64,000 nt of DNA, from assembly GCA_951406725.2 (NCBI GenBank), contig OX597819.1, positions 54,002,001 to 54,066,000 of the forward strand, given 5' to 3'. This document shows, piece after piece, positions 1 through 64,000 of the stretch; the first letter of the stretch is position 1; each line of letters opens with the position of its first letter. Below the pieces are notes generated by a model. That model had not been told where the DNA came from and did no database searches. It saw only the letters and a list, made by a program, of their open reading frames with translations. This DNA comes from Octopus vulgaris. Taxonomy: Eukaryota. The translations under genes were made by a program, and so were the position numbers.

Positions 1-273
1 CCCACCTCCTCCCCCCAAAATTTCGGGTGTTGTGCCTAGAATAGAAAAGCATGGAAATGTGGATGTTAAAACGATGATAGGGATAAGAATTTTACCAATC
101 AAAATTCAGACAAATTAATTTACTCACCCTTTCTCACATTCCTTTTAAAAAACAAAATGGGGAAAAATTTCATACAGGGAGTTGTTATAATTAATTATTC
201 TGCCATGAAGAGTGACAGCAACTCTCTACTTGTAATTGCTGAAAATCCAAACAAGAGGTGGCATCTGATTAGT

Positions 274-478
274 TTAGCCTTTTTGATACCAGTCTGCCTG
301 AAACCATCATTGGTTCCATGATACAAATCCCTGATCTAAATTGAAACCTTTAATCAAAATTTCATGTTGATTTATATTCCAAACACCAACTTAATAGTGA
401 CAAAGTTATATTTCTAAAAATCTTTATTATTTTCAAAAATAATAGAATTCAGTGTAACTCTGGTAACAAAAGGGTTAA
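274..478. mobile_element. piggyBac-like MITE
   Basis: Termini ttag-cctttttgatacc ... ggtaacaaaaggg-ttaa (TTAA target, CCCT/AGGG-type ends); related copies at 7336-7663, 53170-53393 and a partial one near 56866. Confidence 0.65.
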
Positions 479-565
479 GCCATTAAAACACAGTATCTCA
501 CAGTATTAAATTTTTATTTTCATTTTTAATCATGTAATTAATAGTACATTTATAATTCATTTCAG

Positions 566-607
566 CTGAAAGATAAAGAAAGACAAAATATTAAAGATAA
601 GTTTACT
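566..607 (+). CDS. EXOC7: Exocyst complex component 7 (Exo70), penultimate exon
   Basis: ttcag|CTG...ACT|gtaagt, 42 nt, phase 0/0, encodes LKDKERQNIKDKFT, resembling the metazoan Exo70 segment LRDKERQIIKERFK; joins in frame to the exon at 5128. Confidence 0.93.
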
Positions 608-796
608 GTAAGTACATTTACATTTATTTTTCAAAATATTTATCTTTGCAGTTGGTGAATAGTATTTTTTTTTTATTTGTTTGTTTTTTTTTTAGCATAT
701 ATGATATGTTTTTGTATTTAGCATATATGATATTTTAAATACAGTTTTTATTGTTTTCAGCAAAATTACCTTTCTAAAGTTATTACCTTAACTACA

Positions 797-930
797 TGAC
801 ATGGCTTTGTGGCTAAGATGCTCATTTTGCAACCGCATGGTTTTGGGTTCAGTCCCACTATTTGACACCTACGGCAAGTGTCTTTGAATGAATTATTAAT
901 TTGATAGACAGAAACTGTATGAAAACCCAT

Positions 931-931
<1 letters not shown>
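797..931 (+). mobile_element. tRNA-derived SINE, family A (degraded)
   Basis: Head ...tgtggctaagatg...gggttcagtcccac, body ggcaagtgtct...gaaactg; matches the full copy at 47610. Confidence 0.7.
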
Positions 932-987
<56 letters not shown>

Positions 988-989
988 AC

Positions 990-1219
990 CATCCATTCGT
1001 GGCCGTTTGCCAGCTCTGTCTGGCACCTGTACAGGTGGCACGTAAAAAGCACCCACTACACTCACGGAGTGGTTGGCGTTAGGAAGGGCATCCAGCCGTA
1101 GAAACACTGCCAAATCTGACTGGGCCTGATGAAGCCTTCCGGCTTCACAGACCCCAGTTAAACCGTCCAACATATGCTAGCATGGAAAACGGACGCTAAA
1201 TGATGATGATGATGATGAT
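990..1219 (+). mobile_element. RTE LINE 3' end
   Basis: gcacccactacactcacggagtggttggcgttaggaagggcatcc...aaatgatgatgatgat, the same 3' terminus that follows the RT ORF at 18917-19770. Confidence 0.8.
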
Positions 1220-1226
1220 ATATATA

Positions 1227-1710
1227 GGTGCAGGAGTAGCTGTGTGATAAGTAGCTTGCTTACCAACCACATGGTTCCAGGTTCAGACCCACTGTGTGAC
1301 ACCTTGGGCAAGTGTCTTCTACTCGGGACGACCAAAGACTTGTAAGTGGATTTGGTAGACGGAAACTGAAAGAAGCCCATCGCGTATATATATATGTATG
1401 TTTGTACATATATATATATATATATGTGTGTTTGTATATGTTTATGTATCTGTGTTTGTCCCCCCAACATCGCTTGACAACCGATGGCAGTGTGTTTACA
1501 CACCAGCATCGGTTGTCAAGCGATGTTGGGGGACAAACGCGCACGTGCGCACACACAAACACACACACACACAACGGGCATTTTTCAGTTTCCGTCTATC
1601 AAATCACTCACAAGGCTTTGGTCAGACAGAGGCTATAGTAGAAGACACCTGCCCAAAGTGCCATGCCGTGCGACTGAATCTGAAACCATCTGGTTGGTAA
1701 GCAAGCTATT
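1227..1710. mobile_element. Tail-to-tail inverted pair of family A SINEs
   Basis: Plus copy 1227-~1495 fused to a minus copy ~1497-1710; the junction 1453-1538 is a near-perfect hairpin. Confidence 0.8.
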
Positions 1711-2061
1711 TTATTTCATAAATTGGCCATGCAGCCTTACAAAGATGTAGCTGCAGGCTGGACAAAGACGCAAATGATAATGGAATGAAAAAAATGAAAA
1801 GATGGTCGGTGGGGAAAGCAGACAAAGCCCACTGATTGCTGTTTCCCAAAAACATTGTTCCCTTTTTCTCAATAACACAAAATGAGGTATTAACCTCTTA
1901 CCAAAGTTCAAAGAATGGACACAATCATCCTTACAAGATGAGGCACTGAGCCTTTTACCAAAAAATAGCAAATTCGAATTTTAAATCAAAGCATTAAGGC
2001 CTCTTACCTTTCCTCCCCGACCAGGTAACTTGCCCCCTGCAGGCGATCCAAATCTTTGAGT

Positions 2062-2166
2062 CAACCTTCTTCACTGCAGATCTCCAATACAAACCTTCGA
2101 TGCAACCTTCTCCAATGCAGATCTTCGATGCAGCCTTCTCTAATGCATATTTTTGATGCAGCCTTG
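2062..2166. repeat. Degenerate ~29-bp minisatellite
   Basis: Unit similar to gatgcagccttctccaatgcagatcttc, repeated 3-4 times. Confidence 0.6.
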
Positions 2167-2329
2167 ACTAATAGTACCCCTAGGAGGGGTTAGGACTAGA
2201 TCAGGATTAGTCACTGCCTTTTAAAGGCTCCTGAGCCCCCTTTTGCTATGTTAGCATAGGCTTAGATTAGGGTTTAGTTGTGACCTGAAAATAACATACA
2301 TTCACACACGCTTGATTGGTGCCTTTTAC

Positions 2330-2700
2330 GTGCCACCGGCACGGAAGCCAGTTAGCTGCTCTGTCAATGATCACGCTCAGATGGTGCTCTTAGCGCCCCA
2401 CTAGCACAGATGCCAGTCATCAAATTTCATTTCGATTTCACTTGCCTCAACAGGTCTTCACAAGCAGAGTTTAGTGTCCAAAAAAGGAAAGGTACACATA
2501 AGTAGGCTGGTTATGCCCCTGGCATAGGCCACGTGGTTATGGTCTCACTTGGCTTGCCGGGTCTTCTCAAGCACAGCATATTTCCAAAAGTCTCGGTCAC
2601 CATTCATTGCCTCGGTGAGGCCTAAAGTTCGAAGGTCGTGCTTCACCGCTTCCTCCCAGGTCTTCCTGGGTCTACCTCTTCCACAGGTTCCTTCAGCCGT
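2330..2700 (-). mobile_element. RTE LINE fragment (ORF end plus part of the 3' UTR)
   Basis: Minus strand encodes GTCGRGRPRKTWEE-type C-terminus and continues into the RTE 3' UTR. Confidence 0.8.
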
Positions 2701-2764
2701 TATATATATTATATTCTTTTACTTCTTTCGGCCATTTGACTGCGGCCATGCTGGAGTACTGTCT

Positions 2765-4047
2765 TCATCATCATCGTTTAACATCCGCTTTCCAAGCTAG
2801 CATGGGTTGGACGATTTGACTGAGGACTGGCCCACCAGACTCCAATCTGATCTGGCAGACTTTCTACAGCTGGATGCCCTTCCTAATGCCAACCACTCTG
2901 AGAATGTAGCAGGTGCTTTTACGTGCCACCGGCATGAGGGCCAGTCAGGTGGTACTGGCAACGGCCACGCTCAAATGGTGTTTTTAACATGCCACCTGCA
3001 CAGGAGCCAGTCCAGCAGCACTGGCAATGACCTCGCTTGAATGTTTTTTCACGTGCCACTGGCATGGTAGCTGGTCAGCTTCTCTGGCAATGATCATGCC
3101 CGGATGGTACTCTTAGCACCCCACTGGCACTGGTGCCAGTCATCAAATTTGATTCAGTTTCGATTCCCTCAACAGGTCTTCACAAGCAGAGTTTAGTGTC
3201 CAATGAAGGAAAGATACGCATAAGTGGGTGGTTACACTCCTGGCATAGGCCATAGTTTACGGTCTTACTTGGCTTTCCGGGTTTTCTCATGCACTGCATA
3301 TTTCCAAAGGTCTCGGTTACTAGTCATTGCCTCGGTGAAGCCTACTGTTCGAAGATCATGCTCCACCACCTCATCCCAGGTCTTCTTGGTCTACCTCTTC
3401 CACAGGTTCACTCAACCGCTAGGATGTGGCACTTTTTCACACAGCTATCCTCATCCATTCTCGTCACATGACCATACCAGCGCAGTCGTCTCTCTTGCAC
3501 ACCACATCTGATGCTTCTTAGGTCTAACTTTTCTCTCAAGGTACTTACACTCTGTCGACTATGCACACTGACATTACACATCCATCGGAGCATACTGGCT
3601 TCATTCCTTGCGAGCTTATGCATATCCTCAGCAATCAGGGTGCATGTTTCACTGCCATGTAGCATGGCTGTTCGTACACATGTGTCATACAGTCTACCTT
3701 TTACTCTGAGTAAGAGGCCCTTTGTCACCAGCAGATGTAAGAGCTCACTGAACTTTGCCCAGGCTATTCTTATTCTAGCAGCTACACTTTCAGTGCACCC
3801 TCCCCCGCTATTGACTTGGTCACCTAGGTAATGGAAGCTATCAACTGCTTCTAGTTTTTCTCCCTGGAATCTTCCCAGTTAGCCTGCCTTTGATATTGCT
3901 GGATCTCTTATGTGTCCAAAGCTTACACTGGATACATCTTATAGAGTTTCTACCTACGTCTTTTCTACAGATCAAGCAGAGCCATCTACTTGAAGGGATT
4001 TGTGGTTTGTCTGCCTTCCTACTTATTACGACTTTGGTTTTAGCTAG
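2765..4047 (-). mobile_element. 5'-truncated RTE-clade LINE
   Basis: ORF 3408-3728 (LRVKGRLYDTCVRTAMLHGSET...RRLRWYGHV) is the RTE post-RT region; 3' UTR ends in (GAT)n; 5' end abuts (TA)n. Confidence 0.9.
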
Positions 4048-4080
4048 GTATATATATATATATATATATACATATATATG

Positions 4081-4126
<46 letters not shown>

Positions 4127-4199
4127 TATATATGTATGTATATATATATCCGTAAATATAATATGTGACAATTATTCTGTAGTACATATATATATTGTA

Positions 4200-4560
4200 T
4201 AAAAGATTGTAGGTTAAGGCCAAAACAATGCAAAGTAAATGGAAGGTAAATCACAAGAAAACAAATATGTGAATTAATGTAGACTTACTTTCTATTCAAT
4301 ATTTCGGGTTATGACCCCATATTCAAGAAATTGACGAATGTTGCTGATGAGCATATGCGTGAGCGTGTGTGGAGTGGACATACACTGAAGGCTGTTACTA
4401 TAGCAACCAGCTAGCTTCCTGTAACTCCCTTGTATTGTTGACCTTGGTTTTCTTTTGGTGTATGAGGATGCCCTCAGAGATTCTAAGGTTGCCCCTGTCT
4501 CACTGTGTTGCCTTCACGTGCACTGTGAATTACTGGGCTTGGCATTTCTGTAGACGTTTC
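4200..4560 (-). mobile_element. Penelope-like element 3' remnant
   Basis: Minus strand reads ...NLRISEGILIHQKKTKVNN, like a GIY-YIG C-terminal ExxxI...N motif, followed by a decayed hammerhead-like motif near 4300-4330. Confidence 0.45.
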
Positions 4561-5127
4561 TTCAGGGAAGTGTCTGCCTGCATGTGTTCCTTAATGCATG
4601 CATGCAGTTTTCTTATCATGCTTCTATACATGCAGTATATATGTATGTATGTGTGTATATGTGTGTATATGTATGTATGTGTGTGTATATATATGTGTGT
4701 ATATGTATGTATGTGTGTATGTATACACACACACATACATACAAACATACAAGACTTTTTTTAAAAATCATAAACGCTGGGGTCAATTTGTTCCATTAAA
4801 AGCCTTCAAGGTGGTGCCCCACCATAGCCACAGTCAAATGACTGAAACAGAAGATAAAGATAAGATACAAAATGTTGCTACTGTACTTTATTTCAATTTT
4901 TTTATCAGTGATATTTCTATGTTTCTTTTATGTTTTTCCTACTTCCCAGTCTTTTATTCGCAAATAAACAAATCTATTTGAAATTGAGTATGCATGTATA
5001 AATATACATACACACACACATGTATTATCTGTATTTGCATATGTGTGTGTATGTATAAGCTTACTATGTAACTCAAAGCAGCACTTTATTACTGTCTTCA
5101 AAATTTACTTCAAATTTTCTTTTCTAG

Positions 5128-5364
5128 GGTTTCAACAAAGAACTAGAAGAGATTTACCGCATTCAAAAAAGCTATGCTATTCCAGACCTCGATTTAAGAC
5201 AGTCATTAAAGAAAGAAAACAAAGATTACATCCTTCCTATGTACCAAATGTTTCGAGACAAATATACTCAGTTGAACTTCACAAAAAATCCTGATAAATA
5301 TATCAAATACACCGTAGAAGATGTTGGCAAAATGATCGATAAATTTTTTGATGCATCTGCTTAA
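5128..5364 (+). CDS. EXOC7: Exocyst complex component 7 (Exo70), last exon
   Basis: Acceptor tttctag|GGT; encodes GFNKELEEIYRIQKSYAIPD...FTKNPDKYIKYTVEDVGKMIDKFFDASA*, the characteristic Exo70 C-terminus (AIPD, FTKNPxKYIKY, FDxSA). This frame is not in the ORF track. Confidence 0.96.
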   Translation, partial: GFNKELEEIYRIQKSYAIPDLDLRQSLKKENKDYILPMYQMFRDKYTQLNFTKNPDKYIKYTVEDVGKMIDKFFDASA

Positions 5365-5674
5365 CTTTGATTACATACTTTCATCAAGTATTTTTGTTTC
5401 TTTATATTAGCATGACTCAACATACTCTCAGTACAGATAATGCTACAAAATCTCAGGCCAAGAAGGTTGCTGTCTCATTAAAGTGCTGAGTATATTAATG
5501 TTTGATTGCATTTCTAGAGACTCTGTGTTTAGCAAGATATTGAACAGAACCATTTGATGACCAGAAGAACTCTTGCAAAGTGCTTTGGAATTTTTGTCAT
5601 TTGTTAGTTGTTATGATTATTTCATTTTAAATTAAGCTTTAATTTTGCTTTTTATTTAAACGAATTAAGTATTT

Positions 5675-5680
5675 AATAAA
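5675..5680 (+). terminator. Candidate polyadenylation signal of EXOC7
   Basis: AATAAA about 310 nt after the stop, with T-rich sequence downstream. Confidence 0.5.
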
Positions 5681-5889
5681 ATAATATTTATGATTCCTTT
5701 CTGAAAATAACATTAAAGAAAAAATTGTCTTTTAATTTCCATTCTTTCTAATTTTATCAATTCTGTCTATAAAAAAAATTAATTACACCTCATCACTCCC
5801 ATGACTGTGTTAATTATAATGTGCATATACTATCCCAACAGTTAGTAAACCACCTTATAGCTCTTATTTAGAGCTTAGTGAATAGTAAA

Positions 5890-6495
5890 AAGTGATGTTA
5901 AGAAGTTTGCAATTACTTGCTTTCAGGTTCATTCACAGCAACTTGAGCAAGTGTCTTGTAAGGTAACCCTGGGCTTACCAATGCCTTGTGAGTGGATTTA
6001 GCAGAAGGAAACTGTGTGGAAGCCCATTTTGTGTCTACATATATAGATAGATATATAAAGTACCCATGTTGTCATCACATAGAAGTGCTTGTGCTGGTGC
6101 CACATTAAAAGCACCCAGTGCACACTGTAAAGTGGTTGGTGTTATGAAGGGCATCCACCCATAGAACCTGGTGCATCTCTCCAGATTGCTAACTTTGGTC
6201 AAACTGTTCAACCTATACCAGCATGGAAAATGGCCGTTAAAGGATGATGACGATATATATACTCATATGTATGTATGCATATGTGCATGTCTTTGTCCCC
6301 ATCCACAATACCTGAAAATCAATGTTGGTTTGTTTATGTCCTTGTAACTTAGTTGCTGGGCAAATGAGATCAAGAGAACAATTATTAGACTTCAGAAAAA
6401 AAGAAGTATTGGAGGGGATTCAATCAGCTAAAATTGTCAAGGCAGTGCCCCATAATGACTGCAGCCCAATGACTGAAACAAGTGAAAGAATAAAA
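5890..6495 (+). mobile_element. Degraded family A SINE interrupted by an RTE-type 3' end
   Basis: SINE head/body 5890-6030, RTE tail 6085-6255, SINE tail 6290-6495. Confidence 0.65.
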
Positions 6496-7335
6496 CAATA
6501 TATCTTTTTCTTTCCCTCCACCCTACTTATTTTACTTTTATATCTGGAAACTGCATGATTGCTGTCAATACATTCAGTAGAGCTATGAGAGTTTTTAAAT
6601 TTCATTCAGAATGGTTTCCACTTCTAAAATACATTCTTAATAGCAAAACATAATGTATTTGATGGCATACGAAACACTTTTTACCTCCCATAAGCTTTAA
6701 TGCACTTAAACTTTTTGTCCTGAATATGCACAGCTGAAATTGGGGGCCTTTTTGTCATCAAATATACTAGTGTAAATACAATGAACAAAAACAAAAATGA
6801 CAACACCAGAGAAACGAGGTTTAACAAATAAGGTTTTTGCTTAAAGCTTTAATAGTAAGAATTTCAGACATTAGTCCTTCGTCAGAAGAAAGAGAAAAGC
6901 ATAAGGAAAGTGAGAGAATAGTCAGAGAAAATACACACACACACACATTCTGTTAATGTTTTTTTACGTTCAGTTATAATAAAAACAGTTTCACATTAAT
7001 CTGAATACTTTTGTAGAATACAAGTTTATTCTTAAACAAGAATATTGTTGACAGTGCCTTCAAAGTTTCGGCTAGTTAAGCCATTGTCAGACTGTGTGCG
7101 TATGTATATATATATATGCTGGTGACATGAAAGGCTCTCATTACATTCTGTTTAGAGGTTGGTGTTAGAAAGGGCATCAAGCTGTAAAAACCAAGCCAGA
7201 CTGGAACCTGATGCAGCTTTCCAGCTTAACCATATCCAGTCAAACTGTTTAACCCATGCCAGCACAGAAAACAGATAGTAGATAATGATGATGATATATA
7301 TGCAAATTGACATAATTAATAAAATGATTTATTAT

Positions 7336-7663
7336 TTAACCTTTTTGATACCAACCCACCTGATACAGTCACAAGTTCTATGATATAAATTTAGCAGTGT
7401 ATTTCAACAGAAATATTCTTTTCTACCCTAGGTACAAGGCCTGAAATTTTGGGGGAGGGGCCAGTCAATTAGATCAGCTCCAGTACGCGACAGGTACTTA
7501 ATTTATCAACCCCGAAAGGATGAAAGGGAAAGTCGACCTTGGTGGAATTTGAACTCAGAATGTAAAGACAGAGGAAATACCACTAAGCATTTCATCCAGC
7601 ATGCTAATGTTTCTGCCAGCTTGCCACTTTATTTCAACAGAAATATTATAACAAAAGGGTGAA
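7336..7663. mobile_element. piggyBac-like MITE with a nested SINE
   Basis: ttaa-cctttttgatacc ... aacaaaaggg-tgaa; interrupted at 7418-7629. Confidence 0.65.
7418..7629 (-). mobile_element. tRNA-derived SINE, family B, full length with target-site duplication
   Basis: Flanked by the 18-bp direct repeat tatttcaacagaaatatt (7400-7417 and 7630-7647); minus strand has A/B-box-like tggcagaaacattagc / gagttcaaattcc. Confidence 0.85.
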
Positions 7664-8689
7664 CATGCATCTCTCTTATTCCTGTCACTCAAGTTCTCTT
7701 CTGTTAATATCTCACTAAGTTGCTCTCTTCCTACCCTACATATGTTATTTTCTGAGATTAGAAGAAGGGCAACACTTGGGTCTTTGCAGGTTCTGTAAGA
7801 CCAGTGAGCTTGACATTGTTAATGTTCAGATGTTCATTTAAACTGTTTCAGGTCAACATCTTGCAGGGAAAAAATTCCAGAGGGCCAGCTTTTTGGTGAG
7901 AAAGGGATGGGTGTACAAGAGGGTAAAGACAAATGGTTTGGTGGTGCCTGAGTAGGTCAAAGTACATGAACAAACTAAATGCAAGGAAGAGAGGACTCTA
8001 TTTAGTTCTGCTGAGGTCAAAATAAGTATTCTTGTACTCAGACAACTAAGATCCTTTACTTAGTTTTGCCTGAGATAAGACAACCTCTCTTGTATTGGTG
8101 CCATAATAAAATGTACTTTGTACTCTGTGAAGTTGTTCATGGGAGAAAGAGCACCCAGCCATAGAAATTATATCAGAGGGCTTAAAGGGAATTGAACCCC
8201 TAGAAGACTGGATGATGTGAAAACTAACTTCATGAAGGTAACTAAGGACCATATTCTCCAGATCTGAACTGATGTGTGTGTGTGTGTATACTCACACACA
8301 CACACAGGTACATATGAGAGCCTGTATGTTTGCTTTCAGCTGCAATTGCTTATTCAAAAGTGTGGAACACAGTGTTGTCAGTTTCTCCTATCAACCAATT
8401 TTCTGAGCACTTCATGTCTTTGAAGCCAGGTAGAATAAATTCTCTCTTACTTAGAAAAAAGATAAGAGCTATGAAGGGCAACTGTCTGTAAAACAATAAC
8501 TCCAATAATATATTCATCCAAGAAGTTTGCTTCCTAATCACATGGTTTGCAATCAGTCCCACAACATGGTACCTTGGGTAAGTGTTTTCTACTATAGCCC
8601 CAGGCCAGCCAAAGCCTTGTGACTGGACTTAGTAAAAGGAAACACAAAAAGCCTGGTGTGTGTGAATATATATATATATATATATATAT

Positions 8690-9935
8690 AATACATTAAA
8701 AGTCCGTATGAATCTTGCTTCCTTGCTTGCAATGTTACTCAGCCAAACTGGCACATAATGGGAAAATATGAAATAATTTTACCCTGAAATGTTAATACAA
8801 ACAAAATGAAACAAGTTTCATGTAAATCAGGAAAGTGCTTTTCAAGATATTAGACATTTTTGGGGTATAAATACCGAAAATGGGAAAATAATCTTCATCC
8901 TGAAAGGGAAGAAACTCTTACCTTTCAATTAGACAGTTGACAGCAAAAAAAAATACGATTTTTTTTTTACAGTAAATGTTTCTATTTTCACTTTTGTTAA
9001 ACACAGTATTTTAACTGTTACATGCTACAATGTAACAGTTATTTGCCATAAAGGACCCAAAATACCTGTTACGTGGAAGCATGGCTTGCAAGAAATAGCA
9101 GCCAAATCTTTCCTTTTCTGGGGAAAGGAACCATTTAGACATGATTTCGAAGTCACATTCGTTGAAAGCATGCAAAATAACCTGGAAACGAAAAAAACCC
9201 ATGAAACAAAACTTTGTTGCTAGGAAACTCAGTTTCCCAGTGACCCAATGGGTCATGGGTAGTCTAGTATTACATTAAAAATCAACTTCAATCTTGCTTG
9301 CTTGCAATGTTACACAACCAAACCAGCGCATAATGGAAAAATAGTTTGAAATGTGAATGCAAACGGAATAAAACAAGTTTCGCATAAATCAGACCAGTAG
9401 TTATTGAGATATTCGGGGTTCTGGGGGTATAAATACCCAAAACTGCATAATGGGAAAATAACCCTGAAAGGGAAGAAACTAACCTTTCCATTAGACACAT
9501 TATAATAATCAAAATATTTTAAAGTGAAAATGACTTTAAAAATGCTGTAAATATTTTGTAAAAACCCGTTCGTAACATCAGTGTGAAATAGTTTTTTTCC
9601 ATAGGTCTCTTTTGAGTGCATTCAACATATCTCACCTCCAAAGATTTGGCTGCTATTTCTAGCATGCCCTACTACTGCATAAGAGTTGTTTACAATAAAG
9701 GACCCAAAATACTTGTTACTTTGTAGCAGAGCATGCAAGAAATAACAGCCAAATCTTTCTTTTTCTGGGGAAAGGAGCCATTTACTGCGTGATTTCAATG
9801 TCACATTTGTTGAAAGCATGCAAAATGACATAGAAAAGGAAAAAAAACCCACGAAACAAAACTCCGTTTCTGGGAAACTCAGTCTTTCCAGGTACCTTGA
9901 ATTACTGGTGACCTACCAAGTCACAGGTAGTCTAG
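8690..9935 (+). mobile_element. Two tandem non-autonomous Helitron-like copies (8690-9267 and 9269-9935)
   Basis: Two diverged ~0.6-kb direct repeats, each ending in a hairpin plus CTAG|T (gacccaatgggtc...tctagt at 9242-9268; gtgac...gtcac...tctagt at 9908-9936). Confidence 0.7.
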
Positions 9936-10874
9936 TATACATATTCTTTTATTTGGTTGTCATTTTGACTGCAGCCATGCTGGAGCACTGCCTTTAGTTG
10001 AACAAATCGACTCCAGGACTTATTCTTTGTCGGCCTAGTACTTATTCTATCGATATGACGATAGAAAATCTGCCTCAATAAACTCTGTCCAATTCATGCA
10101 AGGATGGAAAACTAGACATAAAAATGATGATGATGACAAATGATATTTATATATATATATATGGTTCAAATTTATAGAAAAAGAAAGATGACAGGTGAAG
10201 GAACAATAAGCAAGTGTTTTAGTTTGATGCTGGGGGAAAATGAAAAAATCTTTTACGTTTCAAGACTATGCTCTTCAACAGAAAGAAATAAGAGGAACAT
10301 GTGGAGTTCAGAAAGTTCAAAAGTCATGGTAGATTAGAGCAATTTACATCAACAAAAATAAATCAGTGAGGTCCATGAAGAGTCCAAAAGAGTACGAAGA
10401 TCCAGTGGTAATCCAGGTAGAGTGCTGGTATGTAGATGAGGAGAGGTGCTGAAAGTGGTTAAGATATGCAAGTCCAAGAGAGTGGGCAGTTCAGTCAGGA
10501 TATGTGTGTATGTGTAAGATGAGATGTCATTATGTGCTTTTGTAGGCTGATGAATGTGTTCTTGTTGGTTGATTAATTTCTGTGCAAACTGTCTTGTCCA
10601 TATAACCATGGGAAAATTAATAAAAAATAGTATGAAATACTATTCACATATATAGAGGATTATATATTTTTGATACATGTATGTTAAGACATTTAATATA
10701 GAGAAAAATTGACATGTTCATAAGACATACAGTACTGTATTCATTTCTTTGTTCCTTTGCATCAAATTTTTCATTATACATCTTTAGCTTGTTCACTCAC
10801 TCAGTCTTTCCAAACATATTCACCAGACATTATTTACATTTGACAGATATTTGTCCTCATCTTATTTGTTTGTT

Positions 10875-10920
10875 AACACAACGTTTCAGCTGATATACCC
10901 TCCAGCCTTCATCAGGTGTC
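10875..10920 (-). ncRNA. Minimal type I hammerhead ribozyme motif
   Basis: Minus strand: gacac-CTGATGA-a-ggctg(10 nt)cagct-GAAAC-GTT-gtgtt; stems I and II pair, stem III is the loopless palindrome AACGTT. Confidence 0.7.
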
Positions 10921-10952
10921 TTGGGGAAATTGGCCACTACACCAGATTCCCA

Positions 10953-11025
10953 TGGGCATCTGGTGTAGTGGTTAAGAGCGAGGGCTATTAACCCCAAGAT
11001 TCCAAGTTCGATTCCAGGCAGTGAC
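10953..11025 (+). pseudogene. tRNA-like SINE head (Pol III A and B boxes)
   Basis: tggtgtagtggtt (A box), anticodon-like arm gggctattaaccc, gttcgattcc (B box); acceptor and T stems pair poorly, so not a functional tRNA. Confidence 0.7.
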
Positions 11026-11328
11026 CTGAATAATAGTAATAATAAAAACATCAAAAAATACCTTAGAATGAGAACCCAGGTTTGAAATTTCCCCAAGGTA
11101 CCTGAAGAAGGCTGGAAGGTATATCAGCTGAAACATTGTGTTAGCAACAAAGATGAGGACAAATATCTGTCAAATGTAAATAATGTACATAATTCCTCAT
11201 CTCTTAAATATAGAACTATATTCACCAGAGTAGTTTAATTTTTGCCATTCTATAAATTGCCTTAATTTTAACAGAAAACTAATTTGAAATTTAACCTATT
11301 CAATTCATTTTGTACTTCCTGAGTAATT

Positions 11329-11760
11329 TTAGTCTCCCTTCCTTTTCCTGTTGACAATGTTTTTAAATTTGTCTAGTTTATGTTTGTTAGTCCAATCAAT
11401 ATAATTAAGACTTTGGAAACCAGAAATCATACAATGATGATGCAAGAGGATTGGCAGTATCCCACCATGGTTGTCATTTAAGAGTTCATGATATTCATGT
11501 TTAGTAATGTCAGTTATTGTGTCTGAAATTAAAACACAAATGAATAACGCCTTGTCTTTAAGTTTTTGTAAATGTTCAGGTCGTTTAAATGATGTACCAC
11601 CAACATATTCCTCCAGTTCAATATTGAGAGGTTTTTTATCATTTAGTTCAATTTTTAGCAATTCATTTTGTATGTCTTTAGCTCTATCTTCATCTTTTTC
11701 ACAATAGACTATAATGCAATCATATTTGTCACTCTTATCACCTTCAGGAACGCCAGTCAT
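11329..11760 (-). CDS. TIR-only protein, TICAM (TRAM/TRIF)-like, ~143 aa
   Basis: Acceptor ttctcttgttttcag| opens the exon at 11788; ATG at 11760. YDCIIVYCEKDEDRAKDIQNEL (box 1/alphaA), ALFICVLISD (betaC), GILPILL (betaD), GFQSLNYIDW (betaE) follow TIR order and resemble TRAM FVILHAEDDTDEALRVQNLL...ALQTINAL. An upstream coding exon cannot be excluded. Confidence 0.8.
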   Translation of the reverse strand: MTGVPEGDKSDKYDCIIVYCEKDEDRAKDIQNELLKIELNDKKPLNIELEEYVGGTSFKRPEHLQKLKDKALFICVLISDTITDITKHEYHELLNDNHGGILPILLHHHCMISGFQSLNYIDWTNKHKLDKFKNIVNRKRKGD

Positions 11761-12299
11761 ATTTGTGTATTTGAACGTTTTGGTTTTACTGAAAACAAGA
11801 GAAAAATCTTTAAAGAAATTAAGAATAACATAATTGTATAATTCTTTGTTGTTAATATGTTTAATACACATGTATTGAGCCTCCAGGTCTAAAGGTGAGG
11901 GTTTAAGACAATTTTTTCTGTTCATGTTCTAAATAAGTGCCATGAGGTGGTTTACTTACTGTTGAGATAGTATATGCACATTATAATTAATGCATTCTCT
12001 TCTAGCTTACTAAACTAGACTCAAAAACTGTAAACTATATCTTCATTTGTTTGAAATAGTATAAGCTCCAGCAAATCAGTAAACAATGATAGTTTTCAAT
12101 AACAGTGTTGGATAAAAAAGAAAACAAACAAAAAAGATGTACACCTACAAATTCATTAATAAGCAAAGGTTCCAGTATCAAATTATGTGACAGTACAATT
12201 GATTAACAAATGGAAAACAGTTATGTATTCAATACTTCTATGACTGTAGTAAGGAGACATACATAGATTGTCTGTATGTGTATGTAATATTTATTACCT

Positions 12300-12895
12300 G
12301 TGTCGCATACCTGGCACCCATGCCAGTGGTACATACACCTGTGGAGCACTGGGCCTTACAGAGTCAATGTGGTTGATGTCAGTGTTGCATAAGTGGTACC
12401 TGTACCAGTGGCACATAAAAAACATCTTTCAAGCATTGGGCCTCACAGAAGCATCTGACACATGCTGGTGGCATGTAAAAAGTACCTGTCAAGCATTGGG
12501 CCTCATGGAGACAATGTGGCCGATGCCATTATCATGTAATTGGCACCTGTGCCAGTGGCATGTAAAAAGCACCCTTCGAGCATTGGGCCTCACAGAGGCA
12601 ATGACAAATGATCAGGACCTTTGGTAATATGCTGTGCTTGAGAAGAAGAACCTTTAAACCAAGTGAAATCGTAGTCATGGTGGATATTGGTATCATGCAA
12701 CTTTTACCTGAGCTGGTGGCACATAAAAGCACTCATTACACTCTGAGAGGTTGGTGTTAGGAAGGGCATCCAGCCATAGAAACCATGCCAAATCAGACTG
12801 GAGTCTGATGCAGTCCCTCAGCTTACCAGCCCTAGTCAAACTGCCCCAACCCATGTCAGCATGGACAACAGACATTAAATGATGATGATGATGAT
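12300..12895 (+). mobile_element. RTE-type 3' UTR with internal tandem motifs
   Basis: Repeated gtgccagtggca...taaaaagcac...ttgggcctcac units, ending in aaatgatgatgatgat. Confidence 0.7.
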
Positions 12896-13719
12896 AGATG
12901 CTTCCTTAACATTTTAGCTTCTCAAATCAGATTTTGGCAAGACAAAATTTCCCTTATGGTTAGTCCACATTATTCTGTAAGGAGAATAGGGTCACTTCCC
13001 CAGTTTCTCTAGTGTGTATATTCCTTCCAGGATGGGATACCAGCCTGTTGCAGGATTACTCATTTTTACTAGTTGAATGGACTGGAGCAACATGAAATAA
13101 AGTGTTTTGCTTAAGAACACAATGCATCATCCAGTCCAGGAATTGAAACCACAATCTTATGATCATGAGTTCAATACCCTAACTGCTAAGCCATGTGCCT
13201 TCAAAGATTTCCCTTATATACAGCAGTAATTTGGTATGAGTAGATGTTATAAGTTGAAGTTGAAAACATAAATGGAGAGTAAGAAGGGAAGTAAAGTATG
13301 GAGTGGAAGTAAACAAAAGAGGGAAGAAGGTGCAGGAGAAAAGATTGTCGATGTAACTGGTTGGCCTAGAAGTGAAATGTTCAACTGAATTAGCTGTAAC
13401 ACTAAAGAGTACTATTGCAAACAATTCATATTATAATGTCACTTCTCTCATTCATGTGGTTTCTAAAAAAAACTCATAGTCATACAATAATAACTTGTGT
13501 AAATGCTTTAGCATTTGACATGTTATATGTTCAAAGTGGTCAGATCTGGCATCTCACACCTCCCCAATAATGTCATTCTAAAAATATACAAGCACATCAT
13601 TGAAATCTTAATGCTACAAAATAATGCATGACTAATTCAAAACAATGTCCACTTTTCCATGATTGTATAGATCGAGTGGAATTTGTTAAAGCGGATTTCC
13701 TACAACCAGATGCCATTTG

Positions 13720-15300
13720 ACAGCTTAATCAGAGTTAGTCAGGTAGTACAGAGATGTGGCATATCTGAAGACTGGTATAGCAGTGTAGTTATCAAGTACT
13801 GCTACAAGGGCAAAGATGATGCTCTACAAAGAGCTTGGTCCATCAAATTGATAGACCAAGTTATGAAAGTAATAGAAAAACATTTAGCACAATTATTTAG
13901 GAAGGGAATTTAGATAAGATACAGTTTGAGTTGGTACAAGGATTAGGGACTACCAACAAGATAACTACACAAGTTCTTAGTAAGCCACTACACCTAATAT
14001 CATGTCTTGTTCTGTTGTCAAATGTTCACTAAGAAATCTAGGTATAGATGAATGATTTGTGAGAGCTATGCAAGTCATGTACAGATATATACTGTCAGCA
14101 AAGTGAAATTAAGCAAAGTGTTCAATGAGGAATTTAGTATGCAAGTAAATATCCATCTTGGCTCAGTTCTCAGCTTCCTTTTGTTTATTGTAGTTCTAGT
14201 CATTATAGAGGATTATAATTTGTTGTCTGGTGGAACTCCTATATGCCATTGATCTAGTTTTCATAACTGACTCTATCAAAGAATGAGAGAAGAATTTCCT
14301 TTTTTTAATTTTTTGGTAGTTGCCAGCAGCCTCTCCATACAATCTTACAGTCTTCCACTCCCCTACTTCAACTCATCTGATGTCTTGAGAGGCCATATGG
14401 ACACCTCATCTGCAGTACCTATCTTTTCATCACTTCTGATCATTCTCTCCCTCTCCTAAATGAGTAACCACGAAGCTCTTCTACAAGAAACTTTGTACCC
14501 CCTTCCACTTCTCTCATACTTACACTCCTCATCCCCTAGTATAAAGCCAACATCCCCTCCCTTGGGTTTCATAGTCTTGAAAGCTTCATGGCAACTTCAA
14601 TAGTGTTGGTGGCACAAAAAAAAAGGCACCTAGTACATACTGTAAAGTGGTTGGCATTAGGAAGGTCACCCAGCCATAGAAACCATGCCTAAACAGACTC
14701 TAGAGCATTTTGCAGTCCTTGGACCCACTGGATCCAGTCAAATTGTCCAACTCATGCCAACATGGATCATTAATGTTAAATGACAATGATGAGACAAAGC
14801 CTAGAATCAAGAGGTCTCAAATTGAACCAAACAATGACAAAAGTTACAGTTAGCAGGAAGGAAGGCAGGATTCTACTGATATCTGTTAAGCGTCCATGCT
14901 GAATGTGCAGAAAAGGTGTCAACAGGAATGCCATTCAGAATATCTACTGTGAACTATGGATACCGAGAGATGTAGTAGGATCACAGGCAGCCAGCCTGAA
15001 AGAAAAGGATGTTGTATGTGGTGGATACACAAAAATAGGTAGCAGTAAAAGTAACCATAAAATGACTTTCTTCAAATGCTTGGAAGGTTCCCAATAAGTA
15101 ATTGACAGTTTTCAAGACCTAGGTGACCTAATTAGCAGTGGCGGTGGGTATTCTAAGAACATTGCAGAGCAAACACAGGTATGAAAAAATTCAGGAATTT
15201 ATTATCTTTGATGGTAACCAAAGAATTTTCCCTGCAAATGAAGAACAAATTGTATGAAGCTTGCATAAGAAGGCAAGTATGCTTTACTAAATGTGCAATG
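13720..15300 (+). mobile_element. Old, degraded RTE LINE with nested insertions
   Basis: Fragments CYKGKDDALQ...IKLIDQVMKVIE, IHLGSVLSFLLFIVVL and CRKGVNRNAI match the RTE RT at 30.2-31.2 kb; many stops. Confidence 0.75.
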
Positions 15301-16162
15301 AGAGTGTGAATGAATGACAGAACACATAACAGGTAGTGAATTGGCAGAGTCATTAGAGAATCAGATGGAATATCTTGCAGTAATTGTTCTGACTCTGCAC
15401 TCCTGAGTTCAAATTCAGCCAAGGTCAACTATGCCTTTTCAGGCTTGATAAAAAAATCACCAGTCCAGTTTGGTGCCCATGTCTATGTATTCTACCTCAA
15501 CCACATGAAATACAAACCTTTTACAAGTCATTCTAGAATAACATGTTTTTGACACAGCCTTTTCCAGATTTCCTGTCCTATCAACTTAGAAGGTATATCT
15601 CAAAATTAAGTAAACTTTTTCACACTCCTCTGACATACATTCTTCAACAGATGATACTCTGACACTAATCCATCATTTTCTGCATGCAAGCCTTGCCCAC
15701 ACAAACTTAAAACTTCCTGCAATCATGTGCATCATCAGAAAACAGAGACTTCAAAACATTGCAATGGAAACTTGACAAACTAGTCTCATTCAGAAGAATT
15801 AAAACATACACTACATTTTTCAAGAAAATAAACCCACAAAACTGCATTCTGTTCAACCTAAGAACAAAAATCAAGTTACAAATGGGAGCCCTGAAACCAG
15901 TTAACATACTAGAAATAGTAGTAACATTTCCCTCAAATCACACATTAATGTCTTTAAAGTACCAGTGGAATACATTAAACAATATATTCTTAGATATATA
16001 ATGCTCAAGATGACAGGTTAGTCATGGTTGGAATGCTTATAATCATTCTGACCAGTTATGGTTGACCGCTGATATTAAACAACCTGATTAAAACCATGTT
16101 TCAAGAAGACATGATCAAAGCATTACAGTGAAGACCATCCCATTATATACAATATATATATA

Positions 16163-16742
16163 CAAGGAGGCCCAAAAGTAGGTTTACAGTTATCACGTAG
16201 GCACTTTAAATTTCTTTTAAAACATTTTATTTAAATTTCTGTCTTACAGTCGTATTGTTTATTCACATCTTAAACAGACAATGCTTAATCTCTCAGATGC
16301 TCAAAATGTCCTCCTTCAACATTGCAACATTCTTCAAACCTCTTCAGAACAATCTGACACACAGTGTGGCACAAATTCAGATCTCCATCAATTTCAGTGA
16401 ATGCGTCAGAAATAAAATCTTTTAATTCATTTACTGTTTTGGGATTCTTCTCATAAACCTTGTTCTTTACAACACCCACCAAAAAACAAAATCCATTGGG
16501 GTCAGGTCAGGTGAACATGGAGGCCATTTGATGCTACCCCATCTTCCAAACCAATGCTGTGTGGAAAGGCTTGGTTAAGGTAGTCTCTTACAGTCAACTG
16601 AAAAAGGAACTTGACAAACTTATCTAAATTAGCATAGCATAATGGTTTCAGGTTTTTTTAATAATTAAGATCAAAACTTAATGAATATATGAATGCAAAA
16701 GAGATAGTTGAATAACTGAAAACCTACTTTTGGGCCACCCTA
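16163..16742 (-). mobile_element. Tc1/mariner transposon remnant
   Basis: TIRs ggcccaaaagtaggtttacagttat / ataactgaaaacctacttttgggcc with TA flanks; minus strand encodes WPPCSPDLTP and VVKNKVYEKNPKTVNELK...GGHFEHL. Confidence 0.9.
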
Positions 16743-17029
16743 TATATATATTTGCAGGATCCAACTGAATCAAGGTATTTCAAGAATAAGCATACCAAGT
16801 TAGGGTTGAGAATAGCATATCCATGTATCAACTGTATATACAGATACTCACGCATGTACTAATGCACATACAGACTTGTCCTACTACTTACATATACATG
16901 TCCATGAACAGATCAACATGCTGATCGATATAAATATTCATGTATGAGTAAAATCACAAATGTACTCAAGGTCCACATTAAGTTGCAGACTCAACACAGG
17001 TAAAGTTCCAGGTATGGTGTAAAATAAGT

Positions 17030-17158
17030 AAGAACACAAATGGATTGAGGCTCACAACAGCTGTTTCAGAAGCATTTTTTATTGATGGATAAATCAATGA
17101 CATCATGAAAAAACCGTCTGAAACAGCTGTAGTGAACCTCAGCTCATTTGTGTACTTA
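17030..17158. repeat. Short palindromic element (~45-bp arms)
   Basis: acacaaatg...acagctgtttcaga / tctgaaacagctgt...catttgtgt; the GAAACAGCTGTA motif resembles the 3' half of a Penelope hammerhead. Confidence 0.65.
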
Positions 17159-18390
17159 ATTATATATATTTCTTTTATCTTTTAATTGTTTGTCATTAGA
17201 CTGTGGCCATGCTGGAGCACCGCCTTGAAGGACTTTTAGTTGAATGAATCGACCCCAGTACTTATATTTTCTTTTAAGCCTGGTACTTATACTATTGGTC
17301 TCTTTTGCTGAACTGCTAAGTTACAAGGGCGTAAACACACCAACATTGGTTGTCAAGTGGTTGTGGGGAACAGTCAGACATGCACACACACACACACACA
17401 CACATGCATCTATAATAATAAATGCCAAAACGAATTTCTGTGTGTCAGTGTGTCACACCTTGGCCCCATCTCTCACTATTCAATGACATTTCTGCTCCTC
17501 TTGCAGGAGTGAGAGCAATAGTAGGCATAGAGATGGTGAGGGCGGTAGTAGATTGACAGTTGAGATGGTAATGAGGTGACAGTAATAGTATGAGCTGTAG
17601 TTGTGATAGAGACAGAGGCGACGGTGATGATGGTGGTGGTGGTGGTGGCGATGGTAGCTGAGACAGTCAAGCATGACAGTGATAGTAAGGGATGTGAAAG
17701 ACAGTGGTGATGGTGGTGGAGGGGAAGGCAGCAAAGTCAAAGGTGTTGATGTTGGTGGCGTCAGAAGTCTGAACGGTGTGTGTATGGCAGTTGTGGTGGC
17801 GGTGATGGTAGTACTGGTGATGGTGATGACTGAAAACAATCAACAGAAAGAGAGAGGGGGAAAAAAGGTTAGACAGGAACAAAAAATTGTACTGATCCCA
17901 CCACCAAATGGGCAGAAAAAATGTTGTTTACTATGAAGCTCTGCAATAAGTTCCAAGTCACATATATCATTGTTTTGATAAAAATTGTTCATTGCTTGAA
18001 AAATATTGGTCAAGTTTGATAAAATTTTATATGTACTCAATGCAAGAAATGTCTTAATTGGGCTCAAGGCCCAATGAAGAGCCCTCCACAGTAGTTATGA
18101 TGATGATGTGCGTGTCTGTGTTTGTACCCCCGCCATCGCTTGACAACCGATGTTGATGTTTACGTCTCTGTAACTTGGTAGTTCAACAAAACAGACTGAT
18201 GGAATAAGTACTAGGCTTACAAAGAATAAGTCCTGGGGTCGATTTCTTCGACTAAAGGTGGTGTTCCAGAATGGCCGCAGTCAAATGCGTGAAACAAGTA
18301 AAAGAGGGAAAAAAGAGAATATATATATAAATAAATATATATATATATACAACAGGCTAGTGAACTCCTTTAGCTTACAGCTGTTTCTTC

Positions 18391-18512
18391 CTTGGTGAGA
18401 CCTAAAGTTCGAAGGTCGTGCTTCACCACCTCGTCCCAGGTTTTCCTGGGTCTACCTCTTCCACAGGTTCCCTCAACTGCTAGGGTGTGGCACTTTTTCA
18501 CACAACTATCTT
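18391..18512 (-). mobile_element. Short RTE fragment, inverted relative to 18969-19090
   Basis: Near-identical reverse complement of the neighbouring RTE copy. Confidence 0.85.
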
Positions 18513-18515
18513 CAC

Positions 18516-18696
18516 AGTTGAGTACCTGAATAACTTACAATATTTTTATTGGAACCTTGAATACGAAGTGCAATTTGTTTGGGGAAAATTTTCATTTGTA
18601 CAAATGCATGACACAAATGTAATTTTTTCCCAAATAAACTGTACTTCATATTTGCAGTTCCGATGAAATTATAGGATGTTATTCAGGCACTCAACT
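18516..18696. repeat. Imperfect ~180-bp hairpin element
   Basis: agttgagtacctgaataac ... gttattcaggcactcaact, with continued internal pairing (gaagtgcaatttgtttggg / cccaaataaactgtacttc). Confidence 0.75.
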
Positions 18697-18916
18697 ATCT
18701 TATGGCAGAAACATCTGTAAGGTAATAACGTTTATAACATAACCATCGTTTTTCCCATGTCATCTCTTTTTCTTATTAGAGCTATATACTCGTCTGATAA
18801 CCTTGTTCTGAGACATGCGTTTTGTTTGTTTGTTTGTTTGTATGTATGTATGTGTGTGTGTGTATGTATGTGTGTATGTATGCATGCATGTGTATATATA
18901 TATATATATATATATT

Positions 18917-19770
18917 GGTGTGCAAGAGAGACGTTTGCGCTGGTATGGTCATGTGACGAGAATGGCTGAAGATAGCTGTGTGAAAAAGTGCCACACCCTA
19001 GCGGTTGAGGGAACCTGTGGAAGAGGTAGACCCAGGAAAACCTGGGACGAGGTGGTGAAGCACGACCTTCGAACTTTAGGTCTCACCAAGGAAATGACTA
19101 GAGACCGAGACCTATGGAAGTATGCTGTGCGTGAGAAGACCCGGCAGGACTAGTGAGACCATAACCCGTGGCCTCTACCTGGGATGTAGCCAGTTGACTT
19201 ATGCATACCTTTTCTTCTTGGGACACAAAACTCCACTTGTGAAGACCCGTTGAGGCAAGTGGAAATCAGAACCAAAATCGAAGTCGATCAACATCAATGG
19301 AAATTGCAGCTGTGATACCAGTGCCGGTGGCACGTAAGCGAACCATCCGATCATGGCCGTTGCCAGCGCCGCCCCGACTGGCCTCCGTGCAGGTGGAATG
19401 TAAAAAGTACCATCCAATCGTGGCCATTGCCAGCCTCACCTGGCCCCCGCACCACCCGACCGTAGCCGTTGCTAGTGCCGCCCCGACTGGCCTCCGTGCC
19501 AGTGGCACGTAAAAAGCACCATCCGATTGTGGCTGTTGCCAGCCTCGCCTGGCCCCCGTGCCGGTGGCATGTAAAAAGCACCATCCGTCCGTGGCCATTT
19601 GCCAGCCCCGTCTGGCACCTGTGCCGGTGGCTCGTAAAAAGCACCCACTACACTCATGGAGTGGTTGGCGTTAGGAAGGGCATCCAGCCGTAGAAACATT
19701 GCCAGATCAGACTGGTCCTGGTGCAACCCATGCTAGCATGGAAAGCGGATGCTAAATGATGATGATGATG
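18917..19770 (+). mobile_element. 5'-truncated RTE LINE
   Basis: GVQERRLRWYGHVTRM...GRGRPRKTWDEVVKHDL...RQD*, 3' UTR with tandem motifs, (GAT)n tail, flanked by TA/TG microsatellites. Confidence 0.92.
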
Positions 19771-19798
19771 TGTGTGTGTGTATGTATATATATATGTG

Positions 19799-19857
<59 letters not shown>

Positions 19858-19870
19858 GTCTATATGTATG

Positions 19871-19953
<83 letters not shown>

Positions 19954-19964
19954 ATATATGTATG

Positions 19965-20025
<61 letters not shown>
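19771..20025. repeat. (TA)n microsatellite
   Basis: About 250 bp of near-continuous TA/TG dinucleotides. Confidence 0.95.
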
Positions 20026-20029
<4 letters not shown>

Positions 20030-20059
20030 AAACAAGTCAAAATAGAAAATGCTAAAATA

Positions 20060-21980
20060 ATTTTATAAAGAACATTTCAGTACCGGTTTCGGTCATTTTG
20101 AGACCTTTTCAACTGTAACGATTAAATAATTAAATTTAGAAAAATTAAAAGAAAAGTTTTTTTAAAGGAATATTTATATAGTGTTCAAATATAAGTGGCA
20201 TTCTGCCTTTCTCTGTCTCCCTTGTTTGCACTTGTGTGTTCGAGTTGTGAATTCTTGGTAGGGTAGAAGAAGAAGAAGGTTGATGAGGAGAGGGGGTGGA
20301 AAAATTTGGGAGTGCCTTGATGGTCGTATTTTGAATGGTCAGTGGCGGCTAGCAGTTGCAGTTCAATTCAGGAGAATATTTCTATTGAAAGGTTTGTTTA
20401 TGGAATTTGCGTAGGTGTTATACTAAAAAGCATTAGTGATAAAGTTAAGAGGTAGAAGGTGGAGAAGAAGAAGAAGAAGAAGAAGAAGAAGAAGAAGAAG
20501 AAGAAGAAGAAGAAGAAGAAGAAGAAGATGACGATGTTGTTGATGATGATGATGAAGAAGAAGAAGAAGGAGAAGAAGAAGATGATGATGGTGATGATGA
20601 TGACGACGATGATGATGATAATGATGATGATGATGAAGAAGAAGAAGAAGAAGAAGAAAAAAGAGAAGGGAGAATATGAGTGGGTGAAAATAGTGAGGTG
20701 TTGTATGACTTGAAGTTGGCACGTTATGGATTATAGCTGTGATTGGGGCTGATTTGTAATGGATTCTTTGGAATGTAATATTTGTGTGTGTATTTCTTTT
20801 ATTCTAAAGTTGAGGTATATTAATTGTTTGTCATAGACCCGTTAAGAAGTGGCCTGTATTTTGTAATAAAGAGAGTTTCTTTATTTATTCGTTGTCTCGA
20901 GGTTGTATCGTCCCTAAATTGGTAGAGGGGGAAAATCCTGAAGCCTGGTGTTTTGTTGTTGGCGCAAGTATCTATGTGTTGGCTGAAAGCTATTTTTCTG
21001 TTTTGGGGAATTTTTATCTGGGATCTGTGGAGGGCCATTCTTTTATGCAAACTATTTTTTGTTTGGCCTATGTACTGCTCTTGACACCCGGAGCAGGTTA
21101 GTGAGTATATTAGGTTCTCCAAGGCACATGTGAAGTTGCTTTTCACTGTAAACCGTTGTCCCTGTTTGAAGGAGAACTCTGATCCCTCAATTAGATAATC
21201 GCATATCCCGCAATTGGGTCTTCCACATTTTTTTACTGTCGGCTTCTGTGTTGAAGAGTGTATTCGGGCTTGTGTTAGGAGACTTTTCATAGATTTAGGC
21301 TGTCTCTTGCTTTTTATGATCGTGTGTGTTTGGAGGATTGTGTTCATTCTGTGGTCTTTTTTTAGGAGGGGTATGTTGTGGAGGATGGTGCCGAAGGCTT
21401 CATTATTGAGAGGGTTGTGTGTGGAGATGTATGGTAAGGCTTTTGGTCGTAAGTTTTTCTTTGATTTGGGATGTCTCAGTTCCTTGATGTTAAGTTGAAG
21501 GGCACGTTGAATGCACATGTCAATAAGTGAAGGTGGGTAGTTCCTGGTGATAAGGGTATCTTTTAGTTCTTGTAGTCATGTGTCTCTGGTGTTTGCATTA
21601 GAAACTATAGTGCATATCCTTTTTGCTAGATTGAAGGGGATATTCATCCTGGTGTGTCTGGGGTGGCATGAATTGAATGGAAGATATTGCTTAGAATCTG
21701 TAGGCTTATAATATATTTCTGTTTCTATTACATTATTAGCTTTCTTAATGAGGATATCGAGGAAGGGGAGTTGTTGCTGGCTATATTCCATCGTGAATTG
21801 GATGTTTACGTCCAGTCCGTTTAAAATTTCTTGGAATTCTATGAGTTTTTCTATATTTTTATGCCAAAGAATGAAACAGTCATCTAGATATCTCTTCCAG
21901 TTGTTTTCTATGTAGATGGAGAAAGGGCTGCCATATCTTTCTAGGACCTTACGATACAGACTGATCTCTAGATATCCTAT

Positions 21981-21982
<2 letters not shown>
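20060..21982 (-). mobile_element. Penelope-like retroelement (RT C-terminus + GIY-YIG endonuclease), 5'-truncated
   Basis: WKRYLDDCF, LPFLDILI and YYKPT (RT); CGRPNCGIC and NLIYSLTCSGCQEQYIGQT...ETLFITKYRPLLN (GIY-YIG); one in-frame stop; hammerhead-like motif at 20078-20115 in the terminal repeat. Confidence 0.93.
20460..20662. repeat. (GAA)n/(GAT)n compound microsatellite
   Basis: More than 20 uninterrupted GAA units followed by mixed GAT/GAA. Confidence 0.95.
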
Positions 21983-22044
<62 letters not shown>

Positions 22045-22075
22045 GTGTATATATATATGTGTGTGTGTGTATGTG

Positions 22076-22106
<31 letters not shown>

Positions 22107-22149
22107 ATATATATGTGTGTGTGTGTGTGTGTATGTATACATATGTATC

Positions 22150-25023
22150 CTTAAATCCTTAAAAATGGGGCATCTACACTAATATGTGAATCCACCTCTG
22201 AAATATGGCACTTGGTCAACAAGGGAGTTCGATGCCGCTGCCCACATCTGTGTCTCCTGTCATGAGGTAGGTTCATCTGGGATCCCCGACAAGAAGAGAT
22301 CCAGTTTAGTTTTAAAGAAGCCCACATCCACACCATGCAAGTCTCTCAGGCATTTAGGGAGGATGTTAAAGAGCTGTGGTCCTCTGAAACCGAAGCTGTT
22401 GCAGTATCTGGTCCTGTATTTTGATGGTGATGTTGGAATCTTTGGCACCATGCAGTGACGCCCCATTCTGCGGTTGGGGTAACTTTGAATGCCAAAGTTT
22501 GGGAAAAGACCCTCCAGGATTTTCCAGATGTATATCACCGCATATCTCTCCCACCTTCGCTCTAGGGAGAAGAGGTTTAATACTTTCAGTCTTTCCCAGT
22601 AGCTGATATTTTGCATTGAGTCGATCTTCTTTGAATTACTTCAAGTTCTGATGTTAGTTTTATATTGTGTGGTAACCATAGTTGGGAGCCGTAGTCCAAG
22701 CGGCTGAGGAAAAAAGTTTTCCAGAGGACCATCAGTGTCTCCTTCTCTCTTGTTCTGAAAGTTCGGAGAATCCATCCAGCTAGCCGTCTGCATTTTATCA
22801 CCAGATTAGTAATATGCATCATTGCTCATATCAATGCCCAGGTCACGCACTGATTTTGACTCAGGGATTGCAATTCTTCCCGGGCCAGTGTATCCAGTCT
22901 GCATGTCATTTACCTTTGTGTGCCAGTAGCGCAGGGCCTGGAACTTACCTGCATTAAACTGCATGTTGTTGTCCTCAGCCCACCTGTATATTGTATCCAA
23001 CTCCTGTTGCAGATGTGCAATATTTCCAGGGTTTTGTATTGTGTGGGAGACTTTTGTGTCATCTGCATAGCTAGCAAGGGTGGCCATCTTAGCAACTGAG
23101 GGCATACCTGAAAGAGCCGCTATGAACAGCAGTGGCCCCAAGACAGTGCCCTGTGGAACACCGCTTGTTATTTGTGTTTCCTTGGAGGTGGCTCCATTGG
23201 TCACAACTGCCTGTCTTCTATCTTTTAGGAAGTTGTGCAGCCACTCTCCAAGTTTTCCGCCTATACCAAGACCATGCAGTTTGTGACAAATCAGACCATG
23301 GTCGACTTTATCAAAGGCTTTTGCAAAGTCAAGATATATCACATCCACATTTGAGCCATTTAGTAGCTGTTTTAACACCCAGTCATAGTGTTGCAGGAGC
23401 TGTGTTAGGCAGCTTCAACCTGGTCGAAATCCATGCTGGGTGTCAGTCAGCAAGTCATTTTCTTCAAGGAACATGATTAGTTTCTTGCGGACTATTCGTT
23501 CCATGACTTTGCTGATGTGTGAGGTCAGAGAGATAGGCCTATAATTTTTAGCATCTGCTCTGCTACCTCCCTTATGGATAGGGCATATTACCCCCTCTTT
23601 CAATTTGACTGGGAGCTTACCACTTGCAAGAAAGCTCTGAAAAAGAAGCTGTAGCAGTTTTGCAAGGGCTCGTTTGCATGATTTGAGAAGGATCGCTGGA
23701 AATCCATCAGGTCCAGCAGCTGAGTTTGTGTCAATCTCATCTATGGCCAGTGTGATATCATCATCTTCAATGTTGATGTACTCAATGTTTGCCTCTTTGG
23801 CCACAGGTAAAGTGGCAAAGAATTCTTCTGGGTTGTTTACTTGCCTGTGTCCTAGAGGTGTAGTGAACACGCTTTGGAACTGTTCATTCAGTATTTCACT
23901 TATCCTCGTAGGATTTCCTGTGAGAGAGCCATCTTTTTGGAAGAGAAGTCCTATTCTCTGGTGCACTGTGGCTGTCTCTTTGGCAAACTTAAAGAAAGCT
24001 TTAGGGTTTGACTTTATATTTTCTATTACCCAAGCTTCTTTATCTGCTCTCTCCTTTTCATGAGACTGATGCAGACTTTTCTCAAATTCCATTAGCATTC
24101 TCTCGAGCTGAGACGTCTCACCACTTTTGGTGTGCTTGCTCAGGTGGTTCGCAATCCTTGTCCATCGTCTCATAAGAATCTTCCTTTCTCTAGGGATCCT
24201 GTTTTTGTTTTTGTGTGTGCTGGCCCTGCACACTGGGACATATTTGTCACATATGGCTTGTATTATGGACATGAAGTGTTTGTGTTTCATGTTAATGTCC
24301 AGTGTGGAGAGACATTTAGGCCAATCCTGTTTGAGGATCTCTTTCTCGATCAACTTCCAATTTGCTTTATGGAAGTTTAAGTTGGAGAGATTGTGGATGC
24401 TTCGTATAGGCTGTGTATCTGTGGGGGCTTTTGGTCCATACATAGACAGCTCTATTATGTTGTGATCCGAGATCATTGTCGGCATCACTTTAACATTATG
24501 GATAATATCCATATTGTTTGTGAAGCAGAGATCCAGTATATTATCTGCCTTTGTTGGTTGCAGCACTATTTGCTCCATGAAAGAGGCATTTGTGAGATGG
24601 AGCAGGAACTCTGCCTGTGCCTGCTGATGGTGTGTCATCCCTGGGAGCATCTTCCCCCCAGGCCATTCCACATTGGGGAAGTTAAAGTCACCCATGAAAA
24701 ATACACTGTTGTGTTGTTCCAGATTGGTGAGAACTTCTCCTATTTTTGTTAGGCAGTCTTCAAACATGCCTGAGTGAATTACGGCATCTGGTGGGCGATA
24801 TGTAGTACATATGACGATATTCAGTTGTCTTATGTGTACAATTTGAGTGTCACACACTGAGTTTGAATATGACAACAGGACCTGGGGCGTGAGGTCATCT
24901 CGGATGTACATTGCAACTCCACCATGGCTCCTCCCTTTTCTATCTGAGCGTATGACTGCATATTGCTGTATGTGTATTTCTGCATCCCCTATATCGGGTC
25001 CAAGATGCGTTTCTGTGAGTGCC
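22150..25023 (-). mobile_element. CR1-group LINE ORF2 (AP endonuclease + RT), frameshifted
   Basis: ETHL...GGVAMY...YRPP...GDFN...SDH (endonuclease); NYRPISLTS, QHGFRPG, YLDFAKAFDKV, SGVPQGTVLGP, YADDTK (RT), spread over four ORFs. Confidence 0.93.
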
Positions 25024-25034
25024 ATGTGTATGTG

Positions 25035-25122
<88 letters not shown>

Positions 25123-25125
<3 letters not shown>

Positions 25126-25706
25126 TCATCATCATCATCATCGTTTAACATCCGCTTTCCATGCTAGCATGGGTTGGACGGTTCAACTGGGGTCTGGCAA
25201 GCCCGAAGGCTGCACCAGGCCAGTCAGATCTGGCAGTGTTTCTACAGCTGGATGCCCTTCCTAACGCCAACCACTCCGAGAGTGTAGTGGGTGATTTTAT
25301 GCGCCACCGACACAGGTGCCAGATGAGGCTAGCAGACGGCCACGCTTGGATGGTGTTTTTTATGTGCCACCGACACAGGTGCCGGACGAGGCTGGCGAAC
25401 GGCTACGATCGGATGGTGTTTGTTACGTGCCCACAGCACGGGGCCAGTCGATGCGGTACTGGCTACGGTCCCGTTCGGATGGTTTTCTTATGTGCCACCG
25501 GCACTGGTACCACAAGGATACAAATTCCATTGATATTCATCTATTTGATTTGATTCGATTTGACTTGACTTTCACTTGCCTCAACAGGTCTTCACAAGTA
25601 TCACAAGCAGGAAGGTATGCACAGGTGGAGTGACTACGTCCCAGGTAGTGGCCATGGGTTATGGCTTCACTAGTCTTGCCGGGTCTTCTCACGCACAGCA
25701 TACTTC
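25123..25706 (-). mobile_element. RTE LINE 3' end
   Basis: (CAT)n tail on the plus strand at 25123-25142, 3' UTR with tandem motifs, short ORF end KYAVREKTRQD*; (TA)n on both sides. Confidence 0.88.
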
Positions 25707-25707
25707 C

Positions 25708-25762
<55 letters not shown>

Positions 25763-25789
25763 TATATATATGTATGTATGTATGAATTA

Positions 25790-26600
25790 GCTGTCAGGAG
25801 GAAAGTAAAAAACGTGTGACGTCAGATTGGCCCACCTTCTATTTGGAGACAGCTAAGCGCTTTACGAATGCGAAACTATTAGTCATTTTTATAACTGGAT
25901 ATATATCTAATTTCCCTTAATTTCATGTGTGCTTTTTTTTTCGGATATATGCACTGACTAAATATGTATGACAACATTATCCAAATGTGTCCTTCCATCT
26001 TAAAGAAAGTAACTGTTACACGAAGGAGATTTTACTGCAATTTCTAGAGTGTAGAACAGCTGTGTATATGAGCACTCGAGTTTGCTGCGGAAGGAAATAA
26101 AAGCAACAAGTTAGGTCAGACCGAAGTTAGTCCGAATGGAAAGAACATGTATTAAATAAATAGGAAGTAAAGTTGCTTCTACATTCCGGCTGAATGAAAA
26201 ATAGAGTCCAGCTTCGGAAAAGTTTTGTTTGTAAAAATTATAATGAAATATAAGTCAGTAAATACTTTACCAATCAATAAATAACCAACGAGGAAGAGAA
26301 TTTTCAAACCATCACGATAGCCAGCCAATTTACAACTATACATCTACTGCGATTATTTTCGAACAAAGTAATTTTAAGTTTTACGTTTGTTTGATAACAA
26401 TTTTTTATGTCTAAATAATCAACAATATTGTTTAAAAAATCTCTTCAAACTTTATTAAATATATTCAAATACAGAATCAAAGAAAACTGTTGGCTTCGCT
26501 TAAGTCATTTAGCAGTTGGGAAATTTTTTGTAAGTTTATTTTATTTTGGCACTAATTAAGCTTTTAAATTGTTTAAGTTCTGATTCAGCACAAGAGCATT
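25790..26600. promoter_or_regulatory. Candidate bidirectional promoter / first non-coding exons
   Basis: No recognisable repeats, more CpG than typical flanking unique DNA by eye; TGACGTCA (CRE) 25817-25824 abutting GATTGG (inverted CCAAT) 25825-25830; CGGAAG ~26088; GGGAAATTTT 26518-26527; outward-facing donors (GTAAGT at 26530 on +, GTAAAG at 26270 on -). Confidence 0.45.
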
Positions 26601-27389
26601 TACCAAGTCTAGTTTTGTCGTTATTTTTTTAACAATAATTTTTGTTTGTTTATAAATTTTCTCTGAATGTTAATGATAAATTATTTTCTATTTAACACAC
26701 TTCTTTTAAACTGGATAATTCTGTCAGTGATTTAAGTTTTCAAAAGTTTAGAGAATCCAGTGTCCCATTGAGCGATGTATACACGTTTTTGTTTTGCTTA
26801 TGTTTGTTTATTTACTAATTACTTTTTTCTTTGCTTTTTCTGTTACTGTTTACTTTTATAAATCTGACTTTAAACGAAACTAACAAAACACGTAACTTAT
26901 TACATTGGGCTCAAAGAGGCTAATCGTTTAAGTGAGTCTTCTCCACCACCAACTTATTTTAGTATGCCTTTTTAAATCTCCGCTGCATTTGTTTTCTAAA
27001 TACTGTAAGTATTATGTAGTGAATAATAAAAGCATCGTATCCTTATAATCTTCAGAAAAATGGATATTTTCTACAAATACCTCTCGGATTGTGTAGATTT
27101 GATGGTGACCGGTTATAAAGTCACAATTAATTTATGGTGACCAGTAATAAAGTCACAATTTATGGGAACCGGACAAAACCCTTGTGACTTTTTTTTTTTT
27201 TTTTTAACCTTGATTCGATATGATTACATCGCAGTTTAAAGTGAATGGAAAATGGAGGGCGCGCATGCACGCATACATACTGACACACAAACATACAAAA
27301 TGAAACTTAATATTTTGAAGATAAAATTGTTGTGTTTGTCCACTCTGTTTCTGGACTACTGCTCTCAGCTATGGTCACCGCACAGTGTC

Positions 27390-27830
27390 ACTTTAATAGC
27401 GGATCGTGAGGCAGTTCAGTAGTGCTAGGTACATCAAGATTGCGTCAATGACACGCTTGAGCTTTTGTGGGGAACTGAAAGTATTACGACTCTACTCACT
27501 GGATCGAAGACGGGAGATGCGGTGATAAAATCACTAATATACATATGAAAGATCTTAGAGGGGCTGGCACCAAACATTGGCATCAGAAGATATACCAGCC
27601 CAGAACAGGACGCCACTACACTGTCTCAAATGTCTCAGCATCTCGTCTAGCGCTTAGGATTCAAAGCTCCACAACTATTTAATATTTTGCCAAAAAAAAA
27701 CCAGATGTACATGAAGTGGGGGTAGATGTTTCCAAGAAGCAACTTGACCTTCTGCTGTCCAAAATCCGAGATAAACCGACATCATGGCAAGAATCTCAAA
27801 CAAGGGACGCAATTAAACTCTCATTTACCA
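27390..27830 (+). mobile_element. Degraded CR1-group 3' fragment
   Basis: IYI*KILEGLAPNIGI and ...PQLFNILPK match the 3' end of the CR1 at 22260-22616, in the opposite orientation. Confidence 0.75.
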
Positions 27831-28429
27831 AAAGCCAATCAGACAGGAATGGTCATTGAAAAGATGATAATATTGGTGGGTGCTCATTGTATTTTGGGGA
27901 AATGAATTTCCTTAAAATAATAGGTATATATAAAAACAATTTATATTCATTTAAAAGAAGAAGAAAATGGAGATTGTGCAGTTAATAATTGTTTATTATT
28001 AACAGCAAATTGGTCATCTTCACTTACAGCCATTTCAATTTACATAACATGTTATGGCCTGTTATTTATATTTGTGTAACATTCTCTGTTTTTTCTTTTC
28101 CATCCTTGTTTTCATATACATTTGCTGCTTTCTTCCAAGGAATCTAATGCTCTTGGCTTAGTTTTCCCTTGGGACTGGCCAGATTGGAGCAATCTCGAAT
28201 ATAACCAGCCAAAATTGCAAAGATAATCAGGAACTCGATTGAGGAAAGAAAACTCCGAATGACCCATCCTTGTTTTCTTTGTATCATCTATCTCGATGTT
28301 TTGCGTTCTTGTCCCATTTTGTATTACATACATACACACACGTATATATATATATATAAATTTAGATTCAGATGAATATGGTACTTAGGTTGAGGCACCA
28401 GAATTTAGTATGGTATTATCCATACAATT

Positions 28430-28889
28430 TCAAAATAAGCAGCAAGGATATCCAGAGGTAATACAGTTCGATCGTTTCAAGCAACTCCAATTAATTGAAC
28501 AATGCAATCATTACATTAATTTAAACGCAGAGCAATCTTCAGCTGCATAAAGACATAGAATTTAATTAAATTAAAATAGATGGACGCATTAGTATAATTT
28601 TACCTCAATTCTTCAAGAAGGTAAGGAGATAGACAAAGAACATGCTGTCTTCACTTTAAGCTGAAGTGAAGACAGCATGTTCTTGTCTATCTCCTTACCT
28701 TCTTGGAGAATTGAGGTAAAATTATACTAATGCGTCCATCTATTTTAATTTAATTAAATTCTATGTCTTTATGCAGCTGAAGATTGCTCTGCGTTTTAAT
28801 TAATGTAATGATTGCATTGTTCAATTAATTGGAGTTGCTTGAAACAATCGTACTGCATTACCTCTGGATATCCTTGTTGCTTATTTTGA
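28430..28889. repeat. 460-bp near-perfect palindrome, probably Penelope terminal-repeat derived
   Basis: Arms of ~230 bp centred at ~28660 with almost no spacer and few mismatches; each arm carries a hammerhead-like motif. Confidence 0.92.
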
Positions 28890-28894
28890 TATCA

Positions 28895-31690
28895 TGATGA
28901 TCGTCATCATCGTTTAACATCTGCTTTCTATGCTAGCATGGGTTGGACGATTTGACTGAGGGCTGGCAAACCAGATGGCTGCACCAGATTTCAATCTTGA
29001 TCTGGCAGTGTTTCTACTGCTTGATGCCCTTCCTAACGCCAACCACTCCAAGAGTGTTGTGGGTGCTTTTACATACCACCGGCACGGGGCCAGTCAGGCA
29101 GTACTGGCAACGACCTCGCTCGAATCTTTTACACATGCCACTGGCACAGGTGCCAGTAAGGCGATGCTGGTAACGATCATGCTCGAATGGTACCTTTTAC
29201 ATGCCACCGGCACAGAGGCCAATTAGCCGCTCTGGCAATGATCATGCTCAGATGGTGCTCTTAACACCCTACTAGCATGGGGCACAAGTGCCAGTAAGGC
29301 GACGCTGGTAACGATCACACTCAAATGGTGCCTTTTATGTGCCACTGACACGGAAGCCAGTTAGCCGCTCTGTCAGCGATCACACTCGTATGGTGCTCTT
29401 TGCACCCTGCTAGCACGGATGCAAGCAGGGTTTTAGCGTCCAAAGAAGGAAAAGGTACACATAAGTGGGCTGGTTACGCCCCTGGCATAGGCCACAAGGT
29501 TATGGTCTCATTTGGCTTGCTGGGTCTTCTCAAACACAGCATGTTTCCAAAAGTCTCAATCACTAGACATTTCCTTGGTGAGGCCTAAATTTCGAAGGTT
29601 GTGCTTCACCACTTCATCCCAGGTCTTCCTGGGTCTACCTCTTCCACAGGTTCCCTCAACCGCTAGGATGTGGCACTTTTTCATACAACTATCCTCATCC
29701 ATTCTCACCGCATGACCATACCAGTGCAGTCGTCTCTCTTGCACACCACATGACCATACCAGTGCAGTCGTCTCTCTTGCACACCACATTTGATGCTTCT
29801 TAGGTTCAACTTTTCTCTCAAGGTACTTACACTCTGTCGAGTATGAACACTGACATTACACATCCATCGGATCATACTGGCTTCATTCCTTGCGAGCTTA
29901 CACATGTCCTCAGCAGTCACAGCCCATGTTTCACTGCCATGTAGCATGGCTGTTCGTACACATGCGTCATACAGTCTACCTTTTACTCTGAGCGAGAGGC
30001 CCTTTGTCACCAGCAGGGGTAAGAGCTCTCTGAACTTTGCCCAAGCTATTCTTATTCTAGCAGCTACACTTTCAGTGCACCTTCTCCCGCTACTGACTTG
30101 ATCACCTAGATAACGAAAGCTATCAACTACTTCTAGTTTTCCTCCCTGGAATGTGGCGGAAGTTGTTCTCTGCGCATTTTCAGAGTTTAATGCTCCCGAC
30201 CATCTGCCACATACAAAAACTATCTTCCCAGTTAGCTTTCCTTTGATATTACTGCACCTCTTATGTGTCCATAGCTTACACTGGGTACATCTTATAGAGT
30301 TTCTACCTACGTCTCTACTACAGATTGAGCAGGGCCATCTACCTGAAGGGATTTGTGGTTTGCCTGCCTTCGTACTTATTAGGACTTTGGTTTTAGCTAG
30401 GTTGACTCTAAGGCCCTTTGATTCTAAACTTTGTTTCTACACCTGAAACTTCTCCTCTGATAGTGACTCAGCAATTAGAGCAAGGTCATCAACATAGAGG
30501 AGCTCCCAGGGGCATCCTGTCTTGAATCCCTCCGTTATTGCCTGGAGGACTATGATGAATAGGAGGGGGCTGAGGACTGAACCTTGGTGGACCCTTATCT
30601 CTAGCCTGAATTCTTCAGTGTACTCGTTGCCAACCCTCACCTTACTGACAGCGTCCCTGTACATGGCTTGCACGGCTCTCACTAACTATTCATCTATCCC
30701 TAGTTTCCTCATTGACCACCAGATAAGGGATCAGGGGACCCTGTCAAAGGCTTTCTCCATGTCAATGAAAGCCAAGTACAGGGGCTTATCTTTGGCTAGG
30801 TATTTCTCCTGCAGCTGTCTTACCAGAAATATGGCATCAGTGGTGCTTTTCCCTGGCACGAAACCAAACTGCATCTCATCCAAGCTGACTCTTTCCTTAA
30901 TCAGTTGGGCTATGACCCTCTCCATAACATTCATTACCTGATCCAACAGCTTGATACCTCTGTAATTATTTGTATCTAAAGTGTCACCTTTACCTTTGTA
31001 GCAGTTGACTATTATGCTGCTACACCAGTCATTGGGTAGGACTCCTTCGTGTATCACCTGGTTAACTATACGGGTGACTAGGCTATAGCCGACACTGCCA
31101 GATATTTTGAGCATCTCTGCAGTGATTCCTGGTGGGCCGGGGGCTTTCCCTGTCTTCATACTTTTAATTGCTTTATCTACCAAGGTACTGTCAACTCGGA
31201 TAGCTGGTCCCTCTGTTGGGTCGACATTCGGCAGACTCTCTTTCTCCCATTCATTTTCTTTATTCAGCAGCCTTTCATAGTGGTGTCTTCAAACCTCTCT
31301 CTTTGCAGCCTCATTTAGTGCAAGTGAGCCATCATCCATGCGAACACATTTCGCTCCAACATCATGATTCTCTCTCACAAACTGTCTTGCAACACAAAAT
31401 ACCTCAAGTCTTTGGTCCTATGTCTCTAAATCTCTGTCTGTTTGCAGGATCTTTAAGTCTCCAGACCCTTCTTCTCTTTGCTGGTCATCTTCTGGGCATC
31501 TATTTAGCCCTGATCCTGAAGTCACTAACTACCAGTCTATGTTGTGGGGTACATTCTTTGCCTGGGAAGGTTTTGGCATTTATAAGCAGCCATCTTTACC
31601 TTTTTCTGGTAAGGATGTAGTCAATTTGGCTAGTGTGTCTGCCAGAGCAGTGGGTGACTAGGTGACTGGCAGGTTTTCTGAAGTTAGTAT
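28895..31690 (-). mobile_element. RTE LINE, ~2.8 kb, disrupted
   Basis: GKAPGPPG, NYRGIKLL, QFGFVPGKSTTDAIF, FIDMEKAFDRVP, VHQGSVLSPLLF, LYVDD and the post-RT region; 38-bp tandem duplication near 29711-29788; (GAT)n tail. Confidence 0.95.
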
Positions 31691-31695
31691 TAGTA

Positions 31696-31744
<49 letters not shown>

Positions 31745-32104
31745 AGAGTTTATGAAAAAACAAAAGATGAAGTCAGGTGGTGTACAAAACAAACAGATGT
31801 ATTAGTATAGCACTCAGGAATAGAAAAAGCCTTTTACGTTTCGATCCTACGCTCTTCTACAGAAAGGGACACAGAAAAAACAAGGAGAGAAAAAAATATG
31901 TGTAGTAGTTAACTATCATGGCGACTTTATATATATATTAAATTAGTGGACATGCTAAAAGGAGCAGTCAGAGCCCAAACCACAGTTAAGAGTAATTTCG
32001 AAGGGGACGAAAAATAAAAACATTTCCTATAGTTACCACTTGTACCTAGGTTTCAAACATTAATGAACAAATAAAATAATTTGTTATCTGTGTTCCTGGT
32101 TTAC

Positions 32105-33730
32105 AATGCAGATAACTAGGCCATATCCCACACCACCAGATATTTTAAGCATCTCAGCAGTAATTCCTGGTGGGCTGGGGGCTTTTCCTGGCTTCATACC
32201 CTTAATTACTTTATCTACCAGGGAGCTGTCTATTCGGATAGCTGGTTCCTCTACTGGGTCAACATTTGGCAGGCTCTCCTCCTATTCATTCTCCATGTTC
32301 AGTAGTCTTTCATAATGGCTTCTCCAAGGCTCTTTCTTTTCAGAATCATTAAAAGCAAGTGCACCATCATCTATGTGGACACATTTCTCTCCTGTGACAT
32401 CACAATTTTCTCTCTGTCTTGCAAACCGAAATACTTCAGTTCTTTGGTCCTCACGTCACTGAACATTGGCAAACTTCTTCTCTTCCGCTTCGCCCTTGGC
32501 TATGTATACCTGCCTCCCTTCTGGCTACCTGGTACAGTTCCCTGCTACCCACCCTCCAGGCTTTCTAGGCCTGTTTCTTTGCTCTAATGTCTACCATACT
32601 ATTCCACTACCATGTAATTCTAGGTCTGGAAGGGACTTTGCACCATCCGCAGACTTGGTCTGTGGCACTCAGCAAGCTGTCCCATAGGAATTTCCAGCTA
32701 CCTTCTATGTCTGATGTCTGTAGTTCCTCCTCCCTCTCATCAAATTTCTTGATGGGGATGTCCCTAAATCTCTGACCATGTAAAGGGTTCTTTAGCTTCC
32801 AAATCCTTCTTTTTTGGATTGTTCTGCTTCTTGGTATCCTTCTGGCCTCGAGCCTAAAGTCACTAATGACTAGCCTATGCTAGCAGAGGGGTACATTCTT
32901 CATCAGGGGTGGGGCTGTATTTAAGAGCAACCCTGCGTCCCGCTGTCTGGTGAGGATGAAATCAATCTGGCTAGCAGAGTCACCTGATTGATAGGTTATC
33001 ATGTGGCTATCTGGCTTCCTGAAGTTAGTGTTGCAGATTAAAAGGTTACAACATGCATCACAAAACTCCAGTAGCTTAGTTCCCTCATCATTTCGGGAAC
33101 CAATACCATGGCCCCCGTGTATGCTAGTGAAGATACCAGATTGCCACCCAACATACCCATTAAAATCTCCAGCCACAAAGATAAGGTCATTGCCACTTGT
33201 CTTTGAAGTAGCCTGTAGAAGGGTATCATAAAAATGAGCTTAAGTATTCTATCGCATACTCTGACAACCTCTATGACTTTATCTGACATGCCCATTAAAA
33301 TCTCCAGCCACAAAGATGAGATCATTGTCACTCATCTTTGGGGTAGCCTGCAGAAGAATATCATAAAAGTGATCCTTCTGTTCATTTGATAGGCCCCCTT
33401 GTGGGACGTAGGCAGAGATAATTGTAGCTATACCATTCTGCAAGACTAGCCTGAGTTTAATCACTCTATTGTACACCCTCACTACCTCTATGACCTTATC
33501 TACCCATTTCTCTGCAAGAAGTATGCCCACACCCCTTATTTCATCACTATTACCTTCCCAGAAGAGTTTATACCTATTGCTTTGCCTGTGAGAACTCTAG
33601 CTGAAGCTCCTCTCCACCTTACCTCTTGTACACAACATACATCAATACATCTCCATTCAAGCATCTTGACACTCTCGTTAGACCTACCCTTCAATGTGCC
33701 TACATTTACAGTGCCAACTCTGAAAACTAG
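32105..33730 (-). mobile_element. RTE LINE 5' part (endonuclease), different subfamily, disrupted
   Basis: VGTVNVGTL, CVQEVRW, IISAYVPQ, AGDFNGHV, SQIDFIL; internal duplication at ~33.15-33.33 kb. Confidence 0.92.
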
Positions 33731-34779
33731 GAAAGAGATATAGGAGGTAACACAGGAAGGAGAGATGCTATTCAACACCTGTAAAGAAGGTTCCCATGAT
33801 CATTTGGTAACAGACGTCATAATAGTTGTTCTTGCTTTTAATCTACCGTCATTCATACATTAGAATTGTTAAAGTTGTTGCCTCTACTGGGGAGTGGGAG
33901 TAAGGAAGCATTGTATATGAAAGTGTTTGGGGCATTGTAAATATAAGCATTAATATAAGCATTATGAGCACTGTGGGTGTAAGCATTACTGATGCTACAG
34001 ATATAAGTGGAGAAAAAAAAGAAAAGAGAGAGAGAGGTGGTAAGTGGGCTGCTATCTGGTTTAGTTAGTCCAGAGATGTGGGATGGGGTGAGAAAGGAAA
34101 GGGTGGCAAGATTACCAATATAAGAAGAGATAGAGAAAGGGCAACTGGATGTCCGGTGAGAGAAAGAGATTTCTGGTATTGGTGGTGGGGCTGGGAAAGG
34201 GTGGGTGCGACCACAGACACGGAAAAGTCACTTTAAGGGGTAGAGCAAACAAAAAAGAATTATTTTAGAGAAAAGTACAAAATGTGTATATACATGTAGC
34301 CAAGAAACAAGGTTAGTCATTTTAGGGGCAGAACAAACAAGAACGAATTATTTTAGAGAATAGACGAGTTTGAATGAATGAAGCATTTAAAAATAGCAAG
34401 AGAAATTCTTAGCTTGGCTGTGCATATTTTCAAGTGTCATGAAACGGCCAAACACATGGAATAAACTAATAAAAGTCTGAGAGGTGGGGGAACAGGTGTG
34501 GAGGTGACAGCCGGAAATGGATGAAGATGGCAGACTTTGCCCTAAGCTAGTAAGAGAAATAGTAGGGAATAGCCATTGCAACAAGATATAAGAGAGATAC
34601 AGATTGGAAAAAAATTATTTTAGCAAATGGTATGAAACATGTATATATATATATATATTTGTAGTCAAGAGGGACAGATTGCAATTTGGAAATTATTTGA
34701 TGAGGGACATTATGTAATTAGGGTAAGATATTGTGAAGTAATCAAGTAGTTCAATAGAATTGATAATAAGGATAGACAT

Positions 34780-35420
34780 ATTTATAGATGTCGATATAAA
34801 TGATTACTACTCCTCAATAAACCCCATAGTACCAAATAGTGCCTCATCTTTACTAAGCATTATACTAACTTGTCTTACCAGGAAATTAATATTATACTTA
34901 CAGCATGTAAATCATTAATGAAATTTAACAATAAATCCTGGACTAGGAAGGACACACCTGATTACTTTGACATAGCTATGGGCTTGATTGATTCAGTGCA
35001 AGTCACCTATATTGTAGGAATATATATACTGCATAAGTTTAATAGTGACTTCCCAGAAATAGGTAGCAGCCTATATCAGGACGATACATTATTTATTACT
35101 AAAACTACTAATAATAGAATATTAGAAAATTATAAGAAAATATTTCATAGAGGCTTCAATAGGTTTGGTCTTAAGATTTCAGTTGGAAATTATCACAGCT
35201 CAGTAAATTTTCTAGATGTTAATCTTAATTTACTCACAGGAACCATGCACCATATCATAAATCCAATCCAAAGCTGACATATATAAATTTTGAAAGTAAT
35301 TATCCTAAAACAATCTTAAATTGCTTAGTTAAAAATATTCAGCATAGAATTAATTACCTTTCATGTAGTCAAGAAATTTTTAATATACTTGTAAATAAGG
35401 ATCATTATAACTCAGCATTA
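34780..35420 (+). mobile_element. Degraded Penelope-like RT fragment
   Basis: FDIAMG...LYQDDTLF...VNFLDVNLNLLTG motifs in ORF 34870-35277. Confidence 0.75.
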
Positions 35421-36015
35421 GCTGACAACGCATTATCATCCAACAAGTGAGGTTGTTCATTTTCAGTCTTCCATGAAAAACATATCAGGTAGTGAGGAAG
35501 TATTACCTTGGAAACCGATGTGGGTTGGTAACAGAAAGGGCATCCACTTGTTGAAAACCAGCCTCAACAAATTCTGTCTGATCCATGATAAAGTGGAATA
35601 TTAAATGAGGATGATGATCACACACACACATTATATGTGTGTGTGTGTGTATGATGTTTATCCTCCTTATAGCAACAACAAACAGGAAAACCAACCAGAA
35701 GGTATTGTTTCAGGTAATTATTCAAGTATGAATAATTCTGCAACAACTACTAGATATTATAACTTTCTATGCAATATTATTGTTTAAATGAAAAGCATCC
35801 TTAGAACCTTTGCTATTCTCTTCCCATGAGTGCCAAAAATTAATAATGACGTGATATGTTTAGTCTTTTTTTTCAGAATTGAATTGAATTCTGTTGTCCC
35901 TAAAATTTGTCATATTATTCTTTTTCAGTATTTCAAAGAAATTCATTTTATTTTAACATGGTGTTTATATCTTTTAATTTTCATTTATCTATTTTTGTAT
36001 TTTTATAGAATTATT

Positions 36016-36061
36016 ATGGAAGGCACCAGTTCAAATACTGTTTCTAACATTTGTTGTTCAG
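36016..36061 (+). CDS. TIR-RHIM-repeat protein, first coding exon
   Basis: Acceptor ttttatag| at 36008, ATG 36016, MEGTSSNTVSNICCS+G, donor CAG|gtatgt; phase 1 matches the acceptor at 38163. Confidence 0.7.
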
Positions 36062-38163
36062 GTATGTCAAGTTGCCTGTTACATTGTAATTTCATCTTCA
36101 AGTGACCTAATTTTATTTAATACTCTTCATTACATGTCTTTGTACAAACTCACCTTACAATATATTTTTCACACTCTGGCACCTTATCACAATTTTCTAA
36201 CTCTTCCCCCTCTCATCCACTCTTCTAAAACACAGATAGTCATATAGCTCTTCTTCAGCAAGAAACCCATTCTGCTCTGATCCTTTTTTCTTCTCTACTC
36301 CTTGTGCTATTGGCATAAAGCACCCCCTTTCTACTCAAGCTCTGTAGTCTTGCAAACAGCATAGTGACTCCAATAGTGCTGGTAGTATGAAAAAGCACCC
36401 AGTACATACTGTAAAGTGGTTGGCATTAGGAAGAGCATCTAGCTGTAGAAACCATTCAAAACAGACAGAGGAGTATGATGCAATCTTTGGGACCATCAAA
36501 TCCTGTCAAACTGTCCAACCCATGCCAGCATGGAAAATGGACCTTAAATGATGCTGATGATAATGGTTACTGCTTATTCTTAAAGATCAAGCTTCTTGGT
36601 AACATATAATGTATGTGTTGGTCTTTTTACTTACAATGTGATATAACTAAAATATAAATTTCTAACATGAGTACAAGGCCACACATTTTGGGGGAGACAT
36701 ATGGTTTGTTATATGTATACTAGCACTTTATTTTACCAACCCCAGTACTTCATTACTATTTTATTTTATTGACTTCAGAAGGATGAAAAGTAAAGTTGAC
36801 TTTGTCAGAATTCAAAATCAAAACATGAAGAAGTGTAACTAAACAGGACATGGTATTTTCTCTGTTACCAACTGCCCTAGTCTAATTAAGATATTAAGTT
36901 GGTTTAAATGACAACATAAGAGCTCTTTGTCACTTTGAAGTTTTATTGATTGATTGTCTGAAGTGTAGGCTGTGTAAAACAGTAATTTTTTGGTGGTTTA
37001 TTTGTATCTTTCAGCAATTTACATTGAATTCTATTACATTGACCTAACTATTCTAGAAAAACCTGCTACTGTTATTGGAGTTACCTTCCCTTCTCTGCCT
37101 AAATCATTGTTTCTTATAGGGACACAAAGTTGGTCAGTACAAGTGAAGTCAGTTTTAATAAGCCCTAGTACTTGGCTTGTAATTATTTTTTCAATCCCAA
37201 AAAGAAGAAAGGTAAAGCTGATCTTAGCAAGATTAAAACTTAACATATAAAGATATCTAACTAAACACTGCGAGAGATTTTCTCCAACTGTTTACCAGTT
37301 CTGCTGCTTTGCTCCCCTGCCCCTTTCATCATCCTCATCATTTAACGTCCATTTTCCATGCTGGCATGGGTTGGATGGTTTCACAGGACCCAACCAGCTG
37401 AAGGGCTGTTCAGGCTCCCTGTCTGAAAAGTATTATCTCATAGATACATCTTAGAGTTAGCAAGATGCTAAGTCTAATGTTATCCAATAATAAAACCAAT
37501 GATAGATATTGGATTTACTTTAATATGTCTGCTAGTATGCCTCCACACATGTTCACCACTCACTGCATTTCCTATTAACCCTATCTCTATCCACCTGTCA
37601 CTCGTCTCTCACACTCCTGCGAACTTACTTACCCATCCATATCACTTATATTCACCTTGCTGTAACTTGAGGATACACCCTGACACATCTTCACAGCCTC
37701 CCTCTTTCTTTTCCCAGCTGGGGTAACCATGTATCTCTGCTACAGCAAAAGACTTGTTCTTGTCTTTGTCTATCTTTCTTTAACCTCTCATCACCTGGCA
37801 AAAAGCCATCTCCCTTAATACTACTCCCTTCAGTAGTTGAGGGGTCTTGTCTTTCAAGTTACCAAGTGGCCTTACTAGTGCCAGTGCTTTGTAAAAAGCA
37901 CCCAATACACTGTAAAGTGGTTTGTGTTAGGAAGGACATCCAGCCATAGAAACCATATCAAAACAGACATTGGAGCTTGGTACCATCCTGTGGCTTGTCA
38001 GCACTCGTTGTATTGTCCAGCCCATACCAGCGAGGAAGATAGATGTTAAATGATGATGATGATGCTTGTTATTATCTAAAACACTATTAAAATATCAGAT
38101 TTAATTAATAGTTATATATCACTACACACTGTAACATTGTTGTATATATATTTTTGATTTTAG

Positions 38164-38663
38164 GGTCTTCCTCTTCCAACTCCAAAAACAGTCATGAATT
38201 TGGTAATTGTGTCTTTTATCATGATGATGATGAGACATTAGCTACTGATGTTGTTGACCAAATTTCCAAGGTATCAAAATGTATGCTATATTCGGAGATT
38301 AAGACAAGAAAAAATAACTTTTTTGAGCATTTAAGTGATATCACACAAAATTGTACTTATATTATTTTGCTCATAACAGAAAATATGCAAAAGGATAAGC
38401 AAACTCAGCATCTGAGAGATGAATTAATTCGAATTGCACCAAAAAAAATATTTATTATAACAAATGGAGAAGTAAACAAAAACGATTTTGGAATTGCTTC
38501 TTATAGAAAAATAGATTGGCGAATACCAGACAAAAATAAAGCGAGAAAAATCCAAGCATATTTTAAAGATACAGAACATGAAATAGCATCACAAGAACCA
38601 CCTAAACCCATCATTTATATTGCAAATGCCATCATGCAAGCAGGTAACAATAATGTAGTTAAT
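38164..38663 (+). CDS. TIR-RHIM-repeat protein, TIR + RHIM-like exon (TICAM/TRIF-like)
   Basis: ttttag|GG...AAT|gtaagt. CVFYHDDDETLATDV, CTYIILLITENMQKD and KARKIQAYF resemble TRAM SAWTILLLTENFLRD and TRIF FARKVANTF; ends in PIIYIANAIMQAGNNNVVN. Confidence 0.85.
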
Positions 38664-40599
38664 GTAAGTAAAAATATTATTATTTTTTTTTTAAGTTGTT
38701 GTTTTCTTTTTCTTATTTGCTGGTTTCAGTCATTCAACAATGTCCATCCTATCTTCAACACCTTGTTAAGCAGAATGACCTTAGAGCCTATTTTAAGCTT
38801 GGTACTTACTGTATCAATTTTTGCTTGTTGAATCACTAGGTTACATAAACAAATGTAAGCATGGCTACAGACATCAATGTACACTGTGTGTATGGCAATT
38901 TGCTGTGCTTGAGAAAATACATCATGCTAAATAAAATCATGGCTATCCACACATACAGGCACGTCCTTTATGGCCATAAAGCCACTCCCTTCTCCCCTGT
39001 CCTCTGACAAAACTCACCACAAGTCATCTCCCCAAAACACCACCACCCACTGCAGGCCTCTAGTTCCTCTTACCATCACTTGCTATCTCTAAATATCTCC
39101 CCTCACATGCTTATGGAACATCTCTGTCCCAACTCTACTACTTATACTCCCCTCCACTGTTCCCTATGCATCAGCTCTCACTCTTATTGTCTCTATCTTT
39201 CTCTCTCTCTCTCCCACCTCTCTCCACTTCCTTACCCTACTGGGTTAGCCAAGTATCTTCTCTGGCAATCCCATGTTGGTGGCTCATAGAAAAGCACCTA
39301 TGTTGGTGTCATGTAGACATACACCCGTGTTGGTGCCATGTAACAAGCACCCATGCCAGTGCTGTGTGTTTGTGCACCCATGCTGGCTCTATGTAAAAAA
39401 GCATGTGTGCTAGTGCCACAGGAAAAGGTACCCACGTTAGCATCACATGAAAAAGTCCCCATTCCAGCTTCATGTAAAGAGCACCCAGCAAACTCTGTAA
39501 AGTGGTTGGTGTTAGGAAGAGCATCCAACCATAGAAACCTTGCCAGAACAGATGACTGAAACCTAGTGCAGCCCTTCTAGCTTGCCAGCTCCTGTCAAAT
39601 TGTCCAACCCATGCCAACAGATGTTAAATGATGATGATGATAATTCACACACACACACACACATATATCTACACACATACACACACACACATATTGTGCA
39701 TGTAATGTGTATGTTTGAGGACAGCTGTATAAACAAGTGCATGGAACTTGCAAAAGAGGGAGAATGAAGAGAACATGGGAGGAAAAAACAAGGGCTGATC
39801 TCCAGATACTGAACCTCACAGAGGTGATGACAATGGACTAGGCTGACTAGTGATGTGAAGTTCTTGAGAAGATCCATCTACCTCAGCAAAACTGAGTTCT
39901 GCAGGTGTTGTGTATTATGTGCTCACCACTCAAGTTATATTGTTTCATTTTCCTGCAATAGACCACACTACAGCTCGTCATGCACTATGCCTGTCTCTCC
40001 CCAACTCCTACTCCTGCTGTATGACTTCTCTTTGTCCTCCTCCTCCTGTCAACTGTATCATTACTCTCCTACCTCTGCATATCCATCCCCCCCATTCATG
40101 ACTCATTGGTTATTACCCTTTAATCCCAACCAACTCCTTTTATAGTTGCACAAACTGCCTCTCCATCCCTTTGTTTTCTACTCCTCTTACAATTTTGCAA
40201 TAACCCCACCCACTTATGCTTACTTTGTACCTCATGGAGTATCCTAGACACCTCATCTCTTATCTATCTCTTTGCAGTTCATTCTGATCATTCTCTCCCT
40301 CCTCTACAAAATGTGAGGAAACAGGTAAATCTTCTACAAGTAGCTACTCTGCCTCCACATCTCTCATACTCTAATCCCACTTTTCCTAGCATAAAACCAA
40401 ACACCCCTCCCTCAGGGTTCATAGTCTTGCAAGGTGCATGGCAACATCAGCAGCACTGGTTTCACATAAAAAGCAACCAGTATACACTGTAAAGTCGATT
40501 GTGCTAGGAAGCAAACATTGAAGCATAATGCAGTTCTTGAACCCATTGGAATATGTCAAACCATCAAACCCATCTATGCCAGCTTGGAATAAATGATGA

Positions 40600-40641
<42 letters not shown>

Positions 40642-40645
<4 letters not shown>

Positions 40646-42127
40646 TCATCATCATCATCATCATTGTTTAACGTCCACTTTCCATGCTAGCATAGGTTGG
40701 ATGATTTTGACTGAGGGCTGGCGAACCAGATGGCTGCACCAGGCTCTAATCTTGATCTGGCAGAGTTTCTACAGCTGGATGCCCTTCTTAACGCCAACCA
40801 CGCCGAGAGTGTAGTGGGTGCCTTTTACGTGTCGCCGGTACGGGGCCAGTCAGACGGTACTGGCAACGACCTCGCTCGAATTTTTTTACACATGCCACTG
40901 GCACAGGTGCCAGTAAGGCGATGCTGGTAACGATCACGCTCGAATGGTGCCTGTTATGATGTTCTTGGCATACTACTAGCAGGGGCACGTACCAGTAAGG
41001 CGACGCTGGTAACGATCACACACGAATGGTGCCTTTTATGTGCCACTGACACGGAAGCCGGTTAGCCGCTCTGTCAACGAACACACTCGTATGGTGCTCT
41101 TTGCACCCCGCTAGCACGGATGCCAGTCATCGAATTTGAGTTTAATTTTGATTTCACTTGCCTCAACAGGTCTTCGCAAGCAGAGTTTAGTTTCCAAAGA
41201 AGGAAAATGTACGCACAAGTGGGCTGGTTACGCTCCTGGCATAGGCTATGAGGTTATGGTATCATTTGGCTTGCCGGTTCTTCTCAAGCGCAGCATATTT
41301 TCAAAAGTCTCGGTCACTAATCATTTCCTTGGTGAGGCCTAAAGTTCGAAGGTCGTGCTTCACCACTTCATCCCAGGTCTTCCTGGGTCTACCTCTTCCA
41401 CAGGGTCCCTCAACCGCTAGGGTGTGGCACTTTTTCACACAGCTATCCTCATCCATTCTCGCCGCATAGCCATACCAGTGCAGTCGTCTCTCTTGCACAC
41501 CATATCTGATGCTTCTTAGGTCCAACTTTTCTCTCAAAGTTGAGTATGCACACTGACATTACACATCCCTCGTATCATACTGGCTTCATTCCTTGTGAGC
41601 TTACGCATGTCCTCAGCAGTCACAGCCCATGTTTCACTGCCATGTAGCATGGCTGTTCGTACACATGCGTCATACAGTCTACCTTTTACTCTGAGCGAGA
41701 GGCCCTTTGTCACCAGCAGAGGTAAGAGCTCTCTGAACTTTGCCCAAGCTATTCTTATTCTAGCAGCTGCACTTTCAGTGCACCTTCCCTCGCTACTGAC
41801 TTGATCACCTAGGTAACGGAAGCTATCAACTACTTCTAGTTTTCCTCCCTGGAATGTGGCGGAAGTTGTTCTCTGTGCATTTTCAGAGTTTAATGCTCCC
41901 AAGCATCTGCCACATATAAAAACTATCTTCCCAGTTAGCTTTCCTTTGATATTATTGCACCTCTTATGTATCTATAGCTTACACTGGGTACATCTTATAG
42001 AGTTTTTACCTACGCCTCTACTACAGATTGGGCAGGGCCATCTACCTGAAGGGATTTGTGGTTTGCCTGCCTTCGTACTTATTAGGACTTTGGTTTTAGC
42101 TAGGTTGACTCTAAGGCCCTTTGATTC
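40642..42127 (-). mobile_element. 5'-truncated RTE LINE in the intron
   Basis: FRYLGD...LSLRVKGRLYDACVRTAMLHGSETW...GRGRPRKTWDEVV; (CAT)n tail next to (TA)n; close relative of the copy at 28.9-30.4 kb. Confidence 0.93.
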
Positions 42128-42166
42128 TATATACACCCTATATACATACCTACGTATGTATGTATA

Positions 42167-42979
42167 TAGGGTGCAGTGAATAAACTGTTGTCTAAATTAT
42201 GCAAAAATGAAAAGAATGACATTTCATTTTAACAGATATATTTACCAAAATATCTTGAAATACTAGAGAGTAAATTTATTCAATAAAATCGCTATTGGCT
42301 TCAGCCACGGCCTCTCCGGCAACTTTTCTGGACGGTTTCCTTGTTTAAGTTGGTGTCATAATCTTTGCCTTCAGTTCATCTTTAGTGTTACAAAGGGTTT
42401 TGTTGGCCTCTCACTCAACTGCGCCCCACATATAGTAATCAAGGTGGTTGCAGTCTGGGGAGTTAGGTGACAAGATGTTAGTGATGGTGTAGTCACAGAA
42501 ATTGTCTGACATCTATATCTGGGTTCTCCTGCTTGTGTGGTATGGTGCAGAGTCCGTTTGCCAGGCATAGTGTCTTCCAGCAGTACTACCCCCTCCAGGC
42601 ACTTGATGTAGGCTTCTGTATTGAGTTTGAGGCCACATGGGAAGATGAATGGAAGCATAACTTCACCATCACTAATGATCACTCCAAACTCCATGTTGTT
42701 GACTGGGTGTTTGATTTTTATCACTCTCAGTACATGTCCTGAGATTGACACCCAATCATTCTGAAATGTTCATATTGGAGCTTCCAGTGTAAATGCCAAG
42801 CAGCACAGCATGTTCTTTCCAAATTTCTGGCAGAGTGAATTGCATTGTGGTGCTGTTTTTCTCACAGACTGTGCCCAAGTGACCCTACTATACTGTGTAG
42901 TTGACAAAATCAAAAACAAACAATGTGCATACACGAAATTAAAAATATAAAATGGCACCTATTTATCCATTGCACCCTG
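42167..42979 (-). mobile_element. Tc1/mariner-superfamily remnant
   Basis: TIRs agggtgcagtgaataaa / tttatccattgcaccctg with TA flanks; KHPVNNMEFGVIISDGEVMLPFIF...NTEAYIKCL and, in another frame, PNSPDCNHLDYYMWG. Confidence 0.85.
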
Positions 42980-44807
42980 TATACTTGCAACCCCCATCCC
43001 TTATTTCATTCATCTCTTGTCAATGTTACCTTATAAACAATATATATTGAAACTGTATTAAAATTTCTCATTTAAAAAAAACATTATCTTTGAAAAATTA
43101 GAATTTATTGTTTTCCATTTAAATTTGTTTATATTTGCTTTTATCCTGATAGTTTGTTTTGGCACTCCATCATTACCATCTTTATCTTGTTCCCAACAAC
43201 TCTTTCCCACTCCTACATAATATGTGGTAGCCACATGTCTCCTCTACAACAAGACACCTCTGCTTGTCCCTCTATCATATTTTAGCTTTTTAATAGTTGG
43301 CATAAAGCTACATCCCTCTCTTGAATATCCACCACCACCCTATTTAGTAGTAAGAGCTTTTTCCTTTTCTTTTTTCCCTATTCCTTTTCTATCTTGCAAG
43401 TTGCTTGGCAACCTCACTAGTGCCATTGGCATGAGAAAAAGGATTCAGTAAGCATTGTAAAGTGGTTGGCCGTGAGAAAGAGCATCCAGTTGTAGAAACC
43501 ATGCCAAGTTGACACTGGAGCTCAACACAACCATGTGGGTTGACAGGTCATGTCAAACTGTCTCATACATGCCAGCATGGAAAACAGATATTAAATGATG
43601 ATGATGATAATGATTAAATATATACCCATGCTAGCATGGAAAGCGGACGCTAAATGATGATGATGATGATGTATGTGTGTGTGTGTGTGTGTGTAGTCAA
43701 CGGATGAGATCCAGAGATTCTCAGTATAGAAAACACTTCGTAGCACTCAAATGATTTGAACTTAAACTCTGATGTCTTTATGAGGGACCAATTTCCCAGG
43801 GTAAAGAGTGGCTGTAAGGAGAATCAAGGTGAGTGGATATGGAGGCAATTATACAGATAAACAAATTAAATATAACAGCTTGGGTTTGATATACAAAATG
43901 TAAGAAAGAAAGCAAAGACTGAAGACTTTCAGAGAATGAATATTTAAGTATAAATATATAGATATTTATATTAACAGATCAAACTTATACAGTGTACATA
44001 TGACAGAGAGGATTAAAGGTAGAAAGGTAAGGTGTTAATAGTCCAACAGCTGCTTCTGGGGTTTCAGAGATCCATTATAATAACTCCCTTATCCCTTTTC
44101 ACCCATCCCTGCCTCAACACTCCTCACATCCCCACCAAACCTATTTCCTCCCTCTAATACTGCTTGCTCTCCACATTTAATCATTCCCCCTTTAAACTTC
44201 TCTGCATTACGATCTGAAATGTAAGGTCATTTTCTAGCTTGATGACTCTCTCTCTCTCTCTCTCTCTCCCTCCCTCAGTGTGTGTGTTTTTTTTGTGCAG
44301 TCATTCACACATGTCAAGATTGAACTTCTACTTGCACACCATTGTTACTTTCTCTCGACCTTCTTCAGTATTTCTTAACTCACCTAGTTAACAATAATTA
44401 TAAATTACAACAAATGCATATTTTGAATAGCCTCGGCACTGCTATTTATTGCTACCCCTATTGGTAACCCTTCCATTCCTCTAATGCATTCATAGTCCTG
44501 CTTCTCTGTCAGTTTTTTAGATATCACATTTACATCTTTAGTTTGCTTGTCATTTCTAAAGTCCACAATCTTCTCTTTTGCCACAGACTGTATACGGCAA
44601 CTTCCCACACAAAATTTAAATGTCATGTACTTGGTTACTAATTTGTATATTGCTATGTTGTATTTTATACTACCGGACTGAAAATTGCCCTCTTTTAGAT
44701 TTTGAAGCTCCTTGACAAACTACCATGAGAATTAGGTTATTATTTTCTAAAGACATCTTGTTCTAAACCTTTGGTTCTTGTTTCTAGAATTATAATGCAT
44801 AATACTT

Positions 44808-45292
44808 ACTGTAAATTTTCGAGTATAATCCGCATTTTTTCCCCAAAAATTTAAAGGTCAAAATCCCTAGTGCGTATTATACACAAGGTTAAAAATGAAA
44901 ATTATTTTCTAAGAAATGTTCGAGAGTCTATTTGCTGTCCGGCAATGTTTATTCAGACGCATTTTGTGATGTCGGGTGTGAAAATACCTTAAGTTAAGCC
45001 TGAAAGCAATGAAGTCATAAAAGAATCATCCATAACTTGCAGTAAGCAACATTTATTAAATGTTATTACTGTTATTTCTTTATTTTCTGCAAACAAAATG
45101 CACAAAAATGCTACACATTTGCATTATGTTATATATACAATAATAATAAAGGACGTTACCGTATACATTTTTACAAACCAAGGACGTTATATAAACCTCC
45201 TTGATTCAAGTTAGAGAAGGGATGTGTATTATACACAAGGTTTAGGATTTTCAGAGGTACAGCCCCATAAAAATCCCCTGCGGACTATACTA
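44808..45292. mobile_element. Possible pogo/Tigger-like non-autonomous element
   Basis: Starts tactgtaaattttcgagtataatccgca; recurrent tgcgtattatacac motifs; ends tgcggactatact (inverted to the left end). Confidence 0.45.
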
Positions 45293-45345
45293 AATTATCG
45301 ATAAAAACTATTCTAAGTCATTTATTTATGTTTCATTTTTTTCAG

Positions 45346-45373
45346 TTGTATGGGGTCACTGAGAAACCTAGAG
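45346..45373 (+). CDS. TIR-RHIM-repeat protein, 28-nt micro-exon
   Basis: tttcattttttttcag|TTG TAT GGG GTC ACT GAG AAA CCT AGA G|gtaagt; phase 0 in, phase 1 out, exactly bridging 38663 and 51407; encodes LYGVTEKPR. Confidence 0.75.
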
Positions 45374-46011
45374 GTAAGTGAAAGCAAAATCAGTTCTTCT
45401 GAAAGGATCACTAAAAATGTAGCACTTGTTATTCCATCTCAACTGCAAACCCAAACAGTATCATATCTAAACTGTTCTAACTTTGCTAGACTCTCTGAAT
45501 TTGCCCAAATTCTTGAGGCTTCTGTTGTTGCTTGTATACAATGTGAAGCTACAGATATTGTCACCGTTGTATATACTTTTGAAAATAATGTCACTTAATA
45601 AACTTAGTAGGTAATTAGTAAACTACCAGCAAATTCTAGTACTTTCAACATTCAACAACTATCTTTTGATGGACCTGCATCTTTTCTTGTCTTAATGTCC
45701 TTAATTATTAACTTTACATGTATAAATCTTTATTAGATATCCATTCATATTCCTTTTTTTAGTCACCTCTTTCATGCTTATTTCTTTTCATTGTTACTGC
45801 GACTAAGTGTGCCATTGTCATGTCCAATACAATTTTATTATATGATATTCTAATTCATATAAACACAATATGCTTTTATTCAGAATAATTCATGATCTAA
45901 TCACATTGAATAAAACGTTTTCAAACTCATTCATGTTTGCTCTTTTCTTCACTGAGTGAATCTGTCATCATATTTCTTCTGTAGCCTTCTGGAGTTACAG
46001 TGTGTAACAGA

Positions 46012-46485
46012 ACCCCTATCTTGCACAGAACATTGACCTCCTGGAATCTGTCCAGAGACGTGCAACCAAACGCATACCCTCCATCAGACACCTACCATAT
46101 TCTGAGCGCCTTGTTTCCCTGGGCATGGATTCACTGAAGCTCCGGCGTCTGGCGACGGACTTGGTAAACACCCACAAGGTTATCAACCACCTCACCAACA
46201 ACAACACTGAACACCTTTTTGATCTCCATGTGTCTAACACACGTGGACATGGCTACAAAGTCAGAAAACAACACAGCTCCCATGACTTTCAGAAACATTT
46301 TTTCACGCTCAGAGTTGCTGAAGCATGGAATAAACTGCCTGCGTCAGTTGTTGACTGCCATGACACTGCATCTTTTAAGGCCCTCATGCTTTCCGAAATC
46401 CGCTGAAACTTCACCTGATTATATATACACTTTAGATGAGTTGTAATGCACCTGAGCACTGTACACAATTATTATTATTATTATA
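46012..46485 (+). mobile_element. CR1/L2-group LINE 3' end
   Basis: LESVQRRATKRIP...YSERL...SLKLRR...NTRGH...FFTLRVAEAWNKLP followed by an (ATT)n tail. Confidence 0.9.
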
Positions 46486-47609
46486 TTACATTCTTTTTCT
46501 TTGTCTTTTAGACTCCTACTTACCTTTTTATTGCTTTATTACCACACTTCCCCATCTCATGCCTTACTTCAATCAATGGCTGGCACCAAGTTCTTCTTGA
46601 GAAATCTTAAGCTATCCACTGTGTTATAGGTTTGTCTCCTCTTCTCTATCAAATACAAGTGGCAAACATACTCTTACAAGAGTGTCTTTCAACTTCCATA
46701 CCATCTTTAGTGTTGTGACTTCTCTTCTATTGTTGTGACTTTATCATCACCATCGTTTAATAGCCGCCTTTCATGCTGGCATAGGTGAGACAGTTTGACA
46801 AGAGTTGGCCAGGCAGAAGCCTGCATTAGACTTCTGTAACTGTTTTGGCAGGATTTTTACAGCTGGATGCCCTTCCTGACACCAATCTCTCAGCAGAGTG
46901 GAGTTAGTGCTTTTTACATGGTACATGCACAGGCAAGGTCAGTTTTGGCAAAGTTTTTACAGCTGGATGCCCTTCCAAACGCCAACCACTTTATAGTATG
47001 GACTGGGTGCTTTTAATTGGCACCTGTACTGACAGGGTCATTAAGTACTTGCAAAACAAAAAAAATTCTTTTGAGAGGAGAGGAGGTGATCATGTGTTGG
47101 GTGATGAAAGGTTATAGTGAGAGAGAGACAGAAACAGGTGTCTTGCTGTCGAGGAGGTACAAGGTTACCCAGCTGGAGAGAGAAAGGGAGATCAGGAACG
47201 AAGACAGAAACAGGTGCGGTCGCAAAGGAAATACATGGAAGTGCAGGAGTAGGAGACAGCAGGATAGAGATGGTGACAAAGTGCCAGGCATACTCACGAG
47301 GGACAGGGATCAGAATATAAATGGGATGGTTGAGTAAAGGAAGAGAGAAATATAGGTGGTGGCAAGTGCCAGTGCACACCCTTGAGATTCGAATGCCATA
47401 ATATAAGTGGCGGGATTTTGCGAAGGAAGTGTGATTAAAGAGAGCTGGTGGGGCGAGTGGCAAAGACCTGGGTATATATAGAGTCAGGGGAGCTACTGGA
47501 TAGCAATGATACAGAGGAACAGGGCCATGCGGATAGGATTGGGGAGTGGGAGCCAGGCATAGTGCATGAAAGAAGAAATGTGAGAAAGAGAAGTGATGTA
47601 GAGATGTAG

Positions 47610-47775
47610 AGGCGCAGGAGTGGCTGTGTGGTAAGTAGCTTGCTAACCAACCACATGGTTCTGGGTTCAGTCCCACTGCGTGGCATCTTGGGCAAGTGTC
47701 TTCTGCTATAACCCCGGGCCGACCAATGCCTTGTGAGTGGATTTGGTAGATGGAAACTGAAAGAAGCCTGTCGTA

Positions 47776-47814
<39 letters not shown>

Positions 47815-48001
47815 TTGTCCCCCTAGCATTGCTTGACAACCGATGCTGGTGTGTTTACATCCCTGTCACTTAGCAGTTCGGCAAAAGAGACCGATAGAAT
47901 AAGTACTGGGCTTACAAAGAATAAGTCCCGGGGTTGATTTGCTCAACTAAAGGCGGTGCTCCAGCATGGCCGCAGTCAAATGACTGAAATAAGTAAAAGA
48001 G
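47610..48001 (+). mobile_element. tRNA-derived SINE family A, full length
   Basis: Head ggcgcaggagtggctgtgtggtaag...gggttcagtccc, body ...ggaaactgaaagaagcc, internal (TA)n, tail ...tgactgaaataagtaaaaga. Confidence 0.88.
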
Positions 48002-48059
48002 TATGTAGTTTAGTTTGTTGTAGTAGAGTGTGTGAGAAGTTTCTTAAGTGTGGGGGAGA

Positions 48060-48552
48060 CACACAGCACTTCTAGAACTCAATTTCATTGACGTGGATGG
48101 GTCTTTTCAAGAGCTTCATATCGCCAGATGTCTTAGTCCATTGTCATTTCCTCTGTGAGGCCCAACATCCTGAGATCGGTCCTTACCACTTCATCCCATG
48201 TCTTCCTGGGTCTCCCTCTTCCACAGTTACCATCCACTTTCAGTGATTGGCACTTCTTTATGCAGCTGTCCTCATTCATACGCATCACATGTCCAAACCA
48301 ACGTAGTCTTCTCTCTTGCATGCTACATTTGATTCCTCTTATAACCAACTTTTCTCTCAATACATTTGCACTTTGTCGTACATGCACACTGATGTTGCAC
48401 ATCTAACAGAGCATACTACCTTCATTTATCTCCAGTCTACATGTCTTCTGCATTCAGAGCCCATGTCTCACTACCATGGAGTATTAGCTGTTCACACACA
48501 AGCATCATATAGTCTACCTTTCACTCTGAAAGAGAGTCCTCTTGTTGCCAAC
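48060..48552 (-). mobile_element. RTE LINE fragment
   Basis: ORF 48133-48402 RRLRWFGHVMRM...GRGRPRKTWDEVV. Confidence 0.88.
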
Positions 48553-49479
48553 TTACATCTAATTTATAATGGAATTCATCTAACTTGACAGAGACTTAAT
48601 GGTCACTAACTTGTTAGAGAAGAGTCTTTCTAGTACCTACTTATCTAGAGAGAATTGCTTCTACTGCTAAAAAGGAAACCACATCTCACATAAGTATATA
48701 TTTAGGACTGAAAAGTAAGCCATTTTGATCACATTCTAGTTGCTTATTATTTAAGATAAAGGGAGGTTATCAAAAGAGGATAGATTACCTAGTAGTAAAG
48801 ATGACGCCAGTGAATGGATGGATACTAAGATTAATATACCATGCAATGGCATGCATTGATATTGAAGGATGTTTTTATGTAGGTGAATAAAAGTGTGTAG
48901 ACTGGTGGTTAGAATGTCCAGCTCATGATTCTAAGATTGTGGGTTTAATTCTCAACTGTAGTGGAGCTGAGTTTTGGTACAGTTATCTTTCCATCCACCT
49001 GTCACATCCTAGATATGCCTCTGGGTCAAAGATGAGGGAGCCAAGCGGGTATTTATATCAGCTCACAACTACATAGACACCTAAACCAATTAGCAAAAGT
49101 ATGGCAGGCACATGTTACTAAGCAATTGAGCTTGCCGAGTCTTCTCAAGCAGAGCATATTTCCAAAGGTCCTGGTCACTAGTCATTGCCTCGGTGAGGCC
49201 CAATGTTTGAAGGTCATGCTTCACCACCTCATCCCAGGTCTTCCTGGGTCTACCTCTTCCACAGGGTCCCTCAGCACTTTTTCACACAGCTATCCACATC
49301 CATTCTTGCCACATGGCCATACCAGTACAGTCATCTCTCTTGACTATAAATATTATATATAAGACATTAATTTTTAAAAAAATGGTATTTATAACACATA
49401 CTGGAATTAATTTTTTGTTTTATGTTTAATTTTTCTTTTTGTAATGTTTAACTATAGACACAGGTGTCTATAACCACAT

Positions 49480-49895
49480 GGTTGCTTCCCAACCATGTGG
49501 TCTTGGGGGTCAGATTCACTGAGTTGCACTTTTGGCAAATGTCTTCCACTATATCCCTGGGTCAACCAAAGCCCTGTGAGTGGATTTGGTAAACAGAAAG
49601 CCCATTGTGTACATATGCATGCATGTGTGTGTGCGCACACGTGTGTGTTCATACATGTGCGTTTGTGTGTACCCTTGTCTAACATAACAGTTTGGTCGTA
49701 AATGAACATCATTGTCGTGGAAGCAAGGTTGTTCGTTTCTAGCCTTCTGTGAAAAACATGTCTAGTTATGAGAAAATATTGCTTTGCTTGGAAACAGGTG
49801 ATGGGAAGGGCATCTGGCTATAGAAAATCTGCCTCAATAAATTCAGTCTAATTCATGCAATCGTGGGAAAGTGGACATTAAATGATGATGATGAA
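49480..49895 (+). mobile_element. SINE with family A head and RTE-like (GAT)n tail
   Basis: Head near 49480-49605; tail ...ggaagggcatc...gaaaatctgcctc...aaatgatgatgatg, also seen at 35440-35620 and 53885-54095. Confidence 0.65.
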
Positions 49896-51406
49896 TTGTT
49901 AGTTATGACTCAATATCAACTCAAATTAGCCATTTGTTTAGTCTGTAGCACAGATAGTTTGGTGATAGTTGTTACTTACATCAATCTGTAAACAACGCGG
50001 TTGAAGTAGTCTCTCTTGGCAGTTGAGTGTTTTTAGGCTACCTCTATAGGTGGCGTCCTTTTAGCCTTTAGCTTTGGCTGCATGCCAAAAAGGATTCAGT
50101 AGGTGGTTGACTTTTAGCAAGGACAAACCTGTATGGGACTCTCTCAGCAGTTATGCCACACATGTGCCTTCAACACATTCTCCATTAGAACAATTAGCCC
50201 ATCTCAAATGGATGATTATCTTTAAGGGTTATTTCCTTGAGTTCCACTTTTTGTTTTACCTGAAGAAAAGCCTATTGCTAATTACTAGGAGAATGTTGTG
50301 GCATGTTTGGAGATACATCTTCTGTTATTACATTTCTTGTAATCCTTGTAAAATTCCACTGGGATGTTTGAATCATGTTCCATGCTGGAATAAACTCATG
50401 TATTTATGGGAGCCCTTTAAGTGACTTACTTCCTTCTTGTGAGAAAATACAAGGAGAATTCGAAGGGAATGCGGAATGTCAGGAGAGAAAACTACATATC
50501 CAGCATGACTACTTGTTACAAGTTTACTTTCTAACAAGGATGATCCTGAATATTGTTAAAATGCAATTAAATCTGACTTGATAATGTTTAAGCCAAAATA
50601 CCATCAGAGTTTTTTTTTTACCACTGAATATCTTAAAGTAGTTTATTGTGATATCCAGTAAACATGTTCATTTTTTCCCATTTGTTTAAGTTCTTTACTA
50701 TATTATTTAAATTAACATGAAAATATTTTTATCATAGTGTTTTATGTGTTTCTTTTTTTTTTTTTCTTTTTCTTTTTGTAGATCTAATCTTCCTCTACAA
50801 GTTCTGTTTTTACCAATTTTGAAATTTGAAAAATGTTTACCTCTTTTCAGATATAACAACACATTTTTTTTTTGTCCTTGGTAGCAACTGTTATTTCTTG
50901 TTTGTTTACCCCTAGAAAGTATAAAAAATAGTTAATATTTCCTTCAAACTTTGCTTTTGTACATTTATCTAAACCTCAAAGCATCCTTCTCAACACATGG
51001 CTATAATACATCCCCACTCCTCCTACTCATGATCAGAAATGCACATATTGTCAGCCACTAAGGGACATGCTCAGGTGGTTATAGTCAAACCACTGACAAG
51101 CAAATCTGTGGTATTGAGCAGAATATTTGCTATATATATTTGCTATTTCAGCTGTTTGAAATGTAATGGAAAATAGATTAGTTTCAAAACATTGATGTTC
51201 AGGTCACAAAAGCAAAGTTTGAAGGGAATAGTGATCATTTCCTTTGATTTCTAGATAGAAGCAAAGAGAAACTAAAGACAAAATAAAAAAAAAAATGTTA
51301 CATAGAGTAATGGAGTGCCAAGTACAAAGAAAGAAAAAGAAACAAATTTATCTGACAACCCAATAGATATTTAGATAACTAATTAACTTTTTTATTTTTT
51401 TTCCAG

Positions 51407-52464
51407 ATATGAGGGAATTAATGAATCTAAATATGAATAAAATTGAACCAAATGAAGTTGAACCAAATAAGGTGGAACAGATTACAGCTGGACTGAATAA
51501 GACTGAACTGAATAAGGTCAAACCGAGTAAGGCTGAACTGAATAAGGTTGAACCGAATAAAGTTGAACCAAATGAAGTTGAACCAAATGAGGTTGAACCA
51601 AATAAGGTGGAACAGATTACAGCTGGACTGAATAAGACTGAACTGAATAAGGTCAAACCGAGTAAGGCTGAACTGAATAAGGTTGAACCGAATAAAGTTG
51701 AACCAAATGAAGTTGAACCAAATGAGGTTGAACCAAATAAGGTGGAACAGATTACAGCTGGACTGAATAAGACTGAACTGAATAAGGTCAAACTGAGTAA
51801 GGCTGAACTGAATAAGGTTGAACCGAATAAAGTTGAACCAAATGAGGTTGAACCAAATAAGGTGGAACAGATTACAGCTGGACTGAATAAGACTGAACTG
51901 AATAAGGTCAAACCGAGTAAGGCTGAACTGAATAAGGTTGAACCGAATAAAGTTGAACCAAATGAAGTTGAACCAAATGAGGTTGAACCAAATAAGGTGG
52001 AACAGATTACAGCTGGACTGAATAAGACTGAACTGAATAAGGTCAAACCGAGTAAGGCTGAACTGAATAAGGTTGAACCAAATAAAGTTGAACCAAATGA
52101 AGTTGAACCAAATGAGGTTGAACCAAATAAGGTGGAACAGATTACAGCTGGACTGAATAAGACTGAACTGAATAAGGTCAAACCGAGTAAGGCTGAACTG
52201 AATAAGGTTGAACCGAATAAAGTTGAACCAAATAAGGTGGAACAGATTACAGCTGGACTGAATAAGACTGAACTGAATAAGGTCAAACCGAGTAAGGCTG
52301 AACTGAATAAGGTTGAACCGAATAAAGTTGAACCAAATAAGGTGGAACAGATTACAGCTGGACTGAATAAGACTGAACTGAATAAGGTCAAACCGAGTAA
52401 GGCTGAACTGAATAAGATTGAACCAAGTAAAGCTGAACTGAATAAGGCTGAACCAAATAATTAA
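51407..52464 (+). CDS. TIR-RHIM-repeat protein, terminal pentapeptide-repeat exon
   Basis: Strong acceptor (T-rich)ttccag|AT; phase 1 gives G+AT=Asp and continues into ORF 51409-52464 (MRELMNLNMNKIEP...NKAEPNN*). Spliced CDS 46+500+28+1058=1632 nt, 543 aa. Confidence 0.72.
51436..52461 (+). repeat. 15-bp tandem repeat with 105/120/135-bp higher-order units
   Basis: Unit AATAAGGTTGAACCR; the marker attacagctggactg occurs 8 times at spacings 135,135,120,135,135,105,105. Confidence 0.97.
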
Positions 52465-52559
52465 TTTGAAAACATCCAAGCTAATTGAACAGTTTTCCAT
52501 TATTTTATCCAGCTATCATCAACTTATCATAATATTATGCCAATTTTTAAGAGTACTAA

Positions 52560-52770
52560 AAGGTAGCAAGCTGGCAGAATCATTAGCACATCAAACAAAA
52601 TGCTTAGCAACATTTTGTCCAGCTTTTTGTATTCTGAGTTCAAATTCTGCTGAAGTTGACTATACCTCTCATCCTTTTAGAATAAGTACCAGTTAAGTAC
52701 TGGTGTCGATGTAATTGGACTTACTCTTTCCACTAAAATTACTAGCCTTATGCCAAAATTTGAAACCAAA
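52560..52770 (+). mobile_element. SINE family B in the inferred 3' UTR of the TIR-RHIM gene
   Basis: aggtagcaagctggcagaatcattagc...ctgagttcaaattc..., same family as 7418-7629; other copies near 1-50, 36660-36880, 37120-37310 and 54380-54590. Confidence 0.8.
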
Positions 52771-53609
52771 TTTTGGAAGTACTTTCCTCAAATATATTTA
52801 GTTCTTGATTATCTGACCAAAATGAGCTGAGAGTGTTTTGTTTGAATAACTGATCTGATTATAAAACAAAAGAAACCATACTGAACATAGTTACTTAAAA
52901 AAAAAATGTTGGCACAGTTTTTGCCATTCAGTTGCTAAAATTCATTCTTCTGCAGTCTTTCAAACCATTGCATCATGAGCCAAACACTGCAAAATCTCAC
53001 TTTTCTATTTGAATGTCAGTGGTGTTTATTTCCATGGATATAGTAACAACAACAACAAATGTAATTACTTGATACATGCTTGGAGCATTTGTAGAGTAAA
53101 TGAAGTCGTCACTGATTTTGCTACACTTTTAAATCCTTTAGAATTATTTGTTAAATTAATTCAACAGTTTAAACCCTTTTGATACCAAATTGCCTGAGAT
53201 AACCCCTAGATCTATGACACAAACTCCCTATTGTAAAGTGGTCTAAATTAAAACTTTCCATAAAAATTTCATGTTAGTTCATTTTTCAAACTCCAGTTTA
53301 ATAATTTATTTTGCTAAATAACTTCTTTATTAATAAGGTTAATTAAAACAAAGGTTGAGTAGTTCAACAGGAATTTGGTAACAAAAGGGTTAATGTGACC
53401 AACTAAAATCAAACCGATGGACCAATCAACATGTGATATTTTGATAAATGTAGACAACAGATGTAATTAAAGCACCATTGTCGTAACGTTTTCATGCGTT
53501 CTTCAGTAAAGCAGATTCTTTTTTAATCTTTGTAATCAAAAACTGAAATGGTTGAACTGGTACTATGTTAATTTGGGTTACACACAATATTCACAGGATC
53601 TTGTGTATA

Positions 53610-53864
53610 CAGGCCCAAAAGTAGGTTTACAGTTATTTAACTATCTCTTTTGCATTCATATGTTAACAGTTTAGATCTTAATTATAAAAAAATATGACAC
53701 CATTATTCTATGCGAATTTAGTTAATTGTAAGATGGAAATTTAAATGTAATAAAATGTCTTAAAAGAAATTTAAAGTGCCTATGTGATAACTGTAAACCT
53801 ACTTTTGGGCCACCCTGTATATAGAGATATGTGATAACTGTAAACCTACTTTTGGGCCACCCTG
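53610..53864. mobile_element. Mariner-derived MITE with duplicated right end
   Basis: Same TIRs and subterminal sequences as 16163-16742, opposite orientation, transposase deleted; 47-bp tandem duplication of the right terminus. Confidence 0.88.
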
Positions 53865-54549
53865 TATATAGAGATATGTGATAATGTATGTGTTTTCTTG
53901 TCCTGACAACACATGATGATAGTTGTAAATGAGTTTTACTGTCATACAAGTAGTGTCATTCATTTGCAATGATATTCTGTAAAAGCATGTCTGGCCATAG
54001 GGAAATATTGCCTTCCTTTGAAACAGGTGAGTATTGGCAGCAGGAAGGGCATCCAGCTGTTGAAAATCTACCTTGATAAACTCCTCTGTCTTGACATGTT
54101 CGGATAATCCAAAATTCAGATAATTGATGTTCAGGTGACTGAGGTTTGACTCTTATACTCAAAGGAATAATTTTAATTAATTTTTTGTAAATGCTGTTTC
54201 ATTTGTGCTATCTCTTAGAATATTTTCATTTTTTTAACTCACAAAAAAGTATTTAGGCAGATTAAAAAACCAAAAAAAAAAAGGGGGGGGGGATGAAATA
54301 TTTTGTTGGAACAGGAAGAAATTTTTTTTATCAGCCAACTTTTCAACAAAGTATAATTCTAGAAAAATGTACATGGTGGGGCAGCAGCAAGCAGGCAGAA
54401 GAATCTTTAGAACATCAAAGAAAATTCTTAGCAGCATTTCTTCCAGATCTTTACATTCTGAGTTTAAATCCTGTCGAGATCAACTTTGCTTTTCATCCCT
54501 TTGGGGTCAATTAAAATAAAATACCAGTCAAGTCCTGGGATCAATATAA

Positions 54550-56125
54550 TCAACTTGTCCTCTCTCCTCAAAAATAACTGGCCTTGAATCTGCAACTTAC
54601 TAGTGTCCAGCTCAGGGGAAGAAGGTTGTGATCTCAGCCAGTTATATACTAAGTAAAATGGGTTAAAGCTGGGGCGGACTGAGCTGTCAGTCAAATGGGC
54701 ACTGCCCGAGGGCCCAGATCTGTGAGGGGGCCTGCACTCTACATGTTACCTCTACTATAACACACATTCAAAGGTGCCCAGTAAATAATTATGCCCAAGA
54801 GCCCTTAATACTGTCTGCCTCTGGGTTAAGGCTTTATCAGTCCAGGGGCTCAAGAAAAAAAAAGTTCAACGAATGTAATAAAGAACTAAAGCAGAATATT
54901 TGGTTACCACTCTGTTTGTTCTGATGAATCAACTACATACTTTTGCTTCTGCTGTTTCCTTTGATAACTCTCTTAAAATACTTTAATTTTTCTAAGAAAT
55001 GTTCAAGCTAATTATCAACCAGAACCTCACCTGTGCTGTGCCATGTAAAAAACACTTGGTGTTAGGAAGGGCATCCAGTTGTAAAAATCCTCCTAAAACA
55101 GTCATAGAAGTCTAGTGCAGGCTTCCACCTGGCTGGCTTCTGTCAAACCATCCCACCCATGCCAGCATGGAAAGTAGACATTAAACAATGATGAACAATT
55201 ATGATGACCTGTAAAAACCAGGCACTGACCAGCTCATCCTAACATATTAAAAAAGAAAAAAAGTTATTGCTAACAAAACAATGGCCTCTTTAGTAACAGA
55301 TTTTAGTGTAGTTTGAAAATTTCTGGTTTATCTTATCTTCCTGCACTGTATTAGACTATTCCTCATTTACCATAAAGTATAGTTTGTACAGCTTTTGGTA
55401 TTTTTGTTTAGTCATGATTGTGTAGCATTTCAATTATAACCTACCACCTCAATGTATCAAGGATATTATATCAGGTGTCTTTATCTAAACAAATAGGATA
55501 AGATTTAACTGTTATGTTTAGGTCAAGTAACCATACTTCCATTGCTCATTCTGCTTCTAATGTTCCTCATATTTATAATGGAAAATCCCATACTTAGCAG
55601 CATGTGATTTCCGTTTTTGATGTTCTCTTATAATCAGAGATTTTTGTTCTGTGCCCATGTTTATATCAGTCTATCTCCCCTATCAAATGCATGTAAAATT
55701 TGGTTTTTTCATTCATCTTGCTCTTTAGCAGATTTTACTCTTGAGAAATTTTGAAAGGACAGTAATCTTAAAAATGTTATATTGTGTGCAAAATAGTGTA
55801 GCTTTTCTACTTGTCCTTGAAGTTGATATTGGTTTTGAGAGAACAGCATAACTCTGCCCCATTTTTTTTAAAACAGGCATTGTAATGACGTCCAAACTGA
55901 ACATCATATGCCTTCAATTTGAAATATGTGTTTTAGTAGAGTTAACATGTCGAGTGCAGGCCCTCAGGCAGTGCCCAATTGACTGACAGCTCAGTCTGCC
56001 CCTGCATTAACCCATTTTACTTGGTATATAACTGGCCGTGATCACAACCTTCTTCCTCTGAGCTGGACATCCTTAAGTTGCAGATTCAAGGCCAGTTATT
56101 TTTGAGGAGAGAGAGGACAAGCTGA
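54550..56125. repeat. Inverted duplication, arms 54550-54773 and 55918-56125
   Basis: cttgtcctctctcctcaaaaataactggccttgaatctgcaactta...gagggcc is reverse-complemented at 55959-56125; similarity continues past a short indel. Confidence 0.88.
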
Positions 56126-58044
56126 AAGACTATTTCTCACACAGTTATTTTGTGTAGTTGGTTTTTGGATTCATGTCTTTCAATCTGATTTAATTTATTG
56201 CTCATGGAACAATTGAAGAGGTTTCTATAACTTATTCTTGCCTACAGGTGCATTTATTCACCACTGTGGGGTTGTCTAAACAGTTAGTCCACTTATATCA
56301 GTATGGAGATGTATATAAAATGGTAAGGGTCTGAAATTTATCAAAACACCCTTCAAATGTTGGGCCTCATGGGGGCAATAAGTAACTAAGACCTTTGGTG
56401 ATATACCATGCTTGAGAAGGCCCATCAAGCCAAGTGAAATCATAGTTATGGCTGATACCCGTGTCATGTAAAAAGTACCCATGACACTCTTAGAGTGGTT
56501 GGCGTTAGGAAGGACATTCAGCCATAGAAACCATACCAAATCAAATTGAAACCTAGTGCATCCCTCCAGCTTACCAGTTTCAGTCAAACCATTTAACCCA
56601 TGCCAACAGGGAAAGCAGATGATGATCCTGATTAGATGTAAAGCACTGTTTGATACCTATTACTTAAGTTGATTTGCCATCATGAAGGTTGCAATGAATT
56701 TTTGCATTTTAGAAATACTACAATGCATAATTCCAAGCACTTCAGGGTTTCTCCAAATGGGTACAGACTTTTTCTGTTGAATGGATTAATAATAGCAGCC
56801 AGCACTAAAACATTTATAATGTCAAAATATCCAAGTTTTCAGAACCTGTCAGCCTATTGTAATCGTAACCCTTTTGATACCAACCTAAGAACACCATTTT
56901 ACACTACAAATTTTGCAATCTAAATTGAAACTGGCTGTAAAAATTTCATGACAGGGTCACCAGGTACATCACCCCACCCACACAGCTGGGATGATGGAAT
57001 TGTATAGGAGTGTAGCTTTGTGCCAGTTGAGAGGGACAAAACTGAGTTGAGACTAAACAACAGCAATGAATACAGAAAAGTATAAAATTAAACAAATAAA
57101 CCTACAACTTGAATTAGAAACTAGATCCTTGAATAATTAACAGTAACTGATATATGTTCACATTCTGAAAGTATTGAAAATGTCGTGATGTTAATAGAAG
57201 TCCCTCTTTAATAAGATGCTGGGCTGCTCTTAGTATACCTACCAACTGCCAGCCAAATTTCCCCTTCAAAACACCGTACCTTGTATGTGTACATACACCA
57301 TGTAATGCACATACTACTACTACTACTACTACTACTACTACAGGAACAGATTTTCAGATCAAACTTAACATAAATCCATCCATGACTGCAAAATGGATAA
57401 TTCACACACATTTTTCTTTCCCCTCATGAATGAGATCTACTTTCTCAGTTAAAATGTTTAACCAGGTTTTTCAATGAACATTTAAAATTTTCAGACTGCA
57501 AAAACAGTTCACAAATTAGAAAAGATAACTATAAGCAGTGACTTTTTAGGTTGTAAGTGCCAAGTCCAAGTCTTAAGTAATCCTAAGAATTAATAGGATC
57601 ATCAATTCAAAAGAAAACTATATAATACAGTCAAGATATCCTATTTATGCAGATTTGTCTTAACTTGATAAAAGTCAAACATCTTTTGATTAGAAGGTAG
57701 GATCACGATAAATAAATTTGTTTTGTTAGTATGCTGCCACGAGCTGAACAGAAATATTGTTTGCTGATATCCATTAAGTAGAGTGGTGCACCAGCCATGT
57801 AGAAAATGTTCCTAGTTACAGTAAATTATTTACACTAGTTCTAAAGTTATTAAAATTTTTATCCATGCTACCTCGACTTGCATAGAAACTTGAGGCAGCA
57901 TGCCTTTCCTATCACCAATCCTCGTTTTTCAAGTCAGTAATCTTATTCCAATGGTTTTTGAACATGTACACAGCAACTGTTTGTAATATCAGCACATTAC
58001 CATTTTGGTAACAAGTGGTGGAATGTCAACATCTGCAGTCACAC

Positions 58045-58190
58045 ACAATGGGCTTTCAGTTTCCATCAACCAATTCCACTCATAAGACTTATTGGCCCAG
58101 GGCTGTAGTAGGAGACTTGCCCAAGGTGCCACACACAGTTCAAATTTGAAACATGGTTGCAAAGCAAATTTAACCACACAGCCATGCAAA
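58045..58190 (-). mobile_element. SINE family A head/body
   Basis: Reverse complement of the family A head (gggctttcagtttcc...accacacagccatg). Confidence 0.75.
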
Positions 58191-58515
58191 GCAAGTGTGA
58201 AAATTAAAACATTCAGAAAAGAAAAAAAAAATTCCAGCTTTGAAGAATTATTATTCACTTTTATTAAGTTACCATAGTTACAATAACTTTTTAAATAACG
58301 TTTTTCTTTTTCGAAACAATGAGTAAGAAAAAGCAACCAAATTTAATTTCGTTAGGAATCTTGAATTTGAATAGTTTCATAGAGAAAGTATGAGTAGAAT
58401 GATGTTTACAAAAAAAATTTTAAATGATGGCAAAATAGTTAATTCAGATGAAGCTTGTGAGAAGTGGGGGGAGGAAAAAAAAACATACAAAGGACAATTA
58501 AAGAGAAAACTGAGT

Positions 58516-58521
58516 TTTATT
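58516..58521 (-). terminator. Candidate polyadenylation signal of the REEP gene (3' UTR ~1.2 kb)
   Basis: AATAAA on the minus strand followed by U-rich sequence; 58.5-59.7 kb shows no recognisable repeats. Confidence 0.5.
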
Positions 58522-59689
58522 TACATATTATCACCAAAAGGGGAAGTGTAGAAAAATATTCCACATGACTTACACGCAGCGTGATTTTCTTGTAGATCCA
58601 TTATTGGAATGCATACAATGTTCTAAACAAAAACACATAACCTTTCACAGTACTACATGCACAGCCAAAGAATATGGTAATCACAGCAGGCACCAAGCAG
58701 TGAAATGGTCACTTAAAAGAAGCCAAGAAGTTAATTGCTATATTGTGATGGAAACAAAGAAATTCTCTGCTTCGCTTCTGACATACAAAAACAAAATAGT
58801 TGCATTCATGTAGAGTGGAAGTGGGGGATAGATCTTTAAAACATCAATAACACTCCAGAAATTAGATGTCAGTAATTAGAATTTAGCTATGAAATATTTG
58901 GAAGTTATGTTTGGGAAGGGATAAAAAAAAACATCCATATAATAATGGCAAATTATTGTTCCAGCCAAAAGATATGTAGATGAAAGAAAGACTAAATTAT
59001 GGTGCTTTGATAATTACCAGGAAAGTATTCAAACTAAAAATATTTTCCTAAAACAATATTGAAAACTGTTTTTAGTTATATTATAAACTTAGTAAAAATC
59101 TATATATATTGGGAAAAGAAATTTCCAGATATTAAAGTTTTGTTGTTTTTTCTTAATAACTATGGAGACAAATCATTGCACCCAATACAGCAAAAATGCA
59201 GTTAAGCACCAGCAAATGTTTGAAGTGTTCCAAGATCCATTGCAGAATCAGTAAACACTGAGCTGAATCAATAAAATTTCTTGATGTTTAACACTTGAAT
59301 TGGTGCCATCTTAGCTAAATATGACATGGTGGTATTAAAAGAGGAGAGTATATTTAATCAAAAACAAAAATATTACAACATATTCTTCAAATAGAAAAAT
59401 ACAAAAGTAAAACTAGTACATTGATATACAAACAACTTCATAAGAGTCTAAATGGCAAGGACCAGAAACAAAAATTGGAATGCCAGATAAAAAAAAATAA
59501 AAAGGGCCTTGCAGTACAGGTTTAAGAAAAAAAAAATTGAAGCATTAGAAAAGAGATGGCTGAAATGATTGTTTGGGTTAAATAGTTTTAATAGCTGGAA
59601 GGCTGGATTTGTGGCAGAAAAGTAGACACTCCAATGAAATCTTCACTTCTGTTGGTATTTATTTTTACATTTCTTTCACTTTGTTTTTC

Positions 59690-59772
59690 TTACTCAGCTT
59701 TTTCTCCTTTCATTGCATCAGCGGCATAGTCAGCAGCAGCATCTGTAGCAGCTTTAGATAAATTTTTCTTCA
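59690..59772 (-). CDS. REEP5: REEP5/6 (DP1/Yop1) family, last coding exon
   Basis: Acceptor tacttgcag|TG, phase 1 (G+TG=Val), VKKNLSKAATDAAADYAADAMKGEKAE*; in phase with the exon at 60707-60851. Confidence 0.85.
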
Positions 59773-60706
59773 CTGCAAGTATAAAAAGGTATAGTATTAG
59801 AATCATTACAAGCTCATGTATTATATCAACATTATTCAGATGATTTTATTTGAAATTTCAGTAGGTCTGTTAAATGCCAATTGTAATCAAATTGTGGATT
59901 CAAATTCCTGAACATAATTGTTTGCCGAGTTGCATAAACCCTCCGGCATTTAAACTGACCATATCTGACCTGATCCAGCTTCTCACACCTACCATACGAT
60001 GTCATCCTAAAAACAATCACACCATCAAAATCCAAGTTATGAGAATGTAGGATTCATTGATAACAATGTGAAATATACATCACATTTAATAGTAATCTGA
60101 ATGCAAAAGGGTTAAAACTACAAAAAAAAAAAAAAAAAAAAAAAGGTCAACTAGTGTTCTGTTAAGTTTTCATAAATCCTTACTTTGCTCCATATCAAGT
60201 AAATGAAAAATACTCAATATAAAATTACAAAAGTGAATTTAATTTAAAATAAAAGGTGGTAGTACACTAAAGCTATCGGCTATGTCAATTTTTTTTTTTA
60301 CTGCTTTAAGGTTAATACAAGTTAACCTGCCTTAACTTAATGTTAAACCTTAAGTATCAGGAAATCCAACCTCTTCAGAAGTGAAGATACATCAAGAAGA
60401 CTGGAATTTTAGTCACAAGTGCACACTTTCAACCCTGTGCAATAAATAAATTTACACCAAGGTTCAACTCTTCCAAAGTAGAGTACTACTGCCATATCGA
60501 AACTGGCATTTCCCTTTCACTCAACAACCATTTTCAAACTCAAGAGTTCATGCCAACAGGTTATCACTCTTCATTCAGTTTTGTTATTTCTTTCGAACTC
60601 AACAGGCTTTTATCAAGATAGGCAACTGAAGGTTTTAATTTACTACTAACCAAAGTTCCTCACTTTAAATGTTTAAAAAAAAAAAAGAAGAAAGAAATCA
60701 AATTAC

Positions 60707-60851
60707 CTTCATCAGCTGTTTGGTTAATGGAGGAGATAGCATCATCAAGAGAAGCTTCGTGTTTGAGGAAAAACACTTTTATAATTTTGTTGTAGATCAT
60801 ATCAGATCCATTATGAGGAATAGGGGCCATACACCAAAGCATGAAACCACA
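60707..60851 (-). CDS. REEP5: REEP5/6 (DP1/Yop1) family, penultimate coding exon
   Basis: tttcag|TGT...GAA G|gtaatt; CGFMLWCMAPIPHNGSDMIYNKIIKVFFLKHE resembles REEP5 [32 protein letters not shown]. No upstream exons were recognised in the window. Confidence 0.93.
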
Positions 60852-63800
60852 CTGAAATATAAAACAGCTTATCAATTTCTACACATAAAATTTATATGAA
60901 ATAAAAGTTGTAAGTTATTGATTTGCATTCAAATCAAAAACAATATGCTTAATGTTTATCATCAATTAATGTTCAAATTTCATACTGACAAAGATTGGAC
61001 AATTTGCCACTGTGCTCAAGGATTGTATCATGCTGTCTGGCATACTTTTTGCAGCTAGATGCCCTTCTCAATCCTAACCACTTCGGTGTGTACTAGGCAT
61101 GATTTTTTTCCCCACACCCCCAACATTAGTGAGAACACACCATGCACCTAAACCCTGAGAAGCAGCTTTATGCTAGATGTGGGGGTAAAGTACAGGAAAA
61201 GCAGAACAGGTTTCTTACTGAAGGTGCTCAGGGAAGAGATACTAGCAATTATTCTACTTTGCAATGTTTTGTGCAAATTCAAAACAAAATATCTATAAAT
61301 ACTCTTTATAAACATCTATCTTCAAATGTCTAGAAAATCCAATGCATTTTACAAGCATTTGCCCCCAAATAGACTACCATTATATTTACACCTACTAAAA
61401 AGGCATACTATATCTGAATATTAACTCAATCACTATTTCTGAATGACTTTAGAAATTAAAGTTACTAGTCCAAATTTAATTTACAAATGTACACAAGCAA
61501 GACATCTGATGTTGATCAGAGATTGACTAATTGCAATGATGTGTACATATATAAACATTAAGATTACCTGACAGGGGAAAAATCTTATCAAATGACTATT
61601 CTATATTCATGATCAGCACAGACACTGGAATAGTAAAGTTCAGTCCAGTTCAAAATGTAATATATAAGTGAAATTTTAATAGAAAAAAATTTGATTGAAA
61701 GCTTAGCCATATAATGCTCATCTACATAGAGAGGTAGAGGTGTGTGTATGTGCACACACATTTCTAGTCTATTTTAAAAAATGCATGTTGGTATTTTTTT
61801 TAGCTTGCATCCTATCATTAACATAAAATTTAATGAGGCAAGAGACACTGGCAATAAAAAATTACTTATGTTCAAGCTCAGTAAATATAAAATGAAAAAA
61901 TTAAAGAACCATAAAGAAAATCTAACACTTCTTATAATAAATTGTATGCTATCTAATATTAAGAATTAGATGATAAAATGAAGCCAGTGAATGTACTTAT
62001 ATCCTCCCACTTTAGAATTAACATTTATAGTGTAAGTAGTAACCATAGTAACATTAGGATGTGGCAATTTTGTTTGAAACACGAGCTGGTTGATGCAGCA
62101 GGACCAATACCTTAACAGTCTCTGAAAAGATTTGATAGCCCAAAACAGAAAGATGCTGTTATAGGATACTCGCCAAAATGTATTTAAAAACCTGCCAGCA
62201 GATAATTAAATCTGTATGTGTGTGTGTGTGTGTGTGTACATGGATGCATGTGTATATGTATACCTGTGAAATGTGCATATGTATATACACACACATACGT
62301 ACATAAACACGTATGTTAGTCCCTAAGAAATTCCCCAATTCATAAAAAACCCAAACATTTATAATTAAAGAGGAAAAAATGAGGAAAATAGAAACTAAAA
62401 AAAAAAAAAAAAAAAAAAAAATTACTTCTACAAGTTTCAGTTTACAAATACAGGTAAATTTTTCAAAAATACAGGTCTTAAAATAATGTGCATAAAATTT
62501 TCAGAGTAAGGATAGTGATAAGATTACATAAACGATATAAAATGGTTATCTATCATTGCAAAATAAACGCAAGAAATTTTATATTGAAGAAAAATAAATT
62601 CCCTTGCCAACATTGCTAGTAGGAAAGGATTGGATGGGTTTGTGTAACAGCCTCAGCATCAGTTATTCTCATATTTAACAACGCTTGACTTGCTAAAAGC
62701 TGCTCTAATTACCTCACCCCATGTTATCCTTAGTCTACTTTTTTGGCTATCTCTAGCATTTTACTAGTCATCCACTCATCTTATAAACTAGTTTATATTA
62801 ACAGTCATCTGCTACACTAAGCACAGCTGATAACCAGCACATTATTCACAGCCTGCGTACCGCCACTGCAGATGCTGTCTTCACTGCACAGGTTTCACCA
62901 TTCTATAAACATGACAATCTACTTTTTATATGGTGAGAGAGTACAAAGTTTGTACTCTAACCAGTTATTGTCTAATCTGATCAGTAGCCAAGATACCAAA
63001 GCCTAACTACTTGTGAATTATCTCAAACTTGGTTGCTCAACTAATTCTACCGGTGTATTTAAAAAGTACAGGTCCTTTTTAAATGTGTCCCAGCTCTTGA
63101 AACATGCACATAACATTGAATACACAATTACATTATGAAAGCTTTGTAATTTCCTTTTTGCATGGTATATAAAAATTATATTTCCATAAATACCAAAGTA
63201 GTGAATTCTAAAGTCTTTAACAAACTAGAAACAATACAAATAAAATGGAATTTATATTGGTACAATTTTCAGTTAAATAAATATGAACACCATACATGAG
63301 GCTTTGTATTCCCCTATTATAAGTTTGTCATGTTTTTATCAGATTTATGGTGACACTGAGTTGAAGTTGTCATTTGAACTACATTAAGAAAATTAGCATA
63401 ATATATTAAAGTATTAAGTATAAGAGATATTGAGTCCTAGATGGGTTTTCAGTGTTGTTGCTTATAAAAAAAGTATTTTAATAGCTACAAATGAAGTTTG
63501 CAAATCTAAAACTTTACATATAAAAAGGCTCAAAAGTTCAATTTTTAAAGAACAGGATATAAAACAGGTTTAATGATTGGAAAAATAAAGAATTCAAATT
63601 CCTTTCAACTAAATCAAAATATTAATAGCCAATAATGTAACTCATTTTTCTAATTAAATGTTTATCATGGTAAATGAAAAAATATATATACAGTATCTAT
63701 TTAAATGATATGCTGCTGCTTTCTTCAGACAAAAATTATTTTTAAATTCTGTAATGGAGAAATCAAAGTTACTGGATTTAATAAAATTTTATAACAGCTA

Positions 63801-64000
63801 CCACAAATATTTAAAAACTGAAACCAAGTCAATATATGAAAAATATTCTAGATATTAAAGAATAATTGCACTGATTAAGTCTTGCATAAGGTTTAATTTA
63901 AATTATCCTTGATAAATTAAATATTCTACAAAATTATTAAGTCAATTTTCAGAGCCTGCAAATTCCATTACAACAGGTTTTAGTGCTAAAGTGTCAACTA

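What the first reader, a model, noticed from the sequence alone, without database searches (positions are those of the whole stretch)
38610..45373. Variant RHIM (MQAG core) split across an intron and completed by a 28-nt micro-exon
Seen: the motif reads I-Y-I-A-N-A-I-M-Q-A-G-N-N-N-V-V-N at the exon end, and the micro-exon 6.7 kb downstream adds L-Y-G. That matches the trailing pattern of RIPK1 (IQIGAYNYMEIGG). Known: the canonical core is (I/V)Q(I/V/L/C)G and forms functional amyloid. Inference: MQAG is a non-canonical core that may have different partner specificity or weaker assembly.
Basis: partly seen in the sequence, partly recalled or inferred. Interest (0 to 1): 0.7.

Follow-up and report, generated by a model that had tools for sequence, protein, structure and literature searches.

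The report
Octopus TIR adaptor, RHIM-like tail
An unstudied octopus gene encodes a protein with a predicted immune-signalling TIR fold followed by a short conserved motif that resembles, but fails the definition of, the amyloid-forming RHIM switch, and it likely acts as a self-assembling immune adaptor of a layout so far described mainly in chordates.

Summary
The sequence facts hold. Exon 38164-38663 ends IIYIANAIMQAGNNNVVN, and a 28-nt exon (45346-45373) continues in frame; gene models of three Octopus species show the same join. The core is not split: the intron falls six residues after the glycine, and the micro-exon adds one conserved aliphatic residue.

The motif follows a divergent TIR domain (VIA Z 12.7 to TRIF, tied with other TIRs). 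This is the TIR-then-RHIM layout of TRIF/TICAM, and a TIR-only paralogue lies head-to-head 24 kb away.

The motif is a real conserved island: it aligns without gaps to Argonauta behind a linker with 0 of 14 identities, and 0 of 2000 shuffles score as high. Argonauta has YVQG for MQAG, so the RHIM glutamine is not kept in register; the fixed residues are N, G, N, V, N. The Asn-to-Gly spacing is one residue short, Pfam RHIM does not match, and no partner protein with the motif was found.

Verdict: not a RHIM family member as defined. It is likely an octopod TIR adaptor with a RHIM-like, probably amyloid-type stacking motif. Assembly is untested.

The parts
36016..36061 (+). Coding exon 1 (ATG, 15 codons + 1 nt, phase-1 GT donor)
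   Evidence: tblastn of the O. bimaculoides orthologue; splice sites and frame
38164..38663 (+). Exon 2 (500 nt): TIR-fold domain, linker and most of the motif
   Evidence: contigs align exactly to its borders (table 8)
38199..38567 (+). Divergent TIR-fold domain, residues about 28-150; Glu102 in helix C kept in 5 of 5 aligned proteins; no BB-loop proline
   Evidence: Pfam TIR_2 E=0.011, below cut-off; ESM Atlas TIR clusters 0.91; VIA Z 10.9-10.8; Argonauta model Z 12.7, rmsd 3.0, 121 aligned to TRIF TIR
38610..38663 (+). Conserved RHIM-like motif, exon-2 part (residues 165-182); MQAG at 38634-38645
38664..45345 (+). Phase-0 intron, 6,682 nt, rich in repeat elements; falls six residues after the motif glycine
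45346..45373 (+). 28-nt micro-exon (residues 183-191 + 1 nt): last aliphatic residue of the motif, then a charged/proline boundary; skipping shifts the frame and stops one codon later, removing the tail
   Evidence: same join in annotated proteins
51407..52464 (+). Last coding exon: about 350 residues of 5-residue Asn/Lys/Val/Glu/Pro repeats, of variable length in Octopus and absent in Argonauta
11329..11760 (-). Neighbouring 143-aa TIR-only gene, a distant paralogue without the motif, head-to-head with the motif gene
   Evidence: Pfam TIR_2 E=3e-5; cluster members in three Octopus species; profile match E=3.6e-4 among 11,793 frames; hhalign E=7.4e-5 over 119 columns

Best explanation
The gene encodes a protein with a predicted TIR domain followed by a conserved 19-residue motif that likely stacks into an amyloid-type beta-sheet polymer, so that it would work as an immune-signalling adaptor built like TRIF/TICAM while not being a RHIM by definition. 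Shown: the exon structure, the motif, its conservation as an island across octopods, and its departure from the RHIM signature. Predicted: the TIR fold. Inferred mechanism: TIR-TIR contacts with a receptor, or with the neighbouring TIR-only paralogue, cluster the protein; the clustered motifs (two or three short beta-strands around the Gly-x-Asn turn, with Asn ladders) stack in register; the stack locks the signal on and recruits a partner with a matching motif or activates the TIR domains. The intron position is incidental: the micro-exon supplies the last aliphatic residue and, through its frame, decides whether the repeat tail is attached.
For: Fold: the best VIA matches of both models are TIR domains. 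For the Octopus model the top 11 rows are all TIR-family (Z 10.9-9.3); for the Argonauta model TRIF scores Z 12.7, Hydra TRR-2 12.5, TIR-STING 12.4 and TRAM 12.1, all tied. Island conservation versus Argonauta: TIR 50/123 identical, linker 0/14, motif 8/21; the best ungapped 21-mer of the two tails scores 43 against 15.1 +/- 5.6 in shuffles, 0 of 2000 as high. Versus O. bimaculoides the motif's exon-2 part (15/18) is better kept than the TIR (83/123) or linker (7/14). Composition: 0-1 charged or Pro residues, 6 Asn/Gln and 8-9 hydrophobic residues in 19, in all four orthologues; 25 of 15,864 background windows (overlapping; the 10 printed lie in TLR leucine-rich-repeat frames) meet this. Both models leave the motif outside the domain at pLDDT about 30. 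Layout: TRIF and amphioxus TICAM are TIR plus RHIM (passages); RHIM-like motifs with altered consensus are known in invertebrate immune proteins. Lead only: an ESM Atlas cluster of bacterial TIR proteins, 17% with RHIM, scored 0.88.
Against: No assembly was measured. No profile match to any known amyloid-signalling motif: Pfam, PDB sequences with the motif profile (0 hits at E<=10), RHIM and Ses_B genome searches do not ring at this locus, and ESM features of the Argonauta motif give no usable hit. No second octopus protein with the motif was found: 1 match, itself; none in 364 kb around the gene; none in 20 kb upstream of 20 of 44 death-domain matches, best E 0.73. No octopus entry is in a published RIPK1 list. 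The family rests on only four distinct orthologues, one of them distant; nothing was found in squid, cuttlefish or other molluscs. Model confidence is modest (mean pLDDT 51-52; TIR 60-87).
Confidence: 0.45

Rival explanations
1. The motif is a non-amyloid docking strand or beta-hairpin that binds a folded partner or folds back on the TIR domain.
For: Conservation shows constraint only. The Argonauta model draws two short strands around the Gly-Ala-Asn turn, at low confidence. No matching motif was found in another octopus protein, which a homotypic relay would need.
Against: Neither model packs the motif onto the domain. The fixed residues are Asn, Gly and aliphatics with almost no charge, typical of beta-arcade amyloids rather than of specific linear docking motifs (own knowledge).
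Confidence: 0.3
2. One reading: MQAG is a true but variant RHIM core that co-assembles with RIPK1-type RHIMs.
For: Q, G and the Asn three residues after Gly fit in three Octopus species (relaxed pattern). Natural tetrads vary at positions 1 and 3, and all tested variants still drove cell death (passages). RHIM-bearing RIPK1-like proteins exist in a mussel and a brachiopod. Each orthologue group matches one canonical spacing (Octopus Q-to-G, Argonauta N-to-Q), as a one-residue deletion from a RHIM could give (inference).
Against: The tetrad and the extended published pattern are not met in any of 4 orthologues. Q is replaced in register in Argonauta and the G+3 Asn is Ser. No Pfam RHIM match. 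The only RHIM hit in this genome (of 70 candidates scored) is a 16-residue frame, E=2, with no exon context seen.
Confidence: 0.15
3. The MQAG resemblance is chance in a tail with no special role.
For: The relaxed pattern was chosen after the fact and occurs 3 times in 400 kb of six-frame DNA, once with a canonical tetrad; the one inspected lies in a non-coding repeat-like stretch. In a ranking of 21-residue windows by similarity to Argonauta the motif is only 95th of 172.
Against: Gap-free conservation behind an unconserved linker, 0 of 2000 shuffles. The part is kept while the repeat tail changes length several-fold or vanishes.
Confidence: 0.1

Closest known systems
TRIF/TICAM1 and amphioxus bbtTICAM
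   Same: TIR-fold domain followed by a short RHIM-type segment in a disordered tail. TRIF ranks first or second in both VIA searches and is the only TIR chain hit by the family profile in PDB sequences (E=0.85).
   Different: Z scores tie with other TIRs and the sequence hit is not significant. The TRIF-type BB-loop motif E-D-F-x-x-P-G is absent, there is no long N-terminal region, and the motif fails the RHIM pattern. TRIF homologues are reported as absent from non-chordates, though one review figure labels scallop adaptors TRAM/TICAM2.
RHIM of RIPK1, RIPK3, ZBP1, TRIF (Pfam PF12721)
   Same: About 19 residues, central Gly, Asn before and after, aliphatic residues at the ends, next to a signalling domain.
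   Different: Core MQAG/YVQG instead of (V/I)-Q-(V/I/L/C)-G; Gln not conserved; invariant Asn at G+2, not G+3; Asn-to-Gly spacing 6, not 7; no profile match.
Insect/crustacean cryptic RHIM (PGRP-LC/LE, Imd; VxxG)
   Same: Protostome immune context; a Gly-centred motif that does without the Gln.
   Different: No VxxG in any of the four orthologues; attached to a TIR domain rather than a PGRP or death domain.
Bacterial BASS3 / fungal PP amyloid signalling motifs, including TIR2-linked ones
   Same: TIR plus a terminal amyloid-type motif; an ESM lead at 0.88.
   Different: The shared G-phi-Q-phi-G signature is absent; no adjacent NLR with a matching motif was seen; no Ses_B match at the locus.

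Membership tests
RHIM | Core tetrad (V/I)-Q-(V/I/L/C)-G | tested here: not met
   0 of 4 orthologues: MQAG in three, YVQG in Argonauta (definition)
RHIM | Extended pattern [IV]Q[ILV]GxxNx[MLI] | tested here: not met
   0 of 4; a relaxed form fits 3 of 4 (pattern)
RHIM | Gln and Gly fixed across orthologues (true of every natural variant listed) | tested here: not met
   Gly invariant, Gln replaced by Val in register in Argonauta
RHIM | Upstream Asn five residues before the Gln, seven before the Gly | tested here: not met
   Asn invariant but six before the Gly in all four (RIPK numbering)
RHIM | Match to Pfam PF12721 | tested here: not met
   No match for the exon, four proteins or four motif stretches or in the genome search; HMMER filters drop weak hits and the model is only 22 positions
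RHIM | Short uncharged Asn/aliphatic segment in a disordered region beside a signalling domain | tested here: met
RHIM | A second protein in the organism with a compatible motif | tested here: inconclusive
   None found, but the searches were partial
RHIM | Cross-beta fibrils and core-dependent homotypic binding | not testable with these tools
   Needs bench work
TICAM/TRIF adaptors | TIR fold | tested here: met
   (predicted models)
TICAM/TRIF adaptors | TIR closer to TRIF/TRAM than to other TIR classes | tested here: inconclusive
   Top Z scores tied within 1; sole TIR sequence hit is TRIF at E=0.85; no such hit
TICAM/TRIF adaptors | BB-loop motif E-D-F-x-x-P-G | tested here: not met
   No proline between strand B and helix B in the aligned orthologues (motif)
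TICAM/TRIF adaptors | C-terminal RHIM | tested here: inconclusive
   RHIM-like motif in that position, failing the RHIM signature
TICAM/TRIF adaptors | TRAF6-binding and pLxIS motifs; binding to TLR TIR and RIPK | not tested
   No call addressed these
Cryptic RHIM (cRHIM) | VxxG core | tested here: not met
   0 of 4 orthologues (definition)
BASS3/PP motifs | G-phi-Q-phi-G signature and a paired NLR carrying the motif | tested here: not met
   No Gly before the core; no partner in 364 kb; signature

The most novel reading that the evidence does not exclude
Octopods have a TRIF/TICAM-type, MyD88-independent adaptor pair: a TIR-only bridging protein and, head-to-head with it, a TIR protein whose RHIM lost one residue and its glutamine requirement and now forms a new class of signalling amyloid. 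That would move the TIR-plus-amyloid-motif adaptor out of the chordates into molluscs and show that the RHIM glutamine ladder can be replaced by asparagine ladders.
Probability: 0.15. Interest if true: 0.8.

Novelty: new variant of a known kind. Interest (0 to 1): 0.45.

Why it matters
TIR-plus-RHIM adaptors are described for chordates, and molluscan genomes are reported to lack TRIF/TICAM. A conserved amyloid-type motif behind a TIR domain in octopods would be a candidate for the missing non-MyD88 branch. The pair MQAG (Octopus) and YVQG (Argonauta) is also a natural experiment on whether the RHIM glutamine is needed for stacking, testable with two synthetic peptides. The gene is annotated only as uncharacterised or by its repeat tail. 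If the peptide does not assemble, it remains an unannotated lineage-restricted TIR gene of modest interest.

Tried and rejected
Structure and complex prediction. Four copies of residues 157-193 gave no verdict (score 0.02, mark 0.32, alignment not used); this is evidence neither way. No amyloid-fibril chain appears in the fold searches, but these covered only the TIR part.

RNA. No holder is listed as RNA on record. The laid contigs did not show the micro-exon joint in the visible rows, and the joint to the last exon was not examined.

Homologue searches. Six distinct searches found only Octopus and Argonauta, plus one low-complexity false hit, P0006 (in public proteins; in this genome). The neighbour has no longer relatives and no other copy in the genome.

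Partner hunt. The Pfam RHIM genome hit L002 was rejected as chance (16-residue frame beside a microsatellite). A canonical-looking VQCG stretch in L128 was rejected: wrong strand relative to the death-domain gene, repeat-like context, no splice acceptor seen. The two other relaxed-pattern hits (L116, L126) were not inspected. The Ses_B hits (E=8.75) were ignored. 24 of 44 death-domain matches had only 1.5 kb flanks scanned or none. PDB sequence hits to picornavirus capsid, EcfA2 and CCDC12 were treated as noise.

Literature. No paper on this gene or on a cephalopod RHIM appeared in the listings; only top rows were listed and subscription papers are not held. The amphioxus TICAM paper is not held. 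The bioRxiv supplement with RHIM/BASS3/PP logos could not be seen and may bear on motif comparison. The first search of the eLife supplements covered 12 of 31 files.

Earlier findings. None for this place, sequence or genome.

Rejected ideas. The micro-exon as a switch for the core: both skipping and intron read-through leave an aliphatic residue at position 183. The motif as part of the TIR fold: not supported by either model.
Full report
1. Observation. The window is octopus DNA; its proteins are identical or nearly so to O. vulgaris models, which therefore are not independent evidence. Bases 38610-38663 read IIYIANAIMQAGNNNVVN and end at a phase-0 GTAAGT donor; 45346-45373 is a 28-nt exon reading LYGVTEKPR with consensus splice sites. 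With exon 1 (36016-36061) and a last exon (51407-52464) the frame is open for 543 codons. RefSeq models of O. sinensis and O. bimaculoides carry the same join. In 3 of 4 runs laid, a contig aligns exactly over exon 2 and continues with other letters, as a spliced transcript would; the library type is not on record and the micro-exon joint itself is not in the rows shown. Skipping it gives an isoleucine and a stop at residue 183, and reading into the intron gives a valine there, so the exon controls the tail, not the core.

2. What the gene is. Residues 28-150 are a divergent TIR domain: Pfam TIR_2 below cut-off (E=0.011), ESM Atlas TIR clusters at 0.91, and AlphaFold models (mean pLDDT 51 and 52) whose best structural matches are TIR domains. 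For the Octopus model: TIR-STING Z 10.9, TRIF 10.8. For the Argonauta model: TRIF Z 12.7 (rmsd 3.0, 121 aligned), Hydra TRR-2 12.5, TIR-STING 12.4, TRAM 12.1, all tied; Foldseek gives 67 matches at E<=0.001, many of them TIRs but also flavodoxin-like chains. A five-sequence profile hits one TIR chain among PDB sequences, TRIF, at E=0.85; four other queries did not repeat this. The TRIF-type BB-loop proline motif is missing. A glutamate in helix C is kept in all five aligned proteins; such a residue is needed for TIR NADase activity but is present in over 70% of TIRs, and I did not check its structural register. After the motif comes a 5-residue repeat tail of about 350 residues here, about 60-75 in O. 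sinensis, 150-215 in O. bimaculoides and none in Argonauta. A 143-residue TIR-only paralogue lies head-to-head at 11329-11760 and has neighbouring gene numbers in O. sinensis. Relatives were found only in Octopus and Argonauta.

3. Is the motif real? Yes. Against Argonauta (split probably between about 46 and 101 million years ago, inferred from the bracketing nodes) the TIR is 50/123 identical, the linker 0/14 and the motif 8/21 without gaps; the best 21-mer score between the two tails is 43, with 0 of 2000 shuffles as high. It is no more conserved than an average TIR window (rank 95 of 172). Invariant columns are N170, G176, N178, V180, N182 and E188. All four versions have at most one charged or proline residue, six Asn/Gln and eight or nine hydrophobic residues in 19.

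4. Is it a RHIM? Not by definition. The tetrad (V/I)-Q-(V/I/L/C)-G and the pattern [IV]Q[ILV]GxxNx[MLI] are met by 0 of 4 orthologues. A published table of natural RIPK1/3 tetrads allows much variation at positions 1 and 3 (MQIG, VQSG, LQQG) but always keeps Q and G, and MQAG is not in it. The upstream Asn is six residues before the Gly, against seven in RIPK3. Octopus keeps the canonical Q-to-G distance and Argonauta the canonical N-to-Q distance, which a one-residue deletion from a RHIM could explain; that is inference. Pfam RHIM, the PDB sequence set and ESM features give nothing. A relaxed pattern is rare in shuffles (0.37%) but was chosen after the fact and turns up 3 times in 400 kb of six-frame DNA.

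5. Mechanism. I favour (0.45) a TIR adaptor whose tail motif stacks into an amyloid-type polymer after TIR-driven clustering, working like TRIF or amphioxus TICAM without being a member of either family. Uncharged Asn ladders, aliphatic rows and a fixed turn glycine are the features of beta-arcade signalling amyloids, and invertebrates are known to use RHIM-like motifs with altered consensus. The main gap is the partner: no other protein with this motif appeared in a genome search with the motif (1 candidate, itself), in 364 kb around the gene, or upstream of 20 of 44 death-domain matches, and a published RIPK1 list has mussel and Lingula entries but no octopus. These searches are partial. Rivals: non-amyloid docking strand (0.30), true variant RHIM (0.15), chance (0.10).

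6. Literature seen. PMC4262963: parts 1-2 of 4 of the text. PMC12119088: passages, a term search of supplement 4 and all of supplement 8. Passages only: PMC9440496, PMC9334734, PMC9444067, PMC6043800, PMC13506858, bioRxiv 10.1101/2020.01.06.895854 (100), PMC12521104, PMC7104719. PMC7075850: passages and section 55 (89, 105, 106). Search listings showed no paper on this gene or on a cephalopod RHIM. The labels Exo70/EXOC7, FADD, MyD88 and PIDD for other loci rest on Pfam hits plus my own recall. Two earlier AI notes describe a sea-squirt TIR-RHIM adaptor and a fish CARD protein with a non-RHIM amyloid-type motif; they are untested leads, not support.

7. Verdict. Observation partly confirmed; interpretation partly supported. 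This is a new variant of a known kind: an unannotated octopod TIR protein with a conserved RHIM-like motif that has dropped the RHIM signature. Interest 0.45; 0.8 if it proves to be a molluscan TRIF-type adaptor with a glutamine-independent signalling amyloid (probability about 0.15).

Noticed in passing
window 11329-11760 (-): 143-aa TIR-only gene, distant paralogue of the motif gene, head-to-head 24 kb away and present in three Octopus species; could be a bridging or inhibitory partner.
   Followed up: partly
window 51407-52464 (+): Exon of 5-residue charged repeats in higher-order 120/135-nt units; its length differs several-fold between Octopus species and between annotated isoforms, and it explains the misleading database names.
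   Followed up: partly
window 45374-45382 (+): One O. vulgaris model (P0007) reads through the micro-exon donor and stops two residues later, giving a tail-less 193-aa form; exon skipping would give a 183-aa form.
   Followed up: partly
window 5128-5364 (+): Last coding exon of an Exo70 (exocyst) gene, useful as a synteny anchor (Pfam E=5.6e-24).
   Followed up: no
L039-L062 (G000 C26, C29, C30, C31, C7): Large expanded family of similar C-terminal death-domain exons; one has an ankyrin-repeat exon upstream (L119). Not characterised.
   Followed up: partly
L043, L050, L059 (G000 C14, 75.54-75.60 Mb): Three tandem single-exon genes that look like CARD plus death-domain adaptors (my reading of the sequence; only the death domain was scored).
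   Followed up: no
window 20820-25163, 29556-33799, 41301-42196: Broken retroelement-like reverse transcriptase and endonuclease fragments fill the intergenic stretch and the long intron.
   Followed up: no
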